Virus record (IMG/VR): IMGVR_UViG_3300046171_000225
Location: 1-64,000 of that record
Strand: one strand, 5' to 3'
Length of the DNA: 64,000 bases
Source: a virus
Part shown: in pieces, positions 1 through 64,000 of the stretch
How the letters are laid out: each line of letters starts with the position of its first letter
How positions within the stretch are numbered: position 1 is the first letter of the stretch
The notes under the pieces: model-generated
Seen by the model: only the letters and a program-made list of their open reading frames with translations
The model's database searches: none
What the model was told of the DNA's origin: nothing
Made by a program: the position numbers and the translations under genes

Positions 1-3000
1 CTGGGTATGTAATTTTGTCTTCCGATGGATGGGGAACGCAATCTAGCGAGACGCAAGGCTGGGGTGTCCCCAATAATCTAGAATATATTGAGCTCTACGG
101 AGGCCCGAACACTTCTTCAAACGGAATGGTTGGTAAAACAATACATTCTGAATTTTCTGCATCGAACATTTATGATGCAGACATTTATGATACTGAGGGT
201 GTTCTATCTCTCGGCAAGCAGGGCACAAGAGAATCAAACCTTAAATTTGACTGGACTAAGGGACAAACTATTGAGTTTTGGCTGAAAAAAGACCAATTTG
301 TTGACTCGTTAACCGAGAAAGAAGTTGTTTTTGACCTCTGGAACGGGGAGACAACAGGTAGTGAAAACCCTTCGTATGGTAGGTTAACACTTTACTTAAC
401 TGGCGCTACCTCGCCTAACACTGCGCCATTTAGGGTTAACTTCATGTCTGGTACCACGGGCTTCCATGACATAAACTTTGATCTTGATCTAACCAAGGCA
501 CAGGTATCTGACGGGACTTGGAGGCATTATGCTTTTGCGTTTAAAAATAATGCTGGTCAGACTACAATTGACGCTTATGTTAATGGGGACAAAAAGCAGA
601 CATTAGGCCCTTTATCGTTAAATGTTCTAGAAGTAACTGGTGCCCTGAGGGCTAGAATAGGTGCTCTCACAACTGCTCCTTCTGGTAACGCTTACCATGG
701 GGTCGATTTAGCAGGCGCAGCTAAACTGTCGGCAGCTTTAGATGAATTTAGATATTGGAAAGTTGAAAGAACTCATGAAGATATATCAAAAAATTATTTC
801 AGACATGTTTACGGTGGCACTAATACAGATATATCAAACACAGAGCTTGGCGTTTACTATAAATTTAATGAAGGTATCACATCTGACTCAACAATCGACG
901 CAACAGTTCTAGATTATTCTGGACGTATAACAAACGGCAGTTGGATAGGGTACCCTGGTAGTAGTGCAAGAAATATCGGTTCTGCCATAGTGTCAGCAAG
1001 TGCTGCCGAAAGAGAAGAGGCAGACCCAATTGTCCACCCAGAACACCCAGACGTAGTGAGCAAAAGAAGTGAACTCTCAACAAGTGGTTCAGCTTACGAC
1101 TACCAGAATAACTCTTCAATATACTACACCCTTCCTACATGGATAATCGAAGAGGATGATGAGGGTGGGGAGGTATTAAATCTTACACAGATCATATCAA
1201 GCTACTTTGATACTCTTCATTCGCAAGTTTCAGAAGTAAATAGACTAAGAGATATAAATTATGTAAGTTCAAGCCAAAAGCCATATCCATTCTCTAGTAG
1301 GTTGCTGGAGTCTGCGGGTTTGTTTGCACCAGAGATATTTGTTGATGCTTCAATCTTAGAACAGTTTAGGGCACAAAGCGAAACTGAATTGTATGAAAAA
1401 GATCTTTTTGAAATAAAAAATCTTATCTATCAAAACATTTATAACAACCTGGTGTACATCTATAAATCAAAAGGCACCGAGAAATCATTTAGAAACATTA
1501 TAAGATGTTACGGGGTAGACGATGAATTAATTAGATTCAATCTTTATGGGAACAATATCACACACAAGATTCGTGATAATTTTAGAACAACCGTAGTAAA
1601 GAAAAAATATGCTGACTTTAATGCAACAAGCAGATTTAATGCTACTGTTACCCATCAAACAGCCAGTGCTAATTCCGACAGCTATGCGACTTATGTGTCT
1701 TCTTCTTCAAGAGATATAGCACGAACATCTGAAATAGAAGTTATTTTTCCGAAGAAATTTGATAAAAATGATCCAAATTATTTTGAAACCTCTTTCCTGA
1801 GTTCGTCTGTCTTTGGTTGGCACAGAGTAGATACCTCTAGAGACGCAGACGATTATACTTGGTATGCCACTGCAGGATCAGACCGCGCACTACAGGTTTA
1901 TGCTGTTCGCCCCACTGAAGAATCTAAAGATGCTTATTTTGTACTTTCTAATCGAGATAAGTCTGTTTTCTTAACAAGCAGTGTATATCAAAATGTTTAC
2001 GATAACACAAAGTGGAATCTTGCAGTAAGGACTTACCTAGGGAAAAAAGACCATGCTGATATGGTGTCAGGATCTGCAGGGACTACTTCTGGAGACAGTG
2101 TTATTCTTGAGTTGTATGGCTGTAATGTAGAGCTAGGCGTGGTTAAAAATCAGTTTAGTATAACAGAGTCTCTTACAAGAAGCAGCCTAACGACACAATA
2201 TATTTATTCAGATAGAAGGTATTACGCTGGAGCGCATCGAGTAAACTTTACTGGTTCTCTAGATACTAGTTCTGACTTAAAGATATCTTCTTTGCGCCAT
2301 TGGGACTCTTTCCTAGAAGACATAGAAATTCAAGCCCATGCGAGAGATGTAGAAAACTACGGTGTGCTACGTCCTAATGAAAGTACTTATCTTTTTGTAG
2401 ATGATCTAAAAGGCTACCATATTCCAAAAATAGAAACTCTTTCCTTACATTGGAATTTTGACGACGTGACAGGGTCTAATGCAGATGGTGAGTTCTTAGT
2501 CAATGACTTTTCTTCTGGCTCTCTGTCCAAGAGTGGTAGGTATCCGAACGCTGCTCAGAAGATTGCATCCATCACAAACCAACACACAGGACGAGGATAT
2601 TTCTTTGAGGCTGATGCTACTGCCTCTGTTGCTGTAGAATACGTGCAGTCTTCTAAACAGACAATTCCTGAGGTTGTCACAAGCGATGACATGACTAACA
2701 TCCTGCAGTTTGATGACGAGACTTTTGACAAGGACAGCAGAAGCATAAATCATTACTTTGCGATTGAAAAGAGTATGTACCAGACCGTTTCGGACGAAAT
2801 GTTAAATATGTTTGGTACGATTGTAGGGTTCAATAACTTAATCGGAGAGCCTGTAAATAAATATAGACAAGAATACAAGGGTCTCGCAAAATTAAGAAAC
2901 CTGTTTTTTGAAAGAGTACAGAACACTCCGGACCTGGATAAATATGTTGACTTCTACAGATGGATTGACTCTTCTTTATCGATTATATTGCGACAGCTGA

Positions 3001-6000
3001 TCCCGGCTTCTGCCAATACCTCCGAAGACATTAGGACCATGGTAGAGAGCCATGCCCTAGAAAGAAATAAGTACCATCACAAGTACCCAGGCCTGGAGCT
3101 TAAGGCAGGAACAATTGAAGCAGGAATGAATGGAATTAATAAATTTGAGCCTGATGAAATTGCAAACTGGAGATTTGCTCATGCTCCTACTAGTGACAGC
3201 GAAGCTGACAACACTATCTATTGGAAATATGCAGAGGCATATCATCCTGTTCTTTCGTCCAGTGTTCTAGGTGTCAATAACACTAGAGACGCCATTATAA
3301 CTTCTAAGAAAGCAGCAAGAGACAGAAGGAATAGCAGACCGTATAAAATGTCCGCAGAACTTCTAGGATCTGAGGATAAAGTCTCAAGATTTGGGACTGG
3401 TAGGAGAACTATCCATGGTGGAGTTAATCTTCCTACAAACACTAGGCCCGGTGCTTTCATTGACAAATACACAGAAAATTATGGTGCTGCTTTAGCTACA
3501 GTCACGAGAGACAGTGATTCAATTAGGGATATAAATGATGTAATTCACCCTATGCATAAAAAATACTTTACTTACTCAGTCGATAGCGCATTTGATGGCT
3601 TAAAAGGACAAAATTATCTTCCATTTAGATACTTAAGTGGTAGCTTAGATGCTGGCTATAACACCACCTTTACTGATTTCCAGGCTGTCAATATACACTC
3701 ATTTGAATCTTACCACTTGGGTGGAGAAATCCCAATGCAAACTCCATTTACTGAAAAATTCGTGGGTGGTTTCTTATCAAGACACCAAAACATTTCAGAT
3801 GGCACTGATGACGCGTCTACAAGAGCAGAGTCTTTTAAAGTAAGTCCTTCCTCTACTACCCTTACGTTCCAAGGCCCAGACGCGACGCCATGGCCTCGTG
3901 CAACAAGGCCGTACTCTGTCTTTACAAGAAATGTAAAAGCCAAAAGACCAGTCAATATTGAAAATCTACAGATAACCACTGGTAGTGAAACCTTAGGAAA
4001 CTACACAAATATTAGAGAAGTTGTACAACTTTCTGGTAGAGCGGGTGGCGATAGTCAGTTTGTGGCAGCTGAAGGAGTTGTGGTCACTAATCTAACTTCT
4101 ACCGAAGTTTCAGGAATAGTGGATACTGAGGTTGCTTTCTTCTCCAGCTCTGCTCATAGTATGATAGAGAGGTTCTCCTCCCCTGGCAGCTTCGACACTG
4201 CCCATGGCGCTCTAGACGCAGCTACAGGACAGTACAGTGTGTATAGCGCTCTCCCGTACAGGAACTTATCAGTTAGAGCACCATTGACAAGACTTTTGTC
4301 AGCCTCCACATCACAGTTTGGCTATAAGCCGGGAGTTTTGGCTAATGCTGATGACTATTCTGGCGTTGCAAACTTTCATAAAATTAATAGGAATACTCTT
4401 AAGAGGATTGAGTTTGGCAACGAGTACCATGGAGATGCTGGGACTATAGTAACGGGGACAGTCAATGACAACGGGTTCCTTTCCAGGCCTCTTCCACAGA
4501 GTGATTTACAATACTCTTGGCTGTCTGCTTCGTACCTTTCAACAGCGACTGGAGGCACAAAAGCAAATAAAAATGTTATGCTCGGATATGCCCCATCTAA
4601 TTTTGAAGTGTCCACTTCTTCTGGCTTTGTTAACGCGATCACCTTTGTAAGCGAAAGTGATCAAACGACTACAACAGGAAATCGTATTGACTTCGTAGGA
4701 TTAAACACACTTTACTATGACCCTACTGATTTAACAACACAGACTCTAGGCCACCCTACTTCAACAGGTATTGTAACTTACTCTACTGTCAACTTCGGAT
4801 ACACAAGTGATATTGGCCAAGGCTTTAACGCCCTCTTGGCTCACAGAGGAGATGTCTTTGGGTTTAACTCTTGGAAACAAATACGAACAGGACATCACCC
4901 GGTAGCAAGATTACTGAGGAGAAACCAGATTATTTCTGTCGAGGAAGGTGACAGACAGAGCTTTACAGAAGATGGTAGAGTCTTGCCGTCTCAAAGATAT
5001 GGAGAGTTTAGGCAGTACAGAGAGTCCCCAGTTATAACAAAATACAAGCCTGTGGTACAAGAATTTGACAGCCTAAGTGTAGAATCATCGTATACAAATA
5101 ATATTTCTTACTTTTCTAATTTGGATTTAAATGAAAATTACGCTGGTACTCCTGACAGCCAAATGTATGACAGAGTAAAAGGACTTTATGGAGACAAGTT
5201 TGAAGCTCTTGTTTATAGGGAGGCTGTCTACCCGGCAGAAAAAAATGCTTATTCAAACAAGATCAGGCAGAGAGAAGGTTACAAGATTGATTTCTGGCAT
5301 TCTGATAGACAGACGAGAGACGACAATAAGGCTGACAAGGTTAGTCTCGGAGGAAGAAGTAAGTATAGTGTTTGGGCTCTAGATACCAGAACCACATTCG
5401 AAACTTATAACTTCCAAGGCGTAAAAGCCATCAATGACGCAACTAATCCAACTGGAGAACTACAGAATTTTGGCTCATACGCACATTTCTCCTCTGAGAA
5501 AGCACACTTGACATCATCTGCTCTATATGCACATAAACATTTTATGGCAACAAGTGCTTCGGTTGTAGCTCCTTCTGGGCTGGATATATCCCAATTTGGA
5601 AATGCCGTAGGAACTGGTAACAACATCTTTGGTAAGATTGACATCGGCAATGGAAACGCGGTATGGCAGGCGGGACAACTCGCAGGAACAGTTAAAGATG
5701 GCGTGTTTGTAACGGGATCACAAGATCGAGCCAACCCTGCATACGACAGCTATGAAGATTATGCCAATGAAATAAGACCACACGGCAAAGATTACTCTAT
5801 CGTTCCAGAGTTTAGAATGAGCGATCATATTCCATACTATGTTTCAACCATGTCCGGTGATTTTCTCGCTCCTAATAGTTCTTCACTTAGTATATTCGGA
5901 GCCTCTGGATCTTCCGATGTACCAACAGATAGTGGATACAAAGATTTTTATAATGTGTACACAAATTCAGATTTCTTGAAATATTTTGATATCATAAAGA

Positions 6001-8092
6001 AAGAGCATGATGGGATCGCAGCAGACAGTGAAATAACCTTGACATGCAAAGCTTTGAAGAAATTCTTGCCGTATAATGGATTTTACCCATCAGAAAGAAC
6101 TCTTCAAATGGCCACACAGTTTTCTTCATCTTACATGCCATATGTAAGTTTTACTGGAGGGGATATCCAGTACGAAAATGCTAAAGTCAGGCCGTTCTTG
6201 GAAACTTTGTATGCCCCTGGTATTGTTTATAACTCGGTCAAGAGCGGAATTGGCGTTCCTTACCCTGTTTTAACAAGTAGTTATGAAGTACAGAGTCTTG
6301 GCGATGATTACTATGCTATTAGTTCTAGCCTTGCTAGTGTTGACCACAAATTCCGAATGATTGATTTTGAAGCTGCTATTGAGCCTGAAAAGTATCTTTC
6401 TGATGTGCCAATTCATGATCCAAGTCCACATCCGTTTACTCACTTAAATCTTACTGCTTCTTGGAATGGAAAGGGAGATCCACTATATCGGATGATGGCA
6501 AACAATTTCTTTGGTGAATGTCCTGAATTCTTCCTTAGAAACTCTAACATGACAACAATCACTTCGCTTCCTGAAAGTGATCCTAGGTTTGGTAATGCAA
6601 TTAGTGGAAATGTATACTGTGGTAGAATCCGCATGTTCAGAAGCATGAACGCACCAAGAAAGTTTTCCACAGACTATGAGTTGCCACAAGACGATCCAGC
6701 ACAAGCGGACCTGCGCGAGACCTTCACTATGTACAGTCGTCCCTCGGCCTTCTACCACCCTGTCACAGGGCGCAATGACTTAGCTCAGTCCGACCATGAC
6801 GGCAGCGATACTCACAGAGGATGCTTGATTCGTACAGCGGGTACAACTGGGTTGGAACCCCTCCTTATTACCATGGCGAAGCATGGCTTGATGTTCAATT
6901 TACTGCTACGGAGACCAAGAAGTACACATTGGCTGAGATTCTTGGCAACATCGATGGCGTCTCTGAATCTGAGGTTCGATAACAGCTGCTACAGGTTGGT
7001 AACGATGGCGGATTTCTACAAGAGCACTCTGGTGGTATAAGGCAGAACATTATCGACTTGGAGCGATGTTCTCATCACTGACGGGAAGGTCAGGATTAAG
7101 TCTGTATCTTACGATCCTGCCACGGGCGAGGCTCTAGAGGTCAGCGATGACCCGACAGCTAATCATGTTGCGATGGTGATCCAGCCTAAATGGGAAACGC
7201 CTATGTTTAACTTTGGCTGAGTCTGCTGTCAATATTGGAGGGAACCTCACTTTGCCAACTTATGGTTCGGAGTCTGTCCCAAGGGGCATGTGGCATCAAT
7301 TTGGGCTGCCGCCAGAGTCACCAGATAAGGGTGTATTCTTGCAGTTTACAGATGTCCCACAAGATTGGATGGAAAATCATCCAAATGTAAATGCTAATTT
7401 CTATGATAATGGTAATGCAAAATCATTTGTAGATTTGTTAGGATTTGATCAAAATCCTAGAAGGCTAGGAGAAGTTGCACAATCTAAAGTTGTGAAAGAG
7501 GCGGTGGTAGCAGTTCCATTCATTGAAGAAGGGGGGAGAAGGAAAATGTTTGATATCCCTAGAGATATCGCAGAACAAGCTCGTCTAAATAAGTTGCCTT
7601 CTGATAACTCGGTGCAGCAGATGTTCAACAAGATGAGCGATTATGTATTCCCACCAACATTTGATTTTGTTACAAACGTAGATCAGAAGCCTTTTGCAAT
7701 GTACATCTTCGAATTTGAGCATACTTTTGACCAAGATGACTTGATTCATATGTGGCAGAACCTACCTCCTAAGTCTATAGAAAGAGTGGAAAAAAGAGAG
7801 GTATCTATTACTCACCCATTCTTGGCGGACCAACTATTAGGGGAAGAGATGCCCGAGAAACTAAAGTGGATGGTATTCAAAGTCAAGCAGAAAGCGGTCA
7901 AGAACTACTTCTCCAAGATTGCCTCCAAGAGTGGCGATAACATCGATGATGATAGATATAAGTTTGATTTCTCAATTGGCGGAAGAAAACAACAACTAGA
8001 TTATAGTTATAACTGGCCATATGACTTTCTTCTCTCTGGTAGAGATGGTTAAAATAGACGCCGAAGTTGTTCTAGAGGGTGACGAAGAATGA
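1..8092 (+). CDS. Giant virion structural protein with N-terminal LamG/concanavalin-like domain(s); 5' end open; broken by apparent indels near 6820-7215 and 8035
   Basis: ORF 15..7040 is open upstream. It has LamG-like motifs (TIEFWLK; WRHYAFAF; LDEFRYWK..R; YYKFNEG..VLDYSG). Protein-like sequence continues in other frames (TPPYYHGEAW ~6860; VIQPKWETPMFNF ~7180; ORF 7213..8052) and ends FSLVEMVKIDAEVVLEGDEE-TGA at 8092, overlapping the next ATG. Confidence 0.7.
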
Positions 8093-9201
8093 AGTTCATG
8101 GATAAAAAAGAGCAAGTTCTTGGACATTCAAATGACACCCTATGGTGAGTATTTACTAGCTCAGGGGGAGTTTAGGCCGGAGTACTACGCATTCTTCGAT
8201 GACAATATTTTGTACGATAGCAGCCACGCAGATGTGCCAGAAGCACAGAACAACACTAGAAGGTAGGGTGCAGGAAGAAACTCCACAGCTTGAAGGGCCA
8301 GGTTGTTTTCTCTGACCGAAATATTTTTTCTAGAAAAGGCCTAACTGCCAAAGCTTGGGGTGGTCAATCAGCTTGGGAAAGTTGTACAGGAAGGACAGAC
8401 ATTGAACAAGACAGCGAAACAGTAACAGACCTTTACTTTGAAAGAAAAATGTATGGCTCTAAAGAATCAACTAGGTACTTCTGACATACTGAAGACAGAC
8501 GCTCCCGCTTGGTCTATCAATATGATTAGAGGAGAAATTGATTCTTCAAGCAAAAGCATCACTGGTTCTGCCACCGTACTTCCCGCTTCAGCCGGGAGCT
8601 GTCAACTGGTATTCAAGCCCTACAATAAACGTCCCGCAAATCAACATTGATCTAGATTACGTACAGTGGGCGTAAAGTCAGATATTCAGTTTGTGTCGGA
8701 TACTGAACTGGCAGTGGAGTACCCTAATTCTCAATACTTAGATGTCAAGCCAGAGTTTGTGTTGGCCCAAATTTTAGAAAGAAACGCAGAGTTTAGTAAA
8801 GACAATTTTGAACTAGAAGTTTTCTTGGTTGAAGATGAGAACTGCCCCTGGTACCTCACTTAAAGGTAGAGAAGCTAAAGAAACTAGAATTTAAAAAGCC
8901 GATCAGCCTGGTCTCAGAGGGGATCCTCCGAGACCCAAGTGAGATACCTCTGTCCTCAGAGCCCATCACCCCAGACTATGTAGAATACTATTTGAATATA
9001 TTGGTGGACAACCAGATAGACACTCAACTTATTTGCTCCTCTCTAGAAGATCTAGAATCCAGAGGGTTCTTCATTGACACAGAAATAGAGTGTAGAGAGA
9101 CCAAAAATATTTCACTTGTGGATATTTATAGTACGGATGCTGTCTCTCCTGAATGCCCAGATCCTGACAATCCTTGCGATAACTTAGGAACGATTTACTG
9201 A
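8089..9201 (+). CDS. Putative baseplate/tail structural protein, fragmented by multiple indels
   Basis: Stitched N-terminus MKFMDKKEQVL-DIQMTPYGEYLLAQGEFRPEYYAFFDDNILYD resembles the N-terminus of 15868..16761. Fragments 8290, 8438, 8666 and 8992 tile the interval. ATGA overlap at the start and TGATG overlap at the end. Confidence 0.55.
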
Positions 9202-12090
9202 TGTCTAATATTGAAGAGATAAGAAGAATTGTAGGGTACGGTCTACCTTATGTCTATGTACATAGGATTAGAATTGACAACTCTACAATACTGCAAGGCG
9301 ATAAAAATTATTATCAAAACAATAATTTAGAAGTCATTAAAAATAAGTTTGGTAGAAATGTGCCACAACAAAAGACTAATGTAGATGACAAGGAGTACGA
9401 TAACGACAACGTTATTCAAACTACTTTAAACCTAAGGATACCGGAGATGCTTAGGAGAAGAAAGTGGTATCAGAAACTAGAGGGGCAGAGTTTATCTGTT
9501 ACCGTGATTCAAAGCTCCCATCCACAAGTATCTGAGATTCTTAACAGCACAGACAGATATAATGAAGAATTAATCCCACTAGATCTGAGAAAGTTTGTGG
9601 TAGCCCAGACGGTGACCCTTCCACAAAACATTGATCTTCATGGGTACAAAGATAGAGATATGGGAGATGATGTTCTCTGTTTTGTGCCCTTAGAAGTTTC
9701 TTTTAAATCAAATTCTTCTCACCTAAGGTACTTCTTATACTCCGAGATGGCTAACCGTGTCGGTGCAAAGACTATCGAAAAGGTTCTTGATAACAATAAT
9801 ATTAATTCTAAAACAACAACTTTCTATCTTCCTAACGGAGAAGTATGGGCTGGCCCTGTTCACTATCATGAGGGAGTCTGGATGGCAGGGCCTCGTCACA
9901 CAAGAAGGCCACACCCTACCCTAGAAAAAGTTGATCATAACAACGTTAAAATACAAGATTTTAGAACAATTCAAGCGCTAAATAAAATACAAAATGATAT
10001 TTTGTTCAGTGTTGATATGATAGATGTTAGAACATTTTCAAGCCTGTTTCTTTCGAGAGACGCAGAAGGTTCTGCTAGGGGAATCTTCGCAATGAACCCT
10101 ATAGCCCTCTTGGCAAAATCTTCACGGTACAATCGTCTTTTTATTACAGTTGCAAAAGAAAAACTACTTAAATATACAAAGATACAGTCTTTAAAAATAG
10201 TAAGAAGAAAAATAGAAAACAAAAACATTAATGATTACGATTATGTAAATCAGGCTTACCTATATGATATTATCGCTGAGTCTAGTGATGATGACAGAGG
10301 GATTCTGCAGAGAAAAAGTCAGTTTACAGATGCCAATGGTGACGGGATAGTAGAAAAGTATATAGGCTCAGTGTCGGAGAAGCGTTTAACTGGTCTTGGA
10401 AATAAGCGAGCTTTCTCTTTCCACGATCAGGAAATTAAAGATTTCCAAGAAGGCACTTTTCAATATGGAGTGGAGATAACTTCAACTGATCCTACAGTAC
10501 CATACATGAAAAGAGTTATAAAAGGTCTCAAGAGAGCACACAGTTTAATGAAAGAGTATTACGATTTAATGAACAACAAATCGTACTTTGATAACACTGG
10601 TGATTTGAGTGACAGGGCAGTGAGAGTTGTTGGTAAGTTTTATAGTTCGAGAGATAAGATAGAAGCAGTAAATTCTTTTAACGACTTTCCGTGGAGAAGG
10701 TCTATACGCATCTACCTTAGCATCCTGTCAGAGCTTTCTGGGAGAAATGCAAACTCATACGCCAGAAGGCTGTTCTCTATGGTTGGACCTTCGTCTAGAA
10801 GTCTTGAGGGAGTTGAAGCATTTCTGAGCTTACTACAGGGCTTCATCAAAACAATACAGACTTTTGCACCCCCTGACGAGCAAGAGTATTCTAGGGCAAG
10901 GAGTGTTGCGAAGTCAAATAAGAAACAAAATGTTAATACAATAACAACAACTTACTTTTTTGATTCAAAATTTGACAGCGGTATGTTAAACGGTTATGGG
11001 GTAGATTACTACGGAAGTGCATTGGTGAATAATTACACTGGTCCTTTGTCAATCTCATTGCCTTCTTTCTTGGCCAGATTCAGACAAGAAGCAGGAAAGA
11101 GAGGAGTACAGGTACCTTCAGGCCCACAAGCAGTCGGGTACAGAGAGTTCTACTCGAAGCTAAGTCCCGCAACAGTGAGAGCAGGAGCTCAAGTTTATGA
11201 GCTAGACGATCCTAGAAGTGCTAGAGAAGCTAGTATTCATCTATTAGCGAACGAGACAGATCAAAACACAGCCATGTCCAAAGTCCCTAGTGTAAGAACT
11301 ACCACATATGAGACTTTGCAAAAGATATTAGGTCAAAATGGTAAATCTGCAAAAGTTAGAAGGGCTGTAAGGCGAAGAAGAAGAAAAGACTATTCTGATC
11401 CGACGACACACGGTGGCGCACAAGGGAGCCGTTCGTTTGATTCCACTGAGGTCTTACCTAATAAACTAGAGGATGGCTTCAATTCAAACCCAACGAGAGA
11501 CGCAGGGAAAAATGAACCTGAGGTGTTAACGGTAGATGAGACAATGCTCGACAGCATTGTTGGAGTTGGAGCTAACACACTATTAGATGATTATGAAACA
11601 GGCATAAGATACGTTACATCATTTGATGACAACATGGAACCGACAACAGTTGATGCACCGTATGCCTCTCCAGACCCTTACATGGCAATTTTCATTGGAG
11701 ATACACAGGCAGGGGATGACACATTAAATGAAGTTGTAGTTGTACAAGCAGCGCAGCCCGAAGCTCAGCCTGTGCCGGTACAGCAGGAAAAACACTCCAG
11801 TCACAGAAACTGAACAGGCTCCTGTACCAGAAGAATATGAAGAGGAGCCTGTCATTACTCTTACATCGGTTGCAGACAATGCAGAGAGTATCATAGACTC
11901 TGTTTATAATACAGGCGCTGAGGAATCCGTGCGAGTCGAGACAGTTAGAATAACTCGAAATGAGATCACAACTGACGTTGCTCAAACAGTTACGAGCACC
12001 ACCACACAGGTAGAAAACGAACAAGTAGTTGTTACAGGCACTACGACACGGAATCAGGTAACTACAGGAGGAAGTACGGGTGGCTACTAA
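9201..12090 (+). CDS. Hypothetical virion-associated protein (ORF 9201..11813, probably joined to 11740..12090 across an A-run indel near 11790)
   Basis: 870-aa ORF in the structural cluster with a WAGPVHYH..MAGPRHT motif. Its low-complexity E/T/P/V tail continues in the 11740 frame. Confidence 0.55.
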
Positions 12091-15000
12091 AAAATACATA
12101 AGTCCTGATTCTTTCATAGGATCCATTAGAGATAACCTTCGAAAGGTAACAGGACAATACTGGTACACAACTTCCGATGGAAACCTAGTGTTCGGGGATG
12201 TCAACAGAGTGAGCGATCCTAGATTGCTTAAAGATTTCTCTTCTTTTTCTTACAATACAAAAGAGATCTTTGGAAGAGGTGACGTTGTAAGAACCTTAGA
12301 TATTAAAAAAGTTAAGTCTGATGAGGCAGAAGGAAATGGGTATATAGCATTTCAAGATTATGGAGTTTTAGAGATTCCTGGCACAGCGGAACGCTCTATC
12401 GTCCTTGAAATATTCCATTCCACTGAGGGTGACGGAGAAGACGCACAGCCATACCAAACGCTAACACAGTTCACTGTCGATGTTCAAGAGCTTTTCAAAA
12501 ATCCTGGGGAGGGATTCTTCTTTGAAGAGAGTTTTCAATATGAATTTGCGGACGCCTCAGAAGATTTATACGCTTACTCAGATTACCATTACCTCAATGA
12601 AAAGTACGAGAACTTATCTAACTCTACTATAGAAACAGCATTGCCAAACTTCTATGCTATCTCTTTAATAGACTATGATTTTTCGGCCACACCACAACAC
12701 ATTAAAGATCATGCTCTAGTGCTAGGTAACGTGGATTCTTCCTTAATCATATCACAGGGAGTCTTGAGTGACGACATAGCAACTGTTGTAGACGAGTATG
12801 AATATAGTTTAACAGTTCCATACACAAATTACTTAGATACTTGGGTTGACTCTTATGTTGACCTTACGTTTGCGGAGACTTCTTTAATAATTGATGGAAC
12901 AAAGAGCGTGATCCAGACGTATTCTTCTTACACTGATGGCCTTGGCATAAATGGTGATAAGATCTTTGACTTAAACGAAAGAAAAACAAAATTCCCATTT
13001 GCTGCTGGAATTGTTTTTACCACTGAGGGCAAAACAACAAACGTCATACAAGAACCTGTTGCAGATACGATTGGCTCTCTTGACTTGTTTAGTACATGGA
13101 CATCTCATGTATTATCTTCTTTAGATCCATTTACTTTCTCGGTTGTGGAGGAAGAAGAAGTTTACGAGTTCTCTGCAAAAACTTACTATAACATGGGGTC
13201 AGAACAAGAGTTGTTAAATGCTTCGCCAACTCTATTTGAACTCGAAGCTGGAAGTTTTGATGGCGACACAAACACTAATTCTTTCTCTCACATGCTGTTT
13301 GAAGACTTTGCTGAAGTGACCTCTGAGAATGCTTTCGCTTCTAGGCAAGAAAGAATGTTTTTGGACACGGTTAACTCACCGGAACTACAGAATTCAGATG
13401 CCCTATATGAGGACTTCCAGTCAGGCATCAACGATATGGCTCTGCTAACAGGTTTAGTGGGTCACAATAATAAATTACACACTGACGCTGGATCTTTTGA
13501 GCGGACTGTTGCTTCACGAGATGGCAGAATCTACAACGGCCTCTTCAATAGGGGAGACTACGCAGAGAGTCAAACAGTGGGGTACAGAGTAAGGAAGTAC
13601 AGAGGCCCTTCAGTCGTTGGAACACACATTCAAGAAATGTGGATACCGAACGCTCTTACTAACGAGTCTTTAATCGAGTATATTGATACACAAGTTAGGT
13701 ACGGAGAACAGTATACTTACGACATCCATGCTTACAAATATGTTTTTGGAACAAAGTACAAATACGAAGAAGTAGAAGCTCCAAATGTTAAGCAAATTGA
13801 AGAAGTGTTCAGCGGCGATGGCCAAATAGTTGGCTATAATTTTAGATGGTTCGGTGCAAAAAACCTCTTTGATGTTGCAAGTGTCTCTGGAGGGGATGAG
13901 TTTGGCCCAACCCTGCCAGAACCAGGTAGAGTTGGGGCACAAGTGTGGGAACTTGTAGCTTCTTTTCTAGCACAAGAATCTCCTCTCCTCAATACAATAT
14001 CAAGATATAGTGGTTATGCAGCCAGTTTACCAAATGGTAGTATTTTTGATGTTGATGATAGAATCACTGGCATCCAATCGTTAGAAACCTTCTGGATATT
14101 TAATCATTTTTACGATAGAGAGGTCTACCCTCTTAGGTATGCGGCTCCCAATCCAATATTAAATACTCAAATAACTGATGCTGCTTTACAAGACTTTATC
14201 GATACAGGCACTCCGAACTACTTGTATGGCGCAGACATAAAACAGCTTCCAGCTTGGTCAGATGAAAATGTAAGATTTTTTACTCTCGGGCAAATAAAAG
14301 ATATCATGCAAAAAGCTTGGTACACGAAACCAACTGGATTCCATAATGGCCAAACAGTTACATACCCAAGCTGGCAAGAAATCTGGGGCTTAGAGTGGAA
14401 CGACAATTTTATTCAAGTGGGACAAGACGGCCAGATATCAGAAAGTGATTCTGATGTAAAAGCAGCCATCAGGCGTCTACAGAGAGGAAATGTTAGCTTT
14501 CAGGCTTTCAGAACCGGAGCAGCTGGTGACCCTTCAGCTCTAGATCTAAGCGATTGGTTTAATTTATTTATGGGTTTCGATGATGGCATAATCGAAGGGT
14601 CTATCCCCGGTAACACTAGTCCTATCCCGTTAGCAATGTCTCCTTCGCACCATAGACTTAATGGGCGTCATATTCCGTGGGGCTCTCCTAACAATATAGA
14701 GCCCAGTGGGCCGAAAGAAAGAGTGCAAGATCTACAGTCAAACGTCCCATTTGAGGTTGGATATAACGGTGGATTTTATTCTGGCATAGAAACAAACCAA
14801 GTCATTCAAACTTTTGTAACAAACAATAATTCAGACAAAAATATACTACCGGGAGTTTCAAACGATGAGACTAGTTTTGGCATTGCAGAACTGGCTCCGG
14901 GTGAAGGTCTGCCTATTTTAAATACAATAGGTTACGGCGCTAAATACAGAGTAAGAATGCTCCCTTCTACTAGAATAGTAGAAGTTCCAATCGGCTCTCT

Positions 15001-15784
15001 GACAACATCCGTACTTTCTAATCCTCCTCCCCCTCCTGAGATTGAAATCATACCATACCGTGGAGTAAATGACAAACTATTATTTACCTTTGACGCAACA
15101 TTCTCAGAGGTCTTGCAGGTGGCTATTCCGATTACTCAAGAGGATAGACAACTATTTGACAAGCACTATCAAGCACAAGCAAAAGAAATGGGCCAAGAGA
15201 TATTGTTTAAATCAGATGATATTCCAACTTTCTTTGAAGTGTTTAGAACCGAAACTGCTCCAACGTCCTACTCTGATTTTGACGAGCGTTTGAGAGCAAG
15301 AATTCCTACGCTTATTTCAAGTGAGGATAGGATTATTAGGTCTAGATCAGCAGACTACACTGATGCGATGCAGGCAAATATAAAATATTACTATACTTTC
15401 CGTACAGTTGATTTCCATGGCAACGTGTCTAATCCTACCTTTATCTATGAAGTTGAGCTTGTAGATGATGGTGGAGCTATCTATCCACTTATCAATCTTT
15501 ACACCTTGCCTATCATAGAGTCAAAGGTGGCTTCTAAAGATATGAAGAAGTTAATTCAAGTCTATCCTGTACTAGACAGAGTCACGCCGAACGTAGATCA
15601 AAACTTCTCTGATCCTAATGGCAACACATACTCTGATCCAAATGATGTTCCTGAGGTCCAGTTAGGGGTTCAGGGAGCAGAGCCTGTGTGGGGCAAGACT
15701 TTCAAAATCAGACTGACTTCCAAGAAGACAGGAAAGAAGATTGATATGAACTTGACGTTTAATAAAAAAGACGAGAGAAATTAA
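12080..15784 (+). CDS. Large acidic hypothetical structural protein with FN3-like beta segments
   Basis: 1234-aa ORF. Motifs YIDTQVRYGEQYTYDIHAY and YTDAMQANIKYYYTFRTVDFHGNVS resemble FN3 F/G strands. Confidence 0.6.
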   Translation: MATKKYISPDSFIGSIRDNLRKVTGQYWYTTSDGNLVFGDVNRVSDPRLLKDFSSFSYNTKEIFGRGDVVRTLDIKKVKSDEAEGNGYIAFQDYGVLEIPGTAERSIVLEIFHSTEGDGEDAQPYQTLTQFTVDVQELFKNPGEGFFFEESFQYEFADASEDLYAYSDYHYLNEKYENLSNSTIETALPNFYAISLIDYDFSATPQHIKDHALVLGNVDSSLIISQGVLSDDIATVVDEYEYSLTVPYTNYLDTWVDSYVDLTFAETSLIIDGTKSVIQTYSSYTDGLGINGDKIFDLNERKTKFPFAAGIVFTTEGKTTNVIQEPVADTIGSLDLFSTWTSHVLSSLDPFTFSVVEEEEVYEFSAKTYYNMGSEQELLNASPTLFELEAGSFDGDTNTNSFSHMLFEDFAEVTSENAFASRQERMFLDTVNSPELQNSDALYEDFQSGINDMALLTGLVGHNNKLHTDAGSFERTVASRDGRIYNGLFNRGDYAESQTVGYRVRKYRGPSVVGTHIQEMWIPNALTNESLIEYIDTQVRYGEQYTYDIHAYKYVFGTKYKYEEVEAPNVKQIEEVFSGDGQIVGYNFRWFGAKNLFDVASVSGGDEFGPTLPEPGRVGAQVWELVASFLAQESPLLNTISRYSGYAASLPNGSIFDVDDRITGIQSLETFWIFNHFYDREVYPLRYAAPNPILNTQITDAALQDFIDTGTPNYLYGADIKQLPAWSDENVRFFTLGQIKDIMQKAWYTKPTGFHNGQTVTYPSWQEIWGLEWNDNFIQVGQDGQISESDSDVKAAIRRLQRGNVSFQAFRTGAAGDPSALDLSDWFNLFMGFDDGIIEGSIPGNTSPIPLAMSPSHHRLNGRHIPWGSPNNIEPSGPKERVQDLQSNVPFEVGYNGGFYSGIETNQVIQTFVTNNNSDKNILPGVSNDETSFGIAELAPGEGLPILNTIGYGAKYRVRMLPSTRIVEVPIGSLTTSVLSNPPPPPEIEIIPYRGVNDKLLFTFDATFSEVLQVAIPITQEDRQLFDKHYQAQAKEMGQEILFKSDDIPTFFEVFRTETAPTSYSDFDERLRARIPTLISSEDRIIRSRSADYTDAMQANIKYYYTFRTVDFHGNVSNPTFIYEVELVDDGGAIYPLINLYTLPIIESKVASKDMKKLIQVYPVLDRVTPNVDQNFSDPNGNTYSDPNDVPEVQLGVQGAEPVWGKTFKIRLTSKKTGKKIDMNLTFNKKDERN

Positions 15785-15822
15785 TCATATTTGTTTAAGT
15801 TGCGTATCTTAATATAAAACAA

Positions 15823-15847
15823 ACTATTTAAATTATAAAACTATTTA
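15823..15847 (+). promoter_or_regulatory. Tandem late-promoter-like motifs ACTATTTA (15823, 15840)
   Basis: The same octamer recurs upstream of many structural genes. Confidence 0.6.
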
Positions 15848-15867
15848 TTAGTTAGAGAGGTAAAACT

Positions 15868-16761
15868 ATGGCATTTTTGGACAACAGTGGCGACATCATA
15901 CTTGATGCGGTTCTAACAGACACCGGCAGAAGAAGACTAGCTCGTGGAGACGGTAGCTTTAGGATTGCTAAGTTCGCCCTTGGTGATGACGAGATTAACT
16001 ATCGACTATACAACCCGGCTCATGCAAGTGGGTCTGCTTATTATGACCTGGAGATCCTCCAGACCCCTGTTTTGGAAGGCTTTACTGACCCAGAAGCATC
16101 CATGCACCATCGCCTAGTTACTCTAACAAGAAACGATGTCCTTTACCTGCCAATTTTGGAACTCTTTGAAAGTGCAGCTTTTGGTAGTGTAAGAGATTCC
16201 ACCACAAGCGCCTTCTTAGTGGCAGTTGATAGTGATACTCAAAATGCTGTAGGTACTACTGCTGGGGTTATCTGGGGCGATACACCTTCATCAGTGTCTA
16301 GTACTACGATTGTGGTTGACCAAGGCACTGATACTAACGGTAGCCCTCCTGCTACGTCTCCTCTCTCTGGAGACCTCGTTGAAACAAGGTTCCAGGTTGA
16401 GATTGATAACAGATTTGGTACTGTTTATAACAACGCTGGTAGAAGAGGAAACCCAGCCTATGTGAACGAAGCACAGATGGCAAGTTACTTCTTTACACTT
16501 TCTAACGGCACTTATGTTTCTACAATCACTAGTGTTGGTGCCGCCGACTCTTCAATCAACGGCCCAAGAGGAACTAGGATTCAGTTTAGGATAGGAGCTT
16601 CGCTGGAACTAAATGGAAGTACCACACTATTTACAAGGCTTGGCGGCACTTCTACAGTGGGCTCCACAAGTGTTTACCATATTGATTCTGTTGTCAGAGT
16701 AACAGGCGTTACTACAGGATACAGCATTGATATTCCAGTTAGATTCATCAAGAAGCAATAA
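15868..16761 (+). CDS. Putative baseplate/tail-fibre attachment structural protein
   Basis: N-terminal DAVLTDTGRRRLARG..FALGDDEINY resembles the start of tail-collar/fibre attachment domains. SD GAGAGG. Confidence 0.55.
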   Translation: MAFLDNSGDIILDAVLTDTGRRRLARGDGSFRIAKFALGDDEINYRLYNPAHASGSAYYDLEILQTPVLEGFTDPEASMHHRLVTLTRNDVLYLPILELFESAAFGSVRDSTTSAFLVAVDSDTQNAVGTTAGVIWGDTPSSVSSTTIVVDQGTDTNGSPPATSPLSGDLVETRFQVEIDNRFGTVYNNAGRRGNPAYVNEAQMASYFFTLSNGTYVSTITSVGAADSSINGPRGTRIQFRIGASLELNGSTTLFTRLGGTSTVGSTSVYHIDSVVRVTGVTTGYSIDIPVRFIKKQ

Positions 16762-16773
16762 GGAAGATAAATA

Positions 16774-17904
16774 ATGGCAACGACATTTAAAACTTTAGGT
16801 AGCAACGACGTAACAACTACTAGGACTTTGCTCCATGAATCTATCCCTGTGACAGGTTCTATCCTCTCAGGAACATACGGAGGAAACACGGTAGCTCTTG
16901 GGTCGGAACCACACATTAAGACGTACTCTCATGGCATGTTTGAAAGTGTTTTTGACTATCCTTACCTTTCTTCTTCCGCAAACCATATTTTCGACATTAC
17001 GTCAGGATATTCGTCAACTTCAACTCTTTCTGGAGCGAGCAATACACAAAACTCTAAGAAGATTAATATCTATAATCAAATGGCACAAGTTCTTATGGGG
17101 TACGATGAGACCGGTGGCGTAAGACTATTTGATGAAGATGGCGATATCATTGCTGGTGGAACAAAGATCAACGAGTGCTACTTCATTAACTTTGCAAGAA
17201 TCTTGACAAAAGATGAAATCAAAAAAGGAACTTTTGAGCTTGAACTAGTTACAAGTGACGGGTTTGCTCATGGCGCTGATTCCTCTGAAAGAATTAAGAT
17301 TACAGATGCCTCAGGATCTGATGGATATTTTGTTAACTCTCCTGCTGGGGAGTACGGTGTTCTTTTTGCCACAGGCTCTGCTGGTGCAAACGTTACTGCT
17401 GCGGATCAGTCTTATAGAGTAGGGCTTCTCTTCTATCAGGCAGGCGTCGCAGTTATCTCAGGATCTGTATTCTCAGATGCGGCAGATGGTGGCATTCTCA
17501 ATAACGCGAAAGGCACTGTTACATTTAGTCCTGCAGGCGGAGGAGTTACTGGCTTTAATACGATTACTGGTTCTACAATCGAGGTTATGGCACAAAACTT
17601 GAGAAACAGAACTTACAATATGCAGTTCAACAACACAACAGAGTTGAATTCTACAATTTACTTCTGTCGTGCCAATAATACAGAGTTTAACTACAGCGCT
17701 AACCCAACCTATCTTTCTACTTCCAACGGTCCTAGTGAGATTGTGGTTAAGGATGGAGACCCTGCGAATAGTCCTGTCTCATACGTCACAAGCGTTGGCC
17801 TGTACTCACCTGATAACGAGCTACTAGCAGTAGCCAAGGTCTCAGAGCCTTTGAAGAAAGACCCAAGTAACGAGTTGACTTTACGAGTACGCCTAGATTA
17901 CTAA
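16774..17904 (+). CDS. Putative baseplate wedge/tail-fibre attachment protein
   Basis: C-terminal YVTSVGLYSPDNELLAVAKVSEPLKK..RLDY; S/T/G-rich. Confidence 0.6.
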   Translation: MATTFKTLGSNDVTTTRTLLHESIPVTGSILSGTYGGNTVALGSEPHIKTYSHGMFESVFDYPYLSSSANHIFDITSGYSSTSTLSGASNTQNSKKINIYNQMAQVLMGYDETGGVRLFDEDGDIIAGGTKINECYFINFARILTKDEIKKGTFELELVTSDGFAHGADSSERIKITDASGSDGYFVNSPAGEYGVLFATGSAGANVTAADQSYRVGLLFYQAGVAVISGSVFSDAADGGILNNAKGTVTFSPAGGGVTGFNTITGSTIEVMAQNLRNRTYNMQFNNTTELNSTIYFCRANNTEFNYSANPTYLSTSNGPSEIVVKDGDPANSPVSYVTSVGLYSPDNELLAVAKVSEPLKKDPSNELTLRVRLDY

Positions 17905-17916
17905 GGGGGTGCTCGT

Positions 17917-19242
17917 ATGTCTTATTATAGGTTTACAAACAACGACCTATTTGTCAACCAGCTAAAAACAACACCATCCTGCAGATTTGACATTTATAAC
18001 TCTCAGATTTTTTACAATAATCAGTCTGAGCAGGCTGGTGCCTTTGTCTCTAATGTTCCGGGTGTTCCAGCAGGACATATAAGCTTATATGAATTGAATG
18101 TTGATAGAACAGAATCTGACACAGGTTTGGTATTTTCGTTCCTCCAGAGAGATAGTTCTCTAACTACATTCAAAACAATCTCAACTGAGAACTACTACTC
18201 ATTAGATTACGGCAGCCAAATTAATGCTGTTAGTGGTGCCGAGTACCCTCTCTCTGCTTCAATAACAAGAGAGTTTTTTGATAATAATCATTCGCAATCT
18301 CTAAGCGATGATAACTATGCATTTTATTACTCTTTGCGTGACCCATCACAGACTGTGAAAGAGCACATTAAATATATAAGAGACAATATCAAGGGTTCTC
18401 ACATCAATGCGTTGAAGGGTACAATAAACCATTACTCTACAATGAGTCCACACTTTAAATACTCCGCCTCTTTCAGCACTGGTTACGAAAGAGACCTAGA
18501 TGTCGTCCCAGTTAACCTAGTTAGTATCCCAAGCATATTTTACGGAAATTCCTTAGAGAAAGGCACTGTAAACTTGAAATATTTCTTAACGGGAACTCTT
18601 ATCGGAGAACTTAGGGATGTTAATAGAAACGGAGAACTTGTACAAGTAGGTCCCGAAGGGAGCACTGGGTCTGGAAGTGTTGCAGGAATGGTCCTTTATA
18701 AAGAGGGGTTTGTGATTCTGACAGGAAGCTGGGATCTGCAAACTACTGGGCCTTCTGCTGAAGCGCAACTAAATTATAAAAATACTGGTACTGCCGTGAC
18801 CTCGTCGTGGCTATTTTACGCTGCTGGTGCTAATGACGGAATCCCAAATGACGGCGAAGGCGCAGACACAAGAGCTTCAGCAAGCTACGGACTACACTTC
18901 TCCGGCTCGCATGAAGTCCCAGTGATGACGATGTTTGCTCACGCTCCGAAGGGCCAGTTGAACTTCTCTAACAACCCAACCTACTTGAGTCATAGTGCCA
19001 CAACAGGCTACTATGATGCGCTAACAAGTTCGATCTCTTACAGAGAGCCGGATCTCCCGACAGCTAATATTGTTAGTTCTTCTTTCTCAAGTCCAACAGC
19101 AAGCTTTGCAAAAGAAACTTATATCTCAAAAATTGGTATTTATGATAAAGATAAAAATTTAATTGCCGTGACAACTGTTGCAAAACCAGTTAAAAAAACA
19201 GAGGACAGAGAATTTAGTTTTAAAATGAAGTTGGATATATGA
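17917..19242 (+). CDS. Putative baseplate wedge protein, paralogue of 16774..17904
   Basis: C-terminal YISKIGIYDKDKNLIAVTTVAKPVKK..KLDI and the NFSNNPTY motif are shared with the previous gene (NYSANPTY). Confidence 0.6.
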   Translation: MSYYRFTNNDLFVNQLKTTPSCRFDIYNSQIFYNNQSEQAGAFVSNVPGVPAGHISLYELNVDRTESDTGLVFSFLQRDSSLTTFKTISTENYYSLDYGSQINAVSGAEYPLSASITREFFDNNHSQSLSDDNYAFYYSLRDPSQTVKEHIKYIRDNIKGSHINALKGTINHYSTMSPHFKYSASFSTGYERDLDVVPVNLVSIPSIFYGNSLEKGTVNLKYFLTGTLIGELRDVNRNGELVQVGPEGSTGSGSVAGMVLYKEGFVILTGSWDLQTTGPSAEAQLNYKNTGTAVTSSWLFYAAGANDGIPNDGEGADTRASASYGLHFSGSHEVPVMTMFAHAPKGQLNFSNNPTYLSHSATTGYYDALTSSISYREPDLPTANIVSSSFSSPTASFAKETYISKIGIYDKDKNLIAVTTVAKPVKKTEDREFSFKMKLDI

Positions 19243-19763
19243 TACTAGGGTTGGATGTTAGTACATCAGTAATAGGATATACTATTCTTGATGAGGAAGC
19301 AAATATAATAATCTGTGAAGCTTGGGACTTAAGAAATAAAAATAAGTTCCCTGATCTATGGACAAAAGCTAAGTTCATTAAGTTTGAGCTTGAAGCGATA
19401 AAACACAGTTATAATATAAAACATATATGTATAGAGGAAGCATTTACTTTCTTCAAATCAGGAGGCTCAACAGCTAAGACAATGGCCAAGCTTCAAGCGT
19501 TCAATGGCATCGTATCTTGGTTATGTTTAGACGTAGTGGGGGTTACTCCAGAACACATCCCGCCAGCTAGAGCAAGGAAGCTTAATGGCATAAAAGTTTC
19601 TAGAGGAGAAAAGGCAAAAGAAGTCGTTTTGAACTATTTATTGGGGAGCGAAAAGGATTTTATTATCGAATATACTTCGAGAGGAAATCCAAAGCCCACT
19701 TCTTACGATAGAGCAGACAGCTTGGTAATAGCTAGAGCTTGCTATAAATTATCCATGGAATAG
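19239..19763 (+). CDS. ruvC: RuvC-like Holliday junction resolvase
   Basis: MILGLDVSTSVIGY, ICIEE and C-terminal DRADSLVIA give the RuvC catalytic acidic residues. Confidence 0.85.
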   Translation: MILGLDVSTSVIGYTILDEEANIIICEAWDLRNKNKFPDLWTKAKFIKFELEAIKHSYNIKHICIEEAFTFFKSGGSTAKTMAKLQAFNGIVSWLCLDVVGVTPEHIPPARARKLNGIKVSRGEKAKEVVLNYLLGSEKDFIIEYTSRGNPKPTSYDRADSLVIARACYKLSME

Positions 19764-19776
19764 AGGAAACCCCAAT

Positions 19777-21021
19777 ATGAAAGCCACGGTCCTAACAGAA
19801 GCTTACATCCAACAAATCATTGAAGAAGAGACTAAAAGTATACTGTTCGAAGAACAAGTAAAGTTTTTAATGAGCGAAGGCTTCTATGAAGATGTTACTA
19901 GAGCAGCTGCTGAGGGTGGTGGTGGACTTTGTGGTGCATCTAGAGCCATAGATGCTACAATGGACTATTTCGGCACGCATGTTCGATTTGGCTACGATAT
20001 CGTGATTACTCTTTTTGGAATATTATTCCCTGGGATTGGCGATGTTGCTGACCTCATAGAGGCACTGAGATCAGGTTGCCGAGGCCAGTGTGTGGATATG
20101 TTAGTAGGATTTCTTCAGGCATTTCCTGGGTTCGGTACAGTGCCGGGAGGAGTGAAGCTAATGCTGAAATCCATAAGGAAAGGCGGCACGGACCTAGCAT
20201 CTAGAAAACTAGTTCATAAACAACTAAAGAATATTATGAATGAATTTTCTAAAGACCTTAAAGACTATAAACAATCAATAGAAATGATGAGTAAAAACTC
20301 TCGCAGCATCAGAGACAAACTTCAAGGACTAATTGATGTAGATATTGACGAATTTGAAGAGGCTCTTCAAGAATTTGGCCTACCAAAAGTTAGTAATTTT
20401 GCCCGTCAGATTTTGTATAATACTAATACAGAAGCTGGTTGGCTGATAGACACTGCGTTTAAATTACAAAATAGATTTTTTCAGTCAATGATTTCTATAC
20501 TAAATCTTTTATTCTATCTCGGACCCGCTGAATACAAAAAAAGAGGCCCTGATGGGTATATAATGTGGCTAATGGAGCAGCCGGTTGACAAAATGCTGTG
20601 TGATGCGATGGGAATGGCTCCAGAGGTTGTTATAGGCCTTACAAAAGACGCAGAGCCACTAGACTTGAAAAGCAAGAGACTCGAAAAGTTTGCAGCCCTT
20701 AAAACAGTCACAGGAGAGAAGACTCCTTTGATGGGCTTCGAGGAACTAGCCCAAAAGTGGGGGTACGGTAGCGTAGCAGAGTTGTTTCTAGGAATAAAAG
20801 ATCCGTACAAGGGCTTTCAACTCGATGCTACTAGAATTAATAAAGCTAACGTTGAACAATTTTTAGCGGACCCTGTCGGCTCTATCTTTGGGGACGAAGT
20901 AGAGCAGCTTTATAATGATTACATTTATACGTCGAAAGAAAGAGGTTTCTTTCACGCAGATAGTGATATCGTAAGAACTCCGCAGCAGGTAAAACAAATT
21001 ATAGAGAAAGCAAGACAATAA
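19777..21021 (+). CDS. Hypothetical protein with pre-toxin-TG-like segment; possible head-internal/ejected protein
   Basis: FPGIGDVADLIEAL..G..VDMLVGFLQAFPGFG; N-terminal IQQIIEEET motif. Confidence 0.5.
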   Translation: MKATVLTEAYIQQIIEEETKSILFEEQVKFLMSEGFYEDVTRAAAEGGGGLCGASRAIDATMDYFGTHVRFGYDIVITLFGILFPGIGDVADLIEALRSGCRGQCVDMLVGFLQAFPGFGTVPGGVKLMLKSIRKGGTDLASRKLVHKQLKNIMNEFSKDLKDYKQSIEMMSKNSRSIRDKLQGLIDVDIDEFEEALQEFGLPKVSNFARQILYNTNTEAGWLIDTAFKLQNRFFQSMISILNLLFYLGPAEYKKRGPDGYIMWLMEQPVDKMLCDAMGMAPEVVIGLTKDAEPLDLKSKRLEKFAALKTVTGEKTPLMGFEELAQKWGYGSVAELFLGIKDPYKGFQLDATRINKANVEQFLADPVGSIFGDEVEQLYNDYIYTSKERGFFHADSDIVRTPQQVKQIIEKARQ

Positions 21022-21041
21022 GCTACAAATGAGGGCAACTG

Positions 21042-23009
21042 ATGAAGATCAACGACAATAAACTCGAAAGTATCATACTAGAAGAAACAGTCGCAGCGAT
21101 TAATGAAATAGAAACTAAAACCTCTGGGAAACTGTTAGGTCAGTTTTTTGATTTCCTTGGCATAGGGGTAGAAAAGATTTCTTCGCTGGAGTCGTTAAAA
21201 AAGAGACTTAAAGCGGACGCTGGCCCAAGAAGTAAATTGGTGCTGAGAGCTTTGGAGGGAGACCCGGACCTTAAAGTTTTATATAATGAAGACATGTTAG
21301 AATTGTTTAAAATGCTAAGAGATAGTCCATTTGACTATCACAAACAACTCCTAGATCAGCTTAGAACTAAAAGAATGCAATTTAAACGAGGTATATTAAA
21401 AAAACTTAAACTTCAAAACCTTGTAGATCAGGAAGATGACAAAGAGATTCTTTCTATTTTCCGGCAGGTTAGGGACGCGGTCGATGAACAAGCTCTTTTA
21501 GGCGAGTTGCCAGAGTCAGCCCTAGAAGGGGTAAATGATTTTCTAGGAGCATTTGGAGAAGACTTGCGGATAGCTATGGGTAGCAGGAAAGCACTTGAGC
21601 GTAGAATCATAGATCTTAGCTTGGAAGGTGATGCCCTAGATCTTATGATGGCGGAAGCCGAGCTTTTTGAGGCGGCAGCACGAGCTACCAGCCCAGTCGT
21701 ACAAAACATATTGTATACCATGGCAGCAATGGCAGGCACAGGCGTAGCGTACAGCATGCTCTACAGACCAGGAGAAGATGGGAAAGGGTCTGTTGATATA
21801 AAATCGAAAAAAACTTTAGATTTTAAAACATCAGTAAAAGATTTGCCAACTACTAGTGGCCCAACAAAGATCCCAGTCTTTGTCAGTACGAAAGAAAAGC
21901 CTGAGGTCAAAGATAAAAAGCCGCAACCAGCCAAACCTGAGCAGCAAGCTCAACGTGTTGGCGGTATTGCACCCAAAGATGGCGAATCTAAAATCGATTT
22001 TGTGAGGAGGGCAGGCTTTACTACTGGTACTAATGAAGAAGCTATTGACGCATTTAACAAAGTTTATCCAGATTATGGCGAAGAGGACGCCGAAGCTGGC
22101 ATACCTTTGCCCCAGAGATCTTTAAGAGAGGGGTTTGATAAAGAAGATCTAGATGAGCCTCTTCTCAAAACACCAGTCACTCCTGAGATAGAAGACGACG
22201 CCCCAGAATACAAAGATCCTGTTCCTGTTGTCGGGCTTGAAGATGAAGGCTTTACTGTTGAGGTGGCTGAGGGTCCTTTCGCACCAATTTATAGAAAAAA
22301 TGGTAGAAAGGTTTCGAAAAACCTTGTAGATATTGCTTATAAAAAACTATACCTTGCCCCCCTTCCTGCTCTTGAGGACGAAGGGTATACTCGCTTAATG
22401 ATGCCTGCTGGTCAAAAAGAAAGATACTTTGACCCTGACGGACAAGAAGTGTCTGAGGAAGAGATTGCCAGACTAATAGCTACAGCAGCAGAGGATAAAG
22501 AAGCCATAAGACAGGCTACACTAAGTTCCTATGAGCGTGGGAAAAAGCAAGACCTCGAAGACAGAGAGGCGATAACACAGGCAGTATTAAGATCTTACGA
22601 GCGTGGGAAAAAGAAAGGCCTTAGGCAAGTCGCTACAACTCTAGATGATGTAGCCAAAGGTGAGGTAATGCTGCCTGGACAAATGGGCGATGGTATTAAA
22701 GCGATGCAAACAATGATCGCTGGCATTTTTGCTGATACGGGGAGAGAAGATATTCTTCCCAAGTACGGCGCAGATGGCAAGTATGGTCGTGAGACAAGAA
22801 ATGCCGTGACCGTCCTCCAGAGAGATGTTCTTGGGTTTACTGGCAAAGATATAGATGGTAAGTATGGGCCTAAGACACACAAGGCTCTTAAAGCTTATAA
22901 AGAAGCGTCAGCCAAGCTTCCTATTTCAGTGAGTCCAGAGATAGAGGGACCACCAAGCCTAGTGAACGAATCTATCCTAAACCGTTGGAAGAAAATCATT
23001 AAGGGCTAG
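21042..23009 (+). CDS. Protein with C-terminal peptidoglycan-binding (PG_binding_1-like) domain, a hydrophobic segment and internal repeats
   Basis: ADGKYGRETRNAVTVLQ..IDGKYGPKTHKAL; hydrophobic ILYTMAAMAGTGVAYSML. Confidence 0.7.
   Translation: MKINDNKLESIILEETVAAINEIETKTSGKLLGQFFDFLGIGVEKISSLESLKKRLKADAGPRSKLVLRALEGDPDLKVLYNEDMLELFKMLRDSPFDYHKQLLDQLRTKRMQFKRGILKKLKLQNLVDQEDDKEILSIFRQVRDAVDEQALLGELPESALEGVNDFLGAFGEDLRIAMGSRKALERRIIDLSLEGDALDLMMAEAELFEAAARATSPVVQNILYTMAAMAGTGVAYSMLYRPGEDGKGSVDIKSKKTLDFKTSVKDLPTTSGPTKIPVFVSTKEKPEVKDKKPQPAKPEQQAQRVGGIAPKDGESKIDFVRRAGFTTGTNEEAIDAFNKVYPDYGEEDAEAGIPLPQRSLREGFDKEDLDEPLLKTPVTPEIEDDAPEYKDPVPVVGLEDEGFTVEVAEGPFAPIYRKNGRKVSKNLVDIAYKKLYLAPLPALEDEGYTRLMMPAGQKERYFDPDGQEVSEEEIARLIATAAEDKEAIRQATLSSYERGKKQDLEDREAITQAVLRSYERGKKKGLRQVATTLDDVAKGEVMLPGQMGDGIKAMQTMIAGIFADTGREDILPKYGADGKYGRETRNAVTVLQRDVLGFTGKDIDGKYGPKTHKALKAYKEASAKLPISVSPEIEGPPSLVNESILNRWKKIIKG
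22491..22622 (+). repeat. Imperfect 66-nt (22-aa) tandem repeat inside the PG-binding protein
   Basis: EDKEAIRQATLSSYERGKKQDL / EDREAITQAVLRSYERGKKKGL. Confidence 0.85.
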
Positions 23010-23013
23010 TCTC

Positions 23014-23042
23014 TTGACACCCAAATTAGGCAGTGCTACTAC
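23014..23042 (+). promoter_or_regulatory. Sigma70-like promoter upstream of primase
   Basis: TTGACA-N17-TACTAC with an extended -10 TG; the ATG follows 6 nt later. Confidence 0.5.
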
Positions 23043-23048
23043 AGTGGC

Positions 23049-23981
23049 ATGCCTGAAAAACTAAACATTCTCAAAGGTATTCTTGGTCGCTACCGTTCTT
23101 CGGGCCAGGAGTACCTTTTTACTTGTCCTTACTGTGGGCACCACAAGCTCAAGTTCTCAGTGAATATTGAGAAGAATATGTATAAGTGCTGGGTTTGTGA
23201 CCAGCGCGGCAAGGACATATATAAAGTCATTAAGCGTTATGGAACTTTCCGCGACATTCAAGAGTGGAGAGTCCTTACAAACATGGTTGAACTTTCTGAG
23301 TTCGACGGAATGTTCGACGGACCAGAAGAAGAAAAAGAAGAGATCTTAGATCTTCCGCCTGAGTTCCGGTCCCTTGCGAACACGAACACAATCGCAGCTC
23401 AGAACGCTCTGAATTACCTTAGGGGTAGAGGGGTGACAGATAAAGATATTCTTCGATGGAAGATCGGCTTTTGTGATGACGGAGAATATAAAAACAGAAT
23501 TATTGTTCCCTCTTTCGGAATGACCGGCAAAGCAAACTTTTTTGTTGCCCGTTCTTACTCAGGCGATTGGATGAGATACAAGAATCCAAAGGTCAACAGA
23601 AATATAATATTCAATGAACTATATATGGATTGGGGTAGAGATGTTGTCTTAGTGGAGGGCATCTTCGATGCGATCAGAGCCCACAATATTGGGTCTCCGA
23701 TTCCACTTTTGGGTTCGACTCTTAGGGTAGAGTCAAAACTATTCCAAAACATAGTCAGGAATGATTCAAGAGTTTTCCTGGCTCTCGATGACGATGCCAA
23801 AAAGAAAGCAATGAAAGTTGCTTCAAGTCTTAATAAGTACGGCATTGAAGTCTACGATATCGACACCTCGGGATACGAAGATGTGGCAGAAATGCCGCAC
23901 GATATCTTGCAAGAAAGAAAAGAAACAGCTAAGATAATAAATCCCAATAATCGCTTGTACGAACTTATAAGGAACATCTAA
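23049..23981 (+). CDS. DNA primase (zinc finger + TOPRIM)
   Basis: CPYCGH..KCWVC zinc finger, YLRGRG, LVEGIFDAI, LDDDA. Confidence 0.9.
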   Translation: MPEKLNILKGILGRYRSSGQEYLFTCPYCGHHKLKFSVNIEKNMYKCWVCDQRGKDIYKVIKRYGTFRDIQEWRVLTNMVELSEFDGMFDGPEEEKEEILDLPPEFRSLANTNTIAAQNALNYLRGRGVTDKDILRWKIGFCDDGEYKNRIIVPSFGMTGKANFFVARSYSGDWMRYKNPKVNRNIIFNELYMDWGRDVVLVEGIFDAIRAHNIGSPIPLLGSTLRVESKLFQNIVRNDSRVFLALDDDAKKKAMKVASSLNKYGIEVYDIDTSGYEDVAEMPHDILQERKETAKIINPNNRLYELIRNI

Positions 23982-26900
23982 ATGCGTTTTGCCCATATTG
24001 CTGACACTCACATCCGGAATCTAAAGTACCACAAAGAGTACAAAGAAGTGTTCAGGCAGTTATATGAATCTATTCGGCAAGAGAATGTCGATTACATTAT
24101 TCATTGTGGAGACATCGCTCACACTAAGACACAGATCTCTCCAGAGTTCGTGGATATGTGCTCAGATTTTCTAAGCAATCTAGCAGATATTGCTCCCACG
24201 TATGTGATTCTGGGCAACCACGATGGTAACCTCAAGAACACAGGCCGTCTCGACGCCTTAACGCCTATTGTAGAGGCCCTTGAGCATCCGGACCTACATT
24301 TGCTCAAGAACGCTCAAGAAGTCTACCTAAGGGACGGTTTTGCGCTTAATGTGCTGTCTGTGTTCGATGAAAGCAACTGGGATGATCCATCTAACTACGA
24401 CAACGTTAATATTGCTCTGTACCATGGCTCCATCTCTAACTGTCAGACAGATAGTGGCTGGGTCATGGAAAAGGGCGAGCATGACATAAGTATTTTTGAA
24501 GAGTTCGACTACGCTTTCCTGGGCGATATCCACAAACCACAAGCAATGGATAAAGCTGGTAGAATCCGATACGCTGGGTCCACGGTACAGCAAGGGTTTG
24601 GAGAGTCAGAAGACAAGGGTATTCTTGTTTGGGATATTCAAGATCGTGATAACTTTGAAGTCAAAAGGGTGACTTTCCAAAATCCCAAGCCATTCGTAAC
24701 GGTCGAGCTTATAGATGGCAAACTACCAAGCGTAGAACTAGAGAAGGGTGCTCGTGTTCGTTTGCTTTCTAATGAGAGTATCACATTAGAGAACATGAAG
24801 AAAGCAGTGGACGTAGCTCAGCATCGGTTCAAGCCAGAGAGCATTACCTTCTTGAATAGAAATATCAGCCAGAACAGCCTAAACGCTAACACGGCAGACC
24901 ATATTAGACACGATGACCTGCGCGATATTGTTGTCCAGAGGAGATTGATCAAGGAGTTTCTTTCGGATTACCAACTCAGCGCTGCCGTTATGGATAAGAT
25001 CTTAGAGCTAAATGACAAGTACAATCTCATGGCTGAGGAGAGTGAAGAAGTTCTTCGTAATGTTAACTGGAAGATTCGTAAGCTTAAGTTTGATAACTTG
25101 TTTAACTACGGAGAGGATAATGAGATTAACTTTGCGGCTCTCAACGGAATTATTGGAATCTTTGGAAAGAACTACTCTGGCAAATCAAGCGTAATCGACA
25201 GCTTGCTTTTCACCCTGTTCAATACAACTTCCAAGAACGAGAGGAAAAATCTAAATGTGATCAACTTCGATAAGGAGTATGCCTCTGGGCACCTTGAGTT
25301 GATGACCGAAGACGGAACTGTTTGGAACATCAATAGGCAAACAGACAAGTACACAAAGAAGTCTAGAGGCAAATTGGTCACCGAAGCAAAGACCGATCTA
25401 AATTTTACCTCTACTCTTATTGACGGTACGACTGAAGAGAGAAATGGTCTGACAAGGAATGATACTGACAAAGAGATTAGAAAGGTTTTTGGAACTGTAG
25501 ATGACTTCTTGCTAACCTCGATGTCGTCACAGCTAGACTCATTGTCGTTCATTCGCGAAGGGTCTACCAAGCGTAAAGAAATCTTTGCTAAGTTCTTGGA
25601 CCTTGAACTTTTCGATAAAAAGTACAAGCTTGCTAAAGTCGAGGCTTCTGATTTACGTGGTGCTCTCAAGCGCCTAGAGGGTAAAAACTATGCTTCCGAC
25701 ATAGATGAGGCCCTATATGAGCTAGAGCAGTGTGTGCTAGATAGCGAAGAAGCTCAGAAAGAAATAAAAGAAAACGGCACACTTATTGACTCTAGCCAAA
25801 AGAGTTTGACTGACCTTGAGGTAAAGATCAAAGCTACGCCCACTGAGTTGATTGACATAGTAGCTTTGCGAAGAGAACTAAAAGATAAAAAGAACCAACT
25901 GGTATCTGTGAATTCCAACACAGGAGAGCTCGAAGATAAGTCAGTTAGATACGAAGAGATTCGTCAGACTCTTGTGGGGTATATAGAAGAGTTTGATGGC
26001 ACACCTTATGAGTATAGGATTGATACATGCTCGAAGATCGATGGCTTGTTGGCAGAGATCAAGACTAAAGTAAATGAGCGCACGCGTTCCAAGAGGGAGA
26101 ATGAGAGGCAAGCTAAGATTTTGGACGACATCCCTTGCGGCACCTCTTACCCAACTTGTAAGTTTATTAAAGATGCTTACGTGGCAAAAGCGAATATTCC
26201 CCAAGACCAGAAGGAATTGGATAAGTATAATAGTGATTCTGCGATTCTAGAAGAGAAGAAAGAAGCACTCGCACCAGGAGAAGCCCAAGAACAGCTCGAC
26301 AAGCACCAAGCTTTGGTTGACAAGCACAGGGAATATGTGACGTCTCTTGATAAAATCAAGTTGACGCTTGAAAAAAACAAAGCGATTGCCGTAACTTTGG
26401 TATCTGAGATCTCCTCTCTGGAAGAAAGAGAGAAGCAGTACACGGTGAACAAAGAGGCTATCGATAATTTAAACACTCTTCTGTCTGACAAAGCTAAGCT
26501 TGCGAAGACGTTAAGGGATTTTGAAGCAGAAAAGAGAAACCTAGACAGCCGCTCTAAGATTGTCAATAGAAAGATAGGCTCGCTGGAGCAGAAGATTGAA
26601 AACCTCCGCGAGCAACAGACAGAACTAACAAGACTGCAAGAAGAATATTCTGCATACGACCTTTACTCGAAGTGCATGCACAGTAACGGAATTGCATACG
26701 ACATTATCAAGAGTAAGCTTCCGGCTATCAACGAAGAGATCACTAAGTTCCTTATGAATATTGTAGAGTTTGATGTCTACTTCGAAGACGAAGGTAAAAA
26801 GCTGAACATCTATATCCAGCATCCAGAACAAGATCCAAGGCCTCTTGAGATGGGCTCCGGAGCAGAAAAGACGATTGCTGCTATGGCTATCAGATTGGCA

Positions 26901-27125
26901 CTTCTATCTGTTTCTAATTTGCCCAAAGGGGATATTTTTATATTAGACGAACCAGGGACTGCCCTTGACGAGGAAAATATGGAAGGCTTTACTCGGATGC
27001 TTGAAATGATTAAGAGCCATTTTAAGACCGTATTACTTATCTCTCATCTTGAGGCTCTAAAAGATTGCGTAGACAAGCAGATAAGTATAGAACAGAAGGA
27101 CGGGTATGCTTTTGTTAACTGTTAG
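23982..27125 (+). CDS. Fused Mre11/SbcD nuclease and Rad50/SbcC ATPase (gp47-gp46 fusion)
   Basis: N-terminal HIADTH, GDIAH, GNHD and GDIH phosphoesterase motifs. Then Walker A GKNYSGKSS, coiled coil, signature GSGAEK, Walker B ILDEPG and ISH. Confidence 0.92.
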   Translation: MRFAHIADTHIRNLKYHKEYKEVFRQLYESIRQENVDYIIHCGDIAHTKTQISPEFVDMCSDFLSNLADIAPTYVILGNHDGNLKNTGRLDALTPIVEALEHPDLHLLKNAQEVYLRDGFALNVLSVFDESNWDDPSNYDNVNIALYHGSISNCQTDSGWVMEKGEHDISIFEEFDYAFLGDIHKPQAMDKAGRIRYAGSTVQQGFGESEDKGILVWDIQDRDNFEVKRVTFQNPKPFVTVELIDGKLPSVELEKGARVRLLSNESITLENMKKAVDVAQHRFKPESITFLNRNISQNSLNANTADHIRHDDLRDIVVQRRLIKEFLSDYQLSAAVMDKILELNDKYNLMAEESEEVLRNVNWKIRKLKFDNLFNYGEDNEINFAALNGIIGIFGKNYSGKSSVIDSLLFTLFNTTSKNERKNLNVINFDKEYASGHLELMTEDGTVWNINRQTDKYTKKSRGKLVTEAKTDLNFTSTLIDGTTEERNGLTRNDTDKEIRKVFGTVDDFLLTSMSSQLDSLSFIREGSTKRKEIFAKFLDLELFDKKYKLAKVEASDLRGALKRLEGKNYASDIDEALYELEQCVLDSEEAQKEIKENGTLIDSSQKSLTDLEVKIKATPTELIDIVALRRELKDKKNQLVSVNSNTGELEDKSVRYEEIRQTLVGYIEEFDGTPYEYRIDTCSKIDGLLAEIKTKVNERTRSKRENERQAKILDDIPCGTSYPTCKFIKDAYVAKANIPQDQKELDKYNSDSAILEEKKEALAPGEAQEQLDKHQALVDKHREYVTSLDKIKLTLEKNKAIAVTLVSEISSLEEREKQYTVNKEAIDNLNTLLSDKAKLAKTLRDFEAEKRNLDSRSKIVNRKIGSLEQKIENLREQQTELTRLQEEYSAYDLYSKCMHSNGIAYDIIKSKLPAINEEITKFLMNIVEFDVYFEDEGKKLNIYIQHPEQDPRPLEMGSGAEKTIAAMAIRLALLSVSNLPKGDIFILDEPGTALDEENMEGFTRMLEMIKSHFKTVLLISHLEALKDCVDKQISIEQKDGYAFVNC

Positions 27126-27151
27126 ACTAATTATTAAGAACATGAGAGGTT

Positions 27152-27532
27152 ATGATGGACCCTTTTTTGGGCTTTGCGCTAAAATACTGGAGAGAAACTT
27201 TAATTATATTATTGCTTTCAACCGCTGCTGCCTCATGGTATTCTGATAGATCTTCTCTTATCAAATCGTTTGACAAGGCTACGGAACGCTACGAAAAAGA
27301 GTTGGCAACTGTAAAGGAAAGTCATGCTCGGGAAGTCGAGAGGCAAGAGAAAGTTCTCAAAGAATATCAGAAGAAAGTGTCTGAGATAGAGAGAGACTAC
27401 GCAGCTGTTCAAGATGAACTTCAAGATGTACAAGATTCTAGAGTTGGGGAGATCGTGAGACTAAGGAGCGATGACCCTAAAAAGCTTGCGACTCAAATAG
27501 AAGAAGCATTTGGATTTGAATATGTTAAATAA
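27152..27532 (+). CDS. Putative i-spanin-like (Rz-like) membrane coiled-coil protein
   Basis: N-terminal hydrophobic helix followed by a coiled coil; preceded by ACTAATTA at 27126. Confidence 0.45.
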   Translation: MMDPFLGFALKYWRETLIILLLSTAAASWYSDRSSLIKSFDKATERYEKELATVKESHAREVERQEKVLKEYQKKVSEIERDYAAVQDELQDVQDSRVGEIVRLRSDDPKKLATQIEEAFGFEYVK

Positions 27533-27968
27533 AATTACACTATTCCTGGGTCTAGTTTTGTCGTTGTGGAGTACCCCAGCGTATGGTAACGATGGTAAAT
27601 TTACTCTTGTTCCACGGGGTGGCAGAGTTTCGTTTCAAGCCACTTGCTTTGATGACGTGGCTACCGCAAAGCTTTTGGCTTGGAAAGAGTTTCAAAAAAT
27701 AGAGTTTGATAATAGATTAAAATTTGAACTAGATCTGCAAAGAGAGAAACTTTCCTTGGAGCTTAAAACTAATCAAATTAAGTTTGATGAGGCTACGATT
27801 AGATATGAAGAGAAAATTAGACTGAGGGACGAAGAAATTAAGGACCTCAGGGACCTAATTAAAAAAGACAGGAAGGTTAATCTTCCTCTAATTATAGCAG
27901 GTAGTATCGCTGCCGGAATAGCAGTAGGAGTGGGGTCAGCATATGCGATTGATAGAGCTTTTCAGTGA
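27522..27968 (+). CDS. Secreted/membrane coiled-coil protein (signal peptide plus C-terminal TM); possible spanin partner
   Basis: MLNKITLFLGLVLSLWSTPAYG signal-like N-terminus; C-terminal LPLIIAGSIAAGIAVGVGSAYAI. Confidence 0.45.
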   Translation: MLNKITLFLGLVLSLWSTPAYGNDGKFTLVPRGGRVSFQATCFDDVATAKLLAWKEFQKIEFDNRLKFELDLQREKLSLELKTNQIKFDEATIRYEEKIRLRDEEIKDLRDLIKKDRKVNLPLIIAGSIAAGIAVGVGSAYAIDRAFQ

Positions 27969-28146
27969 GCATCCAAACAGTATTGGGATGAGTTATTTCG
28001 CACATATGGTTAGAGCATTTGGTTTCTCTTTCGTAATGATGTATGGAAGTGTGGTTTGTTTTATCCACGCTATTTTCCCTTTTTTATTAGAGCACGATGC
28101 ATCTAGACTGGTTTCTACTCTTTATGAGAAGATGGGGGAGAAGTGA
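27943..28146 (+). CDS. Small DUF6356-like membrane protein
   Basis: HPNSIGMSYFAHM..A..F....HAIFPFL pattern. Confidence 0.6.
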   Translation: MRLIELFSEHPNSIGMSYFAHMVRAFGFSFVMMYGSVVCFIHAIFPFLLEHDASRLVSTLYEKMGEK

Positions 28147-28529
28147 AAGATCCAAATCGTATTGCAAGATTTGAAAAAGCCATCTCCAAAAAATACGGAC
28201 ACGAAGCCATTGAAAATCCTCGCAAGCACTGGAACGATGAAAAAGAGGAAGATTTCAAGGAACAATTGAAGAAGATTGCCGAAAGAGAGCGATCTTATGA
28301 AGAAAGCCAACAGAAAGAAGAAGTGAATGGCGTTTTAATTTCTAAAAAACTACTTACTAGAGAAGTAATAAGGAGAGATTGTCCAGTTTGTGAAACTTTT
28401 TCTTTTAGTCTGCGAGATGACGCCTACATGTTAAAGTACGATTGTTGTTATAATTGTTATTTAGAGTGGGTTGACGGAAGAGAAGAGAGATGGGAAACAG
28501 GCTGGCGACCACCAAAGGGAGACAGATAA
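28143..28529 (+). CDS. Hypothetical Zn-finger protein
   Basis: CPVC..CCYNC; upstream of terminase. Confidence 0.6.
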   Translation: MKDPNRIARFEKAISKKYGHEAIENPRKHWNDEKEEDFKEQLKKIAERERSYEESQQKEEVNGVLISKKLLTREVIRRDCPVCETFSFSLRDDAYMLKYDCCYNCYLEWVDGREERWETGWRPPKGDR

Positions 28530-29077
28530 TGGCAACCACTTTAGAGATTATTAGAGGTATTTCACAAGCTGCTGCTAACGCCTATGATGGAGCACACATG
28601 GAGGAGTATTCCGCCGATGGTAAGGCTCGCAAGATAGGGCTCAAGAGAGAAGAGGGTAATCCAATAACTGATAAAAGAGTTATGGATGGCTTTGGTGTCT
28701 CTTTCCATGGGGATATGTTGAAGATCAACTACCACGCGGAAGTTCAACTCAAAGAGGTCTATAGGGGCGGATTTGAGAGCGAAGTAGAGAGCATGATCAA
28801 TGAAATTTCTAACTTCCTAAAAAGAGAGTACAGAGATATTACTGGTGACTCTCTAACTCTGACTGCTGACGGCGATGTAGAAGTCATGGTACAGAATACT
28901 TCTAGAGTTCGCACTTGGTGTCAGGCCCATAGATTCTACAAAATTGGTGTTCTGAGCGAAGTAGAGGGCGTTAAATCTCCTTCCGAAGACCGTATGGATG
29001 TCCAGTTTAGAAGCTTCCTAGGTCGGGGCGGGTTTGCAGGCGAAAGACCAGAGAACGATTCAAGAAAAGCAGAGTAG
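28529..29077 (+). CDS. Hypothetical protein
   Basis: TAATG-coupled start at 28529. Confidence 0.6.
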   Translation: MATTLEIIRGISQAAANAYDGAHMEEYSADGKARKIGLKREEGNPITDKRVMDGFGVSFHGDMLKINYHAEVQLKEVYRGGFESEVESMINEISNFLKREYRDITGDSLTLTADGDVEVMVQNTSRVRTWCQAHRFYKIGVLSEVEGVKSPSEDRMDVQFRSFLGRGGFAGERPENDSRKAE

Positions 29078-29083
29078 TTCAGC

Positions 29084-30664
29084 ATGTCTTTTGAGCTGAG
29101 CAAAAAGCAAATCCTAAAAGAGGTTATCAAGTCTGGCAAGGATCCAGAGTATTTTATTAACAACTACTGTAGGATCTCACATCCTATTGAAGGCTTGATA
29201 CCTTTTAGGACTTATCCTTACCAGGATGAGATGCTTAAGAACTTTAATGACCACCGTTTTAATATTGTTCTGAAAGCACGTCAGCTTGGTCTATCTACAA
29301 TTGTCGCTGCCTATGTTGTATGGATGCTCTTGTTTCACAGAGACAAGAATGTATTAGTTATGGCAACCAAGTTTGCAACTGCAACTAACTTGGTAAAGAA
29401 AGTAAAGAACATTATGAAGAACCTTCCTGACTGGGTTCGTATCGCAGAAATAAAAATCGATAACCGCTCTTCTTTCGAGCTTAATAACGGTTCACAAATT
29501 AAAGCAGCCTCAACTTCCGGTGACGCAGGACGTTCAGAGGCTCTTTCTCTTTTGGTATTGGACGAGGCCGCTCACATTGATGGGCTCGCTGAACTTTGGA
29601 CAGGCCTGTATCCTACGCTATCAACAGGTGGTCGTTGCATTGCTTTGTCAACTCCAAATGGTGTAGGTAACTGGTTCCACAAAACATATGTGGATGCCGA
29701 GCTTGAAGATAACGACTTCTTCCCGTCTAATTTGCCATGGGATGTCCATCCAGAAAGAGATAAAGCTTGGTTCCAGAAAGAAACAAGAAACATGTCCAGA
29801 AGACAGATTGCGCAGGAGCTAGAGTGCAACTTCAACACTTCTGGTGAGACGGTGATCCATCCGGACGATATTGAGTTTATCAAATCAACTGTTCAAGAGC
29901 CAAAGTATCGAACAGGCTTTGATAGAAACTACTGGATTTGGGAAGGGTTTGTACAGGGCGAAGAGTATATGCTTATCGCAGACGTTGCCCGAGGTGATGG
30001 TAAAGACCACTCAGCTTTTCATGTATTTAAGATCTCTACAATGGAGCAGGTGGCCGAATACCAAGGAAAACCAACACTAGACATGTATTCGAATATTTTA
30101 TGTAATGTTGGCAAAGAGTACGGAAATGCACTCCTAGTAGTAGAGAATATTGGTATTGGAATTTCTGTTTTAGAGAAGCTTGAACTTCTTGGTTATTCAA
30201 ATTTATATTTCTCTATGAAGGGTACACACGAGTTTGTTGAGCAGCAAGTTGCGTACACCAGTGAAAACTCGGTACCTGGCTTCTCTACGACAACTAAGAC
30301 AAGACCACTTATAGTGGCCAAAATGGAAGAGTTTATTAGAAATAAACTAGTTATTGTACGCTCTAACAGACTATGTAAGGAAATGGAGACTTTTATTTGG
30401 TATAATGGCAAAGCTCAATCCATGCGAGGCTACAACGACGATTTAACAATGTCCTTGGCTATTTCATGTTGGGTTAGAGACACTGCCATGACAGTTAACC
30501 AAAAAGAATCTGAGTATAGAGAAGCATTTTTTAGTTCTCTCGTCACAGCAAATAAAAAGTTTGACACGACCATATCTGGCATGTTAGGACATAATAGCTT
30601 TGAAAACAAAACTGAAAATGCAATGCAAGAAATACAACAGTATATGTGGCTTTTAAAGGGGTGA
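29084..30664 (+). CDS. terL: Terminase large subunit (T4 gp17-like)
   Basis: LKARQLGLST, LVLDEAAHI, LSTPNG, QELEC, ADVARG and DDLTMSLA motifs. Confidence 0.95.
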   Translation: MSFELSKKQILKEVIKSGKDPEYFINNYCRISHPIEGLIPFRTYPYQDEMLKNFNDHRFNIVLKARQLGLSTIVAAYVVWMLLFHRDKNVLVMATKFATATNLVKKVKNIMKNLPDWVRIAEIKIDNRSSFELNNGSQIKAASTSGDAGRSEALSLLVLDEAAHIDGLAELWTGLYPTLSTGGRCIALSTPNGVGNWFHKTYVDAELEDNDFFPSNLPWDVHPERDKAWFQKETRNMSRRQIAQELECNFNTSGETVIHPDDIEFIKSTVQEPKYRTGFDRNYWIWEGFVQGEEYMLIADVARGDGKDHSAFHVFKISTMEQVAEYQGKPTLDMYSNILCNVGKEYGNALLVVENIGIGISVLEKLELLGYSNLYFSMKGTHEFVEQQVAYTSENSVPGFSTTTKTRPLIVAKMEEFIRNKLVIVRSNRLCKEMETFIWYNGKAQSMRGYNDDLTMSLAISCWVRDTAMTVNQKESEYREAFFSSLVTANKKFDTTISGMLGHNSFENKTENAMQEIQQYMWLLKG

Positions 30665-30667
30665 CAA

Positions 30668-32599
30668 ATGGCTGAAGAAGACGATAAGAAAAATCCAAGG
30701 AACCCATCATCAGACCTGTACAAGAGATTGACAAAGCTCTTCTCTGGTCCGATTGTGAGCCGCAGAACACAACACGGCAGAAGAATCAGGAAGCAACAGT
30801 TAGATAAGTACTCTAGCATGTTCCGCTCTGCTAGTGGGCAAGAATTTAAGAGATCTCACTATAATCCTTTTGAGTCTATGAACTCGAACTACATGGCAAG
30901 CCAGAATAGAACTGAGCGCTATGTGGATTCGGATCAAATGGAGTACATGCCTGAGATTGCTTCCGCCCTTGACATTTACGCAGACGAGATGACAACTTCT
31001 TCTGGCTTGGTCGATATGTTACACATTAAGTGCCCAAACGAAGAGATTAAAGGAATACTAGACTCTCTATACAACGATATCTTAAATGTTCGATTCAACC
31101 TATTTGGCTGGGCACGAACAATGTGCAAGTATGGAGACTTCTTTTTATATCTTGACATTGATGAGACTTACGGCGTCAAGCATGCAATTGGTCTGCCTCC
31201 AAATGAGATGGAAAGATTAGAGGGCGAGGACAAGACCAATCCTAACTACGTTCAATTCCAATGGAATGCAGCAGGTATGACCTTCGAGAACTGGCAAGTT
31301 GCTCACTTTCGCATCCTTGGAAATGACAAATATCACCCGTATGGCTCCTCTGTTCTAGAGCCTGCTCGTCGTATTTGGCGTCAGCTGACTTTAATGGAAG
31401 ATGCTATGATGGCGTACCGTATCGTCAGAGCCCCAGCTAGAAAAGCTTTTTATGTTGATGTTGGTAACATTCCTCCGCAGGATGTTGAGCAGTACATGCA
31501 AAGAGTGATCACTGCGATGAAGCGTAATCAAGTTGTGAATCAAGATACTGGGCGTGTAGACCTTAGATACAACCCGATGAGCGTTGAGGAGGACTATTAT
31601 ATTCCAACACGAGGCGGAAACAAGTTTGCTGATATCCAGGAGATCGGTGGACAAAATAGAAACCACGATATCGATGACGTGAAGTACCTTAGAGATAAGT
31701 TGTTCTCTGCTCTAAAGATACCTGCCTCCTATTTAACTCAAGGAGAGGGTGGTACTGAAGATAAAACTACCTTGGCAATGAAAGATGTTCGTTTTGCTAG
31801 AACGGTACAGCGTCTACAGAGACCACTTATTTCTGAGCTAGAGAAAGTTGGTATTGTTCACTTGCACACTCTAGGTTTTAGAGGTGAAGACCTTGTCAAG
31901 TTCAAGCTATCTTTGAACAACCCTTCCAAGATCGCAGAGATCCAAGAGCTAGAGCACTGGAACCAGAAGTTCACAATCGCAACAAACGCTTCCGAGGGAT
32001 ACTTCAGCAGAAGATGGATCTCCGAGAATATCTTTGGTATGTCTGAGGAACAGTTCCTTAGAAACAAGAGAGAGATGTACACTGATCGCAAGTACGAGGC
32101 TGAGCTCAATGCTGTTGGCGAGGTTGCCGCAGAAGTTGCAGCTGCCACAGCTGGAGGGGCGCTTGGACTACCACCGGGGGACGAGCTGCCTACTGGTATC
32201 GAAACAGACTTTGGACTACCTCCTGCAGAAACAGGTCTACCACCAGAGCCTGCGCCTGAGGCAGAAACTGGAGCAGAAGCTGGTGCAGAGGCACCAGCAG
32301 ATGATGTTCTCTTGGCAACGCCCGGAAATAGGGACAATAACAAAGACGGCAGAAAGACTGCAGGAAGGTCAAAAAATATAAGAAGTGCAGCTCTCCCGGA
32401 GGTCGGCACTGCTAGATCAACTTTCCCTGGATTTAAGGGTCATGACAGTTTAGATACGTTAAGTCGTTTAGTTACAGAAAAAGAAACTAATTATGATACT
32501 GAAGAGATTTTTCAAGAGCAAAGAATTTTTGCCATTGATCATCAGACTAGAAAACTAATTGAAAATTTAGAAAAACTGGAGAGCAATGATGAAACATAA
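30668..32599 (+). CDS. Portal protein (T4 gp20-like)
   Basis: PEIASALDIYADE, LMEDAMMAYRIVRAP.RK.FYVDVGN, EEDYYIP, KDVRFARTVQRLQ; Pro/Ala/Glu-rich tail. Confidence 0.95.
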   Translation: MAEEDDKKNPRNPSSDLYKRLTKLFSGPIVSRRTQHGRRIRKQQLDKYSSMFRSASGQEFKRSHYNPFESMNSNYMASQNRTERYVDSDQMEYMPEIASALDIYADEMTTSSGLVDMLHIKCPNEEIKGILDSLYNDILNVRFNLFGWARTMCKYGDFFLYLDIDETYGVKHAIGLPPNEMERLEGEDKTNPNYVQFQWNAAGMTFENWQVAHFRILGNDKYHPYGSSVLEPARRIWRQLTLMEDAMMAYRIVRAPARKAFYVDVGNIPPQDVEQYMQRVITAMKRNQVVNQDTGRVDLRYNPMSVEEDYYIPTRGGNKFADIQEIGGQNRNHDIDDVKYLRDKLFSALKIPASYLTQGEGGTEDKTTLAMKDVRFARTVQRLQRPLISELEKVGIVHLHTLGFRGEDLVKFKLSLNNPSKIAEIQELEHWNQKFTIATNASEGYFSRRWISENIFGMSEEQFLRNKREMYTDRKYEAELNAVGEVAAEVAAATAGGALGLPPGDELPTGIETDFGLPPAETGLPPEPAPEAETGAEAGAEAPADDVLLATPGNRDNNKDGRKTAGRSKNIRSAALPEVGTARSTFPGFKGHDSLDTLSRLVTEKETNYDTEEIFQEQRIFAIDHQTRKLIENLEKLESNDET

Positions 32600-33395
32600 T
32601 AAAAAAAGAAATACAGCTTTTCTGTTTGAGTGCTTGGTTAAGGAGTTAACTAAAGCAACTTTGCGATCCGACACTAAAACAAAGCACGCTATCGTATCTA
32701 TCCTAAGAGAACACTTTCACACAAATTCGGTGCTACAGAAAGAGCTAACACTCTACAAAACACTTTGTGAGATCTCAGAAGTCGAGAAGATTGTTGCAGA
32801 AAAGATTCTTGTAGAGGTAAAGAGAGTGTACCACACTCTCGGAGAGCAGGACATTTTTGATGAGCAGACAGAAGTAGTTAAGAAAATAAACACCGATCTA
32901 TCAAAGAGCGTTTTTAAGAACTTCGTATCCAACTATAAAACACTTGCTTCTATATCACAGTTGTTTAATCCGAAGACACCTATCCCTAATAGAGTCTTGT
33001 TAGAGCAAAATATAATCGATTCGATGTGTGCCTCTAGAGAAAAGACTGATGTACTCAAGCCAATCGATAACTTAACTTACAACGTATTCGTTAAAAAGTT
33101 CAACGAGAAGTATGGCACTACTCTAAACGAGTCCCAGAAAGATCTGATCAGTAGGTACGTTGTCCTATCTCCAGAGAGTGCAACTGAGTTTAAGATGTAC
33201 GTTAGTGAAGAGATAGGTAGATTAAAAGAGAAGCTTAGTGCCTTTCATCTTACCGAAGAAGCAAAGAAAGATGGCTCCTTGGTTCACAAGAATCTAGAAA
33301 TCCTTGAAATACTATCAGACTTCAGTAGCCAACAGATCAACGATAATATGATTAAAAAGATTTTAAAGATACAAGGTCTTGTATCGGAGATTTGA
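32586..33395 (+). CDS. Conserved hypothetical head-module protein
   Basis: 269-aa helical ORF starting MKHNKKRNTAFLFE, directly after portal. Confidence 0.6.
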   Translation: MMKHNKKRNTAFLFECLVKELTKATLRSDTKTKHAIVSILREHFHTNSVLQKELTLYKTLCEISEVEKIVAEKILVEVKRVYHTLGEQDIFDEQTEVVKKINTDLSKSVFKNFVSNYKTLASISQLFNPKTPIPNRVLLEQNIIDSMCASREKTDVLKPIDNLTYNVFVKKFNEKYGTTLNESQKDLISRYVVLSPESATEFKMYVSEEIGRLKEKLSAFHLTEEAKKDGSLVHKNLEILEILSDFSSQQINDNMIKKILKIQGLVSEI

Positions 33396-33396
33396 T

Positions 33397-33972
33397 ATGC
33401 CTAAACTAAATATAAAATTTCTCCCATCTCAAAAGAAACTAAAGGTCAAAGTCTATGACGAAGATCAGGTTCTAAAAACTTTTTCTCTCAAAGCAAAGAA
33501 GAGTTTGGATGGAAATATTATAGTTTATGATCATCATGATATCGATATTGTGGTTAGGCCAGAACTAAAGAAGATCACAACCTTCAAAAAAGAAGAGACC
33601 ACTGGGAATATTGCTTATGGTGCTTCTGACAGACTCTTTAATTACTTGGCCGACAAAGGCGTGATCAGCCTTGAGTCTGTCCAAGGTGGTAATGTGGCAG
33701 ACTCATATGAGGCAACTATATTAAAAACAAACGTCAAGATTCCTATTAAGATAGCTCTTCTATGTATATCGCGATGGATAGAGACTGAAAGGCCATACTT
33801 CGAATACGCTGAAGAATACGAAGATATGCAAGATGAGCGCCTGACAAGTCCAGACGCTGAAGAGTCAACAGAGCTTGGTGAAGTGCCCCAAGGTACCCAG
33901 AAGGGTTCTATCGTTCCGGGCTATTACAGAAGCCCCTACTGGATGAGCTATATTTTAGAAAATCAGGAGTGA
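33397..33972 (+). CDS. Hypothetical protein
   Basis: ATG at 33397 with GGAG SD. Confidence 0.55.
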   Translation: MPKLNIKFLPSQKKLKVKVYDEDQVLKTFSLKAKKSLDGNIIVYDHHDIDIVVRPELKKITTFKKEETTGNIAYGASDRLFNYLADKGVISLESVQGGNVADSYEATILKTNVKIPIKIALLCISRWIETERPYFEYAEEYEDMQDERLTSPDAEESTELGEVPQGTQKGSIVPGYYRSPYWMSYILENQE

Positions 33973-34298
33973 TTATGGACTTACTTTGGTTTGTATTAGC
34001 CTGTTACGGGCTGACTTATCTTGTTGTATATGCTAGTATTTTTAACAGAATTAGACCCTCAAAAGAATGGCTCTGGGGGTTTGGTAAACTTTTCCACTGC
34101 ACTTTGTGCTTTGGATTTCATGCAGGATGGTTTTTGTTTGTCATAAACAGGTGGACAGAACTATTTACTTTTGACTACACTCTTGCGAATTTTTTAATTT
34201 GTGGGTGTGTAGGTTCAGGGACTTCTTATATGTTGAGCCAAATAATACAAGATGAGGGGGTGAGATATGCCACAATTGTGCAACACTCGCGGTCGTAA
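33969..34298 (+). CDS. Small membrane protein (DUF1360-like)
   Basis: Three hydrophobic segments with LFHCTLCFGFH. Confidence 0.55.
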   Translation: MIMDLLWFVLACYGLTYLVVYASIFNRIRPSKEWLWGFGKLFHCTLCFGFHAGWFLFVINRWTELFTFDYTLANFLICGCVGSGTSYMLSQIIQDEGVRYATIVQHSRS

Positions 34299-34341
34299 TT
34301 GGTACTTACGACCTGTCGCACGCTGCTGTTCCGGTTCGTAA
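34267..34341 (+). CDS. Candidate 24-aa peptide MPQLCNTRGRNWYLRPVARCCSGS
   Basis: ATG preceded by GAGGGG; followed by hairpin GCGGG-TAGCG-CCCGC (34347..34361). Confidence 0.35.
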   Translation: MPQLCNTRGRNWYLRPVARCCSGS

Positions 34342-34386
34342 CTCAAGCGGGTAGCGCCCGCATTTAACAAGTAAAGGTTTTTCATT

Positions 34387-35016
34387 ATGTCTAAACAACT
34401 ACTAACAGAATATTTTGCTCTTTGCGACGGTGGAGTTTGTCCCGACTATCTGACTGAGGGTGAAAAAAGAAGAATGTCCGAAGGAGTATCCTTCTATATG
34501 ACCGGCAAGATCCAGGAAGCTGACGCTCTTAATGGTAATGGAAGAGTTTACCCAAAACATGTTCTTGCTAGAGAAATGGAAAACTACCAAAAGCTCATAG
34601 ACACACGTCGTGCCTTGGGCGAACTTGACCATCCAGATTCCTCTGTAGTCGAATTGAAGAATTGTTCTCATTTGATTACAGAGGTCTGGTGGGAAGGTAA
34701 CAACGTGATGGGCAAGATTGAAGTGCTCAACACACCATCCGGTAGAACACTTAGAGCTCTTGCAGAGTCTGCGTGTGGTATCGGTATTTCCTCTAGAGGG
34801 TTAGGGTCAGTGAAGCAACGTGGCAAACACGTTGTCGTAGAAGACGATTTTAACCTAATTTGCTTTGACGTAGTATCTGACCCTTCTGCTCCGGGTGCCT
34901 TTATCAAACCAATGGACGGGATTTCACTACAGAGCAAGCCAGCTATAGGTATTAGCTTGGGAGAAAACAAAACTCGAAACCTGCACTCTTTGATGAATGA
35001 GATTCTAAGGAAGTAA
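34387..35016 (+). CDS. Prohead core protein protease (T4 gp21-like)
   Basis: NGNGRVYP, ALGELDHP, GISSRGLGSV, CFDVVSDPSAPGAF. Confidence 0.95.
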   Translation: MSKQLLTEYFALCDGGVCPDYLTEGEKRRMSEGVSFYMTGKIQEADALNGNGRVYPKHVLAREMENYQKLIDTRRALGELDHPDSSVVELKNCSHLITEVWWEGNNVMGKIEVLNTPSGRTLRALAESACGIGISSRGLGSVKQRGKHVVVEDDFNLICFDVVSDPSAPGAFIKPMDGISLQSKPAIGISLGENKTRNLHSLMNEILRK

Positions 35017-35017
35017 G

Positions 35018-35437
35018 ATGAAGAAGTCAGAATTAAAAAAGATACTTAAGCCTCTAGTAAAAGAGTGTATTAAAGAAAGCATTCTAGAAGAAGGAATTTT
35101 ATCTGGGATCATTTCTGAGGTGACTAAGGGACTTAGTTCAAAGATTGTTGTAGAGCAGAAGGCTGCACAGACGCCTGCTCCTGTAGAGGCACAAGTCCAA
35201 GCACCTTCGGTCAATGAGAGGATTGCAGAACACAGAAAGAAGCTGATGTCTGCAATTGGAGGAGATGCATATAATGGCATCGACCTTTTCGAGGGAACAA
35301 TTCCTGCACCAGCAGCAAGATCACCTGAAGCACAAGCCGGTAGCCCTCTGGGTGGTATGGACCCTAATGACTCTGGAATTGACATCGCAGGTATCATGGC
35401 TGTAGGCGGCAATAAATGGAAGGATCTAATTAAATGA
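35018..35437 (+). CDS. Hypothetical head-module protein
   Basis: MKKSELKKILKPLVKECIKESILEEG N-terminus; ends NKWKDLIK. Confidence 0.6.
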   Translation: MKKSELKKILKPLVKECIKESILEEGILSGIISEVTKGLSSKIVVEQKAAQTPAPVEAQVQAPSVNERIAEHRKKLMSAIGGDAYNGIDLFEGTIPAPAARSPEAQAGSPLGGMDPNDSGIDIAGIMAVGGNKWKDLIK

Positions 35438-35688
35438 CAAGAACCTTCAGAGCAACGTTTACTTGGACTGACAGTCATGTAGATATCATTAGATATATCT
35501 ACGCTCCTGAGCACACTAAGGAGATTTCTGCCGATGATTTCAAGGTTCTGAACGCTGCTCTGGTTGGAACAAAGATTAGCACTTGGTCACAAGCAGAGAA
35601 AGACAGATTTGAAGAGCCACTAACAGACAGTGCTTATATAGCTTCCCACGGTGGCGACGCAACCTTTACCTCATTTGTGGAAGAATAA
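35434..35688 (+). CDS. Hypothetical protein
   Basis: 84-aa ORF translationally coupled at both ends. Confidence 0.5.
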   Translation: MTRTFRATFTWTDSHVDIIRYIYAPEHTKEISADDFKVLNAALVGTKISTWSQAEKDRFEEPLTDSAYIASHGGDATFTSFVEE

Positions 35689-36419
35689 TGCCGAACATTA
35701 ATGCCGCTGCTACAGATACAACTTTGATCGCGACTGAGCATTCCACTTGGTCTGCTGCTCGTGGTGCCTCGTCGGCAAATACGGCAGTCCCAGATGCTGC
35801 CCCCTTCTTTGGCTCTGACCGAGCAAACATTGCTGTCCGTGTTGGATTCGACGGGTCGGAGTACACTATTAACCGAACGATGATGGCTTTTGATGTAAGC
35901 GGCATCAGTCAAGTTCCAGCATCTGCGACCCTAAAGATTTACGGCTTCCAGTTAGCAAGTTCAGATGTTGTTATTATAAAAGTTGATGATAGTGCGACAG
36001 GAAATACTTCTTCAAACTTTGTTGTAGGAGATTATAGTAAAGTTACAACAACTAAGTATTCAGCAGAAAACCTTAGTTGGCAAGTAGGCCAGTATAACGA
36101 GATTCCCCTAAACCTTGCTTGTCGCGCCGCGATACAAACTCAAAGTACGTTGAAGATAGCCATTGTGAACTCTACATACGATTTTAGCAACTCAGACCCC
36201 GGCACAACCATAAATCACAGGGCCGGTATGTATTTTGCTGGCTTTTCGGACGCCAACTTTCGACCTTTTATTTCTTATACCACTGGTGTATCTAAACTAC
36301 AGAAGAGAAACAGAAGAAGAAAAAGAAGAACAAAGGGCGCAAGATCAAGAGGCTTTTCTGCCAAAAGCATTGTATCGACCACAGGCGGAAAAACAGTTGC
36401 TAATGGTTTTGAGGATTAA
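35688..36419 (+). CDS. Hypothetical beta-rich protein with Arg/Lys-rich C-terminal tail
   Basis: FDVSGI....SATLKIY beta-sandwich-like motif; tail KRNRRRKRRTKGARSR. Confidence 0.55.
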   Translation: MPNINAAATDTTLIATEHSTWSAARGASSANTAVPDAAPFFGSDRANIAVRVGFDGSEYTINRTMMAFDVSGISQVPASATLKIYGFQLASSDVVIIKVDDSATGNTSSNFVVGDYSKVTTTKYSAENLSWQVGQYNEIPLNLACRAAIQTQSTLKIAIVNSTYDFSNSDPGTTINHRAGMYFAGFSDANFRPFISYTTGVSKLQKRNRRRKRRTKGARSRGFSAKSIVSTTGGKTVANGFED

Positions 36420-36462
36420 AGTAAATTTGGAACTATTTAAAGTAGTTAATTGGAGATGTTAA

Positions 36463-36912
36463 ATGGCCAGTAATACAGACAGCAAAACAGGACAGCCTAT
36501 ATTTGGCTACCATGAGCCAGGATTTAATCATGTCGGCAGTTACCAAGTAAGTTGCAGACCTTTTGCAACCGCGTCTGTGGAAGTGCCAGCCTCAGCTTCA
36601 GCCGGAGGCCTAGCTTTTGATTTTCCGGGAGCTACAAAGTTTATTGTGGTTAGAAACGAAGAGCATGACACAATCGCTGATTCAAAAGTTCGTTTAGCTT
36701 TCGCATCAGGCGGTATGAATAATTACAACTACATTTTGATCAACCCAAGTTCATCCTTCAGTGCAGACTATAGGATCTCAAAGCTTTATGTAATGAGTGA
36801 TACGTCTACACAACCAAAAGTTTCAGTGATTGCTGGTATCACTAACATTAAAGCAGCAAGAGTTCCTTCAGGTTCTTGGGAGAACACTGTCGGCGTAGAT
36901 AAGACAAGCTAG
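36463..36912 (+). CDS. Hypothetical virion protein
   Basis: ACTATTTA at 36432 and GGAG SD; motif PGFNHVGSYQVS. Confidence 0.55.
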   Translation: MASNTDSKTGQPIFGYHEPGFNHVGSYQVSCRPFATASVEVPASASAGGLAFDFPGATKFIVVRNEEHDTIADSKVRLAFASGGMNNYNYILINPSSSFSADYRISKLYVMSDTSTQPKVSVIAGITNIKAARVPSGSWENTVGVDKTS

Positions 36913-36920
36913 AGGAATTA

Positions 36921-37190
36921 ATGGCATACCGAAATAATAGATCTCGGGAAAGAAATAGTAACAGACATCAAATTTCTTCCAAGAGACCAAGCAACGTCAC
37001 AACTCTTCCAAAAGAGGGAGAGCATGTGGACCGAACAATAAAAAGATTTTTACGAAAAGTTAAAAAGTCGGGTATCGGGGACATTTTGAAGAAAAGAAGA
37101 TTCTTTGAAAAGCCTTCTGTAAAGAGACGAAAGAAGAGGAAACAAAGAGATGCGACTATGAGAAAGTTGCGTGCAAAGACTCAATCTTAA
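36921..37190 (+). CDS. rpsU: Phage-encoded ribosomal protein bS21 with basic N-terminal extension
   Basis: EGEHVDRTIKRFLRKVKKSGI..LKKRRFFEKPSVKRRKK matches the bS21 signature; located between protease and scaffold/MCP. Confidence 0.88.
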   Translation: MAYRNNRSRERNSNRHQISSKRPSNVTTLPKEGEHVDRTIKRFLRKVKKSGIGDILKKRRFFEKPSVKRRKKRKQRDATMRKLRAKTQS

Positions 37191-37265
37191 TACAGTAATG
37201 TAAAATAGGAATTTACTCTTTTATTGTACTATTTACTGATGAACGACTATTGTGAGGATTTTTTT

Positions 37266-38528
37266 ATGTCATCTTTACTTGATGAGGCTATCGTAGACGC
37301 TAAAGCTCTTAGAGAAGCAGTTCTTAAGAGTGCTGAAGCTTCTCTACTAGAGGCTTATGCGCCTAAAATACAAGAAGCAGTTGAGCAAATGCTAGAGCAG
37401 GACGAGATGGATCCTCTCGCTGCTATGGGAGAGCCAGCACCAGAGGGCGCTGAGGAAGAGACAGGTGATGTCTTCTCTGACCAAAAGGAAGAAGATCTCC
37501 CCGAGGAACTAGTTCAGGCAGCTATGATGGACGATGAGGATCAGGAAATTGATTTCGATCTTAGTGCTGGTGAGCTTCGCTCTATGATGGAGTCGGTACT
37601 TAAAGAGGTTGAGTCTGAGGACGAGACCTCTGAGGTCATCGAAGAGGGTATTGAGATTGATGAAGAAATTATTGCTCTTTTTGAGTCTGAGGAAGTAACC
37701 GAGACTACCGAAGAAGTCATCGAGGAAGCGAAAGAAGACGCTGACCCAGATGAGCTCTCCGACGAGGATGTCCTTGACACCACAGAGCCAAAGCATGATG
37801 ACGAAGGCAGCGCAATGCAGAAGCTGCTTAACAGATTGATGATGAGAGCTAAGGTTGATGGCATGGAGCCAGAGGTTGCCGCACAAGAGCTTGGATTGGA
37901 AGATGATCCTGAAGTTCTTGATCTTATCCGTGATATTCAAGATGATCAATTGCTAGACAATCCTAACATGGGCGATCTAGATGGCCTTCTTGAGAGGCTT
38001 GTCGTAGACATTATGCCACAGAAAAGCGGTTGGGCAGGCACACCAGAGTCTGTCATGAAGCACAATGAGAAGCTTGCAGCTGCAATGGCACAGTCTGACG
38101 AGTACAAAGAAGAAAGAGATGAACTTTTAAAAGTTGGTAGAGAGCTAGCTGAGTCCAACGAGAAGTTCCAGAATGCTAATACTAAGCTAATGGAAACCGT
38201 TGAGACTCTTGAGCAGAAGCTCAATGAGACTAACCTCTCCAACGCTAAACTACTTTATACGAACCGTATTTTGAGAAAGTCCTCCCTGAATGAGCGACAA
38301 AAGGAGACGATTGTCGAAGCTCTCTCTAATGCAGGTTCGGTAAACGAGGCGAAGGTAATTTTTGAGACCCTTCAAAGCACGGTGGGTTCGACTCGCAAGA
38401 GCGCACCACAATCACTAAGCGAAGCAGTATCTAGACCTTCATCTACTATACCGAGAAGAACAGTCCAAAGTGATTTCAATCCGTTTTCGGAAAGAATGAG
38501 ACTCTTGGCAGGTATCAATAAAAAATAA
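37266..38528 (+). CDS. Prohead scaffolding/core protein
   Basis: Highly acidic plus coiled coil, NLSNAKLLYTN, C-terminal ERMRLLAGI; directly before MCP; likely start ATG 37266. Confidence 0.8.
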   Translation: MSSLLDEAIVDAKALREAVLKSAEASLLEAYAPKIQEAVEQMLEQDEMDPLAAMGEPAPEGAEEETGDVFSDQKEEDLPEELVQAAMMDDEDQEIDFDLSAGELRSMMESVLKEVESEDETSEVIEEGIEIDEEIIALFESEEVTETTEEVIEEAKEDADPDELSDEDVLDTTEPKHDDEGSAMQKLLNRLMMRAKVDGMEPEVAAQELGLEDDPEVLDLIRDIQDDQLLDNPNMGDLDGLLERLVVDIMPQKSGWAGTPESVMKHNEKLAAAMAQSDEYKEERDELLKVGRELAESNEKFQNANTKLMETVETLEQKLNETNLSNAKLLYTNRILRKSSLNERQKETIVEALSNAGSVNEAKVIFETLQSTVGSTRKSAPQSLSEAVSRPSSTIPRRTVQSDFNPFSERMRLLAGINKK

Positions 38529-38547
38529 CTATTAGGAGGATTTTAAC

Positions 38548-40377
38548 ATGTCTATTTTGAATAAATTGACTGAAGGCATTGTTAGCCGCGACCTCGCAAA
38601 AGAGGGAGCTGCACTTCAGTCCAAGTGGGAGAAGACTGGCCTACTAGAGGGCCTCACAGATGATCGTGAGCGCGCTTCTATGTCACGTCTTCTCGAGAAC
38701 CAAGCAAAGGAGCTTCTACGTGAGGTCTCCACCATGGCAGCTGGCGACGTCGAGGGTTTCGCTGCTGTTGCTTTCCCAATCGTTCGTCGCGTTTTCGGTG
38801 GCCTTCTCGCCAACGATCTCGTTAGCGTTCAGCCAATGAGCCTTCCATCAGGTCTCATTTTCTTCCTCGACTTTACATACAACACTGCACGCGGTGGCCT
38901 TGCTGCTGATGGCTCGTTGTATGGTGGTGGCGTTGTTGCTAGTCAGTTGACTGGTGGTGTGACGGACGTCACAGAAGCAGGTGGTGGTTTCTACAACCTT
39001 GCTAACGCTTATTCGCAAGGTACCGGATCACTCTCTATCGATGCTGATACATCAGCGGCTGGCTTCGCCAACATCACGGCTGATGATTACAGTACTGTTG
39101 CAACCGCGATTAGTGCATTCAACGGCTCAGAAGTTCAGATTGATGCTCTTTCGGAAGCTCAAAAGACTGCTCTTCGTTACGATCCTGATCTGCTTGCAGG
39201 CGGCCCGAATAAATTGACGACTGATGATGTTGTTGAGTTAATCGTTCGCGTGTCTAAGGCTGAAGCTGATAAGATGGATTTCAGAAACATGGGCGCATTT
39301 GACCTTGGTACGCTCCCTAACAGTGCTACCTTGTTACGCCGTCTCACGCACCTTGGAACCAAGGGAACTGATGGTGTCACTTTGTCGAATGCCAATCCTG
39401 AGTCTGCTCACGTTGCTATCACATTCTACATGGTAGGAACGGGTATCACGGCTGCTGGTCAGGATGCTACAACCCCCTTGACCTTGAGCTTCCCATTCAA
39501 GGATAGCTTTGCTACTGCTGACGCGATTGGCGGTGTAAAGGGTTCCCAGTTCCCACTTGAGCTTGCAACTGATACAGCTGCTGAGGCTGGAGCGCTAATT
39601 GATGTCATCCCTGAGATTGACATTAAGGTAGACAGCATCGCTGTCACAGCGGTTACCAAAAAGCTCAAGGCTAAGTGGTCACCTGAGCTTGGGCAGGATC
39701 TAAATGCGTACCACAACCTTGATGCTGAGGTTGAGCTTACGTCGATCCTTTCTGAGCAGATTGCTCTTGAGATTGACCGCGAGATCGTAGCTGATCTTAT
39801 TCAGGGTGCTACTGCTGGTACATTCTACTGGTCACGCTCCCCAGGTCTCTTCGTGAACCGCGTTACCGGTGCTGAGCTTGGCGCAACTTCGGCTGCTCCA
39901 GACTTCACTGGTACGGTTAGCGAGTGGTACGAGACTCTGATCGAGACCATCAACGATGTGTCGGCTCAGATCCACAGAAAGACACTACGTGGCGGTGCAA
40001 ACTTCCTCGTTACGTCTCCTGAGGTTGCCAACATCCTTGAGTTCACTGCCGGTTTCCGTGCTAATGTGACTCACGACTCTGATCGTGGCACTGTTGGTGC
40101 TGTTAACGTTGGTTCACTCTCCAAGAAGTTCGACGTGTACGTCGATCCATACTTCCCACGGAACGTTGTTCTTGTTGGCCGTAAGGGTGGTAGCTTCCTT
40201 GAGAGCGGCTACGTCTACGCTCCATACGTCCCACTACAGGTCACACCTACAATCTTCGGTGTCGAGGACTTCGTACCTCGCAAGGGCGTGATGACACGCT
40301 ACGCTAAGAAGATGGTACGTCCTGATATGTACGGACTTGTTGTATGTCGCGGCCTCCTCGGTGAGGAAGGTAGCTGA
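38548..40377 (+). CDS. Major capsid protein (T4 gp23-like)
   Basis: KWEKTGLLEGL, VSVQPMSLPSGLIFFLDF, KLKAKWSPELGQDL, YAPYVPL, GVMTRYA; AGGAGG SD. Confidence 0.96.
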   Translation: MSILNKLTEGIVSRDLAKEGAALQSKWEKTGLLEGLTDDRERASMSRLLENQAKELLREVSTMAAGDVEGFAAVAFPIVRRVFGGLLANDLVSVQPMSLPSGLIFFLDFTYNTARGGLAADGSLYGGGVVASQLTGGVTDVTEAGGGFYNLANAYSQGTGSLSIDADTSAAGFANITADDYSTVATAISAFNGSEVQIDALSEAQKTALRYDPDLLAGGPNKLTTDDVVELIVRVSKAEADKMDFRNMGAFDLGTLPNSATLLRRLTHLGTKGTDGVTLSNANPESAHVAITFYMVGTGITAAGQDATTPLTLSFPFKDSFATADAIGGVKGSQFPLELATDTAAEAGALIDVIPEIDIKVDSIAVTAVTKKLKAKWSPELGQDLNAYHNLDAEVELTSILSEQIALEIDREIVADLIQGATAGTFYWSRSPGLFVNRVTGAELGATSAAPDFTGTVSEWYETLIETINDVSAQIHRKTLRGGANFLVTSPEVANILEFTAGFRANVTHDSDRGTVGAVNVGSLSKKFDVYVDPYFPRNVVLVGRKGGSFLESGYVYAPYVPLQVTPTIFGVEDFVPRKGVMTRYAKKMVRPDMYGLVVCRGLLGEEGS

Positions 40378-40402
40378 TCTAAAAACTAGTCTATAAAGAC
40401 TG

Positions 40403-40434
40403 GCCCTGCCCCTAAAAAGGCAGGGCTTTTTTTT
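40403..40434 (+). terminator. Intrinsic terminator after MCP
   Basis: GCCCTGCC/GGCAGGGC stem followed by T8. Confidence 0.9.
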
Positions 40435-40515
40435 CTTTTAGAATATGAAGACACTATTTATAAGTGTGAACAGGGTATAAACCCGGTTAGAGTATATAAC
40501 AGGAGATTATTAAAT

Positions 40516-41022
40516 ATGTCTAAAGTAGCAAGAGCGGCCAGAGAGGGCGCAAGAAAAAACATTCTAGAGTTGACCGCCGATAAGACGCTTGCGTTTACCG
40601 ACACTGGTAAGACAATTCTTCTTAATTCTACCTCGGCCTTGGCTGTTACCCTTCCTGATGTAGCCACTGCCCCAGTGGGTACGTTCTATCGCTTTGTAGT
40701 TATAACTGCCAACAACAACGCTTACACGATTACCACTGCTGACACGACTGACAGTACTGGCGACATGTTTATTGGTGGCGTGACATACGGCGACAACGCT
40801 GCTGCTGGCGATGGCGACGGTACCGATAATATTTCTTTGATCGTACCAGGTGCGGACGACAACAAAATCACCTTAGACGCCAACTTAACCGATGGAGGCG
40901 GCCAGCCTGGAACACGCATAGAGTGCTTAAGAGTCTCCGCAACTCAATGGCTAGTGAGTGGTGTCGTGATCACCTCCGACGCTGACGGAACTGGCGCTGC
41001 AATATTCTCCGATGTTGACTAA
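40516..41022 (+). CDS. Putative capsid decoration/fibre-like protein
   Basis: Monocistronic (ACTATTTA at 40453, own terminator); TLAFTDTGKTILL..VTLP..G.FYRF motif. Confidence 0.55.
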   Translation: MSKVARAAREGARKNILELTADKTLAFTDTGKTILLNSTSALAVTLPDVATAPVGTFYRFVVITANNNAYTITTADTTDSTGDMFIGGVTYGDNAAAGDGDGTDNISLIVPGADDNKITLDANLTDGGGQPGTRIECLRVSATQWLVSGVVITSDADGTGAAIFSDVD

Positions 41023-41045
41023 AGCTCGTTAGTCACCATCTTAAC

Positions 41046-41076
41046 AAACCCCCAACCATCCGGTTGGGGGTTTTTT
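41046..41076 (+). terminator. Intrinsic terminator
   Basis: AAACCCCCAACC-ATCC-GGTTGGGGGTTT followed by a T tract. Confidence 0.9.
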
Positions 41077-41114
41077 ATTTATAGAACTAATTATTATGTC
41101 CAAAAGGAGTTATT

Positions 41115-41486
41115 ATGGGCAAGAGAAAAAAGCGCCTAACCATGGCGAGATATGCTAAAAAGTATGCTAAGGTAAGAAGCTTAATTGCTGCTAAGCTGGA
41201 AAAGACTAAAGAAGATGCAATGGCAGATGGCATTGTAACCGAGCAAGAGGCAGCTGAAATAAATAAATTAGAGGTTGAAGTAGAGCGACTGCGTGTCTTG
41301 GAAGAAGCCCCAGAGGCAGAACAAGAAGCAGCAATGGAAGAAAAGGAAGTTGTTCTTGAGTCTGATGAAAAAGAACCTATTCCTCCTAAGCCAGAGCCAG
41401 CGGTTAAGCGAAAGCCACGAGCAAAGAAAGCCCCAACAGCTAAGCGTAAGCCTAGAAAAACAAGAGCCCCCAAGAAGACTGAGTAG
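41115..41486 (+). CDS. Small protein with basic termini and histone-H1-like K/A/P/R tail
   Basis: KRKPRAKKAPTAKRKPRKTRAPKK; ACTAATTA at 41086. Confidence 0.6.
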   Translation: MGKRKKRLTMARYAKKYAKVRSLIAAKLEKTKEDAMADGIVTEQEAAEINKLEVEVERLRVLEEAPEAEQEAAMEEKEVVLESDEKEPIPPKPEPAVKRKPRAKKAPTAKRKPRKTRAPKKTE

Positions 41487-41557
41487 GCAGAATAATAGTA
41501 GCCATAGGGGGTTTTAACATAATCAAACTAATTACTATGTATTAGGAGAAACCCCCA

Positions 41558-42880
41558 ATGGCTCTTCCAACCTTCACCCCTAAAAGCAACTCAAGCAAGG
41601 TAATACTTCCTTCCACAGGAAGTACGATTGTTACGGCAGATGGTGCCGGTAATGCTTCTAATTATCCTCTTGGCATTTATACTACCGGAGGTGATCTCTT
41701 TGACGAAAACTTTGTTTCTGGAGCTGCGGACCAAGTTGCTTTCGTATTTAAAAAGCTTGGTGGTGATGTTCTTGATATTGAAATAACACCAGCGAATGTT
41801 TACTCTGCCTACGAAGAAGCAGTTTTAGAATATTCTTATCAGATCAATTTACATCAGTCAAAGAACGCGCTTCCTAATGTACTAGGCCAAGCAACAGCTT
41901 CGTTTGACCATGACGGACAGATGACTGGTGGAGATGCCAGCGCAAGCTATGGTTCTAAAGTTAATCTTAAATACCCAAGGTTCCGTTTTGACTATGCTAG
42001 AAAAGTTGGAGATGGTGTTTCGGAGTACGCTGGATTTGGAGGTAGTCTTACCGAGTATTCTGCTTCGTTCAATACTACAGCCAGTCTTTCAACTTATGAT
42101 TTACAAACGATTATATCGGGGGCGTCAGCTACTGGTCTTGATCAAGGGACGGGCGACCCTGTAGATTTCAGTGGTCTAGTGGGAAATAATAAAGTTCGTA
42201 TTACTAGAGTTTATTACAAGACACCTTTGGCCATGTGGAGATTTTTTGGCTACTACGGCGGTATTAATGTTATTGGAAACATGATGACTTATGGTCAATT
42301 TGCCGATGACTCTACGTTTGAGATCATCCCAGCTTGGCAAAACAAGATGCAGGCTATGGCATACGAAGATCATATTTACACTAGAGTGTCGCATTACTCA
42401 TATGAGGTCATCAACAATAAGCTTACCCTTTATCCTCCACCTAGCAACACTAGTCCGGATAGATTCTTTGTCAAGTTCACTGTTGAGAGAAATGCGTGGG
42501 AAGAGGATGGCGATATTGATTCTGGCATTGCTGGCATTAATAATATCAACTCTTTGCCTTTTGATAATATTGCTTATTCGAGCATCAACGCCATTGGCAA
42601 ACATTGGATCAGAAGATATGCTTTAGCTCTGTGCAAAGAAATGCTAGGACAGATCAGAGGTAAGTTTGGAGGAGCAGTCCCTATTCCTGGTGACAATGTT
42701 ACTCTTAATGCTGGTGCTCTTCTATCGCAAGCAGCCGCAGAGAAAACTTCTTTGATTGATGAAATTAAGAAGATTCTAGATGAAACAACTTATCTGCAGT
42801 TGGCGAAGAACGACGCAGAGATCATGGAAGCAGCCAGTAACGTCAATAAGAAAGTTCCTTCACCCATATTTGTAGGATAA
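41558..42880 (+). CDS. Neck/head-tail adaptor protein (gp13-like)
   Basis: LGGDVLDIEI, WIRRYALALCKEMLGQIRGKF..IPGDNVTLNA. Confidence 0.85.
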   Translation: MALPTFTPKSNSSKVILPSTGSTIVTADGAGNASNYPLGIYTTGGDLFDENFVSGAADQVAFVFKKLGGDVLDIEITPANVYSAYEEAVLEYSYQINLHQSKNALPNVLGQATASFDHDGQMTGGDASASYGSKVNLKYPRFRFDYARKVGDGVSEYAGFGGSLTEYSASFNTTASLSTYDLQTIISGASATGLDQGTGDPVDFSGLVGNNKVRITRVYYKTPLAMWRFFGYYGGINVIGNMMTYGQFADDSTFEIIPAWQNKMQAMAYEDHIYTRVSHYSYEVINNKLTLYPPPSNTSPDRFFVKFTVERNAWEEDGDIDSGIAGINNINSLPFDNIAYSSINAIGKHWIRRYALALCKEMLGQIRGKFGGAVPIPGDNVTLNAGALLSQAAAEKTSLIDEIKKILDETTYLQLAKNDAEIMEAASNVNKKVPSPIFVG

Positions 42881-42884
42881 CTAA

Positions 42885-43373
42885 ATGGCTAAAAAGTGGA
42901 CACAACCTGATGCCCCTCCTCCTCCTCTCTTCACAGGAGCCAAGGAGCGTGACCTTGTCAAACAAATAAATGACGAAATCATTGAGAGAGTTGTAGGACA
43001 AACAATTGGGTACTATCCGATTGATTTAGAGGCAACTAAGTTTCATGATTTATATGGTGAAGCAATACAAAAAACTTTCTTACCACCTGTAGCAGTCAAA
43101 GCTTTGGTTGAGTTTGGCGGGCTAACAACAGAATATTCTAAGAACATTGGTTTGGACAAGACACAGAGCATTACTGTTCACTTCCATAAAAGAAGACTGA
43201 CAGAAGATCAAAATCTTTTTGTTCGAGAAGGAGACTTTGTTTTGTACGGTGATTCTTTTTATGAGATCGTTACGCTGTCTGAGCCGAAGCTGCTCTACGG
43301 ACAGATCGATCATAAGTTAGAAATTTCAGCTAAATGCATAAGAGCAAGAGAGGGACTATTCGATGGCACCTGA
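42885..43373 (+). CDS. Neck/head-closure protein (gp14-like)
   Basis: DLYGEA..KTF, EGDFVLYGD.FYEI; synteny. Confidence 0.75.
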   Translation: MAKKWTQPDAPPPPLFTGAKERDLVKQINDEIIERVVGQTIGYYPIDLEATKFHDLYGEAIQKTFLPPVAVKALVEFGGLTTEYSKNIGLDKTQSITVHFHKRRLTEDQNLFVREGDFVLYGDSFYEIVTLSEPKLLYGQIDHKLEISAKCIRAREGLFDGT

Positions 43374-44274
43374 TAGGAAGTACACCAGAATACCAAACGC
43401 TGATAGCCTGCTGAAAGACGTCTCTTTTATGCCATCCACCGTAGAGACGATTGATAGGGCTATGTTTAGGTTTGTTGATGAAGATCTAAATCTTTTTACC
43501 ACAACAAACAAAGGGTCAGAAAAGGTGCCAGTTCTATGGGTCTCAGCTGAGAGGTCTTTTCAGATCAAGAGGGATAAGGGACTAAGAGACTCTAACGGAG
43601 TTCTGAAGCTCCCCATTATAACTGTCGAAAGAAAGAGTATGGAGAAAGATCCTAATTTCAAGGGAGTTGCGTGGTCACATATTCCAGAATTTAACGATGA
43701 AAAAGGCGGTGCTCTTGTTGTTGCGAGAAGAATAAACCAAGAGAAAACATCAAATTTTATAAATGCAGACTCCGCAAAACTAAGAGGATCAATGACGGAT
43801 CCAAATGTAGGTACAGGCCAACAAAACTTTCCATCTTCAGCAACAGCCAAAGTTGTTTACGAAACAATCTCTATCCCTGTACCGACATATGTTGCGGTAA
43901 ACTACGACATAACTATTAGAACCGAGTATCAGCAGCAGATAAATGATCTTATTACACCCTTCATCACTAGAACAGGTCAAGTAAGAGCAATTGACCTAAA
44001 ACACGAAGGCCATAAGTACGAAGCCTTTATTGGTGGCAATTTTACTCAAGCAAGTAACGTAGCGCAGATGAATGATCAAGAAAGAATGTATGAAACTTCT
44101 GTCTCCGTTAAAGTACTGGGCTACTTAATAGGCGAGGGTCCGAATAGGGAGCGTCCAAAGTTAACAGTCAGAGAGAACGCTGTCGAAGTAAAAATCCCTA
44201 GAGAAAGAGTAATTGTTGGCGACATACCGGACTTTGACGCGACAATGTCTATTCCATTGTTTTATAAAGAGTAA
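43363..44274 (+). CDS. Tail completion/sheath terminator (gp15-like)
   Basis: KVPVLWVSAER, LPIITVER, PVPTYVAVNYDITI; precedes sheath. Confidence 0.75.
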   Translation: MAPDRKYTRIPNADSLLKDVSFMPSTVETIDRAMFRFVDEDLNLFTTTNKGSEKVPVLWVSAERSFQIKRDKGLRDSNGVLKLPIITVERKSMEKDPNFKGVAWSHIPEFNDEKGGALVVARRINQEKTSNFINADSAKLRGSMTDPNVGTGQQNFPSSATAKVVYETISIPVPTYVAVNYDITIRTEYQQQINDLITPFITRTGQVRAIDLKHEGHKYEAFIGGNFTQASNVAQMNDQERMYETSVSVKVLGYLIGEGPNRERPKLTVRENAVEVKIPRERVIVGDIPDFDATMSIPLFYKE

Positions 44275-44341
44275 TTTAGGGCTTTGGGCTTTTAAAATAC
44301 TATTTATTACGTGAATATATCTATTTAGGAGATCATACCCT

Positions 44342-47266
44342 ATGGCTGAAAAAAAGTTTAGATTTGTGTCACCAGGAATTTTTATTAACGAGGTTGATAA
44401 CTCACAACTTCCAAACGATTTACCTGATGTTGGACCTATCATCATCGGACGAGCAGAGTACGGCCCTGCGATGCGTCCAATCAGAATTAACTCACCTTCA
44501 GAGTTCGTTGAATTCTACGGTAACCCAATTGCCGGTGGTCGTGGCGATGACGTTTGGAGAGATGGAAACTATGTAGGCCCTACATACGGTGCTTACGCAG
44601 CTATGGCTTACCTCAGAGCAGGTGTTGGTCCTGTAAACTACGTTAGACTATTGGGTGCTGATACTGCAACTGCAACTGGCAACGGACAAGCAGGTTGGGG
44701 CACTGGTGGCGGAGCCTCTAATGAGATGGCTACTAATAAAACAGCACTAGGGCTCTTCTTATTCAACTCTTCCTCAGCTACCATGTACGATAATGATATT
44801 GGCACTGGTAATCTGGCTGCTGTATTTTACACTAATGGAGCTACTGTTGGCCTTGTTGGAAAGAATGGAGGTACCGCTTCCGACGAAGGCGTATTAGGTC
44901 TCATCGAATCTTCCGGTGATGGCCTAGAATTCACCGCAGCTGTGTCAGGGAGTGACAATACCCAATATAAGACGTCATTTAACTTTGATAGAAACTCTTC
45001 CAAGTACATTAGAAAAGTTTTTAATACCAATCCGCAATTGGTGCAAAGTGGGAGAGGAGCAACTCACACAAAAGCTTCTGACATTAGAAACTTAGCTGAT
45101 AAGTATTTCCTTGGAGAAACTTTTGAGAGATTTGCAACTTTAAGCACTACCGAAGGCGGTAATATCGCCAACACTAGTGCTGGTAAAGTGTATGGAATAA
45201 TCGTTCCTCTCGGCAAGACAACTTCTGAGGCTGATAACTTCGGATACAAGAGAAGAGGATTTGAAGACGGTCAAACAGGATTTGTTTTTTCACAAGATAC
45301 CTCAACTACTTCCACTGGGTTTGACGCAGTGAGTAGAACTCAACCCCTCTTCAAGATAAAAGCGCTTAATCATGCTGAGTGGGCCTCAAAGAATCTTAAG
45401 GTGTCTATCTCTGACATTAGAGCTGCTAGGAATGATATTGATGGATACGGCACCTTCACTGTTGAAGTTAGAATGGCAGGCGATAGCGATAATGTCCCAG
45501 AGATAATCGAACAATTCACCGGTTGTAACTTGAACCCTGCGTCAGAAGACTACATTGCTAAGAAAATTGGTGATAAGTACCTAGAGTGGAGAGAGTCAGA
45601 GCGTAGGCTAGTTCAGAGAGGCGAGTTTAATAACCAGTCTAAATACGTTTATATAGAAATGAATCAGCTAGTTGCTGATGGTTTGGCACCTCAGTCCTTG
45701 GTACCATTTGGCTTCTTCGGCCCAGTTAAGCCTAAGAACTTCTCTGTCTTCTCTGGAAGTGTTCACACATTCTTGAGTGGTGCTGGAGTTAACACGACAA
45801 GTACAAAAATAACGACTTTTGCGACCGGCACTTTTGCAGTGACAGGCGGATATGGAGTTTCTTCACCAGCAGTTGGTGGTGCGTTCATGCAGCAGATCGC
45901 AGACGGGTCAGGAAATGAGTTTACTGCTTCATTTGCATTCCCAAGTCTTTCTCTTCGCGAAAAGGCTTCTGATGGTGGAATGTCAGATCCAACAAGAGCA
46001 TATTTTGGTATTCAGACAACAATTACAAAAGACTCAATTAGATTTGACCCTGGATACGCTGATTATGTAAGAGGTGCTCCTGGCTCCGCTGGCGTCTTCA
46101 CTACTGGCTCTTCCTTCGAGTACTCATTCGTGTTTACTCTTGATGATGTTAAGAGCGGCGGTGAGTATGTCTCAGGCTCCAGATTGGCAGGAACTTCTAT
46201 CTCAGCCGTTAATAGCTCCCATAAGAACACTCTTGATAGCGGCTACAACAGATTCACAATGCCACTATGGGGTGGTCACGATGGTGTTGATATCAGTGAG
46301 CAGGAGCCATTTAACAATGTGGCTATCGGTAGCACTGCTAATCAAGATACAAGCTATGCTTACAACACTGTTAAGAGAGCAATTGATACCGTTGCAGACC
46401 CAGAGTTTGTAGAGGCTAACATTCTTTCTGTTCCAGGCGTAACACAGCCTATTGTTACAGATCATGTTCTTTCAGTTGCTGAAGGTCGAGCAGACTGTCT
46501 AGCAGTTATCGACATTCAGAATGTTTACGACCCTTCAACAGAGTCTACAAATACTTTTGCAGATAGAGTTGGATCAGTTTCAAGTGCCGTCTCCTCTCTA
46601 GAGCAGAGAAGAATTAACTCAAGCTACGGCTGTACATTCTACCCATGGGTTAGAATTAGAGACGACATTTCTAATGCTTCACTTTGGGTACCTCCTTCAG
46701 TCATCGCGATTGGTACATTTGCTTCCTCCGAGGCAAGAGCAGAGCTATGGTTTGCTCCAGCTGGATTCACAAGAGGTGGCTTGAGCACTGGAGCGGGTGG
46801 CTTCCCTGTACTCTCCACAACAGAGAGATTGAGAAGAGAAGACAGAGATGATCTATACGAAGTCAATGTCAACCCAATTGCTACATTCCCATCAGAGGGT
46901 ATCGTGGTCTTTGGCCAGAAGACACTTCAGGTAACTCCTTCTGCTCTTGACAGAATCAATGTTCGTAGACTTCTCATCTTCCTCAAGAAGAGAATTTCAA
47001 GAATCGCTGCATCGATCTTGTTCGACCAGAATGTTAGAACAACTTGGACTAGATTCAAGGCTGAGGCTGACAAGTTCCTCGGCTCTGTCCAAGCAAGACT
47101 CGGCCTTTCAGAGTTCAGAGTTCTTCTTGACGAGACAACTACAACACCAGATTTAGTAGATAGAAACATTTTGTACGCTAAGATTTTCCTCAAGCCTGCA
47201 AGATCTATTGAGTTCATCGCAATTGACTTTGTCATCACAAGGTCTGGTGCTTCTTTTGACGACTAA
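44342..47266 (+). CDS. Contractile tail sheath protein
   Basis: VSPGIFINEVD, WFAPAGFTRGGL, GQKTLQ..SALDRINVRRL, IFLKPARSIEFI. Confidence 0.95.
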   Translation: MAEKKFRFVSPGIFINEVDNSQLPNDLPDVGPIIIGRAEYGPAMRPIRINSPSEFVEFYGNPIAGGRGDDVWRDGNYVGPTYGAYAAMAYLRAGVGPVNYVRLLGADTATATGNGQAGWGTGGGASNEMATNKTALGLFLFNSSSATMYDNDIGTGNLAAVFYTNGATVGLVGKNGGTASDEGVLGLIESSGDGLEFTAAVSGSDNTQYKTSFNFDRNSSKYIRKVFNTNPQLVQSGRGATHTKASDIRNLADKYFLGETFERFATLSTTEGGNIANTSAGKVYGIIVPLGKTTSEADNFGYKRRGFEDGQTGFVFSQDTSTTSTGFDAVSRTQPLFKIKALNHAEWASKNLKVSISDIRAARNDIDGYGTFTVEVRMAGDSDNVPEIIEQFTGCNLNPASEDYIAKKIGDKYLEWRESERRLVQRGEFNNQSKYVYIEMNQLVADGLAPQSLVPFGFFGPVKPKNFSVFSGSVHTFLSGAGVNTTSTKITTFATGTFAVTGGYGVSSPAVGGAFMQQIADGSGNEFTASFAFPSLSLREKASDGGMSDPTRAYFGIQTTITKDSIRFDPGYADYVRGAPGSAGVFTTGSSFEYSFVFTLDDVKSGGEYVSGSRLAGTSISAVNSSHKNTLDSGYNRFTMPLWGGHDGVDISEQEPFNNVAIGSTANQDTSYAYNTVKRAIDTVADPEFVEANILSVPGVTQPIVTDHVLSVAEGRADCLAVIDIQNVYDPSTESTNTFADRVGSVSSAVSSLEQRRINSSYGCTFYPWVRIRDDISNASLWVPPSVIAIGTFASSEARAELWFAPAGFTRGGLSTGAGGFPVLSTTERLRREDRDDLYEVNVNPIATFPSEGIVVFGQKTLQVTPSALDRINVRRLLIFLKKRISRIAASILFDQNVRTTWTRFKAEADKFLGSVQARLGLSEFRVLLDETTTTPDLVDRNILYAKIFLKPARSIEFIAIDFVITRSGASFDD

Positions 47267-47312
47267 AAATAAATTTTAAACTAATTACATTAGATAAGGG
47301 AGACAACAACTC

Positions 47313-47838
47313 ATGGCATCAGGTTTCTGGACATCCACAGATGTTTCACCAAAAAGAAAGTTTAGGTTTTTGCTTACCATTGGTAACATGCCTAATGGAG
47401 CTACGTGGTACACGAAAAGTGTTAACAAGCCAAAAGTGAGCATTAACTCTGTCGATCACAAGTTTTTGAACCACACTTTCAAATACCCTGGAAGTGTGAC
47501 TTGGAACGACATTACAGTTACTCTTGTCGACCCAGTTAGCCCTGATGCTGCTGCAAACCTCTCTAGAATTATACGAGAGTCGGGTTACCGCCCTCCTGTG
47601 GACGTTAACGATACTACTACAATATCTAAAAAGAACGCTGTAGAGGCTCTTGGTGCTGTTGTTATCACCCAGATTGACTCTGAGGGTGAGCCAGTCGAGA
47701 CATGGACACTTAACAATGCTTTCATTCTAGATGTCAACTATGGAGGCGATCTTGGCATACGGCTCAGATGATCTGACTGACGTCACAATCATATTCAAAT
47801 ACGATTGGGCTTCTATTGAGACAGCTAATCGCATCTGA
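47313..47838 (+). CDS. Tail tube protein (gp19-like); indel near 47754 (possibly a second, extending the gene to 47899)
   Basis: PKRKFRF, W.DITVTLVDPVSP, VETWTL. The conserved C-terminus AYGSDDLTDVTIIFKYDWA lies in another frame. Confidence 0.85.
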
Positions 47839-47915
47839 GGCTGGCCCACTCCTTGGTGAGGCTTCCAGCAGATACTGGATGCCTGGACAGTCAAGCTAAT
47901 TAGAAGAGGTGTTTT

Positions 47916-48740
47916 TTGACTAGAAGAAATAACCGGGCTAGGACAAGCTCTCCTGCCCCATTCGTGGCCGATGCTGGCCCGAAGCCACAGATAGACATGG
48001 CAAATCCCACAGAGTTTGTGGCTTTGCCTACCGGTGGCAAACTATATCCTCCTGGCCATCCTTTCTATCTGAGAGAGGAAGTAGAAATAAGATTCATGAC
48101 AGCAAAGCATGAAGACATTCTTTCTTCACAGGCACTCATTACAAGAGGAGTGGTACTTGACAGGCTCTTAGAGGCCCTTCTGGTCGATGATGTCGATGTC
48201 GATACCCTCTTGACTGGGGACAGAAATGCCATCTTCCTAGCGGCTAGAATCACGGCCTATGGCTCTGAATATCCTACTATCATAACATGCCCCTCATGTG
48301 GTGCAAAGAATGAATCTGAAGTAGATTTAAATACTTTTACACTTAGAGAGATACCAGAAGATATCCGACTCACAGAGAACGGAACATTCCTTGTAAAGCT
48401 ACCAAGATCTGGTAGAGAGCTAGAGATCAAGTGTTTGAGTATGAGAGAGCAAGAATACTTAACTAAGAATGCAGAAGCAAGAAGAAAGAATAATTTACCA
48501 GAAACTGCTAGAACTGACTTTTTGAAAATGGTTGTTGTTTCTATTGATGGAGAAACAAGTAAAACTATGATCAACTCTTTTATTAATGGACTACCAGCCG
48601 GTGACTCCTTACATCTAAGAAAAGTATACTCCTCCGTATCTCCTGACATAGACACAAAGCAAGATTACGAATGCCCCTCTTGCGGCACTACAACGGCTCT
48701 TGAGGTGCCGTTGGGTCTTAGCTTTTTTTGGCCTGTCTAA
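47916..48740 (+). CDS. Baseplate hub/tail assembly chaperone (T4 gp26-like)
   Basis: VALPTGGKLYP, MTAKHEDIL, GDRNAIFLAARITAYG, two CPSCG motifs; ends FFWPV. Confidence 0.8.
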   Translation: MTRRNNRARTSSPAPFVADAGPKPQIDMANPTEFVALPTGGKLYPPGHPFYLREEVEIRFMTAKHEDILSSQALITRGVVLDRLLEALLVDDVDVDTLLTGDRNAIFLAARITAYGSEYPTIITCPSCGAKNESEVDLNTFTLREIPEDIRLTENGTFLVKLPRSGRELEIKCLSMREQEYLTKNAEARRKNNLPETARTDFLKMVVVSIDGETSKTMINSFINGLPAGDSLHLRKVYSSVSPDIDTKQDYECPSCGTTTALEVPLGLSFFWPV

Positions 48741-48906
48741 TAATTACATAGAGCAAGTCTATGAGCAGTTTTTCTTCCTGTCTTACCATGGAGGATGGTC
48801 TTTCATGGAAGCCTATAATCTCCCTATCCCGATCCGAGATTGGTTTGTTAAGCGACTTATAAAGCAAAAGAAGCAAGAAATGCCCCAGGATAAACAAGAA
48901 GCATAA
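48723..48906 (+). CDS. Frameshift-accessed tail chaperone extension (GT-like)
   Basis: Overlapping frame FFGLSNNYIEQVYEQFFFLSYHGGWSFMEAYNLPIPIRDWFVKRL, entered at the T7 run 48723..48729; directly before tape measure. Confidence 0.65.
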
Positions 48907-48948
48907 TATTGTATTCTATACTATTTATAGTGATGGGGGCGTCTTAAT

Positions 48949-50481
48949 ATGATAGAACAAGTTCTGATAGATCAAGTTAAAGAGGCAATAAAAGACGGCT
49001 TCGCAGAGGTTGCAAGGTCTAACCCTGATGCCGTCCGAAAAGTCGTGGGAGGAGTGCAAGATGCTCAAGACCTAATTGATAATCTTAAACCTGAACTGTT
49101 AGAGCAAAACTTAAACCTTTTTAAGGGTCTGGGTACAGGTGCAGTCGAACTAACTGAAGGTATGTTGGGGTTATCGGTTGCCAGTAAAGCGCTGAGTACG
49201 GATCTTAATGCTTTGTCAGATCCATTTTTTGCAGTGGGGCAACAAGCAAAGGAAGCAGCAATACAATTTAATGCTGCTACTGGTTTTGGTGGTGAGTTTG
49301 ATGATGCTATTTTTTCTTTGAGAGAAAGCTTAAAAGGGTTTCCAGTCGATGCTCAGGATGTAAGTCAAGCAACCCAGCAACTATCTAAAGGGTTTACTGA
49401 CTTTACTCTTGGGGGGATTGGCCCAGCAGAAGAACGTATAGCAAAAACTGTAACTATACTTGGAAAGTTGGGCGCATCCATAGAAGACCAAACTACAATT
49501 GTTCAAGGCCTTAGAAAAGGTTTTTCTCAATCAGATGCTCAAATAGATATGTCTTTGAGAGAATTTGAAGCTCTGGCGGATACAATAAATGTAGATGTTG
49601 GGACAGTTATGTCCAACTTCGCAGCTCAAATTCCATTATTTGGAGCGTTTGGAGATAATGCAGTTAGTGCATTTAGAAGGCTGCAAATACAATCAAAAGG
49701 CACAGGATTGGAACTTAATAAGCTAGTTGGGATCAGTGAGAAGTTCACAACCTTTGAAGGGGCTACAGGTACAATTGGACAACTTAATCAATTACTTGGA
49801 GATATTGGGCTTTTGCCGACCGATCTTGTTGCAGCAGCAATGGAAGATCCTGCAGAAGCTGTGGCTCTGCTACAAGAAGCTCTTGGTGGCTTTGACGTAG
49901 AAAACCTTGGCGGAGGTATGAAGAGAGTTTTGGCAGACATCCTTGGTTTTGGAAATGATATCACAGGGTTTATCTCTTTTGCCAGAGGCAGCACTGATGC
50001 TCTTGAAGAACTGGGAATGCAAGCTGCTAAAACAGACACTGAGCTTCTTGACAGTATTAGGAAGGGCACTGATCCTGGGGCTATGGCGACAGCTATGGGA
50101 AGACTAGGGCTTTCTGTGGACGGCGTGGCAGAGCAAATATCAATACTTGAAGATGTAACTTTCGATAAAGCTATCACAGGAGCAGCGACACTCAGAGAAA
50201 CGATGGGAGCGATAAGTTTAGAGGCTGTAAAAACAAATGAAGCTGTACAAAAAATCTTACAGAAGGCAGGAAAAAATCCAATCACGACTCTGACAGACAA
50301 AGTAGATAGTCTTACGGGTGTTGATGTAAACGCACAGCTTACTCGAATCATAGAAGCAGAAAGAGAAGAGATGAAAAAAGCTCTTGTAGACTCTATTTCT
50401 AATATACAGGTCCATGTTTATCTAGACAGAAGCCAGTTGGCACAACAGATAGCCGCAGAATTTAGCACTGGAGGTATGTAG
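48949..50481 (+). CDS. Tape-measure-like protein
   Basis: Ala/Gly/Leu-rich helical protein after the chaperone; ACTATTTA at 48920. Confidence 0.7.
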   Translation: MIEQVLIDQVKEAIKDGFAEVARSNPDAVRKVVGGVQDAQDLIDNLKPELLEQNLNLFKGLGTGAVELTEGMLGLSVASKALSTDLNALSDPFFAVGQQAKEAAIQFNAATGFGGEFDDAIFSLRESLKGFPVDAQDVSQATQQLSKGFTDFTLGGIGPAEERIAKTVTILGKLGASIEDQTTIVQGLRKGFSQSDAQIDMSLREFEALADTINVDVGTVMSNFAAQIPLFGAFGDNAVSAFRRLQIQSKGTGLELNKLVGISEKFTTFEGATGTIGQLNQLLGDIGLLPTDLVAAAMEDPAEAVALLQEALGGFDVENLGGGMKRVLADILGFGNDITGFISFARGSTDALEELGMQAAKTDTELLDSIRKGTDPGAMATAMGRLGLSVDGVAEQISILEDVTFDKAITGAATLRETMGAISLEAVKTNEAVQKILQKAGKNPITTLTDKVDSLTGVDVNAQLTRIIEAEREEMKKALVDSISNIQVHVYLDRSQLAQQIAAEFSTGGM

Positions 50482-50483
50482 TA

Positions 50484-51290
50484 ATGGTTGCATTTAGCAC
50501 AGATCCATCTGATGTCCTAGAATCAAAAGGTCAAGTTTTAGAATTTTATCAAACTTTTTCTGGTGCTAATGTTGCTTTTAAGGCTTTTCTAAAGAATTAT
50601 TCTGAGACCTTTAACAGTGCTTGGACCCAGTCCCAAACACTTGGTCGTCCTGATCCCATTCAGACATTTCGTGGAACCAGCAGGTCGATACAACTTGGGT
50701 GGGTAGTCCCGGCCTTTGATCTACAAGACGCAGAAGCAAACTTAGTTAAAACTTCTACATTAGCTAGAATGTTATATCCCGAGTATTCTAAAATTGACAA
50801 CGCCTCAACTATGTCAAAAGGTCCATTAATAAAGATTAAATTTGCTAACTTAATCTTTGATGCCTCCAGAGGCCCAGCTGGAGATGTACGAACATCTGGT
50901 CTATTGGGAGTGATAACTTCTTATGCTTGGAACCCTATTATAGACGAGGGATTCTTTGACCCTGGAAAAAATCTTTTCCCCAAAGCTATTACACTTTCTA
51001 TAAACTTTAATGTCCTACATCAACATACTCTTGGTTGGGAAAAGGCAGAAGCCGTCCAGCTTTCGGAAAGAAGGAGAAACGGTAAGGAAAGAAAACGAGA
51101 TGTAAACAAAGTCAACGAAAGAAGAGAAGCGAATGCTTCAAACGCAGCGCCCGAATGGGGCTCAGATGCTGCTCTTTTCCCGTGGTCAGCAGGGTTGCAG
51201 AGAGCAAATACTATAATTGGCACAAACACTGTTGGCGATAACCCTACAATAGAACAAGCAAATGATGAAGTTTTAGGGGGAAATGACTAA
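50484..51290 (+). CDS. Baseplate/tail-tube initiator-like protein
   Basis: FKAFLKNYSETFNSAW..GRPDPIQTF.GTSRSI..LYP motifs. Confidence 0.65.
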   Translation: MVAFSTDPSDVLESKGQVLEFYQTFSGANVAFKAFLKNYSETFNSAWTQSQTLGRPDPIQTFRGTSRSIQLGWVVPAFDLQDAEANLVKTSTLARMLYPEYSKIDNASTMSKGPLIKIKFANLIFDASRGPAGDVRTSGLLGVITSYAWNPIIDEGFFDPGKNLFPKAITLSINFNVLHQHTLGWEKAEAVQLSERRRNGKERKRDVNKVNERREANASNAAPEWGSDAALFPWSAGLQRANTIIGTNTVGDNPTIEQANDEVLGGND

Positions 51291-51625
51291 TGTCTAGATA
51301 TTTTGGTAGAACTAAATTTTTTAACAACAAAAGAATGTATGAAGATACGTTCCAAGAACGTGGAGTAGAAGGCATTCAGCAGTATACAACACCAAACTTG
51401 AAGCACATAACAAAAGATCAAATTGCTTCTCTGACTGTCATAAGCCATGTTTGGAAAACAGGAGATAGGTTTTTTAAGCTTGCTCACGATCACTATGGCG
51501 ATTCTACTAAGTGGTGGGTGATAGCTTGGTACAACAGAACTCCAACTGAAAGTCACGTAAAATACGGTGATATAATCTATATACCACACCCTCTAGAACA
51601 AGTGTTAATATATCTAGGAGTTTAG
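51290..51625 (+). CDS. LysM/gp53-like baseplate protein
   Basis: HVWKTGDRFFKLAHDHYGDSTKWWVIAWYN..GDIIYIP. Confidence 0.8.
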   Translation: MSRYFGRTKFFNNKRMYEDTFQERGVEGIQQYTTPNLKHITKDQIASLTVISHVWKTGDRFFKLAHDHYGDSTKWWVIAWYNRTPTESHVKYGDIIYIPHPLEQVLIYLGV

Positions 51626-51626
51626 G

Positions 51627-54600
51627 ATGTCAGACAGAGAATCGGTAGACCCAAGACAGCAGGTGCCGAACGAACAACAATCTGAAGTTACGCAAGTCCC
51701 ACAGGGGCTTGATCTTAGTCTATATGATATTGACGTCTCTGAGCCTTTTGGGTTTGGTACAGGACGTGACGACCCCCAACATCCTTCGATCATTTACGAT
51801 AAAGAAACAGGGTTTGCTATAAACAATAACCCAGTAGATGGCGAGTTTGGAGATCCGAGAGTCAGAGATCTTCAAATCTTAATGATTAACGAGCTAGATT
51901 CTAAAGGTAGAACGAATCAGCCAAGTGATGTACTCCCAGACTTTGGTGTTGATGGCATTTGGCGCTGCGAGACCCAGGCTGCGTTCAACAGGCTCTTAGA
52001 TGAAAAAGGTGTACAAAATAAAACAGTTGGTAATTCTGAAAGCTACGACTGTCCCGGATTGGAGCAGTTTGTTTTAGATGAGAAAACTCTTGAACAGCTA
52101 AAAGGAAAAAAGGGCGAGGAAGAAAGTTCAACCTCAAAAGATGGAGGTGCAACTGATAAAGACGCAGAAGCAGCAAATGAAGTAGTAGATCTGAACGATC
52201 AATGTATCGTTATATCAAACTTAAGGCAGATTCTTAAAGAAAGCAGTGCTCCAAAAGGAGATAAATATCCATCTTTCTTTATGGGATCGGCAGACGAGTC
52301 ATTGAGTAGGGATCAGATAAGGTACAACAGGATACACAAAATAACTACAACAGACCCTGCCACAATGATGAACAGATTGCGGATGACCAGGGGTGCCCTA
52401 GAGTTCTTGGGCATTAGGCATTGGCAACTTTCTCAGCTTGTTCCCACTATTAGAATCTATAAGCAATACCCGCAAGGTAAAAATAAACCACCGAGAGAGG
52501 TGGAAATCAAATTTAATTCTTTTGTAGATCCAATAACTGATTTACAAGACATGCTTAATAGTAGAGAACAAAGAGGTGTAGGAGTTGGAATTGAGTATCT
52601 TCAATATAGTCTAATAGGTCCTAACCCAGACGTAGCAAAAAAGCAGGTAATTGGAAAATTAGCTATTTATGCTCAAAACTTTAACGAACTTTTTAAAACA
52701 AGGAGAGGCTTTGATCAAGACGGCGTAGAATTTGAGGGAGGATATAGAATCATAGACCTTCTCCTGCAATCTTTAGGAACTGCGGGTAGAATAAACGATC
52801 CAAATAATTATTCCTTAAAAATAGTTGTTGGATGGGGCGCTAGTGGAGGCGGAGGTATTTTAGAACCAGCGTTAGTAAGTGCGATAAAAGAAATGCAACT
52901 CACAACGATTGTTTCTGTAGGAGACTATGATATTGACATTCAAGATGATCAAGGCGGCTCTGTCAGGGTGGTACTAGATTTTTATCCAAGATTAGAAGCA
53001 GTCACTCTTGCTCGGGGCTCAGATGTTCTTGCCGATGAAGCAACAAGAAAAAAAAGAAAACAAAGAAAAAACATCTTTGATAAATTAGTAAGAAGTGAAA
53101 AACTTGTAGACCCTGAAAAGCCTGATGGAGGCAGTGAAAGGTGTCTTTCTGCGGAACAGACAAGAGAACTGAAAGCTTCTTATGACAAGGATGTCCGCAG
53201 AGATATACAAAATTCTCAATCCACACTCTTAAGAAAATTACAAGAATCTAATCTTATTTACTCGCTAATATTACGCACACCAACAGACGAAGAGGTCAAA
53301 GAGCAGATTAATGCTATAGCTACACAAACAGCCAGCTCGCTAACAGGGGAGCTTGCAGGCAGTTTAGATTTAGCGAGGCTCATGCTTGAGTTTAAAAAGA
53401 ATCAAGTAGTAGAAGTTTTAAATGATCCCTTTAATGATGAAAGACTGAAAAATGACAGAGACTTGCTATTAAACCCAGAGACACGCATGGTTCAGTATTT
53501 CTTCTTAGGAGATTTGCTTGCTGTAGCTTTGGATAATGTTTTTGAAGGCGAAGACAAAGATATTTATCTTGGAAATGTTAAATATATTATGGGACCGGTT
53601 ACTTTCCGGGATAATAATGGGCAAGACATAACAATAAATATAGCGGATATTCCCATATCGGTTGACCTGTTTGTAGATTTCATGGCTAAAAAAATGCCAA
53701 CAGGGATAGAATCAGGAACAGCTTATCCTCTCTATCTGTTTACAAGAGACGTTGTAAAAGACTTAGCGTTTGAAGCGTTTGGGCCTGAATGTAATTTTGG
53801 ATTAGACAGAAAAAATGTTGTCTTAGCAACTGATATTATGGGAGTTGATTCTGGGAGTGGAGGGACAGATCAACTAGATTCAAAATACAACGTAAAGGGG
53901 TCTGTTGATGGTCGTAAAAAAGATAGAAAATCAAAAGATTCTTCCCAAAACGTAGAGATGAATTCAAAAAATGGTTCGGGATTGTTAGACATTGACCAAT
54001 TTAAGATCGATTTTGACAACCCAGATAATAGTACATTCATTTTTGATACAAGAAACCAAAAGAGCCTAAGAGATAGATATACTTACCTTGTAATCTATGC
54101 CAATACTGAAGACCCAGATTTGGGACCGCCGAGCGAAGGTGAGACTAGGTTCCGTAGAGATGCTGCACAAGGAGTTTACCATGTAACTAGTGGCTTAGAT
54201 CGTGGACTGTTGAAAAGTGTGTCATTTAGTAAGGCTAGTAATACCTCTAAATATTTGAGAGCTACTCGTGTACAACAAAACAGAGAGTTACCGGACCTTC
54301 AACTAGCAAATTATTTCGAAATTACTGCCGAGATGTATGGGAATGCTTTATTTTGGCCAGGAAGCTATATCTACCTGAACACAAGAGGTCTAGGGTCAGA
54401 CCTCTTGGGAGACCCCTCTGATAATCAGACTCCGTCTCCATCGAACATTCTTGGAATTGGTGGTTACCACCAGATCAAAAGAATTGATAATACAATAAAC
54501 ACCTCCGGATTTAACACTAAAGTGTCTGCTCTATTTTTTAAAAGTGGAGATGGCCGACCTAAAAATCTGGTTAAGAGCCCGACTCCACCAGAGCTTGTTA

Positions 54601-54683
54601 ACAAGTCCTGCGAAGATAATTTCTTTGCAAAAGCGAAAGAACAATTAAATGATGCATTACTTAATACTGGGGAGGACAAGTAA
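51627..54683 (+). CDS. Large baseplate hub-like protein with N-terminal PG-binding-like module
   Basis: LPDFGVDGIWRCETQAA; C-terminal MYGNALFWPGSYIYL..LGIGGYHQI..I..SGFNT hub-like motif. Confidence 0.65.
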   Translation: MSDRESVDPRQQVPNEQQSEVTQVPQGLDLSLYDIDVSEPFGFGTGRDDPQHPSIIYDKETGFAINNNPVDGEFGDPRVRDLQILMINELDSKGRTNQPSDVLPDFGVDGIWRCETQAAFNRLLDEKGVQNKTVGNSESYDCPGLEQFVLDEKTLEQLKGKKGEEESSTSKDGGATDKDAEAANEVVDLNDQCIVISNLRQILKESSAPKGDKYPSFFMGSADESLSRDQIRYNRIHKITTTDPATMMNRLRMTRGALEFLGIRHWQLSQLVPTIRIYKQYPQGKNKPPREVEIKFNSFVDPITDLQDMLNSREQRGVGVGIEYLQYSLIGPNPDVAKKQVIGKLAIYAQNFNELFKTRRGFDQDGVEFEGGYRIIDLLLQSLGTAGRINDPNNYSLKIVVGWGASGGGGILEPALVSAIKEMQLTTIVSVGDYDIDIQDDQGGSVRVVLDFYPRLEAVTLARGSDVLADEATRKKRKQRKNIFDKLVRSEKLVDPEKPDGGSERCLSAEQTRELKASYDKDVRRDIQNSQSTLLRKLQESNLIYSLILRTPTDEEVKEQINAIATQTASSLTGELAGSLDLARLMLEFKKNQVVEVLNDPFNDERLKNDRDLLLNPETRMVQYFFLGDLLAVALDNVFEGEDKDIYLGNVKYIMGPVTFRDNNGQDITINIADIPISVDLFVDFMAKKMPTGIESGTAYPLYLFTRDVVKDLAFEAFGPECNFGLDRKNVVLATDIMGVDSGSGGTDQLDSKYNVKGSVDGRKKDRKSKDSSQNVEMNSKNGSGLLDIDQFKIDFDNPDNSTFIFDTRNQKSLRDRYTYLVIYANTEDPDLGPPSEGETRFRRDAAQGVYHVTSGLDRGLLKSVSFSKASNTSKYLRATRVQQNRELPDLQLANYFEITAEMYGNALFWPGSYIYLNTRGLGSDLLGDPSDNQTPSPSNILGIGGYHQIKRIDNTINTSGFNTKVSALFFKSGDGRPKNLVKSPTPPELVNKSCEDNFFAKAKEQLNDALLNTGEDK

Positions 54684-55963
54684 TGTCTATAAGAAAGTTC
54701 ATAGGCAGCAATAGTTTGAGCAATTCTAGAATTTTGTTTAATGAAAGAGCAAAATATAGAAACGAAGCAATCAGTAAAAGACTTCAAGCAGAGTATCCAG
54801 GAGTTTTTAGGGACTTTTGGTTTATTGAAAATATGTATTACGGTAAAATAAACAGATTGCACGAGTTTATGATTCCAAAAGAGTCTAAAATAAAAACTGT
54901 TCAACTAGATGGTGGTGAAAGTTTATTTGTTCTTGACTTTGTTGCTGACGCTATAAATGGTTTCCTCAAAAGCTATGACCAAGCCTTGAGCAACGGGAAG
55001 ATATCTAGACAAGATCAGATTTTATCTTCTTTGGTACCTGTAAAAGGTTATACAAATGTTTTATTCGACTATGAAAAGAATGTGAGATTATTAAGAGATA
55101 CTATCCATCCTATTTTAATTCAAAAAGAAAAACAAATTCATGATTTTGAATCTTTTGTTGATCTGTTTATGGAGATGCTCTTTGAAAATTATACTAATAA
55201 TCCATTTACTCTTACTGGATTTGTTTCTAGTAAACTTTCTCCCCTATCCATGACTGGCTTATTCGTTGAGATGTCTAATCTAGACTACGGAAAGGATCAA
55301 GAAAAAATAACAGAACTTATTGATAAACCAAGTTATACTTTCTTTATAAAGAATTGTGCTAAGCATGGATTTTTAATTGATGTTAACGTCCCATGGAGAG
55401 TCTGTGCTAACATCGGCTCACTAGAAATGGAAAGCTACATGGCGAAGTACGATTCTAACAAAGACAAAGTCTTCAACGATTACTATGATGTATCGTACAA
55501 TAGAGATATAGAATATATGATGAATTATCTATTATCTTTTTATAATAGATTTGTTACATTTAGACCTTTTATTCAGAATGAAAAAGTAGATGGCTTTAAT
55601 ATACATAGATATGTCACTCGAAGAAAGAAGTTGACTAAAGAAGAACTAGACTTTAAGTATGATAATAAATTTAGATTAAATTTATATATTGATTTAAGAA
55701 ATAGAGAGACCAATAGTCGGTATAAAAAAGCCTTAATAAATAAAATAAAGAACAATGCTATGGGATATCTTGACTCTCTAGGAATGCAGTCAGCGATGTC
55801 GTACATAGATCAGCAGTTCAAAGGGTTTTTAAACGACAGAGGGGCGTACAACAGTCTCAATATTGCCTCAGAGTTGGAGCTAGAAAACGCACAAGCTTCT
55901 GGACAGGACTTGCAGGAAGTGCTAGACCGTTCGGTAGCAGAGTCTAGAAAGACGATTTACTAG
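54683..55963 (+). CDS. Hypothetical protein
   Basis: 426-aa AT-rich ORF coupled to the hub gene. Confidence 0.6.
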   Translation: MSIRKFIGSNSLSNSRILFNERAKYRNEAISKRLQAEYPGVFRDFWFIENMYYGKINRLHEFMIPKESKIKTVQLDGGESLFVLDFVADAINGFLKSYDQALSNGKISRQDQILSSLVPVKGYTNVLFDYEKNVRLLRDTIHPILIQKEKQIHDFESFVDLFMEMLFENYTNNPFTLTGFVSSKLSPLSMTGLFVEMSNLDYGKDQEKITELIDKPSYTFFIKNCAKHGFLIDVNVPWRVCANIGSLEMESYMAKYDSNKDKVFNDYYDVSYNRDIEYMMNYLLSFYNRFVTFRPFIQNEKVDGFNIHRYVTRRKKLTKEELDFKYDNKFRLNLYIDLRNRETNSRYKKALINKIKNNAMGYLDSLGMQSAMSYIDQQFKGFLNDRGAYNSLNIASELELENAQASGQDLQEVLDRSVAESRKTIY

Positions 55964-55973
55964 CGGAGTTAGT

Positions 55974-57155
55974 GTGCTGTTCCAAACGTTAGACGATAAA
56001 AACGAGTGTGTTGCGTTCTACGAAGATGGTGAGTTTGTCGAGTCTTACCGTGATTCTATGACACACAGCTGGACTGCACCTGCTTATTTGCAGGGATACG
56101 ATATCGAGTACGCTTACCTTTACGCGAAGTCAAGCTTGAAGGATGTTTGTCCTGAGCACCTGACCAAGGAGCTGACCGAATGTTTAGACTTGCTGCGTGC
56201 CTACACACTCTCGATGATGGAAGCACAGCTAGACCTGAATCAGCACTGCTTCTACGATTTGGTGCCCGAGAGTTTTCTGAAGAGATTTTGTGAAATCAAA
56301 AACAAGGTTGCAGCACATGTATTTGAGAACTTCAAGAAGCCAAAAGAGTATAAGTTTTTAAAGCAACTGCACGAACTAACACAAGAGATTTCTAATAGGA
56401 AACTAAATTTAGACTTCGAAGATAGCATTAGATTAGCGGATCTCTCTAAGCCATCTCGTAGTAAGCTTCGTAGTGTCAAGAGGTCGGCACCCTACGTCAG
56501 GTATAATATCTTTGGCTCTAGGACAGGGAGGCTCACTACTAGGCCAAACAGTTTTCCGATCCTGAACATCAATAAGGAGTTTCGGAGTGCTATCCGGCCT
56601 ACTAATGATTTCTTCGTAGAGCTTGACTACAATGCTTTTGAACTAAGAGTTCTACTCTATCTTATGGATAAAGAGCAGCCCAACATCGATATCCATGAGT
56701 GGAATATTCAAAATGTTTATCGAGGGGCTGGCAGCAGAGACGAAGCTAAAACAAGAATCTTTTCTTGGCTTTACAACTTAGAGTCTGACGATCATTTATC
56801 CGAGCGTGCATATAACAGGCAGGAAATCATTGACAGGTACTGGGATGGCCAAAGAATTATCAATCCTTTCGGAAGATCGATAGAGGCTGATAAGTTCCAT
56901 GCCTTGTCGTACCTAATCCAGAGCACTGCCGCTGATATAGTCTTGAGGCAGATGGTAAAGCTGCACAAAATGTTAACTGAGGTTAAGTCACACATTGCCT
57001 TTACAATTCACGATTCTGTAGTGATCGACATGTCATACGACGATGCACATCTATTGCCGGAACTTAAGAAACAGTTCTCTACTTATAGGGGCACAGAGTT
57101 CTTGACCAATATGTCAGTCGGGGCTAACTTTGGAAACATGGAGACCAGAAAATGA
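55974..57155 (+). CDS. Minimal family A DNA polymerase-like protein (no recognisable exonuclease)
   Basis: TGRL, motif A ELDYNAFELR, motif B RDEAKTRIFSWLY, IQSTAAD, motif C IHDS. Confidence 0.8.
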   Translation: MLFQTLDDKNECVAFYEDGEFVESYRDSMTHSWTAPAYLQGYDIEYAYLYAKSSLKDVCPEHLTKELTECLDLLRAYTLSMMEAQLDLNQHCFYDLVPESFLKRFCEIKNKVAAHVFENFKKPKEYKFLKQLHELTQEISNRKLNLDFEDSIRLADLSKPSRSKLRSVKRSAPYVRYNIFGSRTGRLTTRPNSFPILNINKEFRSAIRPTNDFFVELDYNAFELRVLLYLMDKEQPNIDIHEWNIQNVYRGAGSRDEAKTRIFSWLYNLESDDHLSERAYNRQEIIDRYWDGQRIINPFGRSIEADKFHALSYLIQSTAADIVLRQMVKLHKMLTEVKSHIAFTIHDSVVIDMSYDDAHLLPELKKQFSTYRGTEFLTNMSVGANFGNMETRK

Positions 57156-57412
57156 AGCCAACACCAGAAGAGATTGCATCTATCAACGAGGAAGCACTAA
57201 TAGCAGATGGGCTAGGTGATGCTATAATTGGCTACGGGAATCAGTATCCAAAGAACCCTGTAGTTATCTACGACTACGATAAGTGCGTGGATATACTCAT
57301 AACGCAGGGAATGTCTTACCATGACGCAGTAGAGTGGATGGAATTCAATGTTGTTTGCTCATACATGGGAGAGGGCACACCAATTTTTATGAGGAATTTC
57401 GAATGGATGTAG
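57152..57412 (+). CDS. Conserved phage hypothetical protein
   Basis: ADGLGDAIIG..YDYDKCVDIL..AVEWMEFNV..YMGEGTP. Confidence 0.6.
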   Translation: MKPTPEEIASINEEALIADGLGDAIIGYGNQYPKNPVVIYDYDKCVDILITQGMSYHDAVEWMEFNVVCSYMGEGTPIFMRNFEWM

Positions 57413-58233
57413 TAGGACTTGGCACAGCAGCATGTAATATTGCGGATCATTTTTCGAGATACCCACAGTACACAGTCCATAAGATTGATGTGGGTATTGA
57501 AGGAGATCGCTGTTTTTCTGTAGGTCAGCAAAGAAATGCTGAGGATTACGAATCTAATGTTCCGGTTATGAACGATTTCTTTTCTGGTTTTGGTGACGAG
57601 GTACTGTTCATCATAGCAGGATCAGGCAATATCTCCGGGATGGCTCTCAGAGTCCTAGAGCAAATAAAGAACAAGAGAATAACAATTCTGTATATTAGCC
57701 CAAACAAGAAGACCTTAACAGGGAAGAAAAAGCTTCTAGAAAGAGCAACCTTTGGTATTCTTCAAGAGTATGCTAGATCCGGGCTTCTGGAAGAAGTTGT
57801 TATTGTTAGCAATGAAAAAGTTGCGGAGATCGTAGGGGACTTACCAGTAATCGGATACTACAGGAAGATTAACGAGCTCATAGTATCTACTCTACACTTC
57901 ATAAATATTTTCAACAGAACAGAACATGTTTACGGCGTCTTAGAAGACAAAGATGATGTGTGTGCAATAACAACAATCGGTATACTGAATCCGGAGACAT
58001 CTAAAGAACAAATGCTCTTTGATCTTGACCTTATTCGCGAAAAGGACTACCAGTACGCTCTTAGAAACAGTGTGCTCATGAGTGAATCAAAGGTTATACC
58101 TACCATTGAAGGCCATATGGAAGAAAAAACAGAAACCTGGTTGACAAAAATATCGTATAGGATATACTCCACCGAGTACGAGACAGACTATGGGTATGTG
58201 ATGTACAGAACATCTAAGGTACAGGGGGAGTAG
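57403..58233 (+). CDS. Divergent tubulin/FtsZ-like protein
   Basis: VVGLGTAACNIAD (T1-like), IAGSGNISG (degenerate GGGTGSG), IVSNEKV, KINELI; likely ATG 57403. Confidence 0.65.
   Translation: MDVVGLGTAACNIADHFSRYPQYTVHKIDVGIEGDRCFSVGQQRNAEDYESNVPVMNDFFSGFGDEVLFIIAGSGNISGMALRVLEQIKNKRITILYISPNKKTLTGKKKLLERATFGILQEYARSGLLEEVVIVSNEKVAEIVGDLPVIGYYRKINELIVSTLHFINIFNRTEHVYGVLEDKDDVCAITTIGILNPETSKEQMLFDLDLIREKDYQYALRNSVLMSESKVIPTIEGHMEEKTETWLTKISYRIYSTEYETDYGYVMYRTSKVQGE
58141..58168 (+). promoter_or_regulatory. Sigma70-like promoter inside the 3' end of the tubulin-like gene
   Basis: TTGACA-N16-TATACT. Confidence 0.55.
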
Positions 58234-58482
58234 GTGAAAGCGTATATGGTTTCTTTTCGTAAGTCTGATGGTTCAATCAGGCAAATGATCTTTTCGAAAA
58301 TAAAAGACTTGCCATCTTCTTTCGTTAATGGTAAACTAACCGGCACCGGAAAGCAAAAGACTCTGTCTGAGGGTCGAGAGCTTGTCTGGGATTTGGAAAA
58401 GAACGCATTTAGAGTTGTAAATTATAATACACTTGTTGGCAATATTGTCGAAGTGAATTATGATGAAGGAAAGTTAATTTAA
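58234..58482 (+). CDS. Small SH3/WYL-like hypothetical protein
   Basis: F.KSDGSIRQM..LVWDLEKNAFR pattern. Confidence 0.55.
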   Translation: MKAYMVSFRKSDGSIRQMIFSKIKDLPSSFVNGKLTGTGKQKTLSEGRELVWDLEKNAFRVVNYNTLVGNIVEVNYDEGKLI

Positions 58483-58553
58483 ATAGTTAGTGCGTAAGAA
58501 TACCTCTTGCGTAACTATAGGGTAACCACCCACATAACAATAGGAGTACCAAA

Positions 58554-59327
58554 ATGGGTATCAATCTAGATAAGATGAGAGCAAAGTTGGATCGACTTGA
58601 GGGCAAGAACGCTCGCAAGGAGAGCATTTTTTGGAAGCCTACCGATGGCGAGCAGACCATCCGTATTCTTCCGGTAGCGGACGGCGACCCCTTCAAGGAG
58701 TTCTGGTTCCACTACAACCTTGGCAACAATCGTGGATTCCTTTCGCCAAAGCGTAACTACGGCGAGGCAGACCCACTCGATGATTTTGTCCGTAAGCTTT
58801 TTAACGAAGGCACTGATGACTCTGTCAAGATGGCCAAGAACCTCATGGCACGCCAGCGATTCTTCTCCGCAGTTATTGTTCGCGGTGAGGAAGAGAAGGG
58901 TGTTCGTCTCTGGGGCTATGGCAAGACAGCATACAAGGATCTTCTCGACCTTGTCATGAACGAGGACTATGGGGACATTACAGACCCTGAGACAGGCACT
59001 GACCTCGTTCTCAAGTACGGCAAGCCTCCTGGAGCTTCCTACCCACAGACAAGCCTTACACCGCGTCGTCGTCCGTCTCCCTTGAGCAGTAACGAAGATC
59101 AGATGGCTGATTGGGTTCATACTGTACCAGACTTCGACAAGGCATTCGCAGAGTCTCGCAAGACCCCAGACGAGGTTGGCCAAATGCTAGACGAGTGGCT
59201 TGCAAGCGAGTCTGATGGTGGAGAGACAGAGCGTTATGGCGATAATTCTGCTAAAAAAGAGTCCAATTCCTTCAATAGTGTGGACGATAAGCTAAACGAA
59301 CTACTAAATAGTAGCGCAACCATTTGA
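58554..59327 (+). CDS. Single-stranded DNA-binding protein (gp32-like)
   Basis: FWKP..IRILP, LWGYGK, YGDITDPETGTDL; acidic tail; AGGAG SD. Confidence 0.85.
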   Translation: MGINLDKMRAKLDRLEGKNARKESIFWKPTDGEQTIRILPVADGDPFKEFWFHYNLGNNRGFLSPKRNYGEADPLDDFVRKLFNEGTDDSVKMAKNLMARQRFFSAVIVRGEEEKGVRLWGYGKTAYKDLLDLVMNEDYGDITDPETGTDLVLKYGKPPGASYPQTSLTPRRRPSPLSSNEDQMADWVHTVPDFDKAFAESRKTPDEVGQMLDEWLASESDGGETERYGDNSAKKESNSFNSVDDKLNELLNSSATI

Positions 59328-59329
59328 TT

Positions 59330-59398
59330 CCCCCCGCCGCAGGTAGGCACGGGCTGAGAAGCGATCCCAAGCTTCTTTAACAGGTGCCTAATTTTTTT
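59330..59398 (+). ncRNA. Candidate structured RNA/complex terminator downstream of SSB
   Basis: TAGGCAC/GTGCCTA outer stem enclosing an AGAAGC/GCTTCT stem, followed by T7. Confidence 0.4.
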
Positions 59399-59415
59399 GA
59401 TAAAGGAAAAATAAA

Positions 59416-59643
59416 ATGATAAACATTAACATCATGTCGGCTCTACAAGATCGTAGAGTCCAGGTTGGTCTAGCAGCTGTAGGGCTTTTCTTCATTGCCC
59501 TTATCCTTGCTGACTGCGATACATCGAGAGCAGATGTAGCTGCAACAACTCATGCACCAACCACCGTGCCAACAGTAAGTGTTACCCCTCCTACCCAGGA
59601 TGAAGACACACTAGAGATTGTCTCAGAAAACACTGAAAACTGA
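59416..59643 (+). CDS. Small single-pass membrane protein with Thr/Pro-rich tail
   Basis: VGLAAVGLFFIALILA hydrophobic segment. Confidence 0.5.
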   Translation: MININIMSALQDRRVQVGLAAVGLFFIALILADCDTSRADVAATTHAPTTVPTVSVTPPTQDEDTLEIVSENTEN

Positions 59644-59652
59644 TTGACACAC

Positions 59653-59686
59653 GGCAGGGCATCTAATATAGGTGTCCTGTCTTTTT
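59653..59686 (+). terminator. Terminator-like hairpin before recA
   Basis: GGCAGGGCATCTA/TAGGTGTCCTGTC stem (with G-U pairs) followed by T5. Confidence 0.55.
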
Positions 59687-59702
59687 ATTTTATGGAGGTA
59701 AC

Positions 59703-60833
59703 GTGGCGAAGAAGCAAAAGACTGGTTCCGTATCCGTAGGCGATATGATGAAGAGAATGAATAAGCGATACGGAATGCAGGTAGCCCATGATCTGACACA
59801 AGAGAACCCAACAGAGGTTAAGGGATGGATCCCAACTGGTTCACGATGGCTAGATTCGATCATTTGCAAAGGCAAGAAAGCAGGAATCCCTATGGGCAAG
59901 ATTACTGAGATTGCTGGACTTTCCGCAACTGGCAAGAGTTACATGGCCGCTTGCATTGCAGCAAACGCTCAGAAGATGGGCCAGTATGTTGTTTACTTCG
60001 ACTCAGAGAGTGCGATTGATCCTTCGTTCCTATCCAAAGCTGGTATAGATACTAGTCCTGAATACTTTATGTATGTTCAAGCTATTACTGTAGAGCAAGT
60101 TTTGGAGATGGTCGAAGAGTTTATTGGGATGGATCAGCCTATGGTTTTCATCTGGGACTCGATTGCAAACACCCCAACGGACTCTGATAAAGAGGGTAGC
60201 TTCAATCCAAATGCCTCGGTTGGCAAAAAAGCAAGAACTCTTTCTTTGGCATTTCAAAAGCTTACTATTCCTCTTGCGAATGCAAAATGTACATTGCTTT
60301 GTCTAAACCAGTTAAAGCAAAAGATTGCTTCCACCCACGCCGAAAGAATGGAAGCCATGTCTGAGCCTCTGACCACGCCGGGAGGTAAGTCTGTTGTTTA
60401 TGCGTCTTCTCTCCGTATTTGGTTAACTAAGCGTAAGTCTAAGGCTTCTTTTGTTCTTGACGACAATGGATTTACGATTGGTTCGGAAGTTAAGGCTACT
60501 CTTAAGAAGTCTCGGTTCGGCACTGAACGCCGCCAGTGCACTTTCCAGATTACTTGGGGAGATGATGAAGTTAGAATCATGGACGAGGAATCTTGGTTTG
60601 AGGCTATCAAAGGATCAGAATACATTAAGCAAAGCGGAGCTTGGTACACTCTTGTTTACGACAATGGCGACGAACAGAGATTCCAAGCTACAAAGTGGAT
60701 GAAACTTCTAGAAGATCCAAAATTCCGAAGCAGAGTTGAGGAGTTGATGGATCTTGAAGTTATTGGAAAGTATAAGGATAGAAAGGGCGATATCACAGCA
60801 TTTGAAGATGTTGACGCTCATCTTCCTGACTAA
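59703..60833 (+). CDS. recA: RecA/UvsX recombinase
   Basis: IPTGS, Walker A GLSATGKS, FDSESA, WDSIA, NQL, TPGGK, QSGAWY. Confidence 0.93.
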   Translation: MAKKQKTGSVSVGDMMKRMNKRYGMQVAHDLTQENPTEVKGWIPTGSRWLDSIICKGKKAGIPMGKITEIAGLSATGKSYMAACIAANAQKMGQYVVYFDSESAIDPSFLSKAGIDTSPEYFMYVQAITVEQVLEMVEEFIGMDQPMVFIWDSIANTPTDSDKEGSFNPNASVGKKARTLSLAFQKLTIPLANAKCTLLCLNQLKQKIASTHAERMEAMSEPLTTPGGKSVVYASSLRIWLTKRKSKASFVLDDNGFTIGSEVKATLKKSRFGTERRQCTFQITWGDDEVRIMDEESWFEAIKGSEYIKQSGAWYTLVYDNGDEQRFQATKWMKLLEDPKFRSRVEELMDLEVIGKYKDRKGDITAFEDVDAHLPD

Positions 60834-60841
60834 TAGTATTA

Positions 60842-60928
60842 GGTGAGGTGTCCGAGTGGCTTAAGGATCCGGTCTTGAAAACCGGTGAGGGTTAACGCCC
60901 TCCGTGGGTTCGAATCCCACCCTCACCG
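60842..60928 (+). tRNA. tRNA-Ser (anticodon TGA), long variable arm, CCA not encoded
   Basis: GGTGAGG/CCTCACC acceptor stem, CCGGT-CTTGAAA-ACCGG anticodon arm, GTTCGAATC T-loop, discriminator G. Confidence 0.95.
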
Positions 60929-60945
60929 TTTTTTCTGGGGGAAAA

Positions 60946-61908
60946 ATGAAAAGGGCAATGATAATAGACTGCATGAATATATATCTGCGGTCATATATAG
61001 TAGACCCAAGTCTCTCTACAAATGGCCACCCAATTGGTGGCTTTAAAGGTTTTCTGAAAACACTCCAGAAACTTTGTAGAGAGATAAAGCCTGATAAGGT
61101 TATAATTGCTTGGGACTGTGGCGGAGGGTCAAGAAAGCGAAAGACTCTTAACAAGAACTATAAAGCTGGTAGGTCCCCTGTTCGACTCAACAGAGAAGTA
61201 AGGAACATGACTCTGAGGGAAGAACAAGACAACAAGATATGGCAACAGATCAGGCTTTCTGAGTATCTAAATCAACTTGCTGTAATTCAGTATTGTATCG
61301 AAGACGTAGAAGCTGACGATATTATTTCATATCTGGTGCAAAACAAAAGACTGGCAGACTGGCAAAAGATTATCATCTCTAGTGACAAAGACTTTTACCA
61401 ATTGTGCGACGATAAGACGGTCATTTATAGGCCAACTCAAAAAGAAGTCTTAAACAAGTACTCGATTATTGAACAACACGGCATTCATCCTGTAAACTTT
61501 GCTCTTGCCAGAGCCATTGCCGGTGACCCTTCAGACAACTTAAAGGGTGTTAAAGGCGCTGGGCTGAAAACGATATCTAAAAGATTTCCTTTCATGATAG
61601 AAAACGAAGACTACTTAATAGAAGATATCGTAAAGGCATGCAAAGAAGAAGAGAAGAAGTTAGTAGTACATAATAGAATTCTGGAAAACGTCAGTTTGAT
61701 ACAGAACAACTATAGGTTGATGCAACTCTATAGTCCATCGTTATCTCCTACTGTTAAATCAAAGATCAACTACATACTAGAAAATGCAGACATAGAATTT
61801 AATTTAACTGAGCTTAGGAAAATGATGCTAGAAGATGGGTTTGGCGAGTGGGATAACACGGACCTCACAATCGCCATGAGAAAGATAGTTGCCAACGAAA
61901 AACAGTAG
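60946..61908 (+). CDS. 5'-3' exonuclease / RNase H (T4 rnh, PolI 5'-nuclease-like)
   Basis: IID..N, YKAGR, EADDII, SSDKDFYQL, GDPSDNLKGVKGAG.KT. Confidence 0.92.
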   Translation: MKRAMIIDCMNIYLRSYIVDPSLSTNGHPIGGFKGFLKTLQKLCREIKPDKVIIAWDCGGGSRKRKTLNKNYKAGRSPVRLNREVRNMTLREEQDNKIWQQIRLSEYLNQLAVIQYCIEDVEADDIISYLVQNKRLADWQKIIISSDKDFYQLCDDKTVIYRPTQKEVLNKYSIIEQHGIHPVNFALARAIAGDPSDNLKGVKGAGLKTISKRFPFMIENEDYLIEDIVKACKEEEKKLVVHNRILENVSLIQNNYRLMQLYSPSLSPTVKSKINYILENADIEFNLTELRKMMLEDGFGEWDNTDLTIAMRKIVANEKQ

Positions 61909-61931
61909 GTTAATAGTAGAGAGGGGGAATC

Positions 61932-63293
61932 ATGGAAAAAACAAACTTTAGTCATTTTGGTAAGAACTTCCAAGAGGTACTTTGTTACCTCATTCTTGAA
62001 GACAGGCCGTTCGCAGATCAGATATTTGAAGTATTTGACATTACCTTTCTAGAGCTATCATATCTTCGTCTCTTCGTGAGCAAGATCATGGACTACAGAG
62101 AGAAGTACAGCGTTCATCCAACCACCAAGATCATGATGACTATTCTCAAGTCTGACTTGGAGAAAGAAAATGACATGCTTCAGAAACAAGTCAGAGATTA
62201 CTTTGCAAGAATTCAGATCATGGACTCTGTGCGAGAGACAGACTTTGTAAAAGATAAGTCTCTTGATTTCTGCCGGAAGCAGAAGCTTAAGGGTGCGATG
62301 CTAAAGTCAGTAGACCTACTTCAATCATCTTCCTTTGATGAGATTTCTAAGATCATTAATGACGCTCTTATTTTGGGAAGTGATTCTAATTTTGGCTACG
62401 ATTACTTAAAAGACTTTGAGAAGAGGTTTGAGCTGAAGGCCCGCAGTCCTGTATCTACAGGATGGTCTGAGATGGACGCTATCTGTCAAAGTGGTCTTGG
62501 TGTTGGTGAGCTAGGTGTCGTGATTGCTCCGACCGGTGCTGGAAAGTCTATGCACCTTACTCACTTGGGCTCTCAAGCTTTGATTAACGGCGTTAACGTT
62601 GTTCACTATACGCTTGAGCTTAGTGACACCACGATTGCATCAAGATACGATTCTTGCATCACAGGGGTGCCACTGAACGACTTGAGATCGTTCAAAGAAC
62701 TGATTTATGAAAGAGTAGAGAAGGTAAAGGGCACACTTATTGTAAAAGAGTACCCAACCAAGTCCGCTTCAACCAGAACCATTAGAAACCATTTGGAAAA
62801 GCTTTCTAACCGTGGTATAGATCCCGGCCTTATCATCGTAGACTACGGGGACCTCTTGAGGCCTGTTGTAAACAGAAAAGAGAAAAGAACTGAGTTAGAG
62901 TCAATCTACGAAGAACTTCGCGGTATCGCTCAGGATTACAACTGCCCAGTTTGGACTGCATCTCAGACAAACCGTTCTGGTTTGAATGCAGAGGTCATTA
63001 CCATGGAATCAATTTCAGAAGCATTTAGTAAGTGTTTCGTCGCAGATTTTATTTACACGGTATCTAGAACTGCTGACGACAAGACTTCTAATTCTGGTAG
63101 AGTTTATGTCGCTAAAAATAGAAATGGGCCTGACGGTCTCGTCTATCCCATCTTTATGGATACTAGCAATGTAAAAATTAGAGTTCTTCCGCCAAGCGAT
63201 GAAGAGGCAGAAGAAGTTAGTGTTAAGAGTCAGGCAGATGTCCTGAAAGAGAAATACAAGAAATTTAGACAGCAGCAAAGGGAGAATGCATAA
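61932..63293 (+). CDS. Replicative DnaB-like helicase (gp41-like)
   Basis: Walker A APTGAGKS, TLEL, IVDYGDLL, WTASQTNR, KNRNG. Confidence 0.92.
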   Translation: MEKTNFSHFGKNFQEVLCYLILEDRPFADQIFEVFDITFLELSYLRLFVSKIMDYREKYSVHPTTKIMMTILKSDLEKENDMLQKQVRDYFARIQIMDSVRETDFVKDKSLDFCRKQKLKGAMLKSVDLLQSSSFDEISKIINDALILGSDSNFGYDYLKDFEKRFELKARSPVSTGWSEMDAICQSGLGVGELGVVIAPTGAGKSMHLTHLGSQALINGVNVVHYTLELSDTTIASRYDSCITGVPLNDLRSFKELIYERVEKVKGTLIVKEYPTKSASTRTIRNHLEKLSNRGIDPGLIIVDYGDLLRPVVNRKEKRTELESIYEELRGIAQDYNCPVWTASQTNRSGLNAEVITMESISEAFSKCFVADFIYTVSRTADDKTSNSGRVYVAKNRNGPDGLVYPIFMDTSNVKIRVLPPSDEEAEEVSVKSQADVLKEKYKKFRQQQRENA

Positions 63294-63294
63294 A

Positions 63295-64000
63295 ATGGAA
63301 ATTTCATCACAGATACTATCAGATATCACTGTTCACATGAAGTACGCAAAGTACCGAGAAGACCTTCTTCGTCGCGAGACGTTTAAAGAAATCGTAGACA
63401 GAAACAAGGCGATGCACATCAAGAAGTTCCCTGTTTGGGAAGACCAGATTGAGCACGCATACAGTTTTGTTTATGACAAGATGGTTCTACCCTCTATGCG
63501 TTCAATGCAGTTTGGTGGAAAGCCAATTGAAGTGGCTCCTAACCGAGTTTTCAACTGTGCTTACATGCCGATTGATGACCCTCGCGCCTTCTCTGAGGCT
63601 ATGTTTTTGCTGCTTGGCGGTACTGGAGTCGGGTTCTCGGTGCAGTCGCATCACGTCGATAAGCTTCCAGAGATTAGTCGTCCAAATCCTAAGCGAACTC
63701 GTCGTTACCTCATTGGGGATTCTATCGAAGGTTGGGCAGATGCTGTAAAGGTACTTATTCTTTCTTACTTTAACGGTACTTCAAAGCTGCGTTTCGATTT
63801 CTCGGACATCAGGCCCAAAGGTGCGCGACTTGTAACATCAGGTGGAAAGGCACCCGGCCCACAGCCTCTTAAGGAATGCTTAGTCAAGGTTGAGGGTATC
63901 CTCGACCGAAAAGAGAATGGCGAGAAGCTAACTCCTATTGAAGTCCATGATATTGTCTGTCACATTGCCGATGCAGTTCTAGCAGGCGGTATCCGCCGTG
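63295..64000 (+). CDS. nrdJ: Class II (B12-dependent) ribonucleotide reductase, truncated by the window end
   Basis: Continuous frame from ATG 63295: KYAKY..RRET, VLPSMRSMQFGG, NCAY, LLLGGTGVGFSV, IRPKGARLVTSGGKAPGPQPL, VLAGGIRR. Confidence 0.88.
   Translation, partial: MEISSQILSDITVHMKYAKYREDLLRRETFKEIVDRNKAMHIKKFPVWEDQIEHAYSFVYDKMVLPSMRSMQFGGKPIEVAPNRVFNCAYMPIDDPRAFSEAMFLLLGGTGVGFSVQSHHVDKLPEISRPNPKRTRRYLIGDSIEGWADAVKVLILSYFNGTSKLRFDFSDIRPKGARLVTSGGKAPGPQPLKECLVKVEGILDRKENGEKLTPIEVHDIVCHIADAVLAGGIRR

Follow-up and report, generated by a model that had tools for sequence, protein, structure and literature searches.

The two genes between the RuvC-like resolvase and the DnaG-type primase genes of this uncultured marine, T4-like phage (genome of 163 kb, of which the 64,000 nucleotides analysed here are referred to as the window) appear to form a late-expressed, hypervariable accessory cassette, and their products, P1 and P2, may be cargo that is loaded into the phage head, ejected and active on the cell envelope. 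Taken as a whole this reading, drawn from sequence comparison, is given a little less than an even chance. The leader that tags both proteins occurs beside the head protease gene in related phages, and the hairpin module of P1 is also found in bacterial polymorphic toxins, which together suggest that the proteins are probably head-loaded and injected. A role for P1 and P2 as effectors is plausible. The first-pass annotation, made from the letters alone, had placed two accessory genes between RuvC and primase, downstream of a late motif, and both open reading frames were recovered:

19777..21021, + strand: P1, ORF of 414 aa comprising leader, helical hairpin module and variable helical body
21042..23009, + strand: P2, ORF of 655 aa
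19633..19640, + strand: late-promoter-like motif ACTATTTA, 144 nt upstream of the P1 start and within the 3' end of RuvC
19856, no strand: collapse of identity to the relative L001, given by the end of the BLASTN match and by windowed identity

In most of the related phages the RuvC and primase genes adjoin, and an insert of 2.2-3.6 kb between them is found in this clade only, where the same leader opens every insert. The near-identical relative L001 matches the window at 92.7% identity over 5153 nt (BLASTN), a match which stops at position 19856, and windowed identity, about 99% up to this point, is below 50% past it, that is from codon 27 of P1. L001 thus retains the flank and the first 26 codons of P1, beyond which it encodes an allele about 36% identical at the protein level (BLASTP). 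This is a clear example of the RuvC-primase junction as a hotspot, at which one clade seems to exchange whole alleles at the leader-coding boundary, and the occurrence of an allele of about 36% identity inside a 93%-identical genome shows what looks like the signature of an arms race. Likewise, the first 19 residues are identical in P0001, P0002 and P0003, and the remainder of these proteins is 24-41% identical. At the same locus L037 and L038 carry single ORFs of 737 and 898 aa, respectively, with the N-terminal leader and a P2-type tail. Close homologues of P1 are few, a word-based search of 5.8 billion proteins returning only two. The P1-P2 region gave no match to 50,697 phage records by BLASTN and TBLASTN, nor did P1 by TBLASTN against the same records, and no match to P1, P0009 or the exact leader came out of scans of IMG/VR.

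The late motif noted earlier upstream of P1 belongs to a class that is enriched in the window, with 12 copies of ACTATTTA against 3.5 expected, a number reached in none of 100 shuffles. Ten of the 12 copies are on the + strand, most of which immediately precede head or tail genes; these + strand copies are followed by the genes at 15868, 16774, 34387, 36463, 40516, 44342 and 48949. For the T4 late promoter TATAAATA no enrichment is seen (four copies, all on the - strand, vs 2.7 expected), and scans for sigma-70 promoters and terminators gave counts at or below the shuffle level. The head module itself is of the T4 type, with a portal, a gp21-like protease (phrog_207, E 4e-52) and a gp23-like capsid protein.

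The N-termini of P1 and P2 carry the following leaders:

19777..19851, + strand: P1 leader, residues 1-25, ending in LFE, an [LI]-x-E site
21042..21113, + strand: P2 leader, residues 1-24, with INE and IE sites and the K-leader register at M, L, II, EE and [LI]-x-E

A common N-terminal helix with [LI]-x-E sites had been proposed for the two proteins, and this holds. Both N-termini contain II-x-EET followed nine to eleven residues later by [LI]-x-E, a pattern which among the ORFs of the 163-kb genome is confined to P1 and P2, and residues 8-33 of P1 are modelled by AlphaFold2 as one helix (pLDDT up to 91). Outside the leader there is no homology between P1 and P2. The pattern fits a larger family, here termed the K-leader, with the consensus MKITKSQLKQIIKEEL..VL.E, of which 114 distinct ORFs encoding otherwise unrelated proteins were collected from 80 related loci. 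Conservation in these ORFs reaches 96-100% for L at -3, II at 0/+1 and EE at +3/+4, and 77 of them have [LIVMF]-x-E 7-13 residues past the II, the modal register being that of P1 (LFE) and P2 (INE). A profile of the canonical leader built without this clade gives E 0.13 for P1 and 3.2 for P2, so the membership of both rests on intermediates and residue register; the evidence places P1 in the family weakly, as a distant member, and P2 weakly too, by residue register alone. The canonical leader has no carrier among cultured phages, the one marginal match (E 0.6) being an unannotated record of an uncultured phage. A word-based protein search with the first 40 residues of P1 returned no further carriers, and KQIIKEE gave no match in the literature.

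The link of this leader to the phage head comes from the related genomes. Among 80 related head loci, 25 contain head-module ORFs with the leader or a leader-like N-terminus, and in about 14 of these 25 variable leader-bearing ORFs lie just upstream and downstream of the gene for the gp21-type protease. In the rest the matching ORF is a homologue of the head protein encoded at 35018, beginning MKKSELKNIIKECVREVIFE (E about 0.007). The likeness to protein 35018 claimed in the first-pass annotation is accordingly found only in its homologues; for the window's own copy it is not significant, and the leader profile misses that copy. That the leader is no head address, serving rather as a tag for a modifying enzyme or chaperone or as a translation-related element, with capsid-independent roles for P1 and P2, is unlikely. 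Every synonymous codon is used in the leaders of the 114 ORFs, and since the peptide is conserved and the synonymous codons are free, the leader appears to be selected as a peptide and not as an RNA or DNA element. Its end moreover conforms to the consensus of the protease, ORFs on either side of the protease gene begin with it, and a casual, non-systematic inspection of the leader arrays revealed no conserved partner enzyme beside them.

In T4, diverse internal proteins have only the capsid targeting sequence (CTS) in common (PMC3012670). The K-leader resembles the CTS of IPI, IPII, IPIII and Alt, which is removed by the gp21 prohead protease, in being a short amphipathic leader at the N-terminus, in its presence on otherwise unrelated, fast-evolving accessory proteins in hyperplastic loci (PMC3012670) and in ending with [LI]-x-E, and both phages encode a gp21-type protease. 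It differs from the CTS in its length of about 22 residues, in its sequence and in being found also on ORFs within the head module. Its putative cargo includes large proteins (414-1202 aa) with membrane-type and PG-binding parts, unlike the T4 internal proteins.

Behind the leader, P1 is divided into a conserved module and a variable body:

19975-20178, + strand: whole hairpin module, about residues 67-134, containing FPGIGD...FPGFG
20029..20136, + strand: hairpin motif PG-x-G-D-x-x-D ... P-x-x-G, residues 85-120, with a 36-residue spacing, from profile searches
20212..21018, + strand: variable C-terminal body, residues 146-414, homologous only to P0002 among 11 members

The first-pass annotation had read the segment FPGIGD...FPGFG as resembling the pre-toxin TG (PT-TG) motif of polymorphic toxins. 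The motif itself is real, being far beyond chance in P1, and it recurs with the same fixed spacing of 36 residues in more than 45 profile-search matches. Across 55 sequences P85, G88, D92, P117 and G120 show little or no variation, basic residues follow the 36-residue motif, and P1 has both the motif and the spacing by which the module is defined. AlphaFold2 places helices at residues 87-101 and 105-115, with a P-G-x-G turn ahead of each. A profile of 48 bacterial segments, which had first been gathered with a profile that included P1, finds P1 alone among 1637 six-frame ORFs of the genome (E 3.4e-11, the next best being 0.085) and recovers the 11 phage-type members without exception (E 1e-11 to 1e-27). 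In bacteria the carriers include DUF4280/PAAR-like (5), Rhs core (6-8) and PT-HINT (2) proteins, with eCIS_core, LHH nuclease, deaminase, Ntox46 and GIY-YIG as further domains. The hairpin here occupies the position of a pre-toxin domain, after the PAAR-like, Rhs-core or eCIS-core domain and ahead of the toxin domain (DUF4280 or eCIS_core before it, Ntox46 or PT-HINT after it). The order leader, hairpin, body holds throughout the 11 phage-type members, whose bodies are unrelated by BLASTP except in two pairs, as predicted beforehand by the first-pass annotation, which had set a conserved N-terminus with variable C-termini as a test.

Membership of P1 in the Pfam family PT-TG is rejected. The profile PF14449 (gathering score 23.5 bits) finds no match in P1 at E up to 1 and nothing in the six-frame translation of the 163-kb genome at E up to 10, the control, the Bacillus subtilis genome, scoring over the cut-off; nor is there a match among the 55 hairpin carriers at E 0.001. 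The two modules are alike in that both begin P-x-x-G-x-x-x-D-x-x-x-A, both close with P-x-x-G, which a hydrophobic stretch precedes and basic residues follow, and both, the hairpin in its bacterial carriers, lie between delivery and payload domains (PMC13483458). P1 also has P-x-x-G-x-x-x-D-L-x-E-A in common with genuine PT-TG examples, but with RS for TG; it lacks the TG...TGE...LS..ER loop, and the hhalign comparison is co-linear but weak (E 0.012, probability 3.6%). Judged from these profiles, the 36-residue module seems to be a family of its own, not modelled by Pfam. It is widespread, and its occurrence in two delivery systems would make its role, which may be in membrane engagement, processing or loading, testable.

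The order of tag, hairpin and variable C-terminal body raises the question of whether P1 is a true polymorphic toxin, with delivery tag, pre-toxin domain and C-terminal toxin in the manner of the MuF toxins, directed at the infected or a competing cell. The company of the hairpin in proteins with LHH, deaminase, Ntox46 and GIY-YIG domains and the hypervariable allele agree with such a function, and in a protein language-model search a PT-TG cluster came up at rank 17 (score 0.85), to be taken as a lead only. We nevertheless consider it very unlikely, as no toxin domain is found in P1 or in the eight phage-type members scanned, Pfam gives no MuF (Phage_Mu_F) match in P1 or P2, PF14449 does not match, and P1 is followed by no small immunity-like gene, the next gene being the 655-aa P2. 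The MuF polymorphic toxins of temperate phages (PMC5576092) likewise combine a head-associated N-terminal part with variable C-terminal domains. P1 differs from them in having no MuF domain, recognised toxin or immunity gene, and its phage differs from the MuF carriers in being of the lytic, T4-like type and in that the address is a short leader and not a structural domain. The MuF-like effector module suggested by the first-pass annotation is supported in part, as a hypervariable, leader-tagged locus with the hairpin.

The body of P1 offers little likeness to known proteins. It matches no Pfam or PHROG family, and the helical domain that had been noted after the motif is indeed modelled as helical, with no meaningful fold match. 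AlphaFold2 gives an all-helical P1 at low to middling confidence, the pLDDT of 49 in the first model rising to 62 in a second one based on 55 sequences, an improvement limited to residues 1-125. Foldseek against viral models returned nothing at E <=0.001, and the best hit of a wide PDB fold search (Z 5.9) is within the noise for long helices.

P2 is laid out as leader, helical region, weakly hydrophobic segment, acidic/basic linker, repeats, PG_binding_1 domain and conserved tail:

21696..21764, + strand: Ala/Gly/Met-rich, weakly hydrophobic segment, residues 219-241, Kyte-Doolittle peak 1.17
22500..22622, + strand: tandem repeat of about 20 residues (EAI-x-QA-x-L-x-SYERGKK), 14/19 identical, pairwise E 5e-9
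22674..22907, + strand: PG_binding_1 domain, about residues 545-622, Pfam PF01471, E 2.5e-5, 24.8 bits (cut-off 23)
22962..23006, + strand: conserved C-terminal tail ESILNRWKKIIKG, which also ends the L037 and L038 leader proteins

The repeats reported earlier for this protein thus resolve into a 19-residue tandem repeat, and the peptidoglycan-binding domains into one domain and not several. PG_binding_1 recurs at the locus, in P2, L037 and L038, and the tail is 53-67% identical to those of L037 and L038 over 15-17 residues. Gly/Ala-rich segments comparable to that of P2 are found in the alleles L037, L038 and L042. P2 has no full-length homologue; a word-based protein search found no relative and a sequence search of the Protein Data Bank no match. 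The segment described as TM-like in the first-pass annotation is hydrophobic, but weakly so. In P1 the hydrophobic peak reaches 1.83 (Kyte-Doolittle) and is broken by Pro, Gly and Asp, and as the peak of P2 is weak, membrane insertion is only putative. Signal peptides are lacking in both proteins, as are convincing transmembrane helices.

A function for P2 as an endolysin was considered and rejected, as it has no catalytic murein hydrolase domain and only residues 545-622 match endolysin families. The PHROG endolysin families match the cell-wall-binding region alone (E 7.7e-9), and TBLASTN of P2 against phage records gave endolysin matches confined to the PG-binding region. A wider alternative is that P1 and P2 are not virion proteins and work late on the envelope of the cell that makes the phage, for example by timing lysis, as accessory holin- or endolysin-like factors or by superinfection exclusion, with the leader as an oligomerisation or partner-binding helix. 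Hydrophobic segments and a PG-binding domain are typical of such proteins, every PHROG match of P2 is to an endolysin family, a gene for an Rz-like spanin is found 4 kb downstream, and mosaicism is common in lysis cassettes. In the L036 insert the second gene has a weak match to Peptidase_M15_3 (E 0.068); a Protein Data Bank sequence search with it gave none. On the other hand P2 has the cell-wall-binding part only, the lack of signal peptides and of convincing transmembrane helices applies to both proteins, and a candidate endolysin, a stand-alone Amidase_3 (E 1e-23), is encoded elsewhere in the genome. A late role in the producing cell would also leave unexplained why the leader is found on more than 110 unrelated small ORFs and on ORFs of the head module, and is in our view rather unlikely.

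For the favoured reading as ejected cargo we infer packaging, cleavage, ejection and action on the membrane and cell wall as follows. The amphipathic helix that opens each protein, fitting a portable leader of the K type, would dock P1 and P2 on the prohead core, where the gp21-type prohead protease would cleave both behind an [LI]-x-E site (about E25 for P1, E22 or E24 for P2). Once matured, the two would be packaged along with the DNA and ejected into the next host. There the hairpin of P1 may engage the membrane, with the variable body as payload, and P2 may bind murein via its C-terminal PG_binding_1 domain. As P2 lacks a signal peptide, murein would be most simply reached from outside, by ejection.

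In phage T7 the proteins gp14, gp15 and gp16 are internal to the head, are ejected ahead of the DNA and act on murein and membranes, gp16 having a cell-wall-degrading domain. P1 and P2 resemble these core proteins in having PG-binding and hydrophobic helical parts. They differ in that no relation in sequence or fold is apparent (T7 entries in the fold list, with Z about 5, are in the noise), in that P2 has no catalytic domain, and in that the phage is a myovirus and T7 a podophage.

Should the leader truly direct proteins to the head, a large, fast-changing set of them would be injected by these phages, and the K-leader would be a simple handle with which to find injected cargo in ocean viromes. 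It is possible but doubtful that marine T4-like phages have a polymorphic effector system of their own, in which address, hairpin and exchangeable payload follow each other and the head and tail serve as the delivering device. In that case the prohead-core leader would stand in for the trafficking domain (PAAR, Rhs or eCIS), bacterial polymorphic toxins would be linked by descent to the internal proteins of phages, and the hairpin would be a general module used to cross or engage the target membrane. The same phage has a second leader, the W-leader, which is different in sequence and more abundant; a second tag for one destination has no obvious purpose, which weighs against the reading as head-loaded cargo. 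Some alleles hold internal copies of the leader.

The virus is represented by a single record of 163,026 bp, the window being its first 64 kb, and nearly all genes of the phage genome are held by the + strand. Its head module is T4-type: besides genes for the large terminase and the portal (phrog_213), it has those for a gp21-type maturation protease (phrog_207, E 4e-52) and for a gp23-type capsid protein (phrog_138). The two accessory genes under study, P1 and P2, are arranged as follows:

19239-19763, RuvC-like resolvase, upstream of P1
19777-21021, P1, 414 aa
21042-23009, P2, 655 aa
23049-23981, DnaG-type primase, downstream of P2

Among 50,697 deposited phage genomes P1 has no nucleotide or protein match, and the matches of P2 are limited to its cell-wall-binding domain. 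Beyond the primase, a single 1047-aa ORF (23982-27125) joins an SbcD-type phosphoesterase (Metallophos, residues 1-185) to an SbcC/Rad50-type ATPase (SMC_N, residues 365-1038); in T4 these functions reside in separate proteins, gp47 and gp46. On the other side, two neighbouring genes of unknown function (16774-17904 and 17917-19242) have alike C-termini (...LRVRLDY and ...FKMKLDI), are conserved in related loci, each of which has about two ORFs that match, and probably encode paralogous structural proteins.

Between RuvC and primase lies an insertion hotspot whose content is hypervariable. In about 55 of 80 related IMG/VR loci collected with RuvC as query, the two genes touch or overlap (gap -18 to -57 nt), which is the ancestral arrangement. 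Among the loci compared, an insert headed by the N-terminal leader of P1 and P2 occurs only in the window, in the metagenome contig L001 and in the closest clade, L036-L042 (RuvC 73-77% identical). These inserts measure 2.2-3.6 kb and all open with one leader form, M..LTEF[DE][IL]NQIIIEE[TA]K, behind which the content differs: 414 + 655 aa in the window, 473 aa and then a second gene of 392 aa in L036, 737 aa in L037, 898 aa in L038-L040 and 1202 aa in L042. L001 is 92.7% identical in DNA to the window across 5.1 kb, and its RuvC differs at one of 174 residues. The identity collapses at window position 19856, codon 27 of P1, past which L001 carries another allele, encoding a protein (P0002) about 36% identical to P1. 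This collapse, together with the divergent inserts, indicates that whole bodies are swapped behind a constant leader-coding stretch. Other lineages (L086-L097, L114) carry different junction inserts. Going by their N-termini, these resemble an FKBP-type isomerase and a UvdE-like endonuclease, the latter placed between two small ORFs; the insert of L087 resembles a protein that bears the W-leader, the other leader found in this genome. In L036, the insert's second gene (11989-13167) encodes a zinc-peptidase-like motif, SWHMHGLAAD ... HIHV, with a weak Peptidase_M15_3 match (E 0.068), and its product ends C-terminally in leader-like sequence.

The leader family into which P1 and P2 appear to fit, here called the K-leader, is conserved as a peptide. 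In P1 and two close homologues (P0002, P0003) residues 1-19 are invariant while the remainder is 24-41% identical, and L.E.D..QII.EET.S.L.E is retained in more distant members of the P1 family. A leader profile retrieved more than 100 ORFs in related loci beginning MKITKSQLKQIIKEEL..VL.E; the 114 distinct ORFs with this start (80 loci; L043-L115) are mostly small (median 122 aa) and lie mostly in arrays of small unrelated ORFs 1-10 kb downstream of primase. Conservation reaches 96-100% for L at -3, II at 0/+1 and EE at +3/+4, with every synonymous codon used (E at +4: GAA 62, GAG 52). The K-leader is a second portable leader of marine T4-like phages, distinct from the W-leader. An [LIVMF]-x-E site follows II by 7-13 residues in 77 of the 114, and P1 (LFE) and P2 (INE) have it in exactly the modal register. 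With the P1 clade left out, a profile of canonical leaders gave E 0.13 for P1 and 3.2 for P2, and a profile of the P1 clade only gave 54 matches at E up to 1, including canonical leaders outside the clade (best 6e-5). These weak cross-profile scores make P1 a distant K-leader member, and the membership of P2 rests on its register match, which is perfect at eight key positions. The case for P2 is helped by adjacency and by fusions: in L037 and L038 single ORFs have an N-terminal leader, a central PG_binding_1 domain and a further leader-like copy inside the protein, and their C-termini have the tail ES.[YL][NS]RW[QK]K[IL]IKG in common with P2. Internal copies are found in three long junction ORFs, at residues 469-493 of L037:10531-12744, 500-524 of L038:2404-5100, and 410-431 and near 1010 of L042:10531-14139. 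Each is preceded by a basic stretch and has kept a Met in the register normal for the leader. Possible explanations are a fusion of cassettes, internal starts, or a polyprotein that the head protease would cut.

A link to the head is suggested by a further 80 loci, collected with the prohead protease as query. In 25 of these, the conserved head block includes ORFs headed by the leader or by a leader-like N-terminus. In about 14 of the 25 the leader-bearing ORFs are variable (3452, 4609 and 4965 in L148; 3450, 4610, 4964 and 6075 in L161), immediately flank the protease gene on both sides, and lie ahead of the gene for bS21 and of the window gene 36463 homologue. In the remaining loci the match is the homologue of window gene 35018, beginning MKKSELKNIIKECVREVIFE (E about 0.007); the 35018 protein of the window itself is more diverged and was undetected by the leader profile. 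The window has 12 copies of the motif ACTATTTA where 3.5 would be expected (about 3.5-fold; reached in 0 of 100 shuffles), ten of them on the + strand, mostly upstream of structural (head, tail) genes:

15823, 15840, 16626, 19633, 34160, 36432, 37228, 40453, 44299 and 48920, +, copies of ACTATTTA

The copy at 19633 stands 144 nt ahead of P1. ACTATTTA is likely a late-promoter core, unlike the TATAAATA of T4. Given the head-block ORFs and this enrichment, late expression and head-core association of P1 and P2 would be the most economical reading. That the leader serves a partner other than the head is quite unlikely. In T4 the capsid targeting sequence is the sole feature common to diverse internal proteins (PMC3012670); the reading for P1 and P2 follows this model, and the pair would be a new variation on its capsid-targeting theme.

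Behind the leader, P1 carries a 36-residue module (FPGIGD...FPGFG), here called the hairpin, which the first-pass annotation had likened to the pre-toxin motif PT-TG (PF14449). This label proved wrong: P1 has no PT-TG match in Pfam, PF14449 found nothing in the whole phage genome while a Bacillus subtilis control scored, and none of 55 hairpin carriers matches it at E 0.001. PT-TG examples from other genomes and P1 both open with P-x-x-G-x-x-x-D-x-x-x-A and close with P-x-x-G-K, but the intervening TG...TGE.LS..ER loop is missing from P1, and a profile-profile comparison, though co-linear, gave weak scores (E 0.012, probability 3.6%). The eye for a toxin-type motif was nevertheless good, as the hairpin occupies a PT-TG-like position in toxins. 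An exhaustive profile search from three close homologues gave 58 matches, the weak ones (E 5e-9 to 1e-3) nearly all aligning to P1 residues 70-200, and more than 45 contain PG-x-G-[DE]-x-x-D ... [IL]-P-x-x-G with the 36-residue span of P1. Carriers include DUF4280/PAAR-like (5), Rhs-associated core (6), RHS core (2) and PT-HINT (2) proteins, as well as eCIS_core, LHH nuclease, toxin deaminase, Ntox46 and GIY-YIG proteins, the hairpin lying behind DUF4280 or eCIS_core and ahead of Ntox46 or PT-HINT. A profile from 48 bacterial segments alone has P1 as its sole match in the genome (E 3.4e-11) and detects all 11 phage-type members (E 1e-11 to 1e-27). By these sequence comparisons the hairpin appears to be a separate module, absent from Pfam models and placed in toxins like PT-TG; less expected is that it is common to phage cargo and to bacterial contractile-injection and Rhs toxins. 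AlphaFold2 (55 sequences) predicts helices 87-101 and 105-115, with a P-G-x-G turn ahead of each, and flanking helices 67-83 and 123-134 (pLDDT about 70-82).

The order leader, hairpin, body is kept in all 11 phage-type members, with bodies of 99-332 aa that are unrelated by BLASTP save P0001/P0002 (P0001 being P1) and L064/L089. Such an architecture recalls a true polymorphic toxin, an identity that is highly improbable for P1: no known toxin domain was found in the eight phage-type members scanned, no small immunity-like gene lies downstream of P1, and its helical body gave no meaningful match in fold searches.

P2 opens with the leader and a charged helical region. A weakly hydrophobic segment (1.17) rich in Ala, Gly and Met comes next, and then a linker rich in Lys, Pro and Glu, a tandem repeat (14/19 identical), a single PG_binding_1 domain (residues about 545-622) and the conserved tail; neither a catalytic domain nor a signal peptide was found. 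That the pair are late envelope or lysis proteins absent from the virion is unlikely. The genome encodes a stand-alone Amidase_3 elsewhere and a W-leader-tagged Hydrolase_2 cell-wall hydrolase (genome 126273-126848), so that P2 is not needed as an endolysin. The best reading, held tentatively, is that P1 and P2 are a late, head-loaded and ejected pair acting on membrane and murein. Both would be produced late and recruited by the leader to the prohead core, trimmed at [LI]-x-E, packaged and later ejected, whereupon the P1 hairpin would engage the membrane and P2 bind murein, while their variable parts may follow host variation.

The W-leader (MKKLFESWR.YL.E) differs in sequence from the K-leader and starts about nine ORFs of the genome, all beyond the window (71.9 kb and 114.1-127.6 kb). 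Amid these genes lies a 198-aa ORF (L198, genome 125408-126004) without a Pfam family, whose start, MILTEEKLKSIILDELRKTVFKE, is not significant (E 0.22-2.3) but looks K-leader-like.
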